Part shown: positions 1-64,000 of the stretch, piece after piece
Layout: each line of letters opens with the position of its first letter
Numbering within the stretch: position 1 is the stretch's first letter
Assembly (NCBI GenBank): GCA_030704615.1
Contig: CM060731.1
Location: 71,300,001 to 71,364,000, forward strand
Source: Takakia lepidozioides
Taxonomy: Eukaryota > Plantae > Bryophyta
Length of the DNA stretch: 64,000 nucleotides
Direction: 5' to 3'
Translations under genes and position numbers: made by a program
Notes under the pieces: model-generated
Databases searched by the model: none
Told to the model about the DNA's origin: nothing
The model's input: the letters and a program-made list of their open reading frames with translations, nothing else

Positions 1-1
1 A

Positions 2-1987
2 AGCCTAGCAGGGGGGAAGCAGGTGCACGCTCACATTATCGAAAGTGGATGCAAGCCAAACATCTTTCTATTCAACACCCTTCTCAACATGTATGCTAAG
101 TGCGGGAGCTTGGTAGATGCATGCCAAGTATTTCACAAAATGCCTGAACGAGATATGGTTACGTGGAATACATTGATAGCAGGATATGCCAAGCATGGGT
201 GTGGCAGGGAAGCTCTGGATATCTATGAGAAAATGCAACAGGAAGGGGTGATGCCCAGCAGAGTCACATACATTTGTGTTGTCAATGCGTGTGCCAGCCT
301 GGCAGATCTGGAGAGGGGCAAAGAGGTGCATTCTGACATCATCAAAGCTAGGGTTATACCAGACGTTATTCTGGAGACTGCCCTTGTTGATATGTATGCC
401 AAATGCGGGAGCATGAAGAATGCATGTCAAGTGTTTGACAATATTGCCCCACGCAATGTGGTCTCGTGGAATGCAATGATAGCGGGATACGGTCAGCAAG
501 GGTGTGGTATGGAGGCTTTGAATGTCTATGAGCAAATGATACAGGAAGGGATGATGCCAGATAAGGTCACGTTTATTTCTGTTCTCAATGCATGTGCCAG
601 CCTGGGAGCCCTGGATAGGGGCATAGCGGTCCATGCTCACATCATTGAAGCCAGAGTCATGCCAGATATCATTCTGGAAACTGCCCTTGTTGACATGTAT
701 GCCAAATGCAGAAGCATGAAAAATGCACATCAAGTGTTTGATAATATGCCTCAACGAAATGTGGTCTCATGGAATGCGATGATTGGAGGATGCAGTCAAC
801 ATGGATATGGTAGGGAGGCCTTGCAGATCTATAAGCAAATGCTATGGGAAGGTATAAAGCCCAACAAGGTCACTCTCACCTGTGTTCTAAAGGCATGTGC
901 CAGCCTGGCAGCCCTGGAAAAGGGCAAGGAGGTCCATGCTGCCATCATCAAAGCCCAAATTACCCTAGATATTGTTCTGGAAACTACACTTGTTGACATG
1001 TATGCCAAATGTGGGAGCATGAAGGATGCACGGCAAGTGTTCGACAACATGGCTCCACGAAATGTGGTGTCATGGAGTGCAATAATAACAGGATATGCTC
1101 AGCATGGCTGTGGTAAGGAGGCTGTCCAACTATTTGAACAAATGCAACAGGAAGGCTTAAAGCCAAACGTTATCACCTTTACATCTCTTCTGTCTGCTTG
1201 TAGCCATGTGGGCCTAGTGGATGAAGGTCATCACTTCTTTCGTTCCATGAGTCGAGATCATGGCCTTGCTCCTACAGTGGAGCATTTTGGCTGTATGGTG
1301 GACCTTCTTGGCCGCGCAGGGCGACTGGTTGAGGCAGAGGACTTAGTTATGAAGATGCCACTCAACTCAGCCGCTGGGGTGTGGGGGGCCTTGCTTGGTG
1401 CCTGCAGAATTCACGGCGATGTGGCTCAAGCAGAACGTGCAGCCAAAGGCCTTCTCAACTGCAATCCACAGGATGCTTCTACTTACATACTGCTATCAAA
1501 TATATATGCTGCAGCAGGCCGTTGGCACGATAGAGCAAGGGTCAGACAAATGATGGAGGTGAGAGGTGTAAAAAAGGACCTAGGCTGCTGCTGCATTGAG
1601 GTAAACAGCCAAGTGCATACATTTGTTGTAGAAGATAAATTGCATCCACAAATTGAGGAAATCCATGCTGAGCTTAAGAGATTGTCTGGGCAGATGATGG
1701 AGGCTGGGTATGTTCCCGACACACGCTTTGTATTGCATGATGTAGAGGAGGAGATGAAGGAATTCTCTCTTTGCCACCACAGTGAGAAGCTGGCCATTGC
1801 TTTGGGGCTCATCAGCACCCCTCCTGGAACTCCACTCTGCATCACCAAGAATCTTCGGGTGTGCGGTGACTGCCACACCGCCACCAAGTTCATCTCAAAG
1901 ATTGTTGGGCGAGCAGTCATTGTACGGGATGCCAACCGTTTTCACCACTTCCAAGATGGGGTTTGTTCTTGTGGCAATTACTGGTGA
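2..1987 (+). CDS. PLS-class pentatricopeptide repeat protein with E1/E2/DYW deaminase domain (organellar C-to-U RNA editing factor); 5' end lies upstream of the window
   Basis: The frame is open from base 2 (SLAGGKQVHAH...). It has repeating P-L-S motifs (VVSWNAMI..., VTFISVLNAC..., LVDMYAKCGS...), then P2-L2-S2 and E1/E2. The DYW domain has HSEKLA and CGDC and ends CSCGNYW*. No introns within the window. Confidence 0.96.
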   Translation, partial: SLAGGKQVHAHIIESGCKPNIFLFNTLLNMYAKCGSLVDACQVFHKMPERDMVTWNTLIAGYAKHGCGREALDIYEKMQQEGVMPSRVTYICVVNACASLADLERGKEVHSDIIKARVIPDVILETALVDMYAKCGSMKNACQVFDNIAPRNVVSWNAMIAGYGQQGCGMEALNVYEQMIQEGMMPDKVTFISVLNACASLGALDRGIAVHAHIIEARVMPDIILETALVDMYAKCRSMKNAHQVFDNMPQRNVVSWNAMIGGCSQHGYGREALQIYKQMLWEGIKPNKVTLTCVLKACASLAALEKGKEVHAAIIKAQITLDIVLETTLVDMYAKCGSMKDARQVFDNMAPRNVVSWSAIITGYAQHGCGKEAVQLFEQMQQEGLKPNVITFTSLLSACSHVGLVDEGHHFFRSMSRDHGLAPTVEHFGCMVDLLGRAGRLVEAEDLVMKMPLNSAAGVWGALLGACRIHGDVAQAERAAKGLLNCNPQDASTYILLSNIYAAAGRWHDRARVRQMMEVRGVKKDLGCCCIEVNSQVHTFVVEDKLHPQIEEIHAELKRLSGQMMEAGYVPDTRFVLHDVEEEMKEFSLCHHSEKLAIALGLISTPPGTPLCITKNLRVCGDCHTATKFISKIVGRAVIVRDANRFHHFQDGVCSCGNYW

Positions 1988-3356
1988 ACCCAGCAATGTG
2001 AAATGACAGTTTTGTTGCTCAAAATGCGAGGGTTGCTCACAACCACACTAGGCAATCAGGAGACGTGGTATTGCAGGACGCAGCTTATATTAAGATTTGG
2101 AGATGATCAAGCTGTCACTCATCTTGGTTCTGTCTCCGTCAATGAGGGTCAAAGGGGCCCATGTGGATCATAATCTGCCTTGTTGGATGGGGGAAACACG
2201 CTCTCTGGAGATTCCAGGGCATGACAAAAGCTCTGAATCTGGGATAGAGGAGGACTGTGATTCCACATTTCGGACAAATGTATGCTGTGTGCAGTGGAAG
2301 TGGATGAAACCCCTCACGGAGTCAGTTAGGTGATATATTGATATATGTCAAATTCTTGGAAAGTGCAAACTGTGGGGAACGACAGCAACAGTGGGGACTA
2401 CATCAAATCTCCATCAATTTGTGTGAGAAAAGTCTCGTTCTGGTGAGGTGGGAGAGGCGGAGCTGTGTGGGCTCATGCACAGAATGGGTTGAGCATGCAA
2501 GTGAGCAAGGCCTATCTGATTCTGGTGAGATACATCCTTTCTGATATCCAGTTTGCGAGAGTGAGGTTGAGAACTTTGCAACAAATGTGGACTACAGTTC
2601 TGAAGGAGCCTAAACAGGCCTTGTGGAAACTGTTGCTTGAACTCATCAGCTGCTTGAGAAGCGGGTCTCTTTGAATAGATTAGCATCACTCTCACAGAAC
2701 AGAATTCTCGAATTTTACACTCATGAACATTGGTGATCTGACCAAAATTTGAGAGTGCTTCACAGACCCAGGGTTCATCTGTTCCAAACTTCAGCCTCAG
2801 AAGATTGTATGGACCTTGTTTCTCACCACAACCCAAATGACACAAAACTCCACTGGACTATGTATATGCCCCAACACTATTGGGGTCCACAAAAAGAGAA
2901 CAATAGATTGTACGATAATGATTAAGGAAGGGACAAGGACAGTTCTGTTTCATTTTACAAGAGAATGTCTACCAGATAACATCCACTCTGGAAGCTTATC
3001 AGATGGTAGATTCAATTTTGAACCTGTGTACCAGCAATGTAAACTTGAGCAAAGCTCAAGACTCCATGGACAAGGTTTTTGGAGCCATGTATATGTATGT
3101 ATGTAAGGTCTCACTATTTGTTGGAATTGCTTATGTCGCATGTCAATCCTTTTTTTGCTTTCAAAGGCTAGTTACATGCTGCACTTTCTTGCAGAGTTAA
3201 CAGGTTATGTGAGTTACTGTTTAGACCATGTCTGTCTGCCAAAAGGTTGCTGGCTGTATCTGACGGCGCATTCCGGTAGTGAAGGTTTTGTGCAACCCAG
3301 CTCTTCGCCATGGCCCACACCTTCCCCTTCTTTGCAAGACAAAGTATCTTTGTCAG

Positions 3357-6300
3357 CTACTGCATTGTTTTCTGCAGCACCAAAACATGGGGGTCCTTGA
3401 GAATCTCCGGCTCCTGAAATACATGCAACCCTTTGCTGGAGGCCTCAAACTTGGCTCGGGCTACCAGATGTGCATCATCATCAATGAGCACCAACTTGCC
3501 CTGGGGCTGCAGTTTAACACTCACAACATGAAACAGAAGACTCATGTCATCCATAGCATGCAAGCTGAGACACAAAATGGCAACATCCACAGGCACTGGA
3601 AGATTGCGGCCTGTAGTCTCCATGCTGGTAATGAGTATGGCTGTTATGTTTCCTACAGACTCTTGCTTGGCAAGGCGGCATGTGTAGTCAACCCACCATT
3701 GCTTGTAGCTTATTGCATAGAAGTGGGCTTCTTTGAAGTGTTTAGCCAACTGGATGGGTAACAAGCCTGCGCCAGCCTGGAGGTCTGCAAATTTTGCAGT
3801 GGGGCAAACGAGAGTTGCTAGGTAGCGATATTCTCTGGAAATCCAGGCGAGCTGCATTGATATCGGGACTGTACTCATCCCCTCTACTTGCGGGAGACAA
3901 ACCAAAGGGGCTGAATGCTAGCTTTCCTGTCTGAATGTCACAATCTAACGCCTCCAAACACTTCAACTGCTCTGCAAATACATCGAGCTGCCCCTGAGAA
4001 CAGAGACCTGTGATAGACTGTCGAAATGACTTCCCCCTCTTCAGCAAATACCTAAGCAGCCCCTCCACTTGTGCTGCTTGCTCCCCTTGTATTGTCCATA
4101 TATCCAGTAGCTGTTTGGTCACCTTGGAGGCGATCTGCTCAGCAAATGTCAGGCATTCATCACAGTTTCTAATTGCAATTTCTAGACAAGTGCAAGCCGC
4201 AGTCACAACCCTGTGACACGCAGTATTTAGGTTCACGAAAATGGTACAGAGAAGGGAGAAGGGTGTGGGCTTCTTCACGGTGTCAAGAAACTCAGAAAAT
4301 TCTGCCAGTTCACCTAGAATTAGCATAGCTGCCTGGTGAGTTTGTGTTTCACCGTTCCTAAGGGCCAACTGTGCAAGCTCAAGGACCACAAAGGTTGAAT
4401 TGGCTGGCCGTAAACTGGCAATCTTCATGGCCAAATTTTTGCTTCTGAGACAATACTTGGCCAGAGCTTTAGCTGCAACAAGTGCAATACGTGGGGGGGA
4501 GGATGAGAGCAAGGGGACCAAGAACCCCCATGCTGGAACATGATCCATCAAACCTGCTGCATTGCTAGCATAGGCCATGCATTCAATGGCTCTCACTGCA
4601 TTCAACAACACAACTTCAACATACCCTGTGGCACGGTTAAAATCTCGCAGTACAAAAGAGTTTTGATCAGAGGGGTCATAATCTTCAACATTTGAACACG
4701 GATGGTTGATTTCTTCAGGTGCTTGCTCACTTTCCCTGGCCAGCAGATTGGCCACAGCTTCCAGCACCCCACCCTCTGCAAAGTTGCAGTGTACAAGTCA
4801 TTTCAATGATTAGCATAAAGGGGGTTGACTTCACTGTGGGGCATTTGCAAAGGCAATGGCAGGTTGGCTTTCTCCTCCGCCAATGAACTCTACCTGGCTC
4901 ATGAAACACTCCGACATAGCCAGCAAAGATTTTGCACACACAAACTTCTTCTTCCCATCATAAAAAGTTTATATGTATGGGATACCTTATGTGGGGAAAA
5001 TGTACCTTCACTTGCAAAAATCGCCAGAATCAGTGGACTGCCTGAACCATCGGGCCCAACAGCCTCCCCAACCCTGGAAACAGCTTCCATGTCCCACTCA
5101 TTTTCTTCTTTGGGCCTCTCCCACTCCATGAGAGAGGCAATGGTCTGAGCAGCAGAAAGTCGGGTCAACTGCTTGTCTGATTTGCATGCACGCACCAAAG
5201 CTTCACAGAGTATCTGCTGTGATTCAAAGGATAGCAAGTGTCTCCTTAACCGGGGGTCCGCCGCCAGCTTGGCCAAGAGGCCTGCGATGCTATCGCTTAA
5301 TAACACAGATCCCTTGAGCATTAGCAATAAAAGTAGCTGTACCATATTGCTCTGTATCAATACCGTAAGAACTTTCTGGCAGTTATATGTAGCAATATGG
5401 TTTAACAGAGAGCAGGCAATGCTGATGATTTGGGGTGACCGGTGTCTGATGCCTCTCACTAGTATGGGAAGAGGCTGAGCTCGCATCAGAGCACGCACAG
5501 TTTGCTCATGTACAATCTTACATGCTTCATGAAGAATCTCTAGCACCAGGCGATTGCTGTGAGGGTATGCTGCCACCAGTGCCTGCAGCATCATGAACCA
5601 TTCAAGTGTCTTTTCAAGGTAATGTTATCTATGAAGTGACACAGACAGAAGACTACTTTAATTGTTCTTGGGCCAGCTCACCATCACGGCTACTTGTACA
5701 ATTCCTCCTGCAGCATGTGATATGCCGGGTGCCCACTGATTCCTATTTCCCATGTGTAGGTCAAGACAATTCACTCAGAGATAAGGTCACTCAGAGATTC
5801 AACAGGGGTTTCTCCCATGAAGAAAAGCATACTAGACATATTAAGTCCTCTTAATACTGAAAATTGTCTACTAGTTTCCTGGTGAAGACAGGAATACTGG
5901 CCTTCATGCCGTTGCAAGCTCCAAGCATTTCCCTCACTTCTTTCCCACCTTTCTGGATGACAATTTGTAGCTCCTTCAGTTTCTCTACCAACAGAGCAGT
6001 GTCAGGGGCGTTCACTGGGGTTGGGGGCTTTGATTTTACAAGCTCCCCGCCCATGAGGCCCTCATTTGTGCACCTGGCTGCCAAATTTTCTCTTAAGACA
6101 GATACCTCACAGCCTTCACAATTGAGTATTTGCATTATGGCTTGGATACATTCTTCCACTTTCATGACCTGCTGCCCCAGCAGGAAAGCCACCTTCTCCC
6201 CCTTTTGGAATCCTCTATTCCAGGCCTTCTGTGCTAGCTGCATGAGATACTCCGCCCGCTCAGCCTCAGACGCCTCCCTCTGACACTCCACTCTTATCCG

Positions 6301-6777
6301 CTCAAACATGTCAGAATTTTTGGGGCACAAGCGCTTTGCGTGCTGTAGGTCAGTCACAGCGGCCGAACACTGACCCTGAGCCTGCAAGGCAGATGCTCGG
6401 CGGGCGTATGGCCGCCAATTGCAAGGTTCTAACCGGAGTGCCCTTGTACAGTCAGTGATTGCATCTCCATACTCCTCCAGCTTGAGGAAGGTCTCGGCTC
6501 GGTTGCACAACAGGGTTGCTGATGGCTGCTTTTTGATTCCTTGAGTGTAAAGCTGGACAGCCCGCAGGTGCCTTCCCTTCCGAAAGGCTTCATTTCCCTG
6601 CATGCGAAATGCAGCAGCCAGGAGTGCAGGGTCTGAACCTCCTTCTACCATCATGTTCTTTCCAGCACCCACAACACCATCTTCTGACAATGATGCTCCT
6701 CGAGGCTCAGACTCGGTGCGAGGAAGAAGGGGGTTGTTGGCCAACGGTAGCCTGCGTCCCGCTGTCTGGACATCCAT
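3357..6777 (-). CDS. Multi-exon TPR + armadillo-repeat protein with C-terminal class I SAM-methyltransferase-like domain (TTC12/UNC-45-like N-terminal architecture)
   Basis: ORFs 6777-5851 (three TPRs: FRMQGNEAFRKG..., LLCNRAETFLKL..., PYARRASALQA...), 5594-4899 and 4767-3742 (ARM-like helical repeats) and 3905-3357 (DLQAGAG...VDVAILCLSLH...LQPQGKLVLID) can be joined by phase-compatible GT-AG introns, with a small exon at about 5708-5657. Some junctions are ambiguous. Confidence 0.75.
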
Positions 6778-9338
6778 TCCACACGTGCCATTCAGCGGAT
6801 GAAACTCAAACGCATTCTGTTCATCATGTGAAATTCAGGTTCACATGACGTGAATTTCGCGGTAGGAACATTCATACGAAATTCACGGTATGAACTCTAA
6901 TTCCTGGGCCACAGTAATTCCTGGACCACTCTAGAATGAACAGGCCCGAATGAAACTGCTTTACATATCAGGCTAAATGTTGGTTGTCTATACAGACAAA
7001 TACTGCGGAGGGCACACTGTGCATAAAAGGGGCGAGGAAAAAACTAACCTTGCACAATGCGGCAGTGAAGGCTTACAAACTGAGTGGAACTAACCATAGC
7101 GGTGAAACAAAAGAAGAGCAAAATTACACCGAGGAAGATATCACACCCACAAAGCCGAGAAAGCAAGCCAAAAGCAAGACCACTCCTGAGAAAGCTTTCT
7201 AAGAGAATTTAATAAACGGATTTCATCCACCTACGTGCTTGAGTATCCGTCCCAAGATCATCCTTGAAGCGCACAAATAGGTGTCAACATTCTACAACCG
7301 TAGGTCATCGAAGCCCCCCAGTTATTAATATTGTCTTCAAGTCAGAGAACATGGAGTTAGGTAGAATCAAAATTTTCTAGATTACCTCACCTCTCTAATG
7401 TTCTCTCAAAAAATCCAGTAAGAACTAAAAACCTGCTGATGATATTTCGAGGGCACTAATTTTTCGATTCCACGTTGAACCACATACTGCCCCCGGGTCG
7501 AAGAGATCGAACATGACAAAATCCAGAGTTGCCTCCCGACCGGTCTTCAAATGTGAAAACACCTTGCCTGGTACTTTCCACTACTACTTATACATGGTTG
7601 CGAATTCCATGTTATGAATGAGCTCATTATCTCATCCATGAGGAGCAGCATCTGTTCACATCCATTCACTTTTCATCCCTAAGCACCCCGGTCACCGTCC
7701 ACCCGTAACCGGTGCGAGTCCATGGTTGACTCGTCGCTAAATCCAACCAGGTCAAGCCCAGCCATAGACCACCTACTAGTAGCATATACCTACACGACTA
7801 CCCGCTATCAATGTAGTACCCACACTTCTCAAACATGTGTCGGACTCGGGCCCATCCCTCTCTGACCAAATTCGGAACCCCCGCAAGATTTTATTACACA
7901 CCACAACATACCATAACTTACTCGAGATTCCCCTCCACCTGAATCTAGTGTTGCACCAAACCCTCCATGCGCATTGCGATCCCCTCTCCTCCAGTCGCAG
8001 TCAACGTGCACGAGAGAACCAGCGAGACTCTAGAGACATACTACTTACACACCAGCGGGAGTGAGAGCGAGAGAGAGAGAAGGGGGCAAGTGGGAGAGAC
8101 GGACCGGGTCCACGGCCGGCCAGTCTGGCCTCGGAGAGGGCGAAGCGGAGCGCCGCGCCGGCCCCGCGCGCGCACGGCCGCTGGGCCCCGCCGCGTTTGC
8201 AGCCGCCACGCCGCCCCTCGTGGGCCGCTGCGTCCTTCCGCGCAATCCTTCTCACTCTTTCCTTTCCACCGCGCTTTCAAGGGTGTGGAGGAGGAGCGTC
8301 GATTTTAGAATGTAAAGAAGCTTCAAGTGCGGGATAAGAAAGGCGATGTTGGTATGTATCCTTCTTACCAAGTTTCCGCAGGGTCCGAAAACTGAGAAAT
8401 TAGAAAAGTAGTTTGAACTTGAACGTCCCCGAGGGTCTGCAGTAAGTACTACTTAAAGTAAGTAGTAGCGATGATACCGACGGTGCGATAACCTCACGTC
8501 CGAGGAAAAAGTGCAGGGCGGTGAAGTTGGGGTTGTAGGTGGGGAGTGGGCGGCCGCGCACCCCGCGGGCGAGAGGGGGAGACCGCGATGCTGACACGGC
8601 GGGCGGGCACTGGCTTGCGGTTGCTGACCCGGGGTGACCGGGCGCCCGTGCTCCGGCACGGGCGCCCGGGTGACAGGCTACAGGAAGGGAGGGGGTGGGG
8701 GAGAGGCAGAGAGGCGTAGAGCTTGTTGTGCCCTACTTCCATGGCCGCGGGGCGAGCTGCTGGATCCACGTACTGCGGTTTGCTGTCGTCTGCAGTCGGG
8801 GGACCATGCTCGCTGCTTGTGCATCGTCCGGGGGCGCATTATCCAGCGGGGTGCTGTTGCTGCATGGGAGGAGAAGCTATGTCGCGGTGTACGGTGGGGT
8901 TGTCGCATTCTTTGACCAGCAGCAGCATCTTTTGGCTAGCCTCTGTTCCGTCTCTGGAGCTCGAGCGGGTGTTGCCTCTGTCGGCAGAGTTTAGGGTTTC
9001 TGGAGCATTGGTGGCGGTTCGGAAGGGCGGGATCGTTGGTGTTTGAAATTGTCGCTAGTATGCGAAGCAGAGAGACGTTCCGATAGAGGGACAGGAAAAT
9101 TGGAAGGTTGCTCGGGAGAGTAAAGCGTAAAGGGGTTTTTGCTGAAATGGGTTGAGATGCGGGCAACGGTAACTTTTTAAACGTGGAGGGAGAGGGAGAG
9201 GGAGAGGGGGATTGCTTCAGGATTAGCTGAATAGAGTGGCAATTGGAGACGAGGAAATTATAAGTGAATCTTTCGTTTATGAGGGGAGGAGGGAGAGACA
9301 GAAAAAGAGAGAGGGGGGGAGACAGGGTGAGAGAGGTA

Positions 9339-10736
9339 ATGGAGAATGGAAATGATGTTGTTTTAAGAACTGAGCGTGTTCCTGGGCCAAGAATTGATTT
9401 TGACACTGGTGGACCTAAAGAGTTTGAAATTAACCTAAAGATTGAGCGTGGAACTCTTGTAACGGCTGAGGGTGAGACCGTGACCACCATTGGGAGAGAG
9501 ACTGTTGTGTCGAGCGAGCTTGGAACTTCTGCCTTGGGTAAGCATGATACGGTGGGGAGCGCTGCAGTTATCGGTGATGATGGTGACGTGGACGAGACGG
9601 GTGAGCCTGAAAGTAGCAGGAGGGCTGATCGCGACTCTGCAGCTATGGATGGAGGGGATGTCATTCTGTTGATGGAGAAGCGCGATGCGATTCCCATGGC
9701 TAGGTGCGATCCCCTTCCGGCCGCTGAGCCCCGCGAGGCCGGTGCAATGGATGAGGAGCCTATGACCATGGATGAGGATGCTCCTACAACCCCAACAGGG
9801 GCGACCGGAGAACTGGATAGGAAGGATCGGTTGTACAAGAAAGGGCCCTGGAATGTATCAGAGATGTTAGTGCTGCAGTCAGCAAAGCGAGAAGATGTGG
9901 TTAGGGCAGGCAAAGGGGCCCCCAGGGACAAGCACAGGACGGCACAAGAGAAATGGCAATCTATTGAGGATTACTGCTGGGTACATTTTGTGCAACGCAG
10001 TGCCCAGCAATGCCAGGACAAGTGGGAATCCATGAGTGCAGAGTTCAAGAAGGTCAAGGACTATGAGTGCGGTATTCCAGCAGGACAAAAATCCTACTGG
10101 CAGATGACAATAGATGAAAGAAAGGCTTTCCGTGTGCCGCCAAATTTTCAGAAGGAGGTGTACCAAGCGCTCTGGGAGTGGTATGACAAAAACAGAGTGG
10201 TGGAACCCGGTAAGTTTGTACTTTTGCTCGGTCAATGGCAAACTAGTGCCATATCTCACAGGTAATAAATTTAAGTCAAACTTGTGAAATTTCTCTTACA
10301 AGAGAGGATGTAGATATTTTGGTGGTCTCCAGGATGTCTGCAATGGCATTTGTCATGGTGTTCTTTGCACCTCCTGCATTTCTAGAAGGAAGTTTGTTCT
10401 GAGGTGGTTTCTGTCAAATGACATCTTGGCTTTTGGACCTTGGAGAATAAGGAGGGATTTTGCTGCTGATCTCGAATCTTGTTCTTAGCTCCGGAAGGAG
10501 TAGTATTTCCACTAATGCAGTAGCTCTGACAGGTACTGTTGCGTTGAATAATATCACAAAAGTTGATGAGACCAAAGTGCAATCACCAATTGCCCTAGGA
10601 TCTTCTCCTTCTAGCGCAACTGCACCATCAAGAAAAAGGCCGATTGAGCGCAGTGTAACTCGTGTACCTCGGAAGATTATCAAGAGTGAAGGCATCTCTG
10701 GGGCAGGTCATATCGACCCTCGAACATTGTCGCAAG
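9339..10736 (+). CDS. Trihelix (GT/Myb-SANT-like, ASR3/SH4-like) transcription factor, exons 9339-10209 and 10533-10736; probably continues into the downstream hydrolase exons
   Basis: Trihelix DBD GPWNVSEMLVLQSAK...KWQSIEDYCW...RSAQQCQDKWESMSAEFKKVKDYE...SYWQMTIDERK..VPPNF. Perfect GTAAGT donor at 10210 and a phase-1 acceptor at 10532 after a CTAAT branch-like site. Basic NLS-like SRKRP in exon 2. An alternative start ATG lies at 9279. Confidence 0.88.
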
Positions 10737-11230
10737 GTGATCACTCTTCATCCATCTTATTTGGCAGTTTTTCAGTTTGCACCATCCTACTTTCAATTAG
10801 GTCGAGTGCATCTGCTATGCAACCGGAACTTGTGTGTGGAGTGTTTAGGTGCCAATGATCATGACCTAGACCGGTTTTGAATGGCAAACAGTACATGTAC
10901 GGAAGCTCAGCTGTCTAAATCCTCCAACAGGTCTATTAGTGCAGTGCGGCATTGTATCTGTGTGAGTGTTTTGACGGTTCTTAAAAACTTGGGTATTTGA
11001 TGGCATGGCTGTTTGGACAGTGTATCGAACTCTGAGAGAAGCAAACTGATTAGGGGTATTTATGAAGTTTTTTCTCTTTTCTCAGTCTGAGGTTTTGCCA
11101 TGTGATCTGCTTGGAAGCAGTAGTAAGAGATGGATTCCTAGGCTTTCAATTGCGGTTGGTGTGGCTGACCTTCAGATGAAGGCATTGCTAAGGATGGGGT
11201 TGGGGCATTTGAATACATGGTCCAAGACAG

Positions 11231-13666
11231 GTGAGAGAGAAGCTTATGAGGTCTTCGATTTGGGAGACTTTGTTCTGAAAGAAGGTGCAACATTAAGGGG
11301 GGCCAAATTGGCGTACAAGACATGGGGTATATTGAACGAGGAGCGTAGCAATGTGATTGTATATCCATCGTGGTACTCAGGAAGGCATTGGGAGAATGAT
11401 TGGCTCATTGGCCCTGGAATGGGCCTGGACCCCTGCAAATACTTCATCATTGTCCCTAATGTACTGGGCAACGGCCTCTCAACCTCCCCTAGCAATTGTC
11501 CGGCACCTTACAACAAGGCCCGATTTCCCAAGGTCTTTACACCTTTTCCCCACTTTACAGGCATTAGTGTCTCTGCTGGCTAATTGACAATTAGACCTGC
11601 AAGCATTCACCAACTCCGTACAAGATTGCCCAAGTGATGTGTAGATTATACAGGAATTTGATTGATTCTTCGGGAGCTGCGAATTTTATAAGAAGTGAGC
11701 ATGATTTGGTTTGTTGTTCTCCTCGTGATGTTCCTGGACTAACCTGTCGAGTTCGTTGGCAATATAAGATTGCTGCTGGGTTGTCTGCAGTAGGAACCTG
11801 CACATTCAGCTCAACGCAGTCATCAGCTCTTTGGTATAGGGTTGATTACCATGCATTTTCTAAGTAATAACTAACTACTGCTGCTTGTTTTGTTGGGAAT
11901 CCGGGTAATAGGGAGTTTTTCTTAGCTAAGTGTCTTGAGATAAGCTGGTGACTCTGTCATGTGCACAGCAGACAGTGATACAGACCAGCTCTTTACTGAG
12001 CCTGGCCAATGGATGCAGGTGCGGGTGGAGGACAATGTGCAAGCCCAGTTTAAACTGTTGACGGAGAAGTTTGGGGTCCGCCGGTTGAAGCTGGTGATTG
12101 GATGGTCCATGGGTGCAGGCCAGGCCTTTCAATGGGCTGCCAGCTTCCCAGATATGGTTGAGCGTATTCTCCCATTCTGTGGTTCAGCCCGCACCAGCCC
12201 TCACAGCATTGTGAGTCTCTCACGCTTCTAAAAGTTAACAATCTGTAGTCAAGAAGGGTGATCATTACCTAAATATTAGTCAGAATGGTTGATTGTGACT
12301 GTCTATGTTATGACAAGGGTTGTCATGTCATGTTGGAGTGTCATCAAGTGGCCCACTAGCCTTATTCACACATTACTCCAAGGAAAATGTAGATGTTTCT
12401 TACTGGAAGGTGTATCTGTATTGAAACCGATCTACATAATTCTCAAGGCTTTTACAGAAGATGGAATGAGATTGTGAGATGCACTGGATTAGTGTCAGTA
12501 AATTTTGCGGCCCTGTATACTGGAGAGAAAAATTTGCTACAGTAATTTCAAGGCAAGATGCACTGGTACATGCATGTGTGCCAACCCTCGACAGTGCTGT
12601 TGCAGGTCTTCCTGGAAGGGGTGAAGGGAGCATTGATGGCTGACAGTTCGTTTCAAGATGGTTGGTATGATAAGATTCCTTCCAAAGGCCTGAGGGCAGC
12701 TGCCCGTGTTTATGCAGGCTGGGGCTTCTCACAATCATTCTACTGGAATGAGGTTGAACCACTTTGTTTCCCTCACACCCATCGATTGCCTCTTTACTTG
12801 TGGGGGCAGTGGGGTTAATCACTGGGTATCCTCTCTATTCTGGATCGTCCATTCTCTTCAAGCATCAGGTTTAGGTTTACTCATGAGCAGTAATGCTACT
12901 TCAAACAGTGGAGCAATACATAAATCTTGAGTAAGATACAGGCAGAAGGGCACACTCAGACACTGCATTTTCTGATAGGGGTTTTGTTTGAAGCCCTCAT
13001 TACAGTGGGGTATTAGGGACTATTTGCCAGCATGGTGAGAGTGTCAGAAAAAAGTATTGATCACTTGAGACTGGATGGAATTTTCCAAGAATAAGTTGAG
13101 CTATCATGCAGGGTCATTGTTGCACTGCAAGGTCGAAACATGGTAAGTGAAGGATTGGTGTATAAGAGTATAAGGCTTGGTGCTCTAATATCAGTGATAC
13201 CCAGGGAGATAAGGTGCTTTATGTGGTTCATCTCCTTCATTCCATCTTTCAGTTTCCTAAAGCATGTGTGGGTGTGGTGTTGGATCAGGTGTGGCGAGAA
13301 ATGGGTTACTCGAGTCTGGAGGACTTCCTGGTCGGTTTTTGGGAGGGTTTTTTCTTAGACCGCAGAGACCCCAACAACCTGCTGACCATGCTATGGACGT
13401 GGCAAAACGGCAATATTGGGTTGACTGCTGGGTGTGACGGAAGTTTGGAGAAGGCACTGGCATCCATACGTGCCAAGGCGATTGTGATGCCGGCGGAGCA
13501 GGATCTTTACTTCCCAGTCTCCGATGAAGAATATGAAGTGAAGTTTATGCCCAATGCAGAACTCCGGGTAATTCCGGGTGTGTGGGGTCATTTCGCAGGG
13601 GCAGGTCTCAACCCTGTTGACACCAAGTTCATTGACAATGCCGTGCGGGACTTGTTGGCCATGTAA
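11231..13666 (+). CDS. Homoserine O-acetyltransferase-like (MetX fold; MekB/CgHle-type esterase-like) alpha/beta-hydrolase, exons 11231-11532, 12019-12210, 12606-12752, 13289-13666
   Basis: YEVFDLGDFVL...AKLAYKTWG.LN..SNVIVYPSWYSG; PNVLGNGLSTSPSN; nucleophile GWSMG; acid EQDLYF; base WGHFAG. Three phase-0 GT-AG introns give an uninterrupted frame. Confidence 0.9.
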
Positions 13667-16600
13667 TTTACTCATACCGGTGGTTTCAGTGTAAAAATTT
13701 GAGATATTAGTTGAGTTTTCTTTTCTCAAATCCAAGTAAGGGAAGGCCTTTGGATAGTGAACAGGGGCATGTTTACAAGTACTGTGCAGCAAACTCATCA
13801 TCTGGTTCTATACCTCAAGGGTTTGGTGACCACGCGTAGTTCTCCGCCAGTACCAAGGACTTAGCATAGGTTGAAAATCAACTTAATGCAGCCTTGGGTG
13901 GCCTATATAGTTGCTAATTAGAATTCCACACAGTTCTTGGTGTTTCGATAGTCATGATCATTGCATCTCAGCAAGCACCTAGCCAAAAGAGGGTGGGTCA
14001 CAATATAGCAGTTGGCTCTAAGGCACTGGAACAATAAAACCCATGCCCAATGAATTGGCAAGTCCACTGCGCTTTCTGTCGAGTTCAGTTTGCATTTCTG
14101 ATTCAGCAGGGTTTGTTTTGTGTATAGTATTTAGGTTACTTGTGCTTTTGAATGCTTTGACCGCATGACGAATCACTGATACAATCTTAGTTGACTCCGG
14201 CTCTTGGAATTTCTGTTGGTAGGAAAAATTTGCCTGGGTCTGGAGGCTTAGTGTTAAGATAAAGGCTACCCAAGTTTGGGAGAGAGATGCCTGCTCTGCT
14301 TATTGCTTGCTATCTGGAGCTGGAGATGATCCTTATTGAAGGAGAAGAAAACAAGAGTTTCTTCTACTTGTATTTGTTCAGATCCTGTCTCTTAGTATGG
14401 GACACTTTTGCAGGTACTAGATCTGAACAGCCACTCTATATTTAGGATCTAGGTTTACTTGTATGGAAGTCAGATTGAGTTGCTTTTTCTCTCTTCGCCG
14501 CCCCAGACTCTGCATTAGAAAATGACTTGTGTAGTTAAATTTATCTGTCCGTGTCAATGCAAAAATAATTACATTATCTGTTTTTGGTGCGCTGGAAGTT
14601 GGAACGCACAATGGAAAGCAGAATATGTTCGACAGAGGACCAGTTTCAGCCTATGTCATATCCCTTAGCTTTCCAGGGCAACTATCATTCAATCAGGGCA
14701 TAGCTCGATATATTTTAATTTTCCGTGTAGATTCTGATGCCTACATGGGGAGCTTTGGACATACATACACACATACCTACATAATTTTTGTAACTTGGGT
14801 ACACAAAACCAATCAAAACTTGGTTCATAATCTGAGTTTAACCCCTAAACCTTTTCCAATTTTTGGGATTTTTTCAAGAAAAAAATCTGGATTTTCTGGA
14901 TTTTGTATTTCGGGATGGCATTGGTTGGGACCCCAAAAGTTGATCCCCACATTCCCCTTGTTCCAACAAGCCCGAGATGACCAAAATTGGAGCCCATTAT
15001 AGGAGCCGACACGTGGTCAAAGAGGGGGTCAAAGAGGGGTATGGAATGCTCATTGAAAGGCTATGCACATTTATTGCGGAACTCTTCAGCTAGTCCTCTC
15101 TCTCTCTCTCCTTTTCACCCACACATATACATGAAACATGAAATGCATGAGGGGTTTTGAACCCACTATACACTCCTTTTGGCAGCCCATACATGCACGC
15201 ATCCAAGGGGAGAGCTAATCTTCCCCCTTGTCTACACCCCCGCTTGGATAAGGGACCACACTAATTCTAACCACTACAACCACCACTACATGTTTTAGTG
15301 TAGCTAAAGTGTTGAATCCTGCCCACCATGCAGATTCTGAACTACTTTTCAATTCAAACACATATTGCTGCTCGGAACTCTCTACCAAATGGAGTAAACT
15401 ACATACAAGTGGAAAAATGGTTGTCATTTTGTCATGTGCTTAAGTTTCCATCTGATAGACCACAGTAAACAACTCAAGCATATTAGCCAACAAACGTACA
15501 ATTTATCAACATGATAGAGCTTAATATGGTGGAGGAGCAAGTGGTTATGGTGGGGTTTGGTAAGAAGACACTACGAGTGTGTCATGAGAGGATCTCAGAG
15601 GTCTCTCCCTTCATCCTCAAGCCAGCAACATGCATATGCGTCATGTTGGGTTTATGGAGGAACCCATCTTAAGAAGGATTGCCCAGAGAAGACAAAGGGT
15701 TGGCACAGGCACAGCCTACATAATTGCAGTGTGGGCATTCATGTGGCAAGTAGGCCATGGAGAGGTGGAGGTCGTAACCAAAACCAAGGAGTACAAGATC
15801 AGGGTCAAGATCATCATCAGGTAGCGTTTGAGCGCTTAAGAGCATACGGACTGAAACTGCAACCTTTAAAGTGCAAGTTCAAATCCACGATCAGATGAAG
15901 TATCTGGGCCACATGATATACCCTGGAGGATTGAGTGTTCAACAGACAAAGGTGGAGGCCATTACATGCATTCCACATGGATGTAAGCAGAGTTCGTGCT
16001 TTCATGGGATTGGCAAACTACTATCGACGGTTTGTTAAGGGATTTAGCAGCATAGCCAAGGCTCTTACCAAGTTGACCAAGCTGGGTCAGGAGTGGCAGT
16101 GGGAGGAGGAGTAAGAGCAAGTCTTTGAGACTAAAGGCTCGATTGATTTCTACGCCTATTATGAGGCGACCTATCAGGAGGCAGCCTTTCCAGCTACATA
16201 CGGATTGGAGTAATGCTGGGGATTGAGGCAGTGTTAACGCAGGTGGATGATGAGGGAAGAAAGTTCATGGTGGCATATGTTAGCTGCTCGAACAATGATG
16301 CTGAGGCTAAATATAGCTCGTATGAGAGAGTGTGTCTAGCTGCCGTATGGGGTAGATGCAGGCTAAGGTGGACCAAAAACTTCGTTACCAACATAGTTTT
16401 CAGTGACTGTCGTGCATGATATCATGAATTGCTTTGCATAAAATAAATAATGCTAAAAAAAAAATTTTCATGTTGGATTCATAACTTCAATATCTACCTA
16501 TATCGATTGTCCAATTGTCAATCCAATCAAATGTTGAAGAGTTGACTTTTGAACACAACAACTGTAGCATAAATATGATATAGGAGCTCGTTAGCATGGT

Positions 16601-16668
16601 GAAACAAATGAGGAGATGGTGCCAGGATGGCTGCATGCATCTGCCTTTCTGTGCATTCTAGCAATGGG

Positions 16669-17427
16669 TGTTAAGGACGAGGGCATGACTGAACATAAAC
16701 AGGATATCAGACTTAGAGGTACAAGACTAGACAAGAAGTCAAGGTCGAAAGGCCGAATGCATGATGGATAAAGAAGAATCAAGATAATCTTTATAACAAT
16801 GGACAAGAGTACAAGATACTGGAACTCGACTTGAATATTGGAATGCTGGAAACTGGACTGGAGTACCAGATACTGGAAACTGGACTAGAGTACTGGAAGT
16901 TGAACTGGAGTACCGGAACTGGAAACAAGAGTAGCTTGAACTTATGTTGGCGAGACTGAAGAGTGTCCAGTCTCGCCTCCTATATATACTGGCTACTAGG
17001 AAGTTTCCTAAGAAGCTTATCCAGCCAAGGGAAGTCTCTTGAGAAGCTTCCTCGACCAAGGGAAGTCTCTTGAGAAGTTTCCCCTGCCAAGGGAAGTCTC
17101 CTGAGAAGCTTCCTCACCCAAATGAAGTCTCCTGATAAGCAATTCCTCGATCAATGGAAGTCTCTTGAGAAGCTTCTCCTGCCAAGGGAAGTCTCCTGAA
17201 AAGCTTCCTCCACCAAGAAGCTTCATGAGCAGTTTCTTGAGTTACTCTCAGTAATTTGGTAGTTACTTTTGGTAATTTGGTAACTCATTGTAACTTATGG
17301 TAACTTATGATAAATCATAGTAAATCATGATAAATCACGGTAACTTTTGATAACTTGGTAATTTCCGATAATTTGGTAATTTTTGGTAATTACTCTTGGT
17401 GAATTTTTCTGGGCTATGTCCGTGACA
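16669..17427 (-). repeat. 3' LTR of the chromovirus; contains ~30-bp tandem repeats (GGAAGTCTCTTGAGAAGCTT...) and GTAACTT-type short repeats
   Basis: Follows the PPT and begins TGTCA on the minus strand. It matches 21728-21900 in direct orientation and 20509-20988 in inverted orientation. Confidence 0.9.
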
Positions 17428-20400
17428 TCACCTCCTCCTGTAGCGTCGAGTTCCTCGAGGAGCGGTAAAATCTAGGACTTGCCTAGAGTTGGAGAAAATC
17501 CAAAATTCGGTGAATGGTACTTGCCAAGTATTCGGCTCTTCGTTCTTGACTCAAATGATTAATAGGTCATTGCAACCATCGATAGTGTCCAACACCTTGA
17601 ACTTGGGACCACGTAGTGATTTGAGCATTCTGATCTTCGAAGTTGTCTTCAAACATGATTTCATTGCCCGCTAGGTTCGAAACCTCAACCTCCAACATAA
17701 TTATCAGACTTCGAGTAGGCTTCACTTGCCGTCGTACGGTGTCCAAACGAGGAAGTACGCGTCGCATTGGTGGTCCATCGTCTCGATGGCGTCGGCGTGA
17801 TGTTGAAGGTTGTAAGAGTCGGAACGGCTGGTCTGGTAGTTGGGTAAGCGACAGTTCCAATGTATCCGATTTTTGTGACTACATGCTGCCAATATAAAAT
17901 GCAATAGTGCTTGAAGTGTAGCTATATATACTGCTGTATGGTGCTCCCCCCTCCTTAACGTGTATCATGTACACTGAATGTGGAGTTTTCACCTTGAAGC
18001 TAACTTGACTGACATCATCATTGTGACGACTTATTGACGTGTGGCTCGAGGCTTACCTGGATATCGTTGATGAAACTCTTGGACTTTGTCAGGTACATTG
18101 AAGATTGGATGACGGTTCTCACGTGCGTTCGCTAATGTCGTAGCCTTTCCAATGTACGAAATATTCAAGACGTCCGTACATGATACAAGAGTCTAGGACT
18201 TCGTCGACTTCATACTCGATTTCATGATTGACTTCAATTGGTGGAGGTGGTACAAGAACTTTCCCATGGATACTTTAGTGATGATACAACTTTAATAATG
18301 AGACGTGAAAGACTGGGTGGATGCGCATACTTCGTGGGAGTTCAAGCCAAAAACTGACCGGATTAATTTGACGAATAATGTTGAATGGTCCCAAGCGTTG
18401 ATAATCCAACTTCCTTGATGGTCACATGGTTTGGATGTTCCGTCGAATGAGCCATACACGATCTCCGATCTTGAACTTGGGTTGAATTTGTCGATGTTGA
18501 TCTGCATACTCCTTGTATTGTTTTTGAGCTTCTACTAGTTAGAATGTAAGCTCCTTGTGAATCGTAGCAAGATGAGTAGCAACATTTTCTGCAGCAGGGC
18601 TTCCGACAGTTTTCATGTGGAGAGGGTCGGCTCGAGGGTGATGACCATAATTGAAGAAAAATGGAGTTTGCTTCGTCGATGAATGTGTAGTGTTGTTGTA
18701 GGCAAACTCAGCCAAGGGCAAAAGGTCCGTCCAATTATCCCGTTGATAATTTATCGTACAGCGAAGATATTGCTCCAAAATCTGATTTACGCGCTCGGTT
18801 TGACCATCAGTCTGCAGATGTTCGGTTGTCGAGAAATTGATCTTGGTGTTCAGTATTTGAAATAATCCTCTTTAGAATTTTGATATGAATTGTGGTCCTC
18901 GATCAGATACGATGTCATCCGAGAGCCCATGAATGTAGTAAATATTGTTGAGAAAGAGTTTTGCCGTCTCTTCACCTGTAACCGTCTTATTACATTGAAT
19001 GAAATGTGTCATCTTCGTGAAACGATCTCCAATCACAAAGATTGAATCATGGATGTTCGAAATTGGAAGGTCTATAATAAAGTTCATTGATAAGGACGAC
19101 CATGGACACTTAGGAATGGATAAGGCTTGAAGAAGACCCCCGTGAGGTCGATGTCGTGGTCCCTTCGCACACATGTCGCAAGATTTTATAAATTCTTTCA
19201 TTAGTTTCCACATTTGTGGCCACCAATAGTCTCTGGAAATCAATTCCATTGCTTTATTGAAACCAAAATGTGGGTTACGATTTTTTGTAGTGACTTTGTT
19301 GAGCCCACGATAGTCCACACACATGCGTAACGATCCGTCTTTCTTCTTCACAAATAAGATAGGTGCTATCGCGGGTGATTTCGAATATCGAATGAAATTC
19401 TTTGACAAATTTTCATCAATGTATTCGCGTAAAGCAGCCAACTCCGTCTGAGATACATTGTAGATTGGGTCAAATGGTGGCTGGGCTCCTTCTTGCAACT
19501 CAATGGCACAATCATAAGGTCGATGTTCTGGTAATATGTCTGCATTTTTCTTCTCGAAGACATCCTTGAAATCTTGATATTGAGTGGATAATGTCGAAGT
19601 ACCTTGGTTTATTGTGGTCTTGATCGGAGTCGCATAAAGTGCAAATATCGCGTCCTTCTTTGTAGCTCTCATTAAGGCTCTAGCTCCAAGAAACAGGGGT
19701 TGGATACCCTTGGTACTTTTGCATTTTTGTCTTGCCGAAATTTTTCGCCATCGCCAGTCGATGTCAGGATTATGAAGTACAAACCAAAGAAGTCCAAGGA
19801 TCACATGATTCATTGGAGACTGGATGACGTTGAAAACAATCTGTGATGCTTCATCTTTAAGCTGCACTTCAAGGGGTCGAGTTTCATGGTCAACGTTTCC
19901 CGATGCTAACGGTCGTCCATCGATGACTTCAACAAGGGCCGAGAATTTCTTTTTTACGAGCGTTAAATTATGTTGTTTCGCAAAGTCTTTGTCAATAAAA
20001 CACGCTGAAGCGCCCAAGTCCAAAAGTGCTTCTACGGAGATATCTCGATTCTGTATTCTGATCTTTACTGGAACTGTGAAACAAGGTGCAAGGTCTGGAG
20101 GTAGAAAAAGACCTTTTTTAGATGAAGAATTGGTAGTGTCCAGCCGCATGGTCCCTACTGTGACTGGACATCTTCATTTTCCGACCTCCTCGTATCGCAC
20201 ATTGGAATTGCGCCCCGAGCTTTGAATCTTCTCTTGTTGAGGCAATTAAATGCTATGTGATCTTCTTCTCCGCAATAGAAACATAATTCATTTAAGCGCC
20301 GTCGTTTATTTTTTTGTTGTGTCTGGCTTGAATCGGACAGCATCAATCTGCGTATGATCACTACAGGATGTCGGATAGATCGTTGTGTTTGGTGCCGTAG

Positions 20401-20508
20401 TAGCAGCGATGCGTCATCGACCATCCAGATCGCTTCTTTTGACATCTTTTGAACAAACGATTATCACATGCAATGATTTGGGTGATGAATTCGCTCAGTG
20501 TACTTCAT

Positions 20509-20988
20509 GGCAGGGGAAGCTTCTCAAGAGACTTCTCTTGGTCAATGAAGCTTCTCAGGAGCCTTCTTTCGGTTGAGGAAGCTTCTCTGGAGACTTCTCT
20601 TGGTAGGGGAAGCTTCTCAAGAGACTTATCTTGGTTGGGGAAACTTCTTAGGAAACTTCCTAATAGCCAGTATATATAGGAGGCGAGACTGGACATTCTT
20701 CAGTCTCGCCAATACAAGTTCAAGTTACTCTTGTTTCCAGTCTCAGTACTCTAGTTCAGCTTCCAGTACTCTAGTCCAGTTTCCAGTATCTAGTTCTCCA
20801 GTCCAGTTTCCAGCATTCCAGTATTCAAGTCGAGTTCCAGTATCTTGTACTTTTGTCCATTGTTATAAATATCATCTTGATTCTTCTTTGCCCATCATGC
20901 ATTCGGCCACGCCCTTGACTTTTTGTCTAGTCTTATACTTCTAAGTCTGATCTCTTGTTTGTGTTTAGTCATGCCCTCATTCTTGACA
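20509..20988 (+). repeat. Inverted portion of the chromovirus 5' LTR (TATA at 20671), followed by PBS 20989-21000 and gag 21025-21722 on +
   Basis: Reverse complement of about 16669-17184. It ends ...CTTGACA and is followed by gag (MLEKFDG.RSRFRGF...WLAPLLE...LRQG.RSASVYAAEFRQL). Confidence 0.88.
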
Positions 20989-21727
20989 ATTGGCGAGACT
21001 AAAGTTTGTTCCTTAATTAGTTAAGATGGAAGGCACATTTGCGGAAATGGTCGTCACCTTGCAGAGTCTCTAGCTCTAGATGCAAGAACTTCGTACCTCT
21101 ACTGCCCAACTACAAGCTGATCAGTCTCAAGATCTTGGCAACGCTCTCAACAACTTGCAACAACAAATTTTTGAGTTGAAGGAGTCGAACAATGGATCTT
21201 CAACCATACTAGTCTCTACTGCAACAGCTCCTACTGCAACAGCTCCTACTACAACGGTTCTTCCACATCTTCAACAGATTACGAGAGAACTAAAGGTCAG
21301 CATGCTCGAGAAATTTGATGGGATGAGATCAAGATTTCGCGGTTTTGTTCAACAAGTACGATTATTCCTACGACTACATCCACAACGCTACCCGGATGAA
21401 GGTATCAAGTGGGATTCGTGGGCACCCTTCTAACAGGCACTACCTTATCTTGGTTGGCACCGCTGTTAGAGAAAAATTCACATTTATTGTACAATTTTGA
21501 AGCGTTCATGTCCGAGTTCACTGCAATATTTGGAGAGAATGATAGAGAAAGAGTTGCAGAGACAAAGATGAGAAATCTACGACAAGGAGTGCGTTCTGCT
21601 TCCGTTTATGCTGCCGAATTTCGACAACTTACGTGCGACCTCGACTGGAATGAGAAAAACCTCATTAGTCAGTTTCGATGTGGGCTAAAAGAGGATGTAA
21701 AAGATTTGTTATTGACAATGCTATTCA

Positions 21728-21900
21728 GAGCAGTTTCTTAAGTTACTATCAATAATTTGATAGTTACTTCTGGTAATTTGATTACTCATGGTAACTTATG
21801 ATAAATTATAGTAAATTATAGTAAATTACAGTAACTTTCGGTAACTTGATAACTTCTAGTAATTACTCTTGGGGAATTCTTCTGGGCTATGTCCGTGACA
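21728..21900 (-). repeat. Outer portion of the chromovirus 5' LTR
   Basis: Direct match to about 17228-17427, flanked by the TSD ATGGG. Confidence 0.88.
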
Positions 21901-22241
21901 ATGGGAGCTGCTCAAGCTGATCCATATCATGTGACTGGTCATGTAGATAGTTTGTATGACGATCCAGAAATAAGTGAGGAGCTTGGTGGTGCTAAGGATG
22001 TGCATGAAGATGCAGCAGTGTTAGCCAACCTTTGTACCGGAGAGATAGCAGTCAGCGTGACTGCTAAGGAGAGAGATCAGATCCTACAATGAGGCAAGAG
22101 GTTCAAGTGGGAGGGGACACACCTACTCCAAGTATGGGAGGATGGACGAGTGAGAATTGTGACTCATCCAACACAATGAGCGTGATTGGTACGCCATGCT
22201 CATGAGGAGTTGGGACATTTTTCGGATATAGTGCACTCATA

Positions 22242-22431
22242 CACTACAGGAAAAAGGGGGGGGGGGTTCCGAGGCCGTGGCCACGCCGCGGCATCGTAAA
22301 ACAGCCGTTTTCGGGCAGGGGGAAAAACCCAAATTTGCGACGTCCGGGCGTCACCAAAAAAACATCGCAAATTTGCGACCAATGGGGGTCGCAAATAGGC
22401 GAAACCGCGATTTGCGACGGCCAGGCGTCGG

Positions 22432-22472
<41 letters not shown>

Positions 22473-23294
22473 ACTCTGCAATGCAGAATTAGCACCGTCC
22501 GGGGGTCGCAAAGTGCGACGCCCGGACATCACAATTTAAGGGGGTAGATTTGAATTTAGGCGAGAAAATTTGAATTTCAAAATTTTGTTGACCATTGACT
22601 CCGGTTCTGTCTAATGGCGATATGTTCATTGTTCTACATATATCATGCAATGCATACTTGAACCTAAGACCTCCACGTTATAACATTTCTAAGACACTAC
22701 AAACTAACAAACACACCTACGCTACATCTATGTATCACAAAAGCAATCTAAATATATATATACACATATAAAGATTTCCTTCAAGAGCCTTCAAGTTCCT
22801 TCTAAGGGGTCTCTCTTGTGACGCTGGGAGTTGCAACCTCCACAACCTTAGTGCCCAGCCCCAGCATCGTCGCCGTTGTTACACCCCCCCACCGCTAGGC
22901 GCCCCAAGCGACGTCCTAGTGATGACCTAAGCTGACCACAACACCATTGCGACCCCCTGTGGCGACGCCGTTGCGACTCCCTGGCATCGCAACGTTGGGC
23001 GTCCCAGCGCGGGGCGCCCACAACGACGCTTTTGTGAAGTTGAGGGCCGCAAAGCAAAAAAAACAAAAAACAAACTCCCACTATGGTGATGCTGTTGCGA
23101 CGCCCTGGTGTCGCAAAGGCGTTGAGGCGCCCTTAGTGACGCTCTCGGCGTCACAACGTCTAAAAAAAAAAAAAAAAAAAAAAAAACGTCAGGGTGTCGC
23201 AAAAATACGCCGCGGGCTCGGCGTCGCAGGCTCAGCACCACGCAGGGCGTGGGGGCGTGGCTGGCGTCGCAAACCCCTCCCATTTGCTGTAGTG
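22242..23294. mobile_element. Non-autonomous CACTA (En/Spm) DNA transposon inserted in the Gypsy integrase
   Basis: Termini CACTACAGGAAA / TTTGCTGTAGTG with a 3-bp TSD ATA (22239-22241 and 23295-23297). GCGACG/CGTCGC subterminal repeats at both ends and poly-A runs at 22432-22469 and 23162-23186. No transposase. Confidence 0.93.
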
Positions 23295-24069
23295 ATAGTT
23301 TGCTGCAAGGTTTTTTCAACGCACCTACTCCACAATTGCATCTTTTACCCATTATGGGATTGGGTTATCGATGGAGTCTTAACTTCGCGGAGACTTCGCG
23401 GGACCATTGCCACTAACGATGCGCCACAACAAGTATGTGTTGGTGATGATGAAACACTTCTCCAAATGGATTGAATTGGTGATGATGCCTGACAAGGCAA
23501 GTAAGGGGGCTGCATGTGCATTCTTAGATCGAATGCTTAGCCGATTTGGTGCCCCAGCCGAAGTACTCACATATCAGGGCAGAGAATTCATGGGAAAATT
23601 TCAGGCTTTGTGTGAGCAAGCCTCGATAGATCACCGCATTACTGTTGATGGCTTGGTAGAGAGGGTTGTACAAACAGTTAAAAGATGCTTGCGCAAGTAT
23701 GGCTTGCAGACGAGACACTTAGGAGATTGGGACCTTCAGCTATTTTGGTTAGTCATGGGCTACAGCTTTAAGAAATAAGCATCATTTACCTCGTTCTTAC
23801 CTTACTTTCTTCTGTTTGGCTGAGAGCCAGATTTGCCTGCATCTATTTGTAGGGAGGCTGTAGTAGTCCTTGACCTTGTTGAGATATGTGGACACAAGCT
23901 CGTGTGAGCAGCGAGCGAAGTTGTTCAAGAGAGTCATGCCATAGATTTTGAGAACCTCATCATAGCACAACACAGGGATACATTGAGGTATGCAATCATT
24001 CATAGAGGGGGATATCGGCCAGTGGTTTGGCGTTTCCACCCTGGGGATTATGTGTATATCTACAGCAGC

Positions 24070-26322
24070 GTTTGTTGTTCCGCTAGACCAATCATAACAC
24101 CTGCAAAATAAACAACATTCCAAATATATCAAATCGACAATATTAGGAATAATGTAAGAACTTCATGCATGGCAGTTGCGATTCTTTGACACCAGTTCCT
24201 AGCATTTCAAATCTTTTCTATCTGCTCTCGAGAGTGACATTGAATTGAAGTTAGGATCAAGGTCAACTGGTTTACACAAAATGGAATGTAGCTCCAATTA
24301 GGTGATATTGAAGGTGTGTAACTCCCACTTGGTGTAACTCCCACTTGGCATTGCAATTTGACCAAGTCCAAATTTGGCTAAGTATGAAATGCACTAAGAG
24401 GAGTTACACAGGTTGGACCCATCCCACAACCTCCACTGCCATCACCTTACCAATAGGCTACTCCGCACTACTTACCAATCTCTTGCATTCTAAAATATTC
24501 AATAGGGAACTCTGGATAAGTGGGGTTGTCGAGGGAGTGCAATAAGTTCTTGCAAAATTCCTACTGTTTTCCATATCAAATTTATCAATCTAACATCATG
24601 GGTATAAAAAATGTTAATATATGTGCAAAAGCATTTCAAAACAAGAACAATCATTAGACATGTATACCTTGAATGGTGGTTTGCATTTGATTAGTTAATT
24701 GAATGACCTCCGTAACAAGCCAACCAGAGCTATAGGCAAGATTGTTGGCTTCTTGCATGGACTCGGCGAAGCCATACTTAATTTTGTATAGACAATTCAA
24801 ATTGTTCTCTACAGTATCACAACCGTTAAAGTCGCCATTATAAACTAATGTAAGACATTCCAAGTCACAACACGTAATATTTCTTGAGGTAGGCGAGGCC
24901 AAAGGTAAATAAGGAGTTGATGTTTGTGGTTGACAAGCCTGCACAACCAAATCAAAATGTTATTTTATACCATCTTTTAGCCTTTGATAAAAAGTGTGTA
25001 CATTCATGTATATATATATTGGGGACGGAGGCTCTAAAAATCATATTATAAGGCACATTGAAAAACTAACCATGTCATGGGGAGGCCATGAAGCTGATAT
25101 GTTAAAAATATTCGGGTGACACCCAAAACCATCCTCTTAAGGGCAACAAATTCATTCTTTAGGATATGTGGACCTATGACCATACACTCAAGGACGTTCT
25201 CATCTCCGTAGGACAAATTTCAATTTCATCTATTTAAAGTTCATTACAAAGCTAACAAGATAGGCTTTAACATGACTGTAAAAACATTACATTCCGACAG
25301 TATTAGTGAACCTTAGGACAATTTGAAAGAGAGGGGGTCTAAAACAAGTGCCGATCGATGAGGTCCATAGTGCATCCAATCATCCATAACCATTGCTACC
25401 TTATTATTTTTACATGTTGTTTAATGTGTAAAGTTGGGTTTGATTCATATGTCCATATGTTGCAGAGGTCTATGATTGTTCAACGCAACACAACAGTCCC
25501 CTTTTAGAGCATTTAAGGATATTTACTGCATACGACTTAATGCCATTCAACATTGTGCTTTCATACGGCTTGGTTCTCAAAACGTAGAGAGGTCCAGACG
25601 TGAGGCCGCAAGATGTAAGAGACCTATAATAGTTCACTGCATTGGGAATTGTGGTCTGTGTGGTTGTACGTAGAGATGCATCAGTCCATAGGACGACGTG
25701 ATGTACTATCTGACTGTGCAATCATAGATCTCTGTTATGTGATAGGCCAACATACCCTTATAATTGTCAAACATGATGCACCTTTCCAAAATATTGAATG
25801 AGACGGGTGTACTCACAACACATGGGTAGGTTGGATCCAAGTGAAATCGCTGTCGGTGTCCATCATGAGGTACTGGCGGACACCACCTGGATAGCTGCCC
25901 ACTTGAATGGTTGTACATAATTTAAATGCGTGGTCTGTATTAAACGCGCCTGGGTCGTGGAGGTCAATACAGTCTCTTTCAGGTTTCGGCTAGGAGCCTT
26001 GTTCCGCATGGAATGGCCCAACGTTGCGGTGTTGTGTCGAGCCCTCCTAGCCGCACGGACGCACGCGGCCTCGTTGTATTTGCGGCAATGAGCGGGCCTG
26101 AAAGGGGAGTGGGGTGAGTCGACGTGGGTGGGTGAGTGCAAGGGACACACCATGTTGGATGGTATCAATCTCGACCAGCTGCCTAGGTACTCGCAACTCA
26201 TCCAGCACAAACATGGGCTTTGTCCCATTGTTGTAGTCATTGGTGGCGTCCGATGAGTTGACTCGCAGTAATACAAGAAGAAAGAGGCAGCTCATGCAAA
26301 GCACATACGGCTGGGAACCCAT
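24070..26322 (-). pseudogene. N-terminal half of an A1 (nepenthesin/TAXi-type) aspartic protease pseudogene, exons about 26322-25817, 24938-24668, 24100-24070
   Basis: Signal peptide MGSQPYVLCMSCLFLLVLL, propeptide GVSLALTHP, IQVGSYP...LMMDTDSDFTWIQ (DTG mutated), ACQPQ...SPTSRNITC...CLYKIKYG...SSGWLVTEVI, GVMIG. In-frame stops are present. Confidence 0.82.
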
Positions 26323-26809
26323 TGCTTTATTTGCTAAGTGTTGCCACAACATACTCATACTTGGACAAGCAGCTTGGTAGTCATATAGACTAGGCCTAGT
26401 GCCCAGGCCTAGGAACCATTGGCCCCACCGACTTGGATGTTCTTCCACGGCGTTGCATTGTTGCCAACTTATAATACAATCATCTGTAGATGGTGATGGT
26501 GCTAGCTTTATTTGAACAAAAACCATTGCCGGTATTTGGAGCCCTTGTTAAATATAGTAGCTGGTTTGCTAAAAGATACAAAAAGAAAAACATAGGTTTG
26601 TCGAATTGTCGTAATGAATGTATCTAAAAGATTTGAGAACTGTCAAAAACTGTAATAGAGCAATATATATTCTATAGTTAGCGTCCACTTACTCGCTAGA
26701 TCCCTACCAACAGCTAATTTACGACAAATGTAGATTGTGAAAAATGGCTAACCATGCAATGCTAAAAGAATAGTGACATGTCAAACTCTTGGCAAGAATT
26801 AATTGGATT

Positions 26810-27303
26810 TGTCATGCGCATACATATCGCTACACAACTACATCGCTGTCCAAAACCACACAACACATATGCACACCACACACTAGTATACCACTAGTCC
26901 ACCACTAGTCCAACCACTAGTCCAACCACTAGGCTACAACTAGTCAGTCACTAGGCTGCCACTATGCTGCCCACTATGGCAGTCACTAGTCCACACAATG
27001 ATAACGAAGAAGAATACAAGCACAAGCTCATGCGAGCTCACAAAACTGAAGCATAAACTCATGCATATATAACCTCATCACTCAAATACAAGTCAAGCCA
27101 AGTGCACCCCACGCCATGGGGAATCCACACTACGGCGCCAAAGCTAGGCGCGGTGAGGCTCAACTCGAGAAAGATGAGCCTTCCGCGCTTGCCGTGAAGA
27201 TAACCACTCCAGGGCCTAAATCTGCCTTGACCCCTGGATTGACACTTGGGCCAATCCCAAATGTCAATATGTAAAAGCTAGCTATTTCCTAGCTAGTTTC
27301 ACA
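26810..27303. repeat. Solo-LTR-like repeat related to 29325-29837
   Basis: TG...CA bounded. Shares colinear blocks with the 29.3-29.8 kb repeat (ACATCGCTGT, CACAATGATAA, AGTCAAGCCAA, GGCTCAACT..AAAGA..CCTTCC). No TSD was found. Confidence 0.5.
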
Positions 27304-29324
27304 CTAGTGGTAAAATAACTTGACACATTTGAAATACCATCCAACTATTTTCTTTTCCTAGCTTCAAAAATCAGTCACATGGTTATTTTCTCCATGTCAT
27401 TTTAATATATTTCCAAGGCCCTTCCCCTGTTTTTTTTTTTTTTTAAATAGTCATCGCCCTACTTTTGCCCAACTGTGCTTGTATCGGGGGGCTGCTCCAA
27501 GTGGTGTTGTTGTGTACCCACTGCTAAGAGTCAACTCGCAGACAGGAGCCTACTATAGTAGGAAAGTCTACATAACTCTCTGCAACTCCAATGACAAACA
27601 CCTTAGGACTTCATAAGTTAATCATCACATCACTATTATTAGTGATACTTTGACACAGGTCATACAAAGATGGATGATATGGGTTTATTGAACATTATCT
27701 ATTCAACTTACAGGTCAATGCTAAGTGTGATCAGACCCAAAGATGCACAGTTCTGCACATGCCACATGAGCATAATATGAGCAGAGAAAGTGTAGGATGG
27801 CAACATAGAAAGAGTTAGTTCCCCAATTCTTTGAATGGTAGAGTGGGGCTTGACATCTGCAAAAAAGACAGTCTAGAACTTCAAGTGCTAGCTTGGAATC
27901 ATGACAAATATTTTACTTGTGATACTGAGATACTCTTGCCTCAACTGACCATCCAGTGCGAGTACTATCCACTAGGTTGAAAACAACTTCAGTTGTTGCC
28001 GTGGAATGGCCAATGTGGGTAATCTTGGAAAGTGCATGTGGGCCGAGGGGATTATGCCAACCTTGTGGGCTTCACAGAGGGGTGGGATGTGTTTTCCTGC
28101 GATCATGGCCTTGATATACGAGACCATCTTGTTTTCACCCTTGTTGCCAATGCCTCATGAATTGTTGTGGAAGTGTCTGATAGAGCTGGCCACCCCAAAG
28201 CAAGTACTTTCTATCAGTTTTGGTAACCTCGTGGCTGTAATCAGCTCAAAGCAGAAGGAGAGGGAGGAGGGGGGTGAGATGCAAGTAGTATTCCCTGTAG
28301 GAGAGAACAACACTTCCAGCTGTCATCAACCCTGTGGAAAGGGAGAACGAGGCTTCAGAGGCAGCGGAAGCATTGAAGACCAATGTGGTGAACCCCAATA
28401 CAAATCAAATCAAAATTGTAACATACTTCAATATTCAGTCAAAACCCATGTATAGCAGTTTTTTCTAAGTTGGGGGAGACAATGTATCATTGCTTCACGA
28501 AGCTTGTATCGCCACTCAAATCTTCTCACGTAAACGACCAAGACAAAAATTACCGTTGAACTGAAAGTTGCTTAACATATACTTCAAAAAAAAATGATTT
28601 TATGATAGGTGTTTGTTGCACATTAACAAGCTTACAAACCTACGACAGTTGAGAATGCACTGCACACCCTCTCTATCTTGTTTCATTTGGGAGCTGTTGT
28701 CATCGTAAGAACTACATCCGTTGATTTTTTGGCCTCAGTCTCAGGGGCATACATCCACATTAAAACCATCACCAAACTGTACTTGATCTTTGATCACGGT
28801 AGCTGGCTTTGCTTTTAGAAGCGAGATACTATCAACTAGAAGGACCGGGCCCTTTAGTGCGCTTATCTGTGAAGCTTGAACTTTAATGTGAGCAATCATA
28901 GCTCAGCCTCACATTGACCAGACTATGACTACCAAAGCCCGAACCACCTTCAAATAACAAGTATTAAGCTTGAGAACCCTACTTTCATGTCCTGTTGTCA
29001 GGGGAAAACAACTCACTGAGAGCCACAGTACGATTTCACTTTCGTTTTTTCACAATGAAGAGCCAAACAACTACAGATGCAATCCAGTGTGCAGAACACC
29101 ATCATGCCAGACTTTGACGAAGCATCCAGCTTGATAACTCTGTCGCATCCTAATTCAAAATGATATGGCCTCACCTTATCAAACCTGTTGTTCCCCCATT
29201 ATGGACAATTTGAGAAGAATTCTTGTCAAAGCTGTTCTCCCCCTCCTATCCTCCGACTTGGATTTTCTTCCACGATGTTGCACTGGTACCAACTTGGAAT
29301 ACAATCATTTGTAGATGGTGCTAG

Positions 29325-29924
29325 TGTCGTGCACCTAAGCATCGTGTAACAACATACATCGCTGTAACCACACTGCCTAGCATATAGTCCTAGAAAGCTA
29401 TACCACAATGATAAGAGATGAAAAATGAGAGAAGTAGAATGCAATGGAAACTCTCTTTGCATGAAACCACATCACACCAAAAGCACACATAACCCTTCCA
29501 AGTACAATCCTACTCTATCACTCTATAAGTAATAGTCAAGCCAATTATGACACCTTAGCTAAAGGGATCCACCATACAACACTCCCGCACACTCTTACTC
29601 ATGATCTAAAGCCATGGAGGTGAGAGAGGCTCGGAAGGCTCAACTAGAAAAAGACAAACCTTCCTGAGCCTCATGTGGAGATAAGTCTCTCCACGTTCCA
29701 AGTGAGGATCGCCACCTCATAAATGACATATGGAACCAAATAAAGTCCCAATGCCAACAAAATACAAATGTAAATGTATAACGTCTTAATTAGTTAGAAA
29801 TAACTATTTCTAATTAACCTTGACTAAGACCATGACAGCTGTCGTGCACCTAAGCATTGTGCAACAACATACATTGCTGTCCAACCACACGTCCTAGCAT
29901 ATAGTCTTAGAAAGCTATGCCACA
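29325..29924 (-). repeat. Probable 3' LTR of the PHD-Gypsy element, with an ~85-bp internal duplication (29325-29410 vs 29840-29924)
   Basis: On the minus strand a purine tract AGGGGGGCGA precedes TGTGG at 29924, and the repeat ends ...GCACGACA at 29325. It lies just downstream of the PHD coding remnant. Confidence 0.6.
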
Positions 29925-30194
29925 ATCGCCCCCCTAGCTGGTGATTAGGTCACTCTAACACCGAATAGTTGTCAAGTATCCATCCCAATAAGATCAGCAC
30001 AGCTTGGTCGTCAATCGCCCCAAGTCCCAGAATCTGAAGTCGATAGATCAAGAGGCCGGGTGCAAAAGTAGCCCCATCGTTAGTCGTCTTCATGCAACCC
30101 ATGGCTTCAATTGGGTATCCATGGCATTGAACTCCCGCTAGCTAGACCTTGGATTATTTATCAACCTCACCAGTGTCATGCCCCACTACCTCTG

Positions 30195-30528
30195 TCCAAG
30201 GCGTTGTGGACATAATCATTCTCCACTTGGAACCTCTCAAGCAGCATGTCAAACATCCCATGTGTTACCCCCTTCAGCATTTGTCACACACCAACATGGT
30301 TGCAACACCACCAGCATGCCCACATAGCATGCAATGCAACCCTGCCAGTACCACTGTAGTTTGGGGTCTATCCTCCCATCCACATGTGGAAGGTGACATG
30401 GTGCACAACTACGCACATACTCCTTCCATACCATGCCATCTCGACCCTCCGAAATCAATACTCCTGAGCCAATACCTCCTTGACTGTTAGGATTACACGT
30501 CTTGTTGTGACATCCAAGGTTGTAGGTC
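30195..30528 (-). mobile_element. C-terminal integrase + PHD finger remnant of the Gypsy element (continuation of 15520-24069, displaced by inversion)
   Basis: PTTLDVTTRRVILTVKEVL..GVLISEGRDG...CAPCHLPHVDG, then CMLCGHAGGVATMLVCDKC*RG*HMGCL...VPSGE*LCP (C4HC3 PHD pattern) across frameshifts. Confidence 0.78.
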
Positions 30529-30529
30529 T

Positions 30530-31815
30530 CCATGTCATACCAAATTGCCCTTAACGGTCAACAAGTCACCAATCAATTCTCCTATTGTTTGCCAGAACCC
30601 CAGTGATCTTTGGTGCCTCGTCCATAGACTTATGTACGTTCAACTTATCCTCTTGTGAAGTTGCTGAATTGTTATGGAGATCATGAATATTGTATACATT
30701 TTTCATTTCATTTAAGTGTCTATTTGAAACAAGCATCCAACATATGATGGTCCGAAGATTAGCCCTGGCACCAAGCCGTGTTTACAAGTAGCTATGGGTT
30801 TAGATCCACATAGGTGTATGTTGGATATCACATATTATGGCCAGTAAATAGCTGCAAATGGGGGCACCTGGATCAACTAGTAGAAAACATAATGTGTGGG
30901 TACGTGGGAATTTAAGTCTTAGCTGGGGAGGGGAGGGCAACCGCGTTGCCTTGGTTTCGCTATTTATAAGATGTCAATTTTCTAAACTGAAGGCAATAAT
31001 CATTGGATGAAGGGACACCGAAAGCTGTTGCGATTGCTTTGGCAAAAGTCTTTCTTCTTAAACTCACAAATATAATATGAGTTTCATGTTTGTCATGTTC
31101 AAAGTATGGAAAAAAAAACATTCCACACTAGGATTTTGACTCGTACTTCTTTTTATGGCCATTTGTTTTGTATAACATATAGACGTCATCTGAACAAAGT
31201 TCTTCTCAACAATACATTGCAGTTCAAGACGCCATCTTTGTGCAAATGCCTCAACAAGGGACTAGGGTTAAAAATTCATACTATGTTCCTCTCGCGAGAA
31301 TTCTAGTGGATGGGCAAGAAGTGCCTAATATGCCTATTGGCATCTTTGACATCGATGAGGAAGGTGAATGAGGTGTGGTAATCGATAGTGGCGTTCCGTA
31401 CACAACCCTCCCTCCAGCAGCATATTTACCGTTCTAGGCCGCATTCATTGATGTAGCATCACGATTGTCTAATGGGCCTCAAGGCCCACCTCACTGTCCC
31501 CAGTTCGACTATTTCGACACGTGTAGGACCGTGGATCCTAACATGCCTCTTCCAGAACTTCCGAGTGTGTCATTCGTGTTTGAAGACGATCAACAAAGAT
31601 TCACCTTCAATTTGGCTGAAGCAAAAATAGCATTATTTATAGGAGACGACCATATTGGAGAAATTTGCTTAGCTTTCACCTGCGGGCTTGCAAGTCAAGG
31701 AAAAGTGAATATTCTTGGTGCTTGGCAACAACAATGTATGCAAGTTCTGTTCGATTTGCCTCAGAGCAAAATTGGGTTTTCTACATCTCATAATTGTTGC
31801 CAAGTTCAAAGCTAG
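30530..31815 (+). pseudogene. C-terminal half of the aspartic protease pseudogene
   Basis: QIALNGQQVTNQFSYCLP (FSYCL at 30577-30591). After a non-coding interval comes FDIDEEGE*GVVIDSGVPYTTLP..Y..F* ...FDTC...LPSVSFVF...CLAF...NILGAWQQQCMQVLFDL..KIGF, with two in-frame stops. Confidence 0.88.
30731..31060. repeat. Dispersed ~300-bp non-coding repeat, copy 1
   Basis: Shares CACATAGGTGTATGTTGGAT, the GGCAAC-N3-GTTGCC hairpin and other blocks with 45501-45820 and 47631-47900. Confidence 0.7.
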
Positions 31816-34448
31816 TCGAGTCCCCTGCCTCTCTTCCATCTGTTCTTCTCCATATCCTCTCATTTCTTTATGACCCTCTCTAGGGCTGATTTAGCTGCCT
31901 CGGCGTTTGTAATCATCTGCACTATGTAGGTCCTTCAGGATGGGCCTCTTGATTGCCTTCATCTTTTCGCTACTTTCAATGGGCCTTGGCCTAGTTTATT
32001 GTTCGTTGTATTATCCTTCACGTCCTTCGTGAGTTTGTGCCTTATAGCTGCCTTCGGGCCTCAAGTTTTTAACTTTTTTCCTTCAATATTAATTTCAATT
32101 ATAAAGTTCTCAAGGGCTACCTCCATTTTCCTTAAAAGTTTTTTGAACAAGCACAATAGTAAGTAAAGTAGAACTCACATAGATCATCCTCCACTGTGAT
32201 ACTTTACAAAGCATGCCCCCCAAGGACATCTTTACACACAGAGCGGAAGTAGCTCTGCCTTGCATCACATGAGACAAATTGTAAAGTAAAAATTGGGGCC
32301 TTGTTTCACCACCCGGGGTAATTCTATCCGTTCCCTCTTGATCAGACAACCCGTCAGTCCAGTTTCGGTGATACATGAGCCGCAGCGGAAGCAGGAAAAC
32401 ATCATGACACCTAGACCGGACTGTTATGCTACTCGTTCGTTTGTTTGACATCATGTCACCATCCTGTCCTTAGTATGGCAAATGCTCAGAAAAGATATCT
32501 CGACCCCTCGTAGGGCGTCTGCCTGCAGCACCCGCACTGTTGAAGCTGCAGCCATTTTCAATATATATGGCCACACAGCTTTTGTCATATCATCCTCCGT
32601 TATCTTGTTTGCATGGTTCGCCATGTGCACGGGTAGTCATTTAACTCACATTCCGTCCACCCTTCATGGCAGTGATCCTTGGCTACTTTGCTCACTTGTG
32701 CAATCTATCCCTCAATGCATACTACCCAGTTTTATATCTCCACCTTTCATCTCGATCTGGCGTTTACAGGGCCTGCCTTGATCAGTTCTACTTGCGATCC
32801 CGCCTAGCTACCCTCATCTTATCTCTCTGATGTGCACCTTCTCTCTATTCGTGACTATCTCGTGACAACTTCATGGTATCCTGGCGTAATCTCTCACAAT
32901 AATCGTTCTCTCTACACTTGTTGCAGCTCAAACGTTTTCCAGTGTTACTTTCTTAATCATCAGTTTCAACAGTTCATGCTCTTCTTCGTAAATCCAGTCT
33001 ATCTCCTTTATATCACACGGCTTACTATGATGGCCGCTTAGTATCAACACAATCTATACACTGTACACGCATCTCACTAATCACTTTGCTAAACCTACTC
33101 AGTCTAATCCATGTTTGCTCTGTCTCCATCGCCTCTCTCAAACTTGAAAGTAAAACTTAATTTCAAAGTGAATCGTTTCTCTTTGAATGATCTCAGTCTG
33201 CTACCTTGTACCCTGCAGCAGTCCGTGGAATCGCTTTTTTCCCAAGTCCCTACTTTCTAATCACCGCCCCAACATCTACTAATCAGCTAAGCCGTCCCAG
33301 GTCGTGCCTGCTGACTAAGCACTAAGTTATGGACATGTGGCCCTGATCCACGTCTTGATAAGATCTTACGAGCCCAAAACTTAATTACATGGTTTCGCTT
33401 AGTCATGCGCCTTAGTGTCACAAGACGGCGTCCTCGTCCGTTGATCAACGTTAGATCAATGGTTTGCATGCTGCCAAACTGTGTTCATCCACCCTGCTCG
33501 TCCGTTGTTCATCCTGTGGCTTCATCCATCTTGCCATGGCGCTCAAGCTTAATGAATGGATCTCTATGCTGACTATTCTCTTTCAAGCGGGATTATAGAT
33601 AGGTTGGGGGGCTGTTTTTCCTTGCAACCATTAAAAAGTTAAATGTTCATAGTTGTCAAAAATACCATATATCATGACTCATCAAATTTGATAAATGATC
33701 ATGTGGCCGACATTTTGCTTTCCAAGGTTTCAAGCAAAGTGAGCCATACTGCCCTATAATCACACTAAATACAGAGCTGTTTTCTCAAAATAAACCGTCA
33801 TTTGCAGCTCCTAGTATGTCCATATGCAGCAAATGTACAACTCTGGAGTCTCAATTTCTTGACACCCGGTCCCAAGAAGACAAATACTTGTGAGAGCCTA
33901 CCCAAAAATGGTAAACCATACATCATCCATGACGTCTGCAGACAATGCAATTGCGAGCATTGACACCACCACTCTTCTTGGGAATAACATTTTCGATCTG
34001 AACTCTTCATTTGGCTCACATAATGCTCCTCAAGTCTTACACTGAACCACACCTAAAAGGCCTTGATAGCCACCTCTCTGCACGTACCTGTTGGGACCGA
34101 ACAAAGCTGCCGCCTCGAAGTGCAACAGCTATATATTACCTACCTGGTCACAACTCACAACAGATGTTGGAAGGAAATGAATTGTCCTCAATCCCAACGC
34201 TCGCAATCATCACTGTCCACCTGCTCTCTGCAATCCTTGTTCAACCATCCCTTCATTACTTCTCTCTCGCTCCTCCCCGGACCCCCACTCTTGTCGTCGT
34301 CTTCTTCGTCTTCGTCTTCGTCTTGTCACCGCGTCGATAGGAGCTGCCACGTATCACCAACAAGTAAAATAAATCCCGTTGCATTTAATGCCAACACTTT
34401 GCCACGCACGCGCGGCAATACCCGGTCCGAGAGAGCGCGCGAGCGGTC

Positions 34449-34710
34449 TTTGAAAGCGCGGGTTTGGCGCCACTTTTTGAGACCCGGCGTTGGCGCGCTC
34501 GCGCCACGCCGACGTGGCGCGGTTCGTCCGACGTGGCAAGGTCGAACAACAAAGAATGGCACGCGAAGTCCGACGTGGCGTCGTCCCAAGTTGTGGTTTG
34601 TGTAGTATTTGTGTTGGGGCTAAGTTTAGGAACTTCCCGTTTGTGCAGAGCGGCCTCGCGCGGCCATGGGGGGTCGTCGTCCTCGGCTCGGCGCAGTTTG
34701 AATTCGCGAG
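34449..34710 (+). promoter_or_regulatory. Upstream regulatory cluster of the DEL gene: E2F site TTTGGCGC, three CCGACGTGGC elements, TTTGAA motifs
   Basis: TTTGGCGC at 34463-34470 matches the TTTSSCGC E2F consensus. CCGACGTGGC occurs at 34509, 34528 and 34570, in a GC-rich island 400-700 bp upstream of the ATG. Confidence 0.55.
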
Positions 34711-35130
34711 TCTGCCATGCCTGCCTTGCGTTGCCGCGCGCGCTCTCGCTCGTCTATGTACCCATCCCCCACTCTCCCCTCTCTCCTTCTTGCCTGATTG
34801 TCCCTGCAGTCTGCCATCGCGGTTCGGTTGCCTGTGGGGGCCCTCTTCCTTGCTGTGTTTTTTCACAGAGTCGTCTTCCGTGAAGTGGTCTCACAGTACT
34901 GATTAGTTTGTGTTTCTTCTCTGCTGCTTGTGGCTTCTCGGTAACTACTTGGTATTTACCAAGAGGTCAGGGCTTGAGTCAATTCTCCGCTGAATCAGTA
35001 CGTTTTTTTGTTTTATCGAATCTCGCTTGTATGTGCTCTTATCACTGGCAGTGTGAATGCCCCAGATGCATGTGCGGTAGGTAAATAGTTTCATCAGATG
35101 AAGTAATAAGTCTTCAAAGTGCCCCGTTTC

Positions 35131-38100
35131 ATGGCTATCTCTTCAAAATTTGACAAACTGAGGCAGAGGCCTGATCAAGTAGCTCTTACGGACAAAATGC
35201 TTTCAGCAATCGGAGTAAGCAATACAACTCCAGTCAAGGGCGCTACAAGGAGTGCTAAGGGTCGGTCTTCTGAGCTGTTCGAACAGAGCGGTGGCTGGGA
35301 AAGGAAGCGTGCGTCTAATCTAGTGGTTCCAAAAAGTGAGAACTTGGAAGAGTTATCTCGTAGCCCATCACCCTCTCTAGATGTGGACCCTCGGGTTCAG
35401 TCAGATGCTGACATGCGTGGCCCCACGTCGTACAATCGCAAGGACAAATCTCTCGGTCTTCTTTGCGAAAAGTAAGTCTTCATGACTAACCCTGCATTTC
35501 GTGTTCTTTTTATCTCCAGCTTCGAGCACAATGCAATTTCCAACAAAAGCTTGTTCTAAAGCCAGCAACATTTACTCAAAGGCTGTATCGTCGACTCTCT
35601 TGAGCCATTTCCCTACTGCCGCTCAAACATCCACAACTGGCTCTTTTCATTCTTCTTTCGTCTGCTGGACCTGGACTTGTTGCAGAGGAAAGGCCCCTTT
35701 TTGTTATGGGATGTAAACCTAACCTTGGCACAACATTGCAGAGTGTACAGAAACATAGACCTTAACTCCAGTCTAAAAGAAGAGCTAAGCTTAAGGATGA
35801 TAAATATGACGATTGACCAGGGATAGAGTGAACCTTGAAACAACTAACTTCATTTCGATGGACTTCCAGAGACTTGTTGAGAAGATTAGACTGCTTAAGG
35901 ATGTTATCTTGATTGCTCTAATACTCGAAACATGACCAGAAAAAAAGACTGGTATCGAGGAATTTCTCTGCTGGCGAGTGGAGCTGTCTTCAGAACCAGC
36001 TTCCATGGCTTCAATACATAAATTTGTATCGTCGGTAGTCTATGCCTGTTTTATTTTTAAGGTTCTCAAGCATGAACTCATTTTATGTAGCAACGATCAT
36101 GATCCCCACTTTAACAAGTCAGATGTATGCCACCATTTTAAGGGGTATCCTGGTTATTTGCAGCTTCTTAAATTTGTATGGGACTGAAGAGGGCGATTGT
36201 ATCAGCCTCGATGAAGCTGCAAGCCGCCTAGGTGTGAAACCCTAACTCTGCTCTTTAATGTGTGGTTCCCCAGTGCTGGAAAGTACTCCTCCTTTGGTAC
36301 GGAAAAAGGATTCCTGTAGTAACGCCTTCTTGCCGAATGACCTGCACTTTGATCAGTTTCCATGCAGTTAGACCCTGGGTTTATCATCTCTGTAGGATGA
36401 TTGTGTGGGTCAGACCATGCTGCACTTAGAAGGTCCAATGTCACGTAGGTTGTGCTTTCATGAAGTGAATGTTTGACAATCCTGTTGCCGTGACATCCAG
36501 GTGTGGAGAGGAGGCGAATTTATGACATTGTCAATGTTCTTGAGAGCATAGAGGTGGGCATCAGATAGAACTTATGCTTCTAACAAAAAAGTGCATTCCC
36601 AATGATAACAATGAGATTGGTCCTTATATTTCAGCCTTTTCGATCATGTAGCCATGCAGTGGAAACAGCCGTGTTGCTTGTTGCTATGTTTGCAGTGAGG
36701 TGAGGGATGAGGAAGTAATTTTGCCACATGGTCAATCTCCTCAATAGCATAGAGGTCTAGCTGAGATATAACTTAGGCTCTAGGGTCTCAGAATGAAATT
36801 GTGAATCCCAGATAGGAAGGTGGTCATTGACTACCAGGCATATGGATAAGATGTTGTACAGTGAGCCAGGGAAACAGCAGTTTTCTAAATTTGCAAAAAG
36901 TATTACTTTCCACTGAAAGCCTTATGTTGATTGTAGATTTTGATACGCAAGGCCAAAAATCGTTATACCTGGCATGGATCCACCAGACTGCCGCAAGCCC
37001 TTCACAGGATGAAGGTATGCTTGTCATGTGTTCCAACAGTCACCTTATGCATTGCCCCAAGTTCTCAGGAGAGGCAAACTTATGCTCAAAAGAACAGTAT
37101 AATCATCTAATTCTGAATCAGCCCAGGACACAGCATTTGGGGAGTCTCACATGCTTTAAGTGAGAAGGCTTCATAGGATCCTCAAAACATGAACATTCTT
37201 CAGTTGCAACCTTGAATCAGCTTGATTGTCTGCAACATGCAGGAGGCAGCTCTACGTGAGTATGGTGTAGGAGAGTTTCAAGGAACTGCAGCTATTGCAA
37301 GTGACAGAGGAGTGGACACCCCCTCCACGGTACAGCTAGATTCTTCTGTCCCCATCTCCGACTTTTGTAGTTGGTTTATTGTCTGATTGTCCGGTAGGAC
37401 TTAGAAAACAGTCGAAGTTGACCTATGTCAGATAGCATTTTCCTCTGTTTTATTAGGACCATACAAACTTCCCTTCAATTGTAGAAGCCCATACTAGATC
37501 TGCAATTGCCCCAATAGCTCATGTTTCTGGCCCTTCGATGGATATCCTTGGGTACCCACCAGCATCGGGTAAGCAGAGCTGATGTGGAGGCACGTCAGGT
37601 GCCTAATCATAGCTCCATCTTTAATGATTAGTGAGCTAACTAGACTGGCTGGGATGTGAATTCTTGTCTTCAGGGATGTGGATCTTCAGATGATGAGGAT
37701 GAAGAGAGAAAGACTGTCTGCTCAGCGGATTCTGATGGAGGCCCCTCAATCCAAGCACAGTATGGTGCAGGCCCAAAAGATAAAGCAGGTACTTAAAAGG
37801 GTGCTGGCTAAAGTGACATCTACACTTGTAGCTGAAGATCTTACACGCCAATATCATTGTCAATTTGTCAATGTTGACTTGAATCATAATCCTGATTGTC
37901 TATGAAAAGTCTAGCCAGCATTGCAGGGTGATGGCAGCGGTTAATGTGGCCCTTGACCATTTTTGGCAGATTGTCGGCGTGAGAAATCACTTGGCTTGCT
38001 CAGCCAGAAATTTGTGCAGCTATTCCTTATCTCACAGGTATATGTTTTGCCTGAATTGTGTCATGAGATTTGGCCACTGCTTTGATCTTCATGATCCAAT

Positions 38101-40828
38101 GTATTGGATGTACCTGTTGACTGTTACGGCGGTAGACTTGATGTCCTGGTCAATGTGGGTTGCAGACTCAAATTGTTTCATTGGAAGATGCGGCTCGGCT
38201 GCTGCTTGGTGATTGCAAGGATGCCTCCAAGCTCAAAAGTATGTTTCACGTTACTAAGGGCCCACTAAATGACCTCCTTGATCATGGGAAAATCCTTTCA
38301 GCTGCTGAAGATATTAGGCAATCAGACTATTCATGACTGACTTTCTGATATAATGTACACACTTGAGCTTGGGTTGAGCAGATCTTTGGTTGGGATGAAT
38401 TATGTCAAAATGCTGAGTTACCTGGATCTTTTCTTTCAATTGCATGCATGATGATTGTGTTAATCTGTTCCTTGCAGCAAAAGTGAGGCGCTTGTATGAT
38501 ATTGCCAATATCCTCTCCTCCCTGCAGCTTATTGAAAAGGTAAACCCAGTGCCGCTTTTCTGGATCTCATGATTATATTTCTCATATCTTGCATACAGTC
38601 CTCCACACCCTGGGCCTAATTATAAACTTAAAAACGAAATGGAACAATCTTATGACAGGGTAGTGACTACAATTGTAAGAGCATATAGACCAGTTTGCTC
38701 ATGCAGTCTCCAATGTTAGGTGCGGTTGGAGCATTATTTTTATTCTTGTCTCTCTTTTTATTTGACTGTAGACTGAATGCTGTCACTACCATGGCACAGA
38801 CTCACATGACAGAGAATCGAAAACCGGCATTCCGGTGGCTCGGGACAAAGGACGACCTTGTTGGTATGTCAGTTATCTTGTTTCTTCGTCTTCAGTTCCC
38901 CTGAGTTCCAGCTCGTTCCATCGTACTTCATCTAGAACTTCGACATGAACACAAATACGTTAAGATTCTTTACATAGGGTATGGGTGTTTCCAAGTCAAC
39001 TTGTCTTACATTTGAAGGGACATCTACTGTCTGATCTTTACCTTTAGTCTATATTAAGATAATGCATTTGACACTGCAGCTTCCTGCATTACTATCATGG
39101 TTGGGTGGTCTGACCCAAACGCCTTAATGACCAAGAAAATGCTAATTGTGGCTACAACTACGATGGTTTGTGGTTCTTTGCATGGCCCCTCGATACTCCA
39201 TCTTGCCTTTAAGTGCCCGCGCCGAAGTTTCCTTTGGAACCCCACTGCTTGGCCTCGTTAGTGACATCAGGCTTCTGCAGTGCCTGAGAGCCCACCTGCA
39301 CAGCATACTGCAAATCTAGTGTCTAAGTCATTTGCAGGCCCTATACATTGGCAATCATTCTCAAAGTGTGCAGGCCATGTTGCAGGGCCAGCTACCAGAA
39401 AGCGAATGGCTGGAATGTGTAAGGTATCTCAGCCACCTATTTACAGCTCTGCTCCTGATGATAAGACCAAAAAGTGTCTGAAACGAGCTACCGAGGGTGA
39501 TAGCCCCATGATATCGATGGAGCAAAGTGCTGCGAAACGGACAGTTTTGAAGCCTTTGCAGCCAAGGTGTGGGAACATTATGGAACCTCATACCAGAGAG
39601 TTGATCAATAAGCCCGTTCCTTTGTATCCCCGTGTGCCTCAAGTTGACAAGCCCTTGTCCGATGCTAAAGTGAGTGCACCCATGGCTTCAGGCCTCCCCA
39701 TCGGAGTGACTCTGGGAACTGCAGGTCAGCCATATTTTCATGACATCTCCTGTTCTATTGGTTGATGTCTGTTTGATGTTGCCCGCCTGCAGTTGTACAG
39801 AGGTCCATATTTCCTTAGACAAGTAGTTTTGTTATTGGGATTTTGAATTACTGGTTTAGCTAACCGTGAAGTGAATAATGAGATTCTACTACGGGGTCAC
39901 TTTGTGTCATCATTTGAATGTTTTCCAGTCCAGGTAATGTCACCTTGGACGCATTTTTATCCACATCCTTGCTGGTGTAACTAAATGTATTATGCAATCA
40001 ATTATGCAGGTGGCTGGAGAGAATGGAGTGATGTTAGTCAAGCCCAGACATCGTCATCCGGTTCTGGATGGTCATCCCAGTGCTGTCAGCACACAGCAGC
40101 AGCGTATATATCTTGTTCAAAGGTTGGGGGGGTGCCTCCCACTTGTGCCCAAGCCACCTGTCCGCCATCAACCAGCTGCTGCCCTGCATTTGGCATGCAG
40201 GGAGTCACACCCATGTCTTTCCCTAGCTGTTGCTCCTGTGCAACCAGACATCCTTTTGAGAATGGCTACTACCCGATGGTCCCTAGATCTCCTGGGGCAT
40301 TTCTCAACCCCTTCTTGCCTCCATTTCCACTCCAGCACCTTGCTGCTTTTGGCATTCCCTGCATGCAAAGTATGGGCAGCGAGCAGATGCACCATGCAGA
40401 TCAATGCAAGCATCATGATTGCTCCATCCATCAGACTGACAGTGGCATTGCACCAGCAGCAGCCCTGCAGTACCAGAATGAGAGTAAGTGTAATTCTTCG
40501 TCTCACTTAGATACCTTGTTCGTTTACTGTGATTCGCTCTTAGAAACAAGTGACTCAGCATTAGCGGGGTAGCATGTGATTTTAATTTGGTATGCTCTTG
40601 CTAAACACTATGTGTATGGATGTGCACTGACTAGTGAAAATCTGGACGTGTGCAGCACTGGGCCACATGTTTGCTCAGTATGTGGATGCTTGGAAGTCGT
40701 GGTATCTACAAGCAACATCGCTTTCAAATTCCCCGTGCTTTGAAGCTGCCCAAAACCCTTGTGACCGAGTGCCTAGTACGTCGAGAGATGAAAATTCTTC
40801 AGCAGGGATTGGTGGAATGGCAAGTTAA
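35131..40828 (+). CDS. DEL1: Atypical E2F transcription factor (DP-E2F-like, DEL/E2Fe-type) with duplicated DNA-binding domain, multi-exon
   Basis: DBD1 YNRKDKSLGLLCE|FLNLYG...ISLDEAASRLG|VERRRIYDIVNVLESIE|ILIRKAKNRYTWHG; DBD2 RREKSLGLLSQKFVQLFL|...SLEDAARLLLG...KVRRLYDIANILSSLQLIEK|THMTENRKPAFRWLG; C-terminal LQYQNE..LGHMFAQYVDAWKSWY. The gene symbol is family-level only. Confidence 0.93.
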
Positions 40829-41539
40829 TGTACTTAAAAAATGAGGGTTGGTTCTTACCAGCCGTTTTGACACTTGGATGCTCTAGCAAACGGTGCAACA
40901 TTTATGATACTGTGCCTGAGAAATGTAGAGTTCCAGATAGATCACCATCTTGTGGTGAGTGCCTTAACAGAAAGTGTTCATACCACACCATTCTTTTGTC
41001 ACTGATGCCATAAAAGATTATATGAGCAGGACCTCTGTCACATTCTATGGCTCCATGCTCAGTTCAATAAAGGTTACACCCACCTCAAACTCAATGAGGA
41101 TGGCAATGACCAGTGCGCATGTTTTCTCTCAAGATTTTGTCGAGCTTGTCGAGGGTACCCACAGCTGTGTATATGTATACGGGGTTTGACCTGTAGAGTG
41201 TTGGGTACTCACCTGTACTGATCAGGGATTTCTCATCTCCTTGGTCTCACTGTGCAGAGTATCCTGCTGGTGATAATTTGCCCCACAAAACTTGAGAAAC
41301 TGAAAGGACTAAGCGAGGGAACTGCAAATTCTGATCAACAGGTAAGTATGATACTCGGATACTTGAGCTGGTACAAAATTGTACCAGCTCAACTGCCAGC
41401 TTATGTTCATACAATAACACAATCATGATGCTCGTGCAAACTGAGTTTCAATGGAAATGATACATTTTACTTAATACAATTGCATACAAGATCTCACTTA
41501 GAGTGAAGATTTGGGCATTCATGAGTGCTTGCTGACCAT

Positions 41540-42929
41540 CTAAACTTGTGGAGACTTGGGAGCTCCCTTTTCCTGAGGCTTGCTGACTATGAAAGAAATG
41601 CACTGCACTTGACGGACGTTGTCAAATCCAATGACACGAATGAATGCGTCTGGGTAGGCAGTCCTTGCCTCAATAACCTCGCGAGCAACCTGCTCATGGA
41701 AAAAGACGGTAGAGTTCAATTCTCGCTAGATTTTTATTTCATGGGGCATGTCATCTAACTCATCGTCGTCATCACAATCCATCGGAACTATCCTGGCTTA
41801 AATCCTAGATGCTACAAGCAAAGAAAGCCTCATAGCAATCCTTTGGTAGCTGGTAGATATCACCCACAGGACCAAGAGTACAGTTCTGAAAGGAAACGGA
41901 CAGGAAAACTAGCAGTGTACATGTGTAGAAAGGAATGCTGGAAAAATGCCTTTGGTCACGTATGGAGTCGGTCGTTGATGAACGATACCTGATCAGAGTC
42001 AGTGGCCCCAAAAAGAGGAAGCCTCCATAGTGTCCAGTAGCGCCCATCGTAGTAGCCTGATCCTTGAAAGTTGGTTCTGCTCACTACTGGGTTCTGCCCA
42101 CAACACAACACCAATTAAATGATCAGTTTCCTTTTCCGTCTGCACCTACTCATGCTCAAATCTCTCAAGAACATTTCTCCTTCAACTCACTGTATGGTCC
42201 CGGTCTGCAGTCATGCTTGAGGAGCAGCTTGGCGCAGCACTAGTCTCCAAGCAGTAGCTAGTGCGGGAGCTTACATGAAGCTCAGCAGCTCAGCACTGGA
42301 TGCCTACATGTACTGCATCACGGGGCCTTCGACTCTGATATCGATTTTCTCTACTAGTTGAAAACTCATTGAAAGGAATAGTCTTAGCGATTGTTCAGTA
42401 CGGTGCTCTCGAATTCAATGGCAGGGATCCATTTGTTGAGGAGAAGGTAGTCAATCTGCTTCACAATCTGTTCGTCTGTCAGGGGCGGCAGGTACGACAG
42501 CGTCTCGTACTTCTGGTTGTTGTTGGGATTCCAGACCTGTCCACCAATTTGAACCACAACTCGATGGCCTGCCCCATAAGTCTCTTCCCCAGGTGGTAAA
42601 TTTCTGACTCTCTCCCCTCCCTGATCTCCCCTCGCTCGCATGCAAGTAGTGATCAGATCTCAATTCTTTGCAAAACAGATTGTAGATCACCAGAAGACAA
42701 CAAGAATATAGATTGTAAGTACATTGAAGGCGTGTACACGGCTGCCATTGCTGACGGTGCGGCGTGCCCACTGTGAGGGGCCTTGCAATGTTGGAGCGCA
42801 TCGCAGGCCCGCGGGGGCCACTGCTGTCAACTGCATGCGGGTCTGCTCGGTACTGGTGCAGGCCTTGCTCACAGCGTTGCTCACCACAGAGCAGCTTGTT
42901 GCCACGGCAATTGCTGTGCTGTTCACCAT
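41540..42929 (-). CDS. rbcS: Rubisco small subunit, divergent, 198 aa; exons 42929-42723, 42536-42402, 42093-41989, 41689-41540
   Basis: Transit peptide ending [10 protein letters not shown], then FN|[45 protein letters not shown]|[35 protein letters not shown]|[49 protein letters not shown]. All introns are phase-0 GT-AG. Confidence 0.96.
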
Positions 42930-44652
42930 CTCTGCGCAGAGAACGATAGGAAGAAAGAAGGCAGAGCGGGACCAAGACTTGCGCTGTGTTGTGAGTGATT
43001 CAGGAAGAGCAGTAGCGGCGCTCTTATACGTTACGAGCTCTAGATCTAGAGCTCCACTTACCGCGAGTGGACTCACTTATGTGACATTACTGTGACAACC
43101 CACAGTCTGGTGGTTTTCTGACATTGATTTGAGATTGGGACCATATGGCCAACTGTTTATCATTCGGTTCCTACAGAACTGCTCCTCTATCCCAAGTCTC
43201 GACCTTCCCGTTTCAACACCTTTTATGTTTTCTCCATGGGAACAGCGGAATGAGATCCCAGCTTTATAATAATCTTGTGACAAGATTATACTAAGTTGTT
43301 GTATCCAATCGTGGAAAAGGTGGCAAACTGCGCGGGTTGAGATCAAAGAAGGCCTGACACAAAGTGAGCAGGTACAGAGCCCCTTGTCTGCAATTGCAAT
43401 CGTTTACCTTTATCATCCGGAACTGTTGTTGGAGAACTTATCAATGTCATGGGTGTGTGCTTATCTGAGGCATGGCAACGTCAAGAGAGCTACAGTTGAG
43501 CTTATAACATTCCATTCATGGTCAGTCTCGGTTTGCACTAGACTCTCTGGAACTGATGTCCTTATACCTCAGACTTACCATTTCTAGCCCCTTTGCATCC
43601 AATGCTATGCCAAGCTTTGATCTTCATCTGACAAAATACCTTGCAACTTAAGATTGAATCGATTAGATCTCAGAATGTCACACATCTGACCCCTCACCAG
43701 GATATAGAAAATATCCATGTAAGCATGACACCAGAGAAAGATTTCCTCATTAGAACCCTCGTGATGTTGATGTCCTCAGTTGGTATCAAGACTGTCACTC
43801 TATTATGTGTCAACCTCTCCAATCCCATGATTTGGACAAGTTAAATCTAACTTGTACTCAAAAGAACTTTTCAGAGCAAAGGGGCTGTGTCATGTTAGGC
43901 CTACTTATGGAGTATATTTCACTGAAAGGAGACACAATTTCTATTGACGACACAATCAAAACACTGTGCACACGACACAACTCCAATTTGTGAGCACTAC
44001 AGTAGATCCATATCTGAAAACCGGGTGAATTTATCATTAGAATCTCAAAAAGCTCAGTAATGCACATGGACCATCATCTTGTCTTTCATCAATCACCAGC
44101 CTGTGGAACTTTACACCATTTTCCTAGAAGACTGATATGACTAGGTGTTTTGCATGTTAGACATAAAACACGTGCGTTTATACAGAGACTTTGTTAGTTT
44201 TCAACGTGACTCTTCAATTGAAATCAGTACATAGTACATAAATTTATTGTAAATGGATAGCAACACCTGGATGCCCAAACAGCAGGAAAAGCAGATCGCA
44301 CTGAACAGTAGCACCTCTGCTTGTCTCACATGGCACATTTGTTTGCCACAATTGAGGAGCATGGATCCTAACAGGCATCCACAAGACCTGGTAGACTGCT
44401 AGCCTTATCAAGATTGTACTCTTCCTAAAAGCAATCCTCGACATTCATTTGCAACATTTCACCTCACCCAGTATATCTGCTTGGAGCAAAAAGAGTAAGT
44501 TGTCTTGTCTAAGCTTGTCTCGAGCACACTCACCAACTGGCACTGAATCCATGTGGGAGCGCAGAGGAGTTTCCAAATCAGCACTCTCGTTGAAATCAAG
44601 GCCAAACGGCGGCATGTATCAGCAGGTATCAGCTTTACACATGGACAACAGG

Positions 44653-47600
44653 TCATAGCAGCATCCTTTGGGGATCAGACAAGTTTGCACGCAACGCTTT
44701 GAGAAAACGGCCTGCACCAGTCACATAAACAGAGAAACGGCTTTTTCAGTTACTGAGCACATTTCCAAGAGAATTTTCAGCAAAATTTCTATAGACTTGG
44801 AAGTTTTCTCCGCAGCCAGAAAAGAACACATGCTACCTCCAGTAAAGAAAAACTGACCTCCTGTGTCACCATCATAGACACGACCGTCTGCTGATAATGT
44901 AACCAACATTCTGGTCACCGTTTTTGGCCTGCCTTCACCTGCCATGAAATTGCGGCCCTTGTCAGTGATGACTGTCCTAAGAGATAACTGTTTGAAAAAC
45001 GAAGATCAGTTGGGTCCACAAAGTGAAGCTTGGGCAGCATACCATCTGAGTCTTCGTCCCAAATCACCACCCGTTTGCCTTTCCCGACTGCGAGTATGCA
45101 TGCCTGCAGGCAAGCCAAACCTATGTTACAGATATATCCTCAAAGCAAGCTACACCAAGCATCTCCACCATAAACTGCTGGCTCATTGTGCATAAGATAG
45201 CTGCAGGGTGGAGGAGGACAACGGACTTAATCTATCATACGTGCATAAATATTTAGGAAGATCCATTTAAGAACAAACAAAACAAAACGTTCTTGGCACC
45301 TGGTTTGCCCACTGCTGCGTGAAGGCCAAACTGGGGACAGGACATCACAAGCCATGAATAGGGTTGTGATGGAGGCCATAAATTTAAGGTTCCCATTGTT
45401 ATTCCGGTCAATGTGTAGTTTCTCAAACTCCAATGTATACAGCTATACATATGTCTGAGCAAACATGACCACATGTGTATGTATATATATTAAAGGAGAT
45501 GAGTATCCAATAGATGCCCAGTGCTTAGGGCACAAGGCCGCCTTCAAAGCAATCGTGGTTCAAAGCCACATAGGTGTATGTTGGATGTCACCCATCATAG
45601 CCAACCCAGCTAAAAAATGGGGGGTTGCTGGGAAGACCAGTCACCTCATGTGTGGGCACATTAGGACTTTATAAAACCTTGGGGAGGTTGGGGTAACCGT
45701 GTTGCCCCGGTTATGGATGTTACAAGTTGTCCACCTTCGAAACAAAAGGCAGTAGCCCTTTGGGGTGAAGTGACACCATAATCTACGCCTGCTTTGGCAG
45801 GAGTCAACCCTTTTTTTAAAGAGAGACGAGAGTTCCAGGAGGATATGACAGACCATTGAGTTTATGATAGTTGTACATGACAAACCCCTGATTCCAGCTG
45901 GAAACATACCCTTCTGGAGCAAGTTGAGAAGTCACAAGGGTATGGAAACAGTCTGTCATTGCCAACAATCTGGTTGCAGGAATTGAGTGCTGACGTAAGA
46001 GATGGTACAAAGCTGATTGTAATACCTGTCCCAAAATTTATTTGGTACATCCCCATCTTTCACACATGTAAAGCACACCATAACAGGGAAGAAGAGGGAT
46101 GTGAAAACCTGAGGAGGATTGATAATTGCACAGAAGTTGTCTACAGAAAACATTCCCAGATTCGATATGCTGCAAGGCAAATAGGTAGTTGTATGAGAAT
46201 GCATAGTGCCAAAGAGAGCTGCGACAATTAAAATGATCCCACAAGTTGATTAGATCTACATAAATCTGATTCCCAAGTGTTGACCCAAAGCTCATTGCTG
46301 ATAACCAGATCCATATTCTATCAGTGTTTCTGGCCTTGCCTGCCTGCACCACACTGACCTGAAAGTGCCACCTTGAAACTCATGAGGCTTCAACTTTCCA
46401 GCCCGTGCCCTCTCTGCCAGAGACTTTACCTGCACCAATGTCACAAGTAAAACATCGTCTGAAATGCACATTACAGTCAATGTTGAAGGCCGCAAAACTG
46501 ACCCCCTCAAACTACTGTCTCAGAAGATAAATCGAGAAATAGCACCCACTGCAGACTATGATAGAGTTAAAGCTCTTACCTCTGACGAGATTGCACTCAG
46601 AGATTTCTGATCTGCATTCTTCAGGATTGGAGTCATCAATCCCTGGACATACGATTGCACTAAAACCAATTAGCCTGCCTATTCAGATAGAGCATCACTC
46701 CCATCTTTATGATACACACATAAACCAGAACTGCTATGCCCAGCCCCCAAAAGATTGAAATACAAACATCATGCAGCTCAAGCTTACCTTATCAGTGGCA
46801 ACCGCAACGCAAATATCAATGGACTTGTTTGGCACTCTATCTCCTGCTTTGTCATCCCAAAATGCTGCACATCCAAGAGAGTACATTATCTTATCTGCAC
46901 ACAACAAACCTTGAACTAACAGCAATCTCTTACATTAAATACAAATCACAAGAGACAGAAAGAATGGAACAAATGCCTTATAACTGTACTCGCATGTATC
47001 ATTCAGCCCTTCTCAACCTTGTAGGTTGGAGGGGATATAAACCTCAGGAAACGCATTCGCATCATCACCTGACTTGTATGGCACATCCAGAGGGGAGTTA
47101 ATTCAGCTAATCATACCATTTGCCTCAGGGACTTCCTTCAGAGCAAGTGCAGTAGCTCTGATAACAAAGTCATTTACTGATACTGAAACTCCATGTTTCT
47201 CTGCCAAATGCCATACACACTATGCATCAGCCGAAGGGTTCCAATGGGATATAATTCACTCAAGATGTGACCTTCAAAAGTACATGATAATCATCAGACT
47301 ACAAAACTTTGCCAATGCCCAATTTTGACCTATCTTTTATTGGGTACCTGTGCTATCTAACACCAGGTGGCTGTTTGCAGAAGTTTTCCCAAACTATTTC
47401 GGTATGCAAAGAGGCATTACGACAAATAAACACCACTGGCTATCATAAAAGCAGATAGGACTTAGTGCACAAAATTGACTGGGAGTGACACGCACCTTTG
47501 AGCTCTTTCCTGAGTGTTAGGGTTGGATCCAAAATAGTAGCTGGAAAAAAAATATCACGTTGTTAAGAGCCAGATTGAGTGTCAATATGGCATGGAGCCA

Positions 47601-50600
47601 CTTGAACTTTTTTCACAGTAGTAGTTTTCGAGCATCCAACAAAAGGCTGAGCAATTAGGCACAAGACCACCTTACAAGCTGTCGTGGGTTCAAAACGACA
47701 TAAGGTGTATGTTGCATGTCACCAAATTATATCCAATCCAGCCATAAAAGGGGTGTTACTGGATAAACCGGTCACCTAAAGGGTGGGTACCTTGGGGCTT
47801 TCGAGTCCTTGGGGGAAGGTTTGGGCAACCACGTTGCCCCAATTGTGGCAGTTACAAGGTTTCCACATTCCAAACAGAATGCAATAGCCCTTTTTGTACT
47901 TCTTTCCTTGAACGTAAGAAAAATGCAAACATGTACACACAAGTAGAGGTAGAACCCATGTGGACAAAAGTGTTCTGGACATTAGGTGCCTGTCGAAGTC
48001 CACTAACCTGCTTCGAGATAGAAATGTGGTATGCCAAGCTTGGATTCCAGCAGCCTTGTTGCTATGATCTGCAAACTAGTTTAGGACCACTAGTTAAACT
48101 GCGATGATGCGCTTGACCTGCAACAAGCACCTAGTACACTACTTCCTCAGCACATCAGCGAGTAGCCCATTCATCTCCTGAATGTAATTTATGCCAAACC
48201 AATACTTGTCATATCATCTACGACTGCAGAATAACACTACCTTACGGATCTGGGTAGTGGGTATGTCTTCAAAAGTTCCTGTTGAGTGAGCAACTGCAGG
48301 GACTTTAGCTGGCGCAGATTTTGGAGAAGCTGTAGGACTTGCTCTAGGTTTTGAAGGCACCCCATTTTTCACGGCAGCCAGTACATCACCTTTCAACAGT
48401 ATTCCATGAGGACCTGTGCCACTCAATTGCGAGATATCCAGTCCACTCTCCTTGAGCAGCTTTCTCACCGATGGGCCAAGCTTGCCCTGAGCTCCAGAGG
48501 TGAATGTAGGAGTGGAGGAAGAGGTTGGAGGTGTGTGTGCTTGCTTCTCTGTTTTCTTGGGAGCTACATCCCCTCCTGCGCGCTCTGCTCCACCTTGATA
48601 GCTTGCAAATTTGTCAACATCCTCTGCACTCTCAACCTACATCAAGGATTCACATTATGAGCATCTATCTCCCTGCGTTCATAAGAAAGCTACTCAATCC
48701 ACCAGGGAAATAAAACCTAATCAGACATCTCTTCTTCGTCTTCTCTTCCCCTCTCTTTCTCCTGTCCTCTCATAGGCAACATTACTTTCTTTCCTTCTTT
48801 CCTTCTTTCTCTCTTTGTCTCTAGAATCCATTCAAGTGGGGGTGCTTAGGGAGTGTATGTCAGCATGCTCCAAAACAGCCAATGTGGCTGTTCGAGTTTG
48901 GCATTCCGTCCTTAAGCTCCTGACGAGATGAATTCAAGGTCAGATGGTGGGGTCAGCTGCAACATATGCCCAACACCAGATATCCTAAGTTAATCGACTC
49001 TATATCTTGGAAACAGGACCGCCCTGTCAAACAGGCTAAGTCCTGGCAGAAGAGAGTAGAAGAGATCCTCAAGGACCTGGACCTGGATCCGCAAGTCTTG
49101 ACCCTGCTGGATAAATCTGACTTAGAGGCTGTAGTGTCCTCAGCCATGTCTGTTGCCATGAGATTGTCTGATGAAAATGAAGTTAGGCAGAAAACTTCCC
49201 TGAACTTGTTTCCAGTCTGTGACATGGGGGAGGACATCTTGGATGACCTCAAGGGTCTACCCACTCTCGGCACTAGACTGATATTTAAACTCTGGGCAGG
49301 AAGCCTACCTTTGAACAGCAAACAGAAGCAGAGAGGAAAGGGAGAGTGCAATTGCCCGTTGTGTGGGCAATCTGAAGACAGTATTCATTTTCTGATACAC
49401 TGTCCGGGGTTCTCTCACCAAAGAGACGCTCTCTTCAAATCTATTAAGGGAATTGTGCCTGTACCCCTGTTTACCAACTTTGAAAGTCTCGAGGCTGAGC
49501 CAAAAGCCCAGGCCCTCCTGAGGCCTAGTTTTTGGGCAAATCACACACAGCAGATTGATGCTTGTGTGAAGGGATTTCAAGAGGTTATCTGGAAAACCCG
49601 GATTAATTCTATATATGGAGGTAAGTCTTACTACCAACGTCAGCCCCTGACAGAGGTAGGTTCTGTCCCTTTTGCTCCCGCTCAAACTGGGCGCGGGGTC
49701 AATGGCCACAAGGCTACGGCAAACAACGTCTTATGAGTACAATCTCTGGCACCCTACCTGCATGAGGCGCATTACCTTCTGGCATCGTTTAATGCTTTGT
49801 GACATGGTTTTCTTTGCTGTTGTCCATAGGCCACGGTGGATGTTCTAAAGTTTCTCTCTCTTTCTTTCTTTCAGTTAGGCCCTCGCTCTTTGTGCTCTAA
49901 TGCTTTGAGGTCAATGCACTTAGAAAAATGGCTACAGTCCTGGAACACAAGTGAAATGCCATGAATTCGAAAAATACATACAAGGAGCAAGCAACAGTCC
50001 AGATCACAGGTGCTTACAATTATACAGAGTTCTTTGCCCACTGGTACATCCTTTGTACCTGCTGGTATCATAATCTTAGCCAAATATCTGCACATCCATT
50101 ACACCTCTGGCATCACATACACAACATAGTGCAGCAAGAGAGATGTCACATCACACTAAGGGACACGTGTATGCAACTGACAACGTACCACAGATATTTT
50201 TCTTGCTTTAGAACCAAATTCTGATGACACTCATGTCCTAACCATTGCATATTGATGCTTTCAAAAGGTCTTCTTTTGAACTGCATTGTTTGGAAATGGT
50301 AAAAACCTTTCATTTGATCACAACCACTCACTCACATCTCACAGCATCCACCACTGCATATCTCCAACTAAATCAATTTTTTGACGTCAAAGCAGCTCGC
50401 ACTCCATGTGCAAACATAACTGAGACAGCCAATTTAATATAGGAATGTCCTAACACCTCTGTTCTGCTCTGCAGCCCCCAGCTGGAAGTCTGAAACTTGA
50501 GGATGGAAAGCCCAGAACAGCAAGCCCATATTAAGGCTAGAATTCGGGTTTCATGAAGTAGGCATACCCGTCCTCCAAGGACTCAAAGTCAAGAGTCGCC

Positions 50601-53600
50601 TTGTCAGTTTCGATATCGCATAACACATCGCCTGCTGATATCTGCAACAAGTCCTCAACAGAAGAGACCAAATCAGCACTGCATATGGAGACATCGGCGT
50701 GGTCTTGCTCACAATGCATTCAAGCCTCCTATAAAACGGAGTTTAAGAGCTGCAATATTGAGTCACTTACCGCATCGCCTTCTTTTTTCTTCCACTTTCC
50801 AACATTCCCTTGAGTCTGCAGAAGTAGGAAACACTAACATTAATATAAGTGTTAAGGAGGAACACACATGTTGACTCCAATGATACTTCTCCCATCACAT
50901 GCATCCATCAAAGATTGCAAGGGAAGGAGACTATGCCAAATTTCCTGCAGACAGCCCGAAATATGCAGAACAAACTATATACCATTGTTGGAGACAGTGC
51001 AGGCATTGCCAAGACTTGATGAGGTGGCCAGGAACGAGAGGCAGAGATCGGAGGTGGGCTTGTTTGATTTTCTGGTGGGGGTGCCTTTTTCACTGTTTGT
51101 CCACCTCCTGCAGGAGCTCCGTCATTTTGATAGCTTGCAAATTTGTCCAGACCTTCTGAACTCTCAGCCTACACCCAAAATTTCACATTATTCATCCATT
51201 CTTGCTCTGTTCAAAACTGGCAAAAGGTCTACAGCCAAAGTCTAGTTTTTTTTTTCCCTTTCTCTCTCCCTCTGGTTCTTCTGTTCTTTTGTGCCAAAAT
51301 TTTATCAACCAAAACAACGATCACAACCTTTGCAAGCTAGATCATGCTTCCCTTCTTTCCCTGAGTGTCGTACTACTGTGTCACATGGACTCTCCAGGCC
51401 TCCTGTGGTTGTAATAATTTTTTTCAACTCTCAATGCTGTGAGGTAACAATCAATGTAGGAATGCTTACAACTATACAAAGCGCCTTTCCGACCGGCACA
51501 TCCTTTGTGTTAGCTGGTATCAAAATCCTAGCCAAAACTCTGCATTTGCATGGCAGACCACAACTCCATTATTGTAGCTTCCAGATCTGGGTTAAAACAG
51601 ACACATTAGAGACAGAAGGAAACATATAAATCAGGTACAGTTTATATCCAGATGGGTATATAACAGAGAGATATAAGTCGTGTGTCAGCACTGCAGTACC
51701 ATGGGTGGGGTCTTAGTTGAGCTTGACCAGCTATTCATAATTTCTCACGGTGGCTTGTCTTGCTTCCTGAGCTTTGTAGATGATCTATTCATGCTATTTA
51801 CAAGGGAAAGAAAAAACATGATTCTTTAGACTATGGGGATGACCAAGTGCTTACCCCAACTCACTCACACCTGCAGGCAGATGCTGCCTTGTATCACTTT
51901 ACCTCCAGACCCTTAATCGCACAAGCTTAACATAACAGCTGCTAGAACTTCATGTGCAAACAAACTAGAACTTTGGAGGGTAGTCTGGTTCATCTACAGA
52001 TCTAGCCATCTTTGATGTTCTTCAGCTGACAGCGTTGTCTATCACTAAAATGGTGTAAACCCAGCACTGCAAGCCAATCATGTCCAAAGTTTAGGTTCTG
52101 TTCAGTAAGCATACCCATCTTCCAAGGACTCAAAATCAAGAGTTGCCTTGTCCGTTTCAATATCACATAACACATCACCTGCTGCAATCTGCCACCTTAT
52201 CCACCCATTACACAATTGAAAGGCCAGTGCTAAATGTACAAACACCATTGAAACCTTCATGCTGTTAAAATATCATACCAACTGGTTTATGGAGAGGAAC
52301 AATCAACCAGCTGGAAAGGGGGTTTCATACCGTATCACCTTCTTTCTTCTTCCACTTTCCCACGTTCCCCTGAGTCTGCAGAAGTTGTGGGGGAATCAAG
52401 GTTAACATATTTGTTTCTGCACTGCAGCTAAACACATTTGCTGCACTGCTACTCGTCCAAGCACTTGCATCCAAGCACCCTTTATTATGAGGGACCAATA
52501 CCAGATTCCAGCAGAAAACCCTAACATAACAAGATAGACATACCATAGTCGGGGACAATGCAGGCATTGCCAGAATTTGATGAGGTGGTAAATCTGCACT
52601 CAGCCAGAATACACAAAGCCCCTTCAGTTAGAACTCCAGCATGTGGTCAAGTAAGTGACGGACATAGCTCTGCAGATATCATGATTCTGATCTCAGAGGC
52701 AATTTCTAAACGATACCCCGTTTTGTTGAGAGTGTGATTAACACATTGAGGAAGAAGCAGATGGTCTCAGATTGCTGCGCACATGGTCAGAGATGGAGGC
52801 CGTACCCCCGGAAGCATAGCCTCGAGTTCCACATGCTAACTGCAAAACCCAATCCCATCCCCCATGCACTCAGGAACTGAAGCATAACTTGAATTTTTTT
52901 ACTTCCATTCCAAGGCACTGAATCAGCAAGACCTGACAATAGCAAAACCTTCCGTCACAGGCACAGATTTGGTACACACATTCCCCGGTACGGTTTCCTC
53001 ACAGACAACCATTTGTGACCTAGATGAGCTGTTCACAATGTACGTTGGTTGCAAAGTGTGTCCCACAGATGCTGGATCATTTTGAATCTAGAAAAGTATA
53101 GTTCCATGTCCAACTCTTCATTGACATATCCCTTCACTTGCAACCCTCCATGTTTAGTATGATCATAGATTCAGACACTGTTTGCGTACTTTCAGAATCC
53201 TAGGTCAAGCTTATATATAGCATCTCACCATTCCTCAACTTGAGAATGACACATGACTACTGAAATTCGAAACATTTGCACTGAACTGACCTGTCTCAGG
53301 CCACCCAGGGTTCTAGAAAACAATAGGCATATAACACAACTATACCTGTACCTTTGATGTCAAAAATCCATGTTGCTCCACAATTGAGGATGACAAAAAC
53401 AAGCCTGACCTGTCCATCAAAAGGTACCTTGTCAATGGCAAACTTTCAGTTTGGCATCCATTTAGCACCTCAAAACCTAACTGTTGGAACCCAGGAGGAC
53501 ATTTCTAGCAAGTCATTCATGATCATGAAAATAAATGCTTCTGTACACCTACTTGGCTTTCAATCTGTCCCATTCGCTTCTTTGCAGAAGCTAAAGCAAC

Positions 53601-54419
53601 GGTTTCCCCTTCCCCATCGATAGTACACTAATAACAGACCACCACACACAGAACCAGCATGCAACTCAACCTGTGGAGCCCTAGCAACACAGTCTCACCT
53701 TATATCAGGTATAGAATCCAAATAAGTGGGAGTCCGACGACCTGAACGGCTGCAACCACCCCAAACGAAAATTGCGTTTTACAGTTTCTCCATAGACAAG
53801 TAGCGGAGCCAGTTCAATTGATATACATACCCATCCACCAATTTGCAACAGCACAAAAAGCCTCTATTGGCAATCTAGGTGAAGTAGCTTGCACTACTTT
53901 GCTGCACTGTTGTCCAATTTTGCTGGCCCCGATGGGCACTGACTCTGTTCCTGCTGCTACCATGCAGATCAGAATGTACGAAGTTCCCAGATCGCATCCG
54001 ACGTGTAGGCACTCATTTTAGTCTGGAAACTGACTAAATAGGGGGTGGAGGCGAATCGGTCCACAGCCACCACCCCTGCTCTGGGACTGCCAAATGGGAT
54101 TCCTGTTATCGGGCGTTGTAATGCGGAACCAAGAGACATTCAAATGGGGGAGATGCCACCAACAGAGTTTCCACATATTTGTCTTCAAATATCCAAAACA
54201 GATCACCAGAGCGATTTGTTGAAACCTTCACCAGGACAAAATTCCGCATAGAACAAGATGCTCTATTAGTACTGAAACAAGTAATCGGAGGAAAGAAGTT
54301 GAGGAGCAGTACCAAGAATAATGCCGATGCGAGACACGGGCAGGATTGGGGCGCGAGATGGTAATCAGAGCCCGGGCCATGCGCTCCTGCAGGGCCCGAG
54401 CACGACAGCCCGCAGCCAT
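44653..54419 (-). CDS. LTA3: Mitochondrial pyruvate dehydrogenase E2 (dihydrolipoamide acetyltransferase) family protein with two lipoyl domains (LTA3-like); catalytic His replaced by Gly
   Basis: Arg-rich presequence from ATG 54419. Two lipoyl domains MPALSPTM|TQGNVGKWKKKEGD|..GDVLCDIETDKATLDFESLEDG; PSBD GPSVRKLLKESGLDISQLSGTGPHG; core IPHFYL, SVNDFVIRA, FQGGTFSISNLGM, INPPQACIL, TLSADGRVYDG, ending RMLL*. The N-terminal exons are not fully resolved. Confidence 0.92.
45501..45820. repeat. Dispersed ~300-bp non-coding repeat, copy 2 (in an E2 intron)
   Basis: Colinear similarity to 30731-31060 and 47631-47900. Confidence 0.7.
47631..47900. repeat. Dispersed ~300-bp non-coding repeat, copy 3 (in an E2 intron)
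   Basis: Colinear similarity to the other two copies, including GGGCAACCACGTTGCCC. Confidence 0.7.
48825..49870 (+). mobile_element. 5'-truncated non-LTR retrotransposon (LINE) fragment, antisense within an E2 intron
   Basis: ORF 48966-49736 has RLIFKLWAGSLPL...CPLCGQSEDSIHFLIHC, the C-terminal CCHC knuckle region of LINE ORF2. CT-rich microsatellite-like tail at about 49850-49870. Boundaries are approximate. Confidence 0.78.
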
Positions 54420-56620
54420 GGCTGGAGCGAAGTCCCAGCAGCAGGCTCTCAAGCGGGGGCTCTCTCCCTAGGCCGGCCACATTTCTGGCTTTTCTTCTAA
54501 CCAAGTTTTACCTCTTAACCAACAGTGCAGGCTCGTTCTGGCATTGGGCGAAAGCCTTCTCTCCCTCTATTTGCGTAGTTGTCTAGTACCCCGGTTTACC
54601 GACAGTCTACTCTACACCTGCTGCTGCTGAACTTCCTTTTCTCTGTGCCCATCAAAAACCCACAACTCTTTCAAACTTTGTTTGATGTTTGATCCCAAAA
54701 TTCGGATTGTTTTCTTGTCGTGATTCTGACCTTGCAAATCCTCGTTACTACAAGGTATCTATTAGAAACTGCTCGCCAAGAAACAGAGGTAGTCGGAGGC
54801 ACTCACAGTGTTCTATCAGACATGGCATTGGAGGCATAGTAAAAGGAAGGAACAATGGTTTGACTGATAGGTGGGCCCAGGGACAGGCACATTTGCCGAG
54901 CTCAGTTAAGCAGCCGTGTGGCATACTGTGCACTCAAGTGCAGCCACTTAACTCTTCTTTAAGTTAGCAGCGTCTCCCTATCTCCCGTGTGTCCTACCTT
55001 TACAGTTCACAGGACAGTACACGAAGCGTAGTATTTTCCATTGGGCTCCTGGAGGTTCTTGGGCTCCGTTCTTCTTCCCGTTTGTTTAGGTGGGTCGCCG
55101 ATATCCCTGCTCTGACGCACCTCTATCTCCTCAGTGAATTCTCGCTTTCATTAGTTTCCTTAAAGAATGGGCCTCCTCATGTGGAAGCGCAGATCAGAAT
55201 CGAAACAGCAAATACAGATTGTATGTTGCAATCATGCAGATTGGAATGAATACTTTTCACAATGTCTTCGAAGGCAAGAAAGGGATCCACAGTCGAGAAG
55301 CTGGACGCAGTTTGCCCTTCTTGGGCTGAATTGTGGGGTTAATACTTGCATGGCATGATGTAGTGTGCGTCTGTATTGGTATCTCCAGTGACAGTTTGCC
55401 TTGAGAGTATCCGAAAGTAGAGTGGTCAAAGCTTGTTGCCAAGCATCAACATGTGGGCCAAGTCCGGTGGCGTTCTGAAGCATTTGACAACATGCCTGCG
55501 GGAAATTAGTTAACATGAAATGTCATACTAAGCGTGGGTACGTAAGCGAGAAGCCTTTCAACATGCACGACCAAATACACTAGAAAGTGGGAACGCTCAA
55601 CCCTGGAAAAGGAGAATTGTTCGGCAAGAAGAGATGGACTCATTGTCCAAGGACATACACAGCATGGTGCGCTCTTAGAAGTGCGACCAACAAACTGAAA
55701 GAGTCGACCCCTGACCGGGTCAGGTTTGGTTGTGTACTCAATGCGTACCAGCCTTGGAATCTGAGAGAGGGATGCAGGGTCTTGAAGGGGAAATTGTTGA
55801 AGACAACTCTCGGAGCTCACATTGCGGTTAGGCTGCACAGGGTTGGGAATTCTGTGCACCGACATTGATTGTCTGCAGGTCGAGGTCCTGGGCTCGCAGA
55901 AAGATTTTTTGTTGGGAAGACTAGGAATGGAAAAATGACAACATGAGTAAGAAACAGGAGTGACCTTTCTAGAAGCAAGCTTCCAGCCAAGAAACTTAAG
56001 GATAGATATAGTGGGTTCCTTGTATTTTGAAAGGACATGCAAGCATTCATCTCAATCAGAACACCTAGTTTAATCATCAAAAGGAAACTTCACTAACATT
56101 TTCCCACGTTAAGGGATCCATTGACAGTGGCAGGGGAGGCATTGAACCATATGGCAGCCGGCTTGGGGTTAGTAGAAATAATGCTAGGTTACGGGTAATA
56201 AGTTGACTAAGTTAAGTCTTTCATCTGAATTGTGCGCGCATGAATTTCATTTAAACTCAAAGTATCTTCCACCAGAGTCGCCATTCACATTGACTTCGGC
56301 TCATTATGGTTTGAGGGCCTTGTCACACTGCAGAAGTCCCACAAACTGCATATATCCAGTGGCTAATAAATGCCCCTCCATATCAACAGAGACAACATTA
56401 TCTGGGACCTTTAGAAGAGAACTACAGAAATTCATGTATGAAACGGACAAGGATGTGTAACAACTGTTAAGTACCATGAAGGCTCAGCCAGCCATACCAG
56501 CTACCTTAAGGTGATGTTAATTTCTCCCCTAGTTGAACGCCAGCAAAGTAGACCCAATTCCTCACATATCCATAGTAATCAGGCCACTCACAAGGCTGGG
56601 GTACGACTACCGGTGGCTGG

Positions 56621-59600
56621 TTACAGCCGTGCTCGAGAGCGAGACTTAGGATGTCCTTCACGCTCTACAACAGGGAGCTGCAGTTCTTGGTGCTGCTCCA
56701 ATGGAGCAAACAAATGGTCCACCATTGGTACTGTAACCTCCTCCAAACCAGGCGGATCCCACTGCATCAACAGTAAAAATATGAGACTTTCCATTTTCGG
56801 TATGCATGTAAAAAACAGACAACATTATTCTTCAAGATAGCGAAGGCATTCTTATCACAATAATAATGCACCCACCAACAACACATAAAGAACTTTGGAG
56901 ATATGAATGTCAGAGAAGTGCTTAAGGTACAAGTGTGCAAGTGGCAGCTGAAGCAACTGCCCCACATTAATTTATCTCACAAATGTAAGCCAGTTATCCT
57001 TTAGTGTTGGTATGGCCGACTTCCTTAAACAGCCAAATACTTCAGCACTGGGCCAAAACTGGCATTTAAGATGAGGTCATCTCAAGTGGCCAATTCCCAT
57101 ATGCACTTATTGGCCACAATAGGACCATTTGTTCTGCACATACTCTCACAATTGAAGCATCTGATTTCATCAAACTGATTGTTTACTTCCTATCGTGCAC
57201 ACAATTCCTGCCACAGCAGTAAGCTTGCCCTTCCATTGAGAGATGCAAGCTGTACCCACCTTCGGTGAATTGTCTTTGTCCACTAGAAGGGCTCGGCAAC
57301 CCTGCAAAGCAAAAAGCACCAGGATGTGAATTGACTCTCAGACTTCTGGACCAAACAGTCAAACAGAAGACTCGTGATGATGTTAGTGCACAGAAAGTAC
57401 ACAAAAAGGAAAATACCTCATACATATCTGTGGAAGCCGTACAATCGACTGCATGTGCACTGAGACGGTACTCCCTCTCTAAGCACTGATGAAAGGACTG
57501 TTGTCTGCCTTCCCGTATCTGATTGGCAGACACAAATCCATTTCAAATGAAAACTTGCAAGTGCAAGATCAAAAGCCCTTCATATAAAAGTATGAAGAAC
57601 TCATGGAAGACCTCAAACAGAACCTCAGGCTAGATGAGCCGGCTGCGCATGCTTTTGAATACAATTAGAACAAGCATCCAGGAATCAAATCAAAGGAGGA
57701 GACATACAGATCTCAGAGACACTTTAAGGCTGATAGGAGAAGCCTTCTTAAGTGAGGTCAGGGTGACCTTGTACCACTCATCATCTGACTGTTGCGCTTC
57801 TGTTTCCTGGAATACATGCAACCCCAAGAAGTAGCCAGGTTATAGTGGGGTTCCATAAGTGATTGTCTGCGTGTTAAGTGTTAACAGGTACATGACCCTA
57901 TTTCCCAGATCATGACCCTGCTAATACTCGTTGAGTCTCTCTACAGGGTGCTTGCATCAAAGCTAAAACGGATGTAAGAGACAAATGTAGTAAATAGCAC
58001 CTTACAAATTTATTTGAAGGACAATTGCATGGTTCAATGAGTTTCTAGCAGGACATTTGGGGAAAAAAAACCTTTTATTCCTTCCACATGTGCCAATGCG
58101 TCATGGTTTATAAAGTAGTAGACTTACAAGGGCACGCAGGATCTCCTCAACTGTCTCTTTCTCAAAACACCGATCAATAGCTTCCCTCCTGCAAAGCAAG
58201 GCCAAATGTGGAACACATGCCCTCGATTCTTCAAATCATAGAATCAGTTTCTATTCATTTAAACACTACGAGTAACCAGACGACACTAACCTTTAATGTC
58301 AGTTCAGAATCCACAGCAACAGGCCACCAAGACCCACTGAGCAGAATCATGACCATACAGATAGTTAACAGGAAGCCCAAGGACTTGTGTGGAAACCATA
58401 CTGGTGCAAAGGGCTATTCTCTCCAGGATAAACGACATCGCAGAACTCGTCAATGGCAGTGCCAATCACCTCTGCATCCCCTGTATTGAGCCCGCCCAGC
58501 CGCTCCTCTAACCCAGCCAGCCGCTGCCACAGGAGCCAAGAAGAGAGTACAAGCAGGCAGATAGATGAATCAGTACTAAGAACATGCCAGGTGAGCACAA
58601 AATATGTGGCAACATCAGTGTACAGCCATAAATGTTTCTCAAGTGTAGATATACTCCAATATTGCTGACATGCTTCATTACCATTTGAGGTGAAGCCCAA
58701 TGGGTTTCCATGCAGGGAGAATTATCCTACCAGCACTGCACTGGGACATGAAGAGGTTTCAAATTGAACCTGTGAGGGCACAAAGTGCGTAGCCAGGCCA
58801 CAAGAAAGCATGTCTGCTCCATCAAGACGCGCCCCAGTTAGGCCCAAGTACTCTCCTGCAATGCTCAAGCGTGCACCCACCATACCAACTTCAGCTACAG
58901 TACTTCCTTCAACATTGTGGGCCTTACGACCAAAAACTGGAGGAAATCCCAGTAAATGTTGAGATTAACAAAAATCACAGTCTTAGAATCCTCTGTTGCC
59001 TTAGTCGAACAGCTAAAGCAAAATAATTTCCATGATCATGCAGCCAGCAATGACACCTAAGCGTTGAGAACCCAAGCGTTAGGTTGCAGCAAGTCCTAGT
59101 CATGGTTTAAGGGAAAAGCACTGGAAGATGCTGAAGTCCAGATGCACGACTTGCATACTTACAGGCACCTGGCTATCAGGGTGAGGTTCACGTGGTAGCC
59201 ATGCACACCGCAAGTACAGATCTCCTAAGATACAGTTTTGTACAGAAAGGCTGACCATTTTATAACTCAACAACCCCTGACTTTTCCATAGAATACTTTA
59301 GAACACCAAGGACCCAAATTGTACCTAAGTGGCCGGGTAGTCGAGGAAGGAAATAAGATGCCCCCACATCCGGGTGAAGACCAATTGCTGTCTCTGGCAT
59401 GGCGAATAGCTGCACCACACCCAAGAACACTTAAGGGTCATTTCCCACACCTGTGCCTTTTCATACTCTTGGCCTTTTTTGAGTCTTAGGCATGAAAATT
59501 GCTGTGAGATCATCATCTGGAGGTCTACCATGAATTCCCGCTGAGCAGGTGGGTGCTCTTCCTGATGATGGAAGTATCAATATTTAACATCCATATGTGT

Positions 59601-62553
59601 CGTTTCAGTTCAAGTAGCATGACCAAGGAACATACCGAATTCTCTGTCGCGACTCGGAACATTCCATGCATGGACACGCCGTTACCTCCACCCATGACCA
59701 CTCCATTTAGCAAAGCCACCTTGCACCCATCCAGAAGAAAAACAACTAATAGCACAATTAGCAAGAAACCTCAACTAAACTTGCAAACAATCTGCTGCCC
59801 TGTGTGGTCTACGTTCTTGTGCATTGCTAGAACGGGCCTGGTAGAACGAGTCAGTGCATTTGCTGCATTTCATCAGAATCGACCTTGCTGCCTCCAGTGA
59901 GCCACCCAACCATCTAGTAAGGTCCTCATGCACGCCTCCAACCCTTAGAACCTGAACCTGCTACTGCTCACATAAGCCATCTTCTCTATCAGGCCAGCAA
60001 CTCCAAATACATGGGCGAAATAATTGAGAATTACTCACATGAATTTTCTTATAAGTTCCCAGAATATAGTTGAACAAATACTCTTTTGCAAAAAACTCTT
60101 TACCAGCCGCTTTATTTCCTGCAGAGTACACACCCCCCCAAAAAACCAATCTCCTGAAGTATGTAAACATTTGTGTTGCTGGCCTGTTCAACAATGACAA
60201 ACAGTGGTATGCCAACACTCCCACATGCACGGATTTTGTTTCTGGCGAATCTGTGTGCTCTAGTGGTTGCACATACCGCCAGATGTCTTTCTTTGGAATG
60301 TTGGGAATTCCTGTACGTAAAACATACCTGCTTTTCCCAGATGGTAGACAGTTGCCACATCACCCCCTGCACAAAAGCCCCGCCCAGCACCCTTGCAATG
60401 TCACCCATAAACCCTGTCAATCCAGGCCACCTGGCAGTAGTCAGGAATAGATTCGAGGACTAACTAGAAATTGTCCATCCTATTCAAGCTCAACCAGTCA
60501 TTGTAGAAGTGGACAAGATCTGCACAGTCTCAACACCACCTAATTCTAGGGGTGTAAAGTTGTATATACCACACTGACAACACCATAAACTATGTACTCG
60601 TGTTGAAGACAGTATGGTAGAAAATAATTTGAATGCAAAGGTCCAAATGGAAGTAATAGCCTCAATGTAACAAGCTGCTTGTAAGAAAACTATTCAGTTG
60701 AAACAATCCATTTTCTCGTTAGTATTTAAGTTTCTACTTACTTAGAGCTGATGCACATTTAATCCTAGACAGGGCTCAAGTGTTTGCTACTCGCCAGCAC
60801 AACTAGTAGTCCATGACAAGATTTGATCTCTGATATTTCCTCCCTAGTATAAGGCAGAAGGTCAAAAACATCACAGATGCTGGCTCTTCCTTTGATACAG
60901 TCTTGGAACGTTTTACCCTAAGAGAATCAGGGGCAAGGGAGGGCTTACTTTAATGATCACCAAACGCACATGCTTGTCCTTCTCCCACCTTTCATAAAGC
61001 TCCCGCAGCCGTACAACCTATTCCACAATACCAACCATCTCACTCCGCTGCCACATACAACTTTTCCATAATTCTTGAAGATCCTCAACACAAGGATCAC
61101 ATCAGTTTTTCTGTATGGAGAAAAGCTCTGAACATGATTCGTTGCTTTCACCTAAACTAAGAGTGTGGACCACCAGAGCCTAGCATGGACGCCAAAGTCC
61201 TCAGGAAGCCACTTCTGCAGCATTGATAGCTCAATACCCCACCATATCACCCATGGTTTCTCTTTCTGTCTAACCTGCAAAACAGCCGACCAGGCAAAAC
61301 CTGCAACCCACTTTTGCAGCTTCCTGACACTAAGAACTCAGGCTGGTCGTACTATCCTCTGAATGTTGCAAGTGAGAAGAGCTCCAGAAACAAATGATGC
61401 AAGCTTGCAATGTGAAAGCTGCTGGAGACATTTACCATGAATAGTGTTACGGCATTGAGCTTTTTGGGCCGGTTCAAGACAACTGTCTTTGTGGCAAACC
61501 CCTCTTCTACCAGAATCTGAATCCCACATCCAGAGAATCAAAGTGTCATTAGCAATACATGTGGAGGAGTCTGACACACCTACGTCAGCCATTGGTCAGA
61601 AGCGCGTAACTAACAGTCAATTACAAAAGAGGGTAGACTCCCAATCAAGCGACGACGGACTCGCAGAGACAATAGGAAAAACAATGCATTAAACCCATCC
61701 CTCAAACCACCTATCACCTGGAGGACAAGAGTTGAATCTCAACTAATTACCATATACAAATTAAGTCATGTGGCCTTTCTATAGGGGCGAATTCTGTCAT
61801 CATGTAACATCAACCAGCCCAGGGGTATTTCAGGAGCCCTAAAGAAAACAAAAATACATCCCCTCCAGGCTGCATTGGTATCAATCGCAGCCTTAGTCTC
61901 CTTTTACTACAAAAGAAGAATGTCGATTATGTTTAATTATGTTTCACACAGGATTTTGGTCGCAGCCACATAGCTCCAGAAATAGCCTCAACTCTAAAGC
62001 CCTTTCAAAGAAAGAGTACTTGTAGAGGCTCAATGCCTACAGCTGCACAATTGATGCATCATGCGCATGTGGCGCTCAAGCTGTCTACGCCATAATTTCG
62101 TTTTGAATTCTCTTTTAAACTTGTAAGACAATTTTTCCCAGAACATATGGGGGATCAGTGCGCCAACAAGACCGGCACCAAAGGAGAAATGCAGTGAGGA
62201 GAGTTCCAAACTACGAGGGTCTTGAGGCAGGGATAAAATCACATCAACCCGTTACAACCAATCCAACCCTGTACTGCCGATTGTAACTGACAGCCTAGAT
62301 GCGGGAGATGGGCTAGGGGAGCAACCCCGGGCCGCAAATCTTACCCTGCTCAGTGGGCGCACCGCTCACAGGTCTAGAATGAAGAAGACGATGTGATATG
62401 GGAGAAGGAGTTACGCACCTCATCTTCCACCGGTGCAGCAGCTTTGGAGTGCATCGCAACGATGGGCAGGGATCGAGCTGATACGTCCGCAACACCGGAG
62501 GTCGTGTGTCGTGAAACAGCTCGAAATCCCAAAAGATTTTTCAGCCTTATCAT
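56621..62553 (-). CDS. 3-hydroxyisobutyryl-CoA hydrolase-like protein (crotonase/ECH_2 family), predicted mitochondrial, multi-exon
   Basis: Presequence [15 protein letters not shown]; [11 protein letters not shown]; [12 protein letters not shown]; [19 protein letters not shown]; [20 protein letters not shown]; [13 protein letters not shown]; [10 protein letters not shown]; CLEREYR; [16 protein letters not shown]; stop at 56621. Confidence 0.93.
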
Positions 62554-64000
62554 CTCTATGAAGGCAAGTACTGGGTGCGCCTCGCTTGCTCCGCCCAATT
62601 GCTCGTGACACTGTCGGGTAGCGTGCAGGGCAGCACAGCGGCCTCCACAGAAAGAGCGTAGCACAAGCCCTTCCTTTAGACCTTCTGCGGTTCCCCAACA
62701 CGTGTGGGATATGCCCGTAATTACCTGCATAGAAGTAATCCGCAGCTTCCCAGTTGATATGCCTTCCCTTCCAAGAACATTGTAAAGAATCACAATGCGA
62801 GAACCTCGATCGGAGCGCTGCAGGAGATCGGAGAGGACAAAGACTGTGGCAAGGGATTGAGATTGCATCTAGGGCAATGAGATTATGGAAGCAAGCTACG
62901 AGACTCACTGAACTTCATGCCATGTTGGATGATGGAGTCGGTCCTGTGATACTCTGTAAACTTTTGTTCTTCTAATCATTATCGTGGAGATTCTGACATG
63001 CTTGATATGTCCGTGCTCAACAAGTTTACGTCCCCGTCATTCTGTACTGTAAGAGCCCAGGCTTTCGACTTCATAGCCTAGACACAATTAGTTTACTGAC
63101 CCCAGTCCTGTATGCAGAAGAAACTGCATGGTGTGCATCTTTGCCTTTCGAGAGCTGCATGCCTGAAGGCAGGAACAATTAATTGTGCACCCTGACACCT
63201 CCTATTGGGAGACGGAGCTGGTTCGCCCTGATGTCGCTGATGTTGGTTCCCTCAGGCTTAGACCTGATGTCCAACATAGAATATAATGTCCACGACAGGA
63301 CAGATACAATGTTGCTGTAGTGCTTGTTTACTGCCTTTCTCTTTTAGCTTTAGAAATAGAGTGGAAAGGTTGTCACCTAACTTATTTGTCAGCTTTCCAC
63401 TCTGACACTCAAACTTCTCTTTGGCCCATGCATAACCTTTTACAGTTAGGGAAACTGATACACGCGGGCTTCAAAAGATGGAAGGTGACAGGTCCTGAAG
63501 ACCCCACCTTCGAAAATAAGTTTGCATGACACTTGGTGGGGACCGAATCATAACATCTCCAGGCAGGACCTGCAAATCTCACCTCAGCAGTGACAAACGA
63601 CCATTCAAATCCTGATGCATACACTGATTTACCCCAATCAACAATCCAGAGCAAAATGAGGTCAAGGTTGTGGGCACATGAACATCAAGGAAAATGTTGA
63701 TTATCTCCAATTTTGGACTGAAACATGAATGAGATGTCTGCTTTTCGCATTGACATAAATCTAATGTATCCGGAAGGATTGCGAGGATGGAATTAATTGT
63801 GACTGTTTGCAAACATGGAAAGCAACCACCCACTTCTGGGTTGCAAGCAGATTAAGCTATCTGCAGAGAATAACCGGCAGATTGCTGGAGAATACCGGAG
63901 TGAACTCTGTACTCTAGGTTGAATAAATATAGGCACTCTCGAGCATCTTTCTATCTGTATATACATACACCCTATGCATTTGTATTTGACTCCTGCCTCC

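What the first reader, a model, noticed from the sequence alone, without database searches (positions are those of the whole stretch)
9339..13666. Probable trihelix transcription factor fused to a microbial-type MetX/MekB-like alpha/beta-hydrolase: candidate small-molecule-sensing TF
Seen: trihelix exon 2 ends at a phase-1 donor (CAAG|GT, 10736/10737). A phase-1 acceptor (GACAG|GT, 11230/11231) lies only five codons before the hydrolase homology begins (GEREA-YEVFDLGDF). Joining 9339-10209, 10533-10736, 11231-11532, 12019-12210, 12606-12752 and 13289-13666 gives 2094 nt, a 697-aa open frame with trihelix DBD, S/P/basic linker and a hydrolase with an intact Ser-Asp-His triad (GWSMG/QDLY/GHFAG). 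Only ~500 bp separate the two parts, and I find no C-terminal coiled-coil exon for the trihelix part. Known: trihelix factors normally end in a coiled-coil, and alpha/beta-hydrolases act as plant ligand receptors (GID1, D14/KAI2). Inference: a one-component sensor/enzyme-TF. A competing acceptor at 11175 would give a TF-only isoform ending DEGIAKDGVGAFEYMVQDR*, so alternative splicing could switch the hydrolase on or off.
Basis: partly seen in the sequence, partly recalled or inferred. Interest (0 to 1): 0.85.

Follow-up and report, generated by a model that had tools for sequence, protein, structure and literature searches.

The report
Moss trihelix factor fused to esterase
Mosses and liverworts have a real, spliced gene that joins a DNA-binding transcription-factor domain to an esterase-like domain of bacterial type; that domain has lost its catalytic residues at least four times yet stays highly conserved, which suggests it now binds a small molecule or partner protein and so controls the transcription factor.

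Summary
Confirmed and extended. The six-exon model is an open 697-aa frame. Spliced contigs from two independent studies carry all five introns, including 10736→11231. The fusion is annotated, though uncharacterised, in Physcomitrium, Ceratodon, four Sphagnum species, two Marchantia and two Riccia; Selaginella, Coccomyxa and actinobacteria have the stand-alone enzyme. The domain belongs to PRK07581, is structurally nearest acetyl esterase MekB, and is not true MetX.

Three new points. (1) Intron 2 is ancestral in the hydrolase gene, so the fusion seam is intron 1; the TF-only 11176 isoform is neither seen nor conserved. (2) Liverworts have the same exons 2-6 behind a different trihelix clade (AU p=5e-7), so the DNA-binding exon was swapped or captured twice. 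(3) The triad is intact here and in the stand-alone enzymes, but lost at least four times among fusions (Ser→Ala, His→Gln, His→Asn), while dN/dS stays about 0.03-0.11.

Best reading: a nuclear trihelix factor whose esterase fold is kept as a non-catalytic binding/dimerisation module. Ligand sensing is inferred, not shown. I found no paper describing it, and the scan's earlier notes on this genome held no report of it.

The parts
8721..9338 (+). 5' leader (at least 618 nt) with eight upstream ATGs, one of them (9279) in frame with the main ORF
   Evidence: X2 contig starts at 8721; ATG list
9339..10209 (+). Exon 1: start codon, acidic disordered N-terminus, trihelix DNA-binding domain with extra fourth helix (about 9837-10190); ends phase 1
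   Evidence: Pfam PF13837; GT-1 structure hit; MENG start shared with P. patens and L002; AlphaFold model of the ortholog
10210..10532 (+). Intron 1 (323 nt, phase 1): the inferred fusion/exon-swap seam
   Evidence: Spliced in both runs; same phase and position in Marchantia, where exon 1 encodes a different trihelix clade
10533..10736 (+). Exon 2: Ser/Pro linker, basic RKR motif (10631-10648, candidate nuclear localisation signal), and DPRTLSQ start of the hydrolase (10715-10735)
   Evidence: Homologous to liverwort exon 2 (shuffle z 5-11) but not to stand-alone N-termini; alignment A2
10737..11230 (+). Intron 2 (494 nt, phase 1), ancestral in the hydrolase gene; contains the unused candidate acceptor at 11175/11176
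   Evidence: Spliced in both runs; same position in mosses, Marchantia and Selaginella
11231..11532 (+). Exon 3: hydrolase N-part including the oxyanion-side loop YPSWYSG
   Evidence: PRK07581 5-102; PDB 5d6o and 5e4y hits
12019..12210 (+). Exon 4: nucleophile elbow GWSMG, Ser489 at 12106-12108
12606..12752 (+). Exon 5: part of the helical cap/lid region
   Evidence: PRK07581 167-215; secondary structure of the ortholog
13289..13666 (+). Exon 6: Asp644 (13502-13504), His673 (13589-13591), stop codon
13667..14076 (+). 3' untranslated region (minimum extent)
   Evidence: Contigs end at 14050 and 14076

Best explanation
A single gene shared by mosses and liverworts encodes a trihelix transcription factor whose usual C-terminal coiled coil is replaced by a complete MekB-like (PRK07581) alpha/beta-hydrolase domain. 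In the fusion, catalysis is dispensable and the fold is kept as a regulatory module. Shown: one spliced transcript, conserved architecture, purifying selection on both domains, repeated loss of catalytic residues. Inferred mechanism: the basic linker takes the protein to the nucleus; the trihelix binds promoter DNA; the hydrolase domain holds a small metabolite in its pocket (probably a short ester or its acid, given MekB-type relatives) and/or dimerises the protein in place of the lost coiled coil; occupancy changes dimer state or partner binding and so transcription. This is like GID1 or D14/KAI2 in using a hydrolase fold as a receptor, but in one polypeptide. The window's species keeps the ancestral triad and may still turn over the ligand.
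For: Junction-spanning contigs in two studies. Same six-exon layout in at least five other moss lineages and in Marchantia; annotated fusions in P. patens XP_024383860, Ceratodon, four Sphagnum, two Marchantia, two Riccia. Triad motifs read intact in 107 of 108 non-plant homologs (His motif not parsed in the last) and in all green stand-alones, but Ser>Ala in Ceratodon, L017-L019/L022 and Marchantia, His>Gln in all Sphagnum, His>Asn in L002/L021: 3 Ser changes and 2 His changes on a tree with those sites masked, at least 4 independent. Hydrolase dN/dS 0.03-0.11, including within triad-broken pairs (0.089 for L002/L021; 0.093-0.112 in Sphagnum); DBD dN/dS 0.04-0.10. Departures from invariant residues cluster in the catalytic loops: 11 of 22 against 22 of 126 elsewhere, Fisher p=0.002. 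Both domains fold confidently, joined by a disordered linker.
Against: No ligand, localisation, DNA-binding or activity data. AlphaFold pTM is only 0.59 and the linker is disordered, so no direct DBD-hydrolase contact is shown. The triad is intact in the window, P. patens and Riccia. The catalytic-loop windows for the Fisher test were chosen after I had seen the departures, and lineages are not independent. The bacterial gene neighbourhood gave no substrate clue. Loss of catalysis fits a pure scaffold as well as a sensor.
Confidence: 0.6

Rival explanations
1. Ligand-free scaffold: the hydrolase fold only dimerises the factor or recruits a co-regulator (a pseudoenzyme interaction domain); no small molecule is sensed. 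This is the narrower form of the best explanation without its ligand step.
For: The coiled coil is absent and something must replace it. Triad lost repeatedly. From my own knowledge, MetX-family proteins are commonly dimers via the cap domain. The related At3g10030 trihelix was found as a MORC1 interactor (PMC11471927).
Against: 115 of 148 residues invariant in the enzymes stay invariant in all fusions, and identity is 84-94% between moss lineages, higher than a plain dimer module would seem to need. I could not map these residues to pocket versus surface.
Confidence: 0.22
2. Active enzyme-TF: the trihelix tethers a working esterase/deacetylase to chromatin, or the protein is simply a bifunctional enzyme; triad-broken copies are lineage-specific decay.
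For: Intact S489/D644/H673 in the window, P. patens and Riccia; the window copy has a short branch (0.05). No stand-alone moss or liverwort copy appeared among the top hits, so the fusion could supply the ancestral activity.
Against: At least four independent triad losses with dN/dS near 0.1 afterwards. P. patens also departs at the elbow and oxyanion loop (GWSIG, PTWFLG).
Confidence: 0.13
3. The trihelix exon is a passenger or targeting device (nuclear import, stability, or a captured promoter), and the protein does not regulate transcription by sequence-specific DNA binding.
For: Two unrelated trihelix clades sit in front of the same exons 2-6 in mosses and liverworts, which suggests that DNA specificity is interchangeable.
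Against: The DBD is under strong purifying selection (dN/dS 0.04-0.10) and is almost invariant between Marchantia and Riccia; conserved Trp residues are intact.
Confidence: 0.04
4. Two adjacent genes with read-through or a mis-join, or a TF-only/hydrolase splice switch at 11176.
For: In-frame ATGs lie upstream of exon 3 in this species; the acceptor at 11231 is purine-rich; an AG exists at 11174-11175.
Against: Junction contigs in two studies, with no branch contig; no in-frame ATG in L001/L003/L005; the -55 AG is not conserved; annotated fusions in ten species.
Confidence: 0.01

Closest known systems
Trihelix-enzyme chimeras: trihelix-UMP-kinase-like family (PF13837+PF00696; At3g10030 by my own knowledge) and metallo-beta-lactamase-trihelix At5g63420
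   Same: A trihelix domain fused to a metabolic-enzyme fold. The liverwort form's DBD is nearest the trihelix-UMP-kinase family. At5g63420 and a kinase chimera Os4g33300 are noted in PMC4195496; At3g10030 is a SIP1-clade gene with a leaf phenotype (PMC4783932).
   Different: The partner here is an alpha/beta-hydrolase, not mentioned in the family surveys I read. The moss DBD is from another clade. The same enzyme part occurs behind two different DBDs, and its catalytic residues were lost repeatedly.
Acetyl esterase MekB (PDB 5e4y/5efz) and C. glutamicum acetylester hydrolase (5d6o); NCBIfam PRK07581
   Same: 38% identity, TM 0.93-0.96 by target, rmsd 1.2-1.7 A; orthologs score 507-519 bits against a PRK07581 cut-off of 332. 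MekB is a broad-specificity esterase for short esters (PMC2975365).
   Different: Those are free bacterial enzymes. The substrate of the plant/actinobacterial PRK07581 subgroup is not established here, and many fused copies lack a triad residue.
Plant alpha/beta-hydrolase receptors GID1, D14, KAI2 (own knowledge)
   Same: A hydrolase fold used for signalling; GID1 likewise lost the catalytic His.
   Different: A different hydrolase family (none among the sequence hits or the 50 listed structural hits). They are separate proteins acting through F-box proteins and repressors; here the fold is fused to the DNA-binding domain.
TF-only bryophyte trihelix proteins such as MpTRIHELIX25
   Same: The moss DBD is 55-59% identical and sister to the MpTRIHELIX25 group (support 94/89).
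   Different: They end in a charged helical tail. MpTRIHELIX25 is intronless, with no hydrolase gene within 10 kb.

Membership tests
Trihelix transcription factors | Myb/SANT-like trihelix domain (PF13837) above cut-off | tested here: met
   42.2 bits against cut-off 27; GT-1 structure hit
Trihelix transcription factors | C-terminal coiled-coil helix (usual, not universal) | tested here: not met
   No tail homology in 10210-20000; the transcript continues into the hydrolase
Trihelix transcription factors | Sequence-specific DNA binding and nuclear localisation | not testable with these tools
   Only a conserved RKR motif and purifying selection
Trihelix SH4 clade | Phylogenetic placement with SH4/Arabidopsis reference members; extended fourth helix | tested here: inconclusive
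   Extra helices after the trihelix in the model; no named SH4 reference was in my tree, so the clade name rests on recalled motifs
PRK07581 (NF005757) MekB-like hydrolases | Whole-profile match above the curated cut-off | tested here: met
   Four exons tile positions 5-338 of 339, bits summing to about 477; full-length orthologs score 507-519 against 332
PRK07581 (NF005757) MekB-like hydrolases | Ser-Asp-His triad | tested here: met
   Intact in the window protein; not met in Sphagnum, Ceratodon, Marchantia and two other moss lineages
PRK07581 (NF005757) MekB-like hydrolases | Acetyl-esterase activity | not testable with these tools
   No assay
Homoserine O-acetyltransferase MetX | TIGR01392/NF001209 score above cut-off | tested here: not met
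   Orthologs 135-146 bits against 500, and 133-143 against 331
GID1/D14/KAI2 receptors | Sequence or structural membership of those families | tested here: not met
   Absent from PDB sequence hits and from the 50 listed Foldseek hits
One-component ligand-sensing transcription factor (works-like claim) | Sensor fold and DNA-binding domain in one polypeptide | tested here: met
   Spliced single ORF
One-component ligand-sensing transcription factor (works-like claim) | Ligand binding changes DNA binding or transcription | not testable with these tools
   Indirect only: triad loss under purifying selection

The most novel reading that the evidence does not exclude
A bryophyte one-component receptor: a bacterial-type esterase turned into a small-molecule sensor wired directly to a trihelix DNA-binding domain. 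It was rewired to a different DNA-binding exon in mosses versus liverworts and senses an unidentified metabolite or signal.
Probability: 0.35. Interest if true: 0.9.

Novelty: new variant of a known kind. Interest (0 to 1): 0.74.

Why it matters
By my own knowledge, plant hydrolase-fold receptors (GID1, D14, KAI2) are separate proteins, and ligand-binding transcription factors are rare in plants. This gene exists in the two genetically tractable bryophytes (P. patens XP_024383860; M. polymorpha Mapoly0159s0028, whose promoter part is already listed in the collection of bioRxiv 10.1101/2023.06.17.545419), so the idea can be tested at once. It also offers a natural series from active enzyme to pseudoenzyme (at least four independent triad losses), and a clear case of one module placed behind two different DNA-binding exons at a phase-1 intron. 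Automatic names such as 'homoserine O-acetyltransferase' for the Marchantia protein are wrong by NCBIfam cut-offs.

Tried and rejected
Searches were exon by exon, or used natural database orthologs (P0192, P0232, P0360); the joined model was used only inside local scripts for the frame check, alignments and trees. Rejected: separate hydrolase gene (junction contigs; no conserved ATG); 11176 splice switch (not seen, not conserved); true MetX (below cut-offs); GID1/D14/KAI2 membership; tandem origin next to MpTRIHELIX25 (no hydrolase gene within 10 kb); exon 2 derived from the UMP-kinase linker, a TF-only tail or a stand-alone N-terminus (shuffle z at most 2.3). Led nowhere: bacterial neighbourhood of P0034; ESM Atlas (only generic hydrolase clusters at 0.81); conservation of uORFs, introns and flanks (none); ten literature searches (no paper on this fusion; most subscription journals are not covered, and the MekB structure paper was not held). 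The first DBD tree had six mis-cut rows and was redone with the same result. The 52-row hydrolase tree is a quick tree, and its 'bact' rows are unlabelled non-plant hits, mostly bacterial by name. Single versus double origin of the fusion is unresolved by the hydrolase tree (AU p=0.45). The length filter (at least 363 aa) may hide short SIP1-type relatives. Hornworts, leafy liverworts and ferns could not be scored, and the organisms of stand-alones P0233/P0234 are unknown.
Full report
OBSERVATION. Exon 1 carries Pfam Myb_DNA-bind_4 above cut-off. Exons 3-6 tile the NCBIfam PRK07581 profile end to end. The triad is S489, D644, H673. Two public runs from two studies were laid on 8700-14600. Both skip exactly the five introns, including 10737-11230. 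One 3096-nt contig runs through all six exons from 8721 to 14050; in the other study a 1408-nt contig bridges exons 1-3. The runs are only guessed to be RNA, but the empty introns and exact GT..AG skips are what spliced RNA gives. No contig uses the competing acceptor at 11176; contigs can miss rare isoforms. The seven coding differences between contigs and window are five silent and two in the disordered N-terminus.

DISTRIBUTION. The nearest DBD relatives (79-90%) are moss proteins. The annotated Sphagnum magellanicum and S. fallax proteins already contain the same LSQ|GEREA junction. Genomic loci from other mosses show the same exons, phases and junction intron, and three of them have no in-frame Met that could start a separate hydrolase. 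Searching with the S. fallax protein found PF13837+PF00561 fusions in Physcomitrium patens (XP_024383860, 686 aa), Ceratodon, Sphagnum troendelagicum and S. jensenii, Marchantia polymorpha and M. paleacea, Riccia fluitans and R. sorocarpa. It found stand-alone hydrolases in Selaginella, Coccomyxa, two unidentified plant transcriptomes and many bacteria, named ones being actinobacterial, at about 60-73%. The green sequences form one group (97% SH-aLRT) among the bacterial ones, which fits an old gain from bacteria but does not date it. The window's species is a moss on its own deep branch, neither Sphagnum nor Bryopsida.

WHERE THE SEAM IS. The motif DPRxMxQ|xERE straddles intron 2 and is the natural N-terminus of the green stand-alone enzyme (Coccomyxa begins MDPRTMSQSERE). 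Selaginella's stand-alone gene has a phase-1 intron at the same place, after a 27-aa N-terminal exon. So intron 2 is ancestral, exon 2 occupies the place of the enzyme's old first exon, and the fusion seam is intron 1. The -55 AG proposed as a switch is not conserved.

TWO DIFFERENT DNA-BINDING EXONS. The Marchantia gene has the same six-exon layout and phases. Its exon 2 is homologous to the moss exon 2 even without the DPR motif (shuffle z 5.1-11.1 for the window), sharing G.SP...RKR.IER; stand-alone N-termini, TF-only tails and UMP-kinase linkers are not. Its exon 1, however, encodes a trihelix domain whose nearest relatives are the trihelix-UMP-kinase fusions of vascular plants, while the moss domain is sister to TF-only proteins such as MpTRIHELIX25. 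Holding the two fused DBDs together is rejected (AU p=4.9e-7), and the regions before the DBD are unrelated (z 0.1-0.7). Either one fusion in the moss-liverwort ancestor was followed by replacement of exon 1 in one lineage, which I favour because of the shared basic linker, or two trihelix exons were captured independently. The hydrolase tree does not decide this (p=0.45).

CATALYSIS IS DISPENSABLE, THE FOLD IS NOT. Triad motifs read intact in 107 of 108 non-plant homologs (the His motif was not parsed in the last) and in all green stand-alones. Among fusions the nucleophile is Ala in Ceratodon, in the L017-L019/L022 moss and in both Marchantia; the His is Gln in every Sphagnum and Asn in L002/L021. 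With those sites masked, the tree needs 3 Ser changes and 2 His changes; joining the two moss Ser-to-Ala rows is borderline (p=0.053), so there are at least four independent losses. Yet the domain is 84-94% identical between moss lineages, with dN/dS 0.03-0.11, also within triad-broken pairs (dS is near saturation for distant pairs). Of 148 residues invariant in the enzymes, 115 stay invariant in all fusions. Departures cluster at the oxyanion loop, nucleophile elbow, acid loop and His (11/22 against 22/126, p=0.002, windows chosen after seeing the data). Sphagnum annotations even include in-frame isoforms that skip exon 4 and so the nucleophile. The DBD is equally constrained (dN/dS 0.04-0.10).

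STRUCTURE AND FAMILY. An AlphaFold model of the P. patens ortholog shows a disordered N-terminus, a folded trihelix with extra helices, a disordered linker, and a hydrolase with pLDDT above 90; pTM 0.59 gives no support for fixed domain packing. The nearest solved structures are acetyl esterase MekB and the C. glutamicum acetylester hydrolase (38% identity, rmsd 1.2-1.7 A), then DAC acetyltransferase and MetX at 21-26%. Orthologs pass PRK07581 (507-519 against 332) and fail MetX (135-146 against 500). MekB hydrolyses short esters (PMC2975365). No coiled-coil tail is encoded downstream.

MECHANISM. Shown: one spliced, conserved, constrained fusion protein with dispensable catalysis. Inferred: nuclear import by the RKR linker; DNA binding by the trihelix; and a hydrolase fold that binds a small ligand and/or dimerises the factor in place of the coiled coil (0.6 overall; true ligand sensing about 0.35). 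Rivals: ligand-free scaffold (0.22), active enzyme-TF (0.13), passenger DBD (0.04), artefact or splice switch (0.01).

NOVELTY. Trihelix-enzyme chimeras are known (metallo-beta-lactamase At5g63420 and a kinase chimera, PMC4195496; At3g10030, PMC4783932). The proteins sit in databases as hypothetical or misnamed, and the Marchantia promoter is listed in a TF collection. Ten searches found no paper describing a trihelix-hydrolase fusion, within a library that lacks most subscription journals. The scan's earlier notes on this genome held nothing on it. I class it as a new variant of a known kind, interest 0.74.

Noticed in passing
window 8721-9338: A long 5' leader with several upstream ORFs (8741-9046, 101 aa; 8806-8994, 62 aa; short ones at 9060, 9147, 9157) and an in-frame ATG at 9279 that would add 20 aa. 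No conservation in ortholog loci by tblastx/blastn.
   Followed up: partly
window 11224-11230; L001, L002, L017, L021 at the same acceptor: A second AG four bases before the intron-2 acceptor (AAG|ACAG) is kept in five moss loci but not in Sphagnum or Marchantia; using it would shift the frame and stop after DR.
   Followed up: partly
window 12802-13316 (run X1) and 12864-13018 (run X2): Contigs lie inside intron 5: intron retention, pre-mRNA or DNA carry-over.
   Followed up: no
Sphagnum CY35_20G000500 / BDL97_20G007700 (P0007, P0188, P0189, P0192): Annotated isoforms skip exon 4 in frame (no nucleophile) or stop after exon 3. The gene is on the small chromosome 20, which I recall as the Sphagnum sex chromosome (not tested).
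   Followed up: partly
L005:8585-8927: One Sphagnum copy has a 32-nt deletion with frameshift in exon 6 (pseudogene allele or assembly error).
   Followed up: partly
P0062, P0088: The same hydrolase family is fused to a histidine-phosphatase domain (PF00300) in two other proteins of unknown origin, so the enzyme has entered other fusions.
   Followed up: partly
P0384-P0500: The trihelix-UMP-kinase-like fusion is widespread in vascular plants, but no moss or liverwort name is among the 120 listed hits. Whether liverworts lost it when its DBD moved to the hydrolase is untested.
   Followed up: no
L007:124-237 (P0233): The stand-alone plant hydrolase transcript has an upstream in-frame Met that adds a transit-peptide-like N-terminus missed by the gene call; P0234 and Selaginella also have N-terminal extensions, so the ancestral enzyme may be organellar.
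   Followed up: partly
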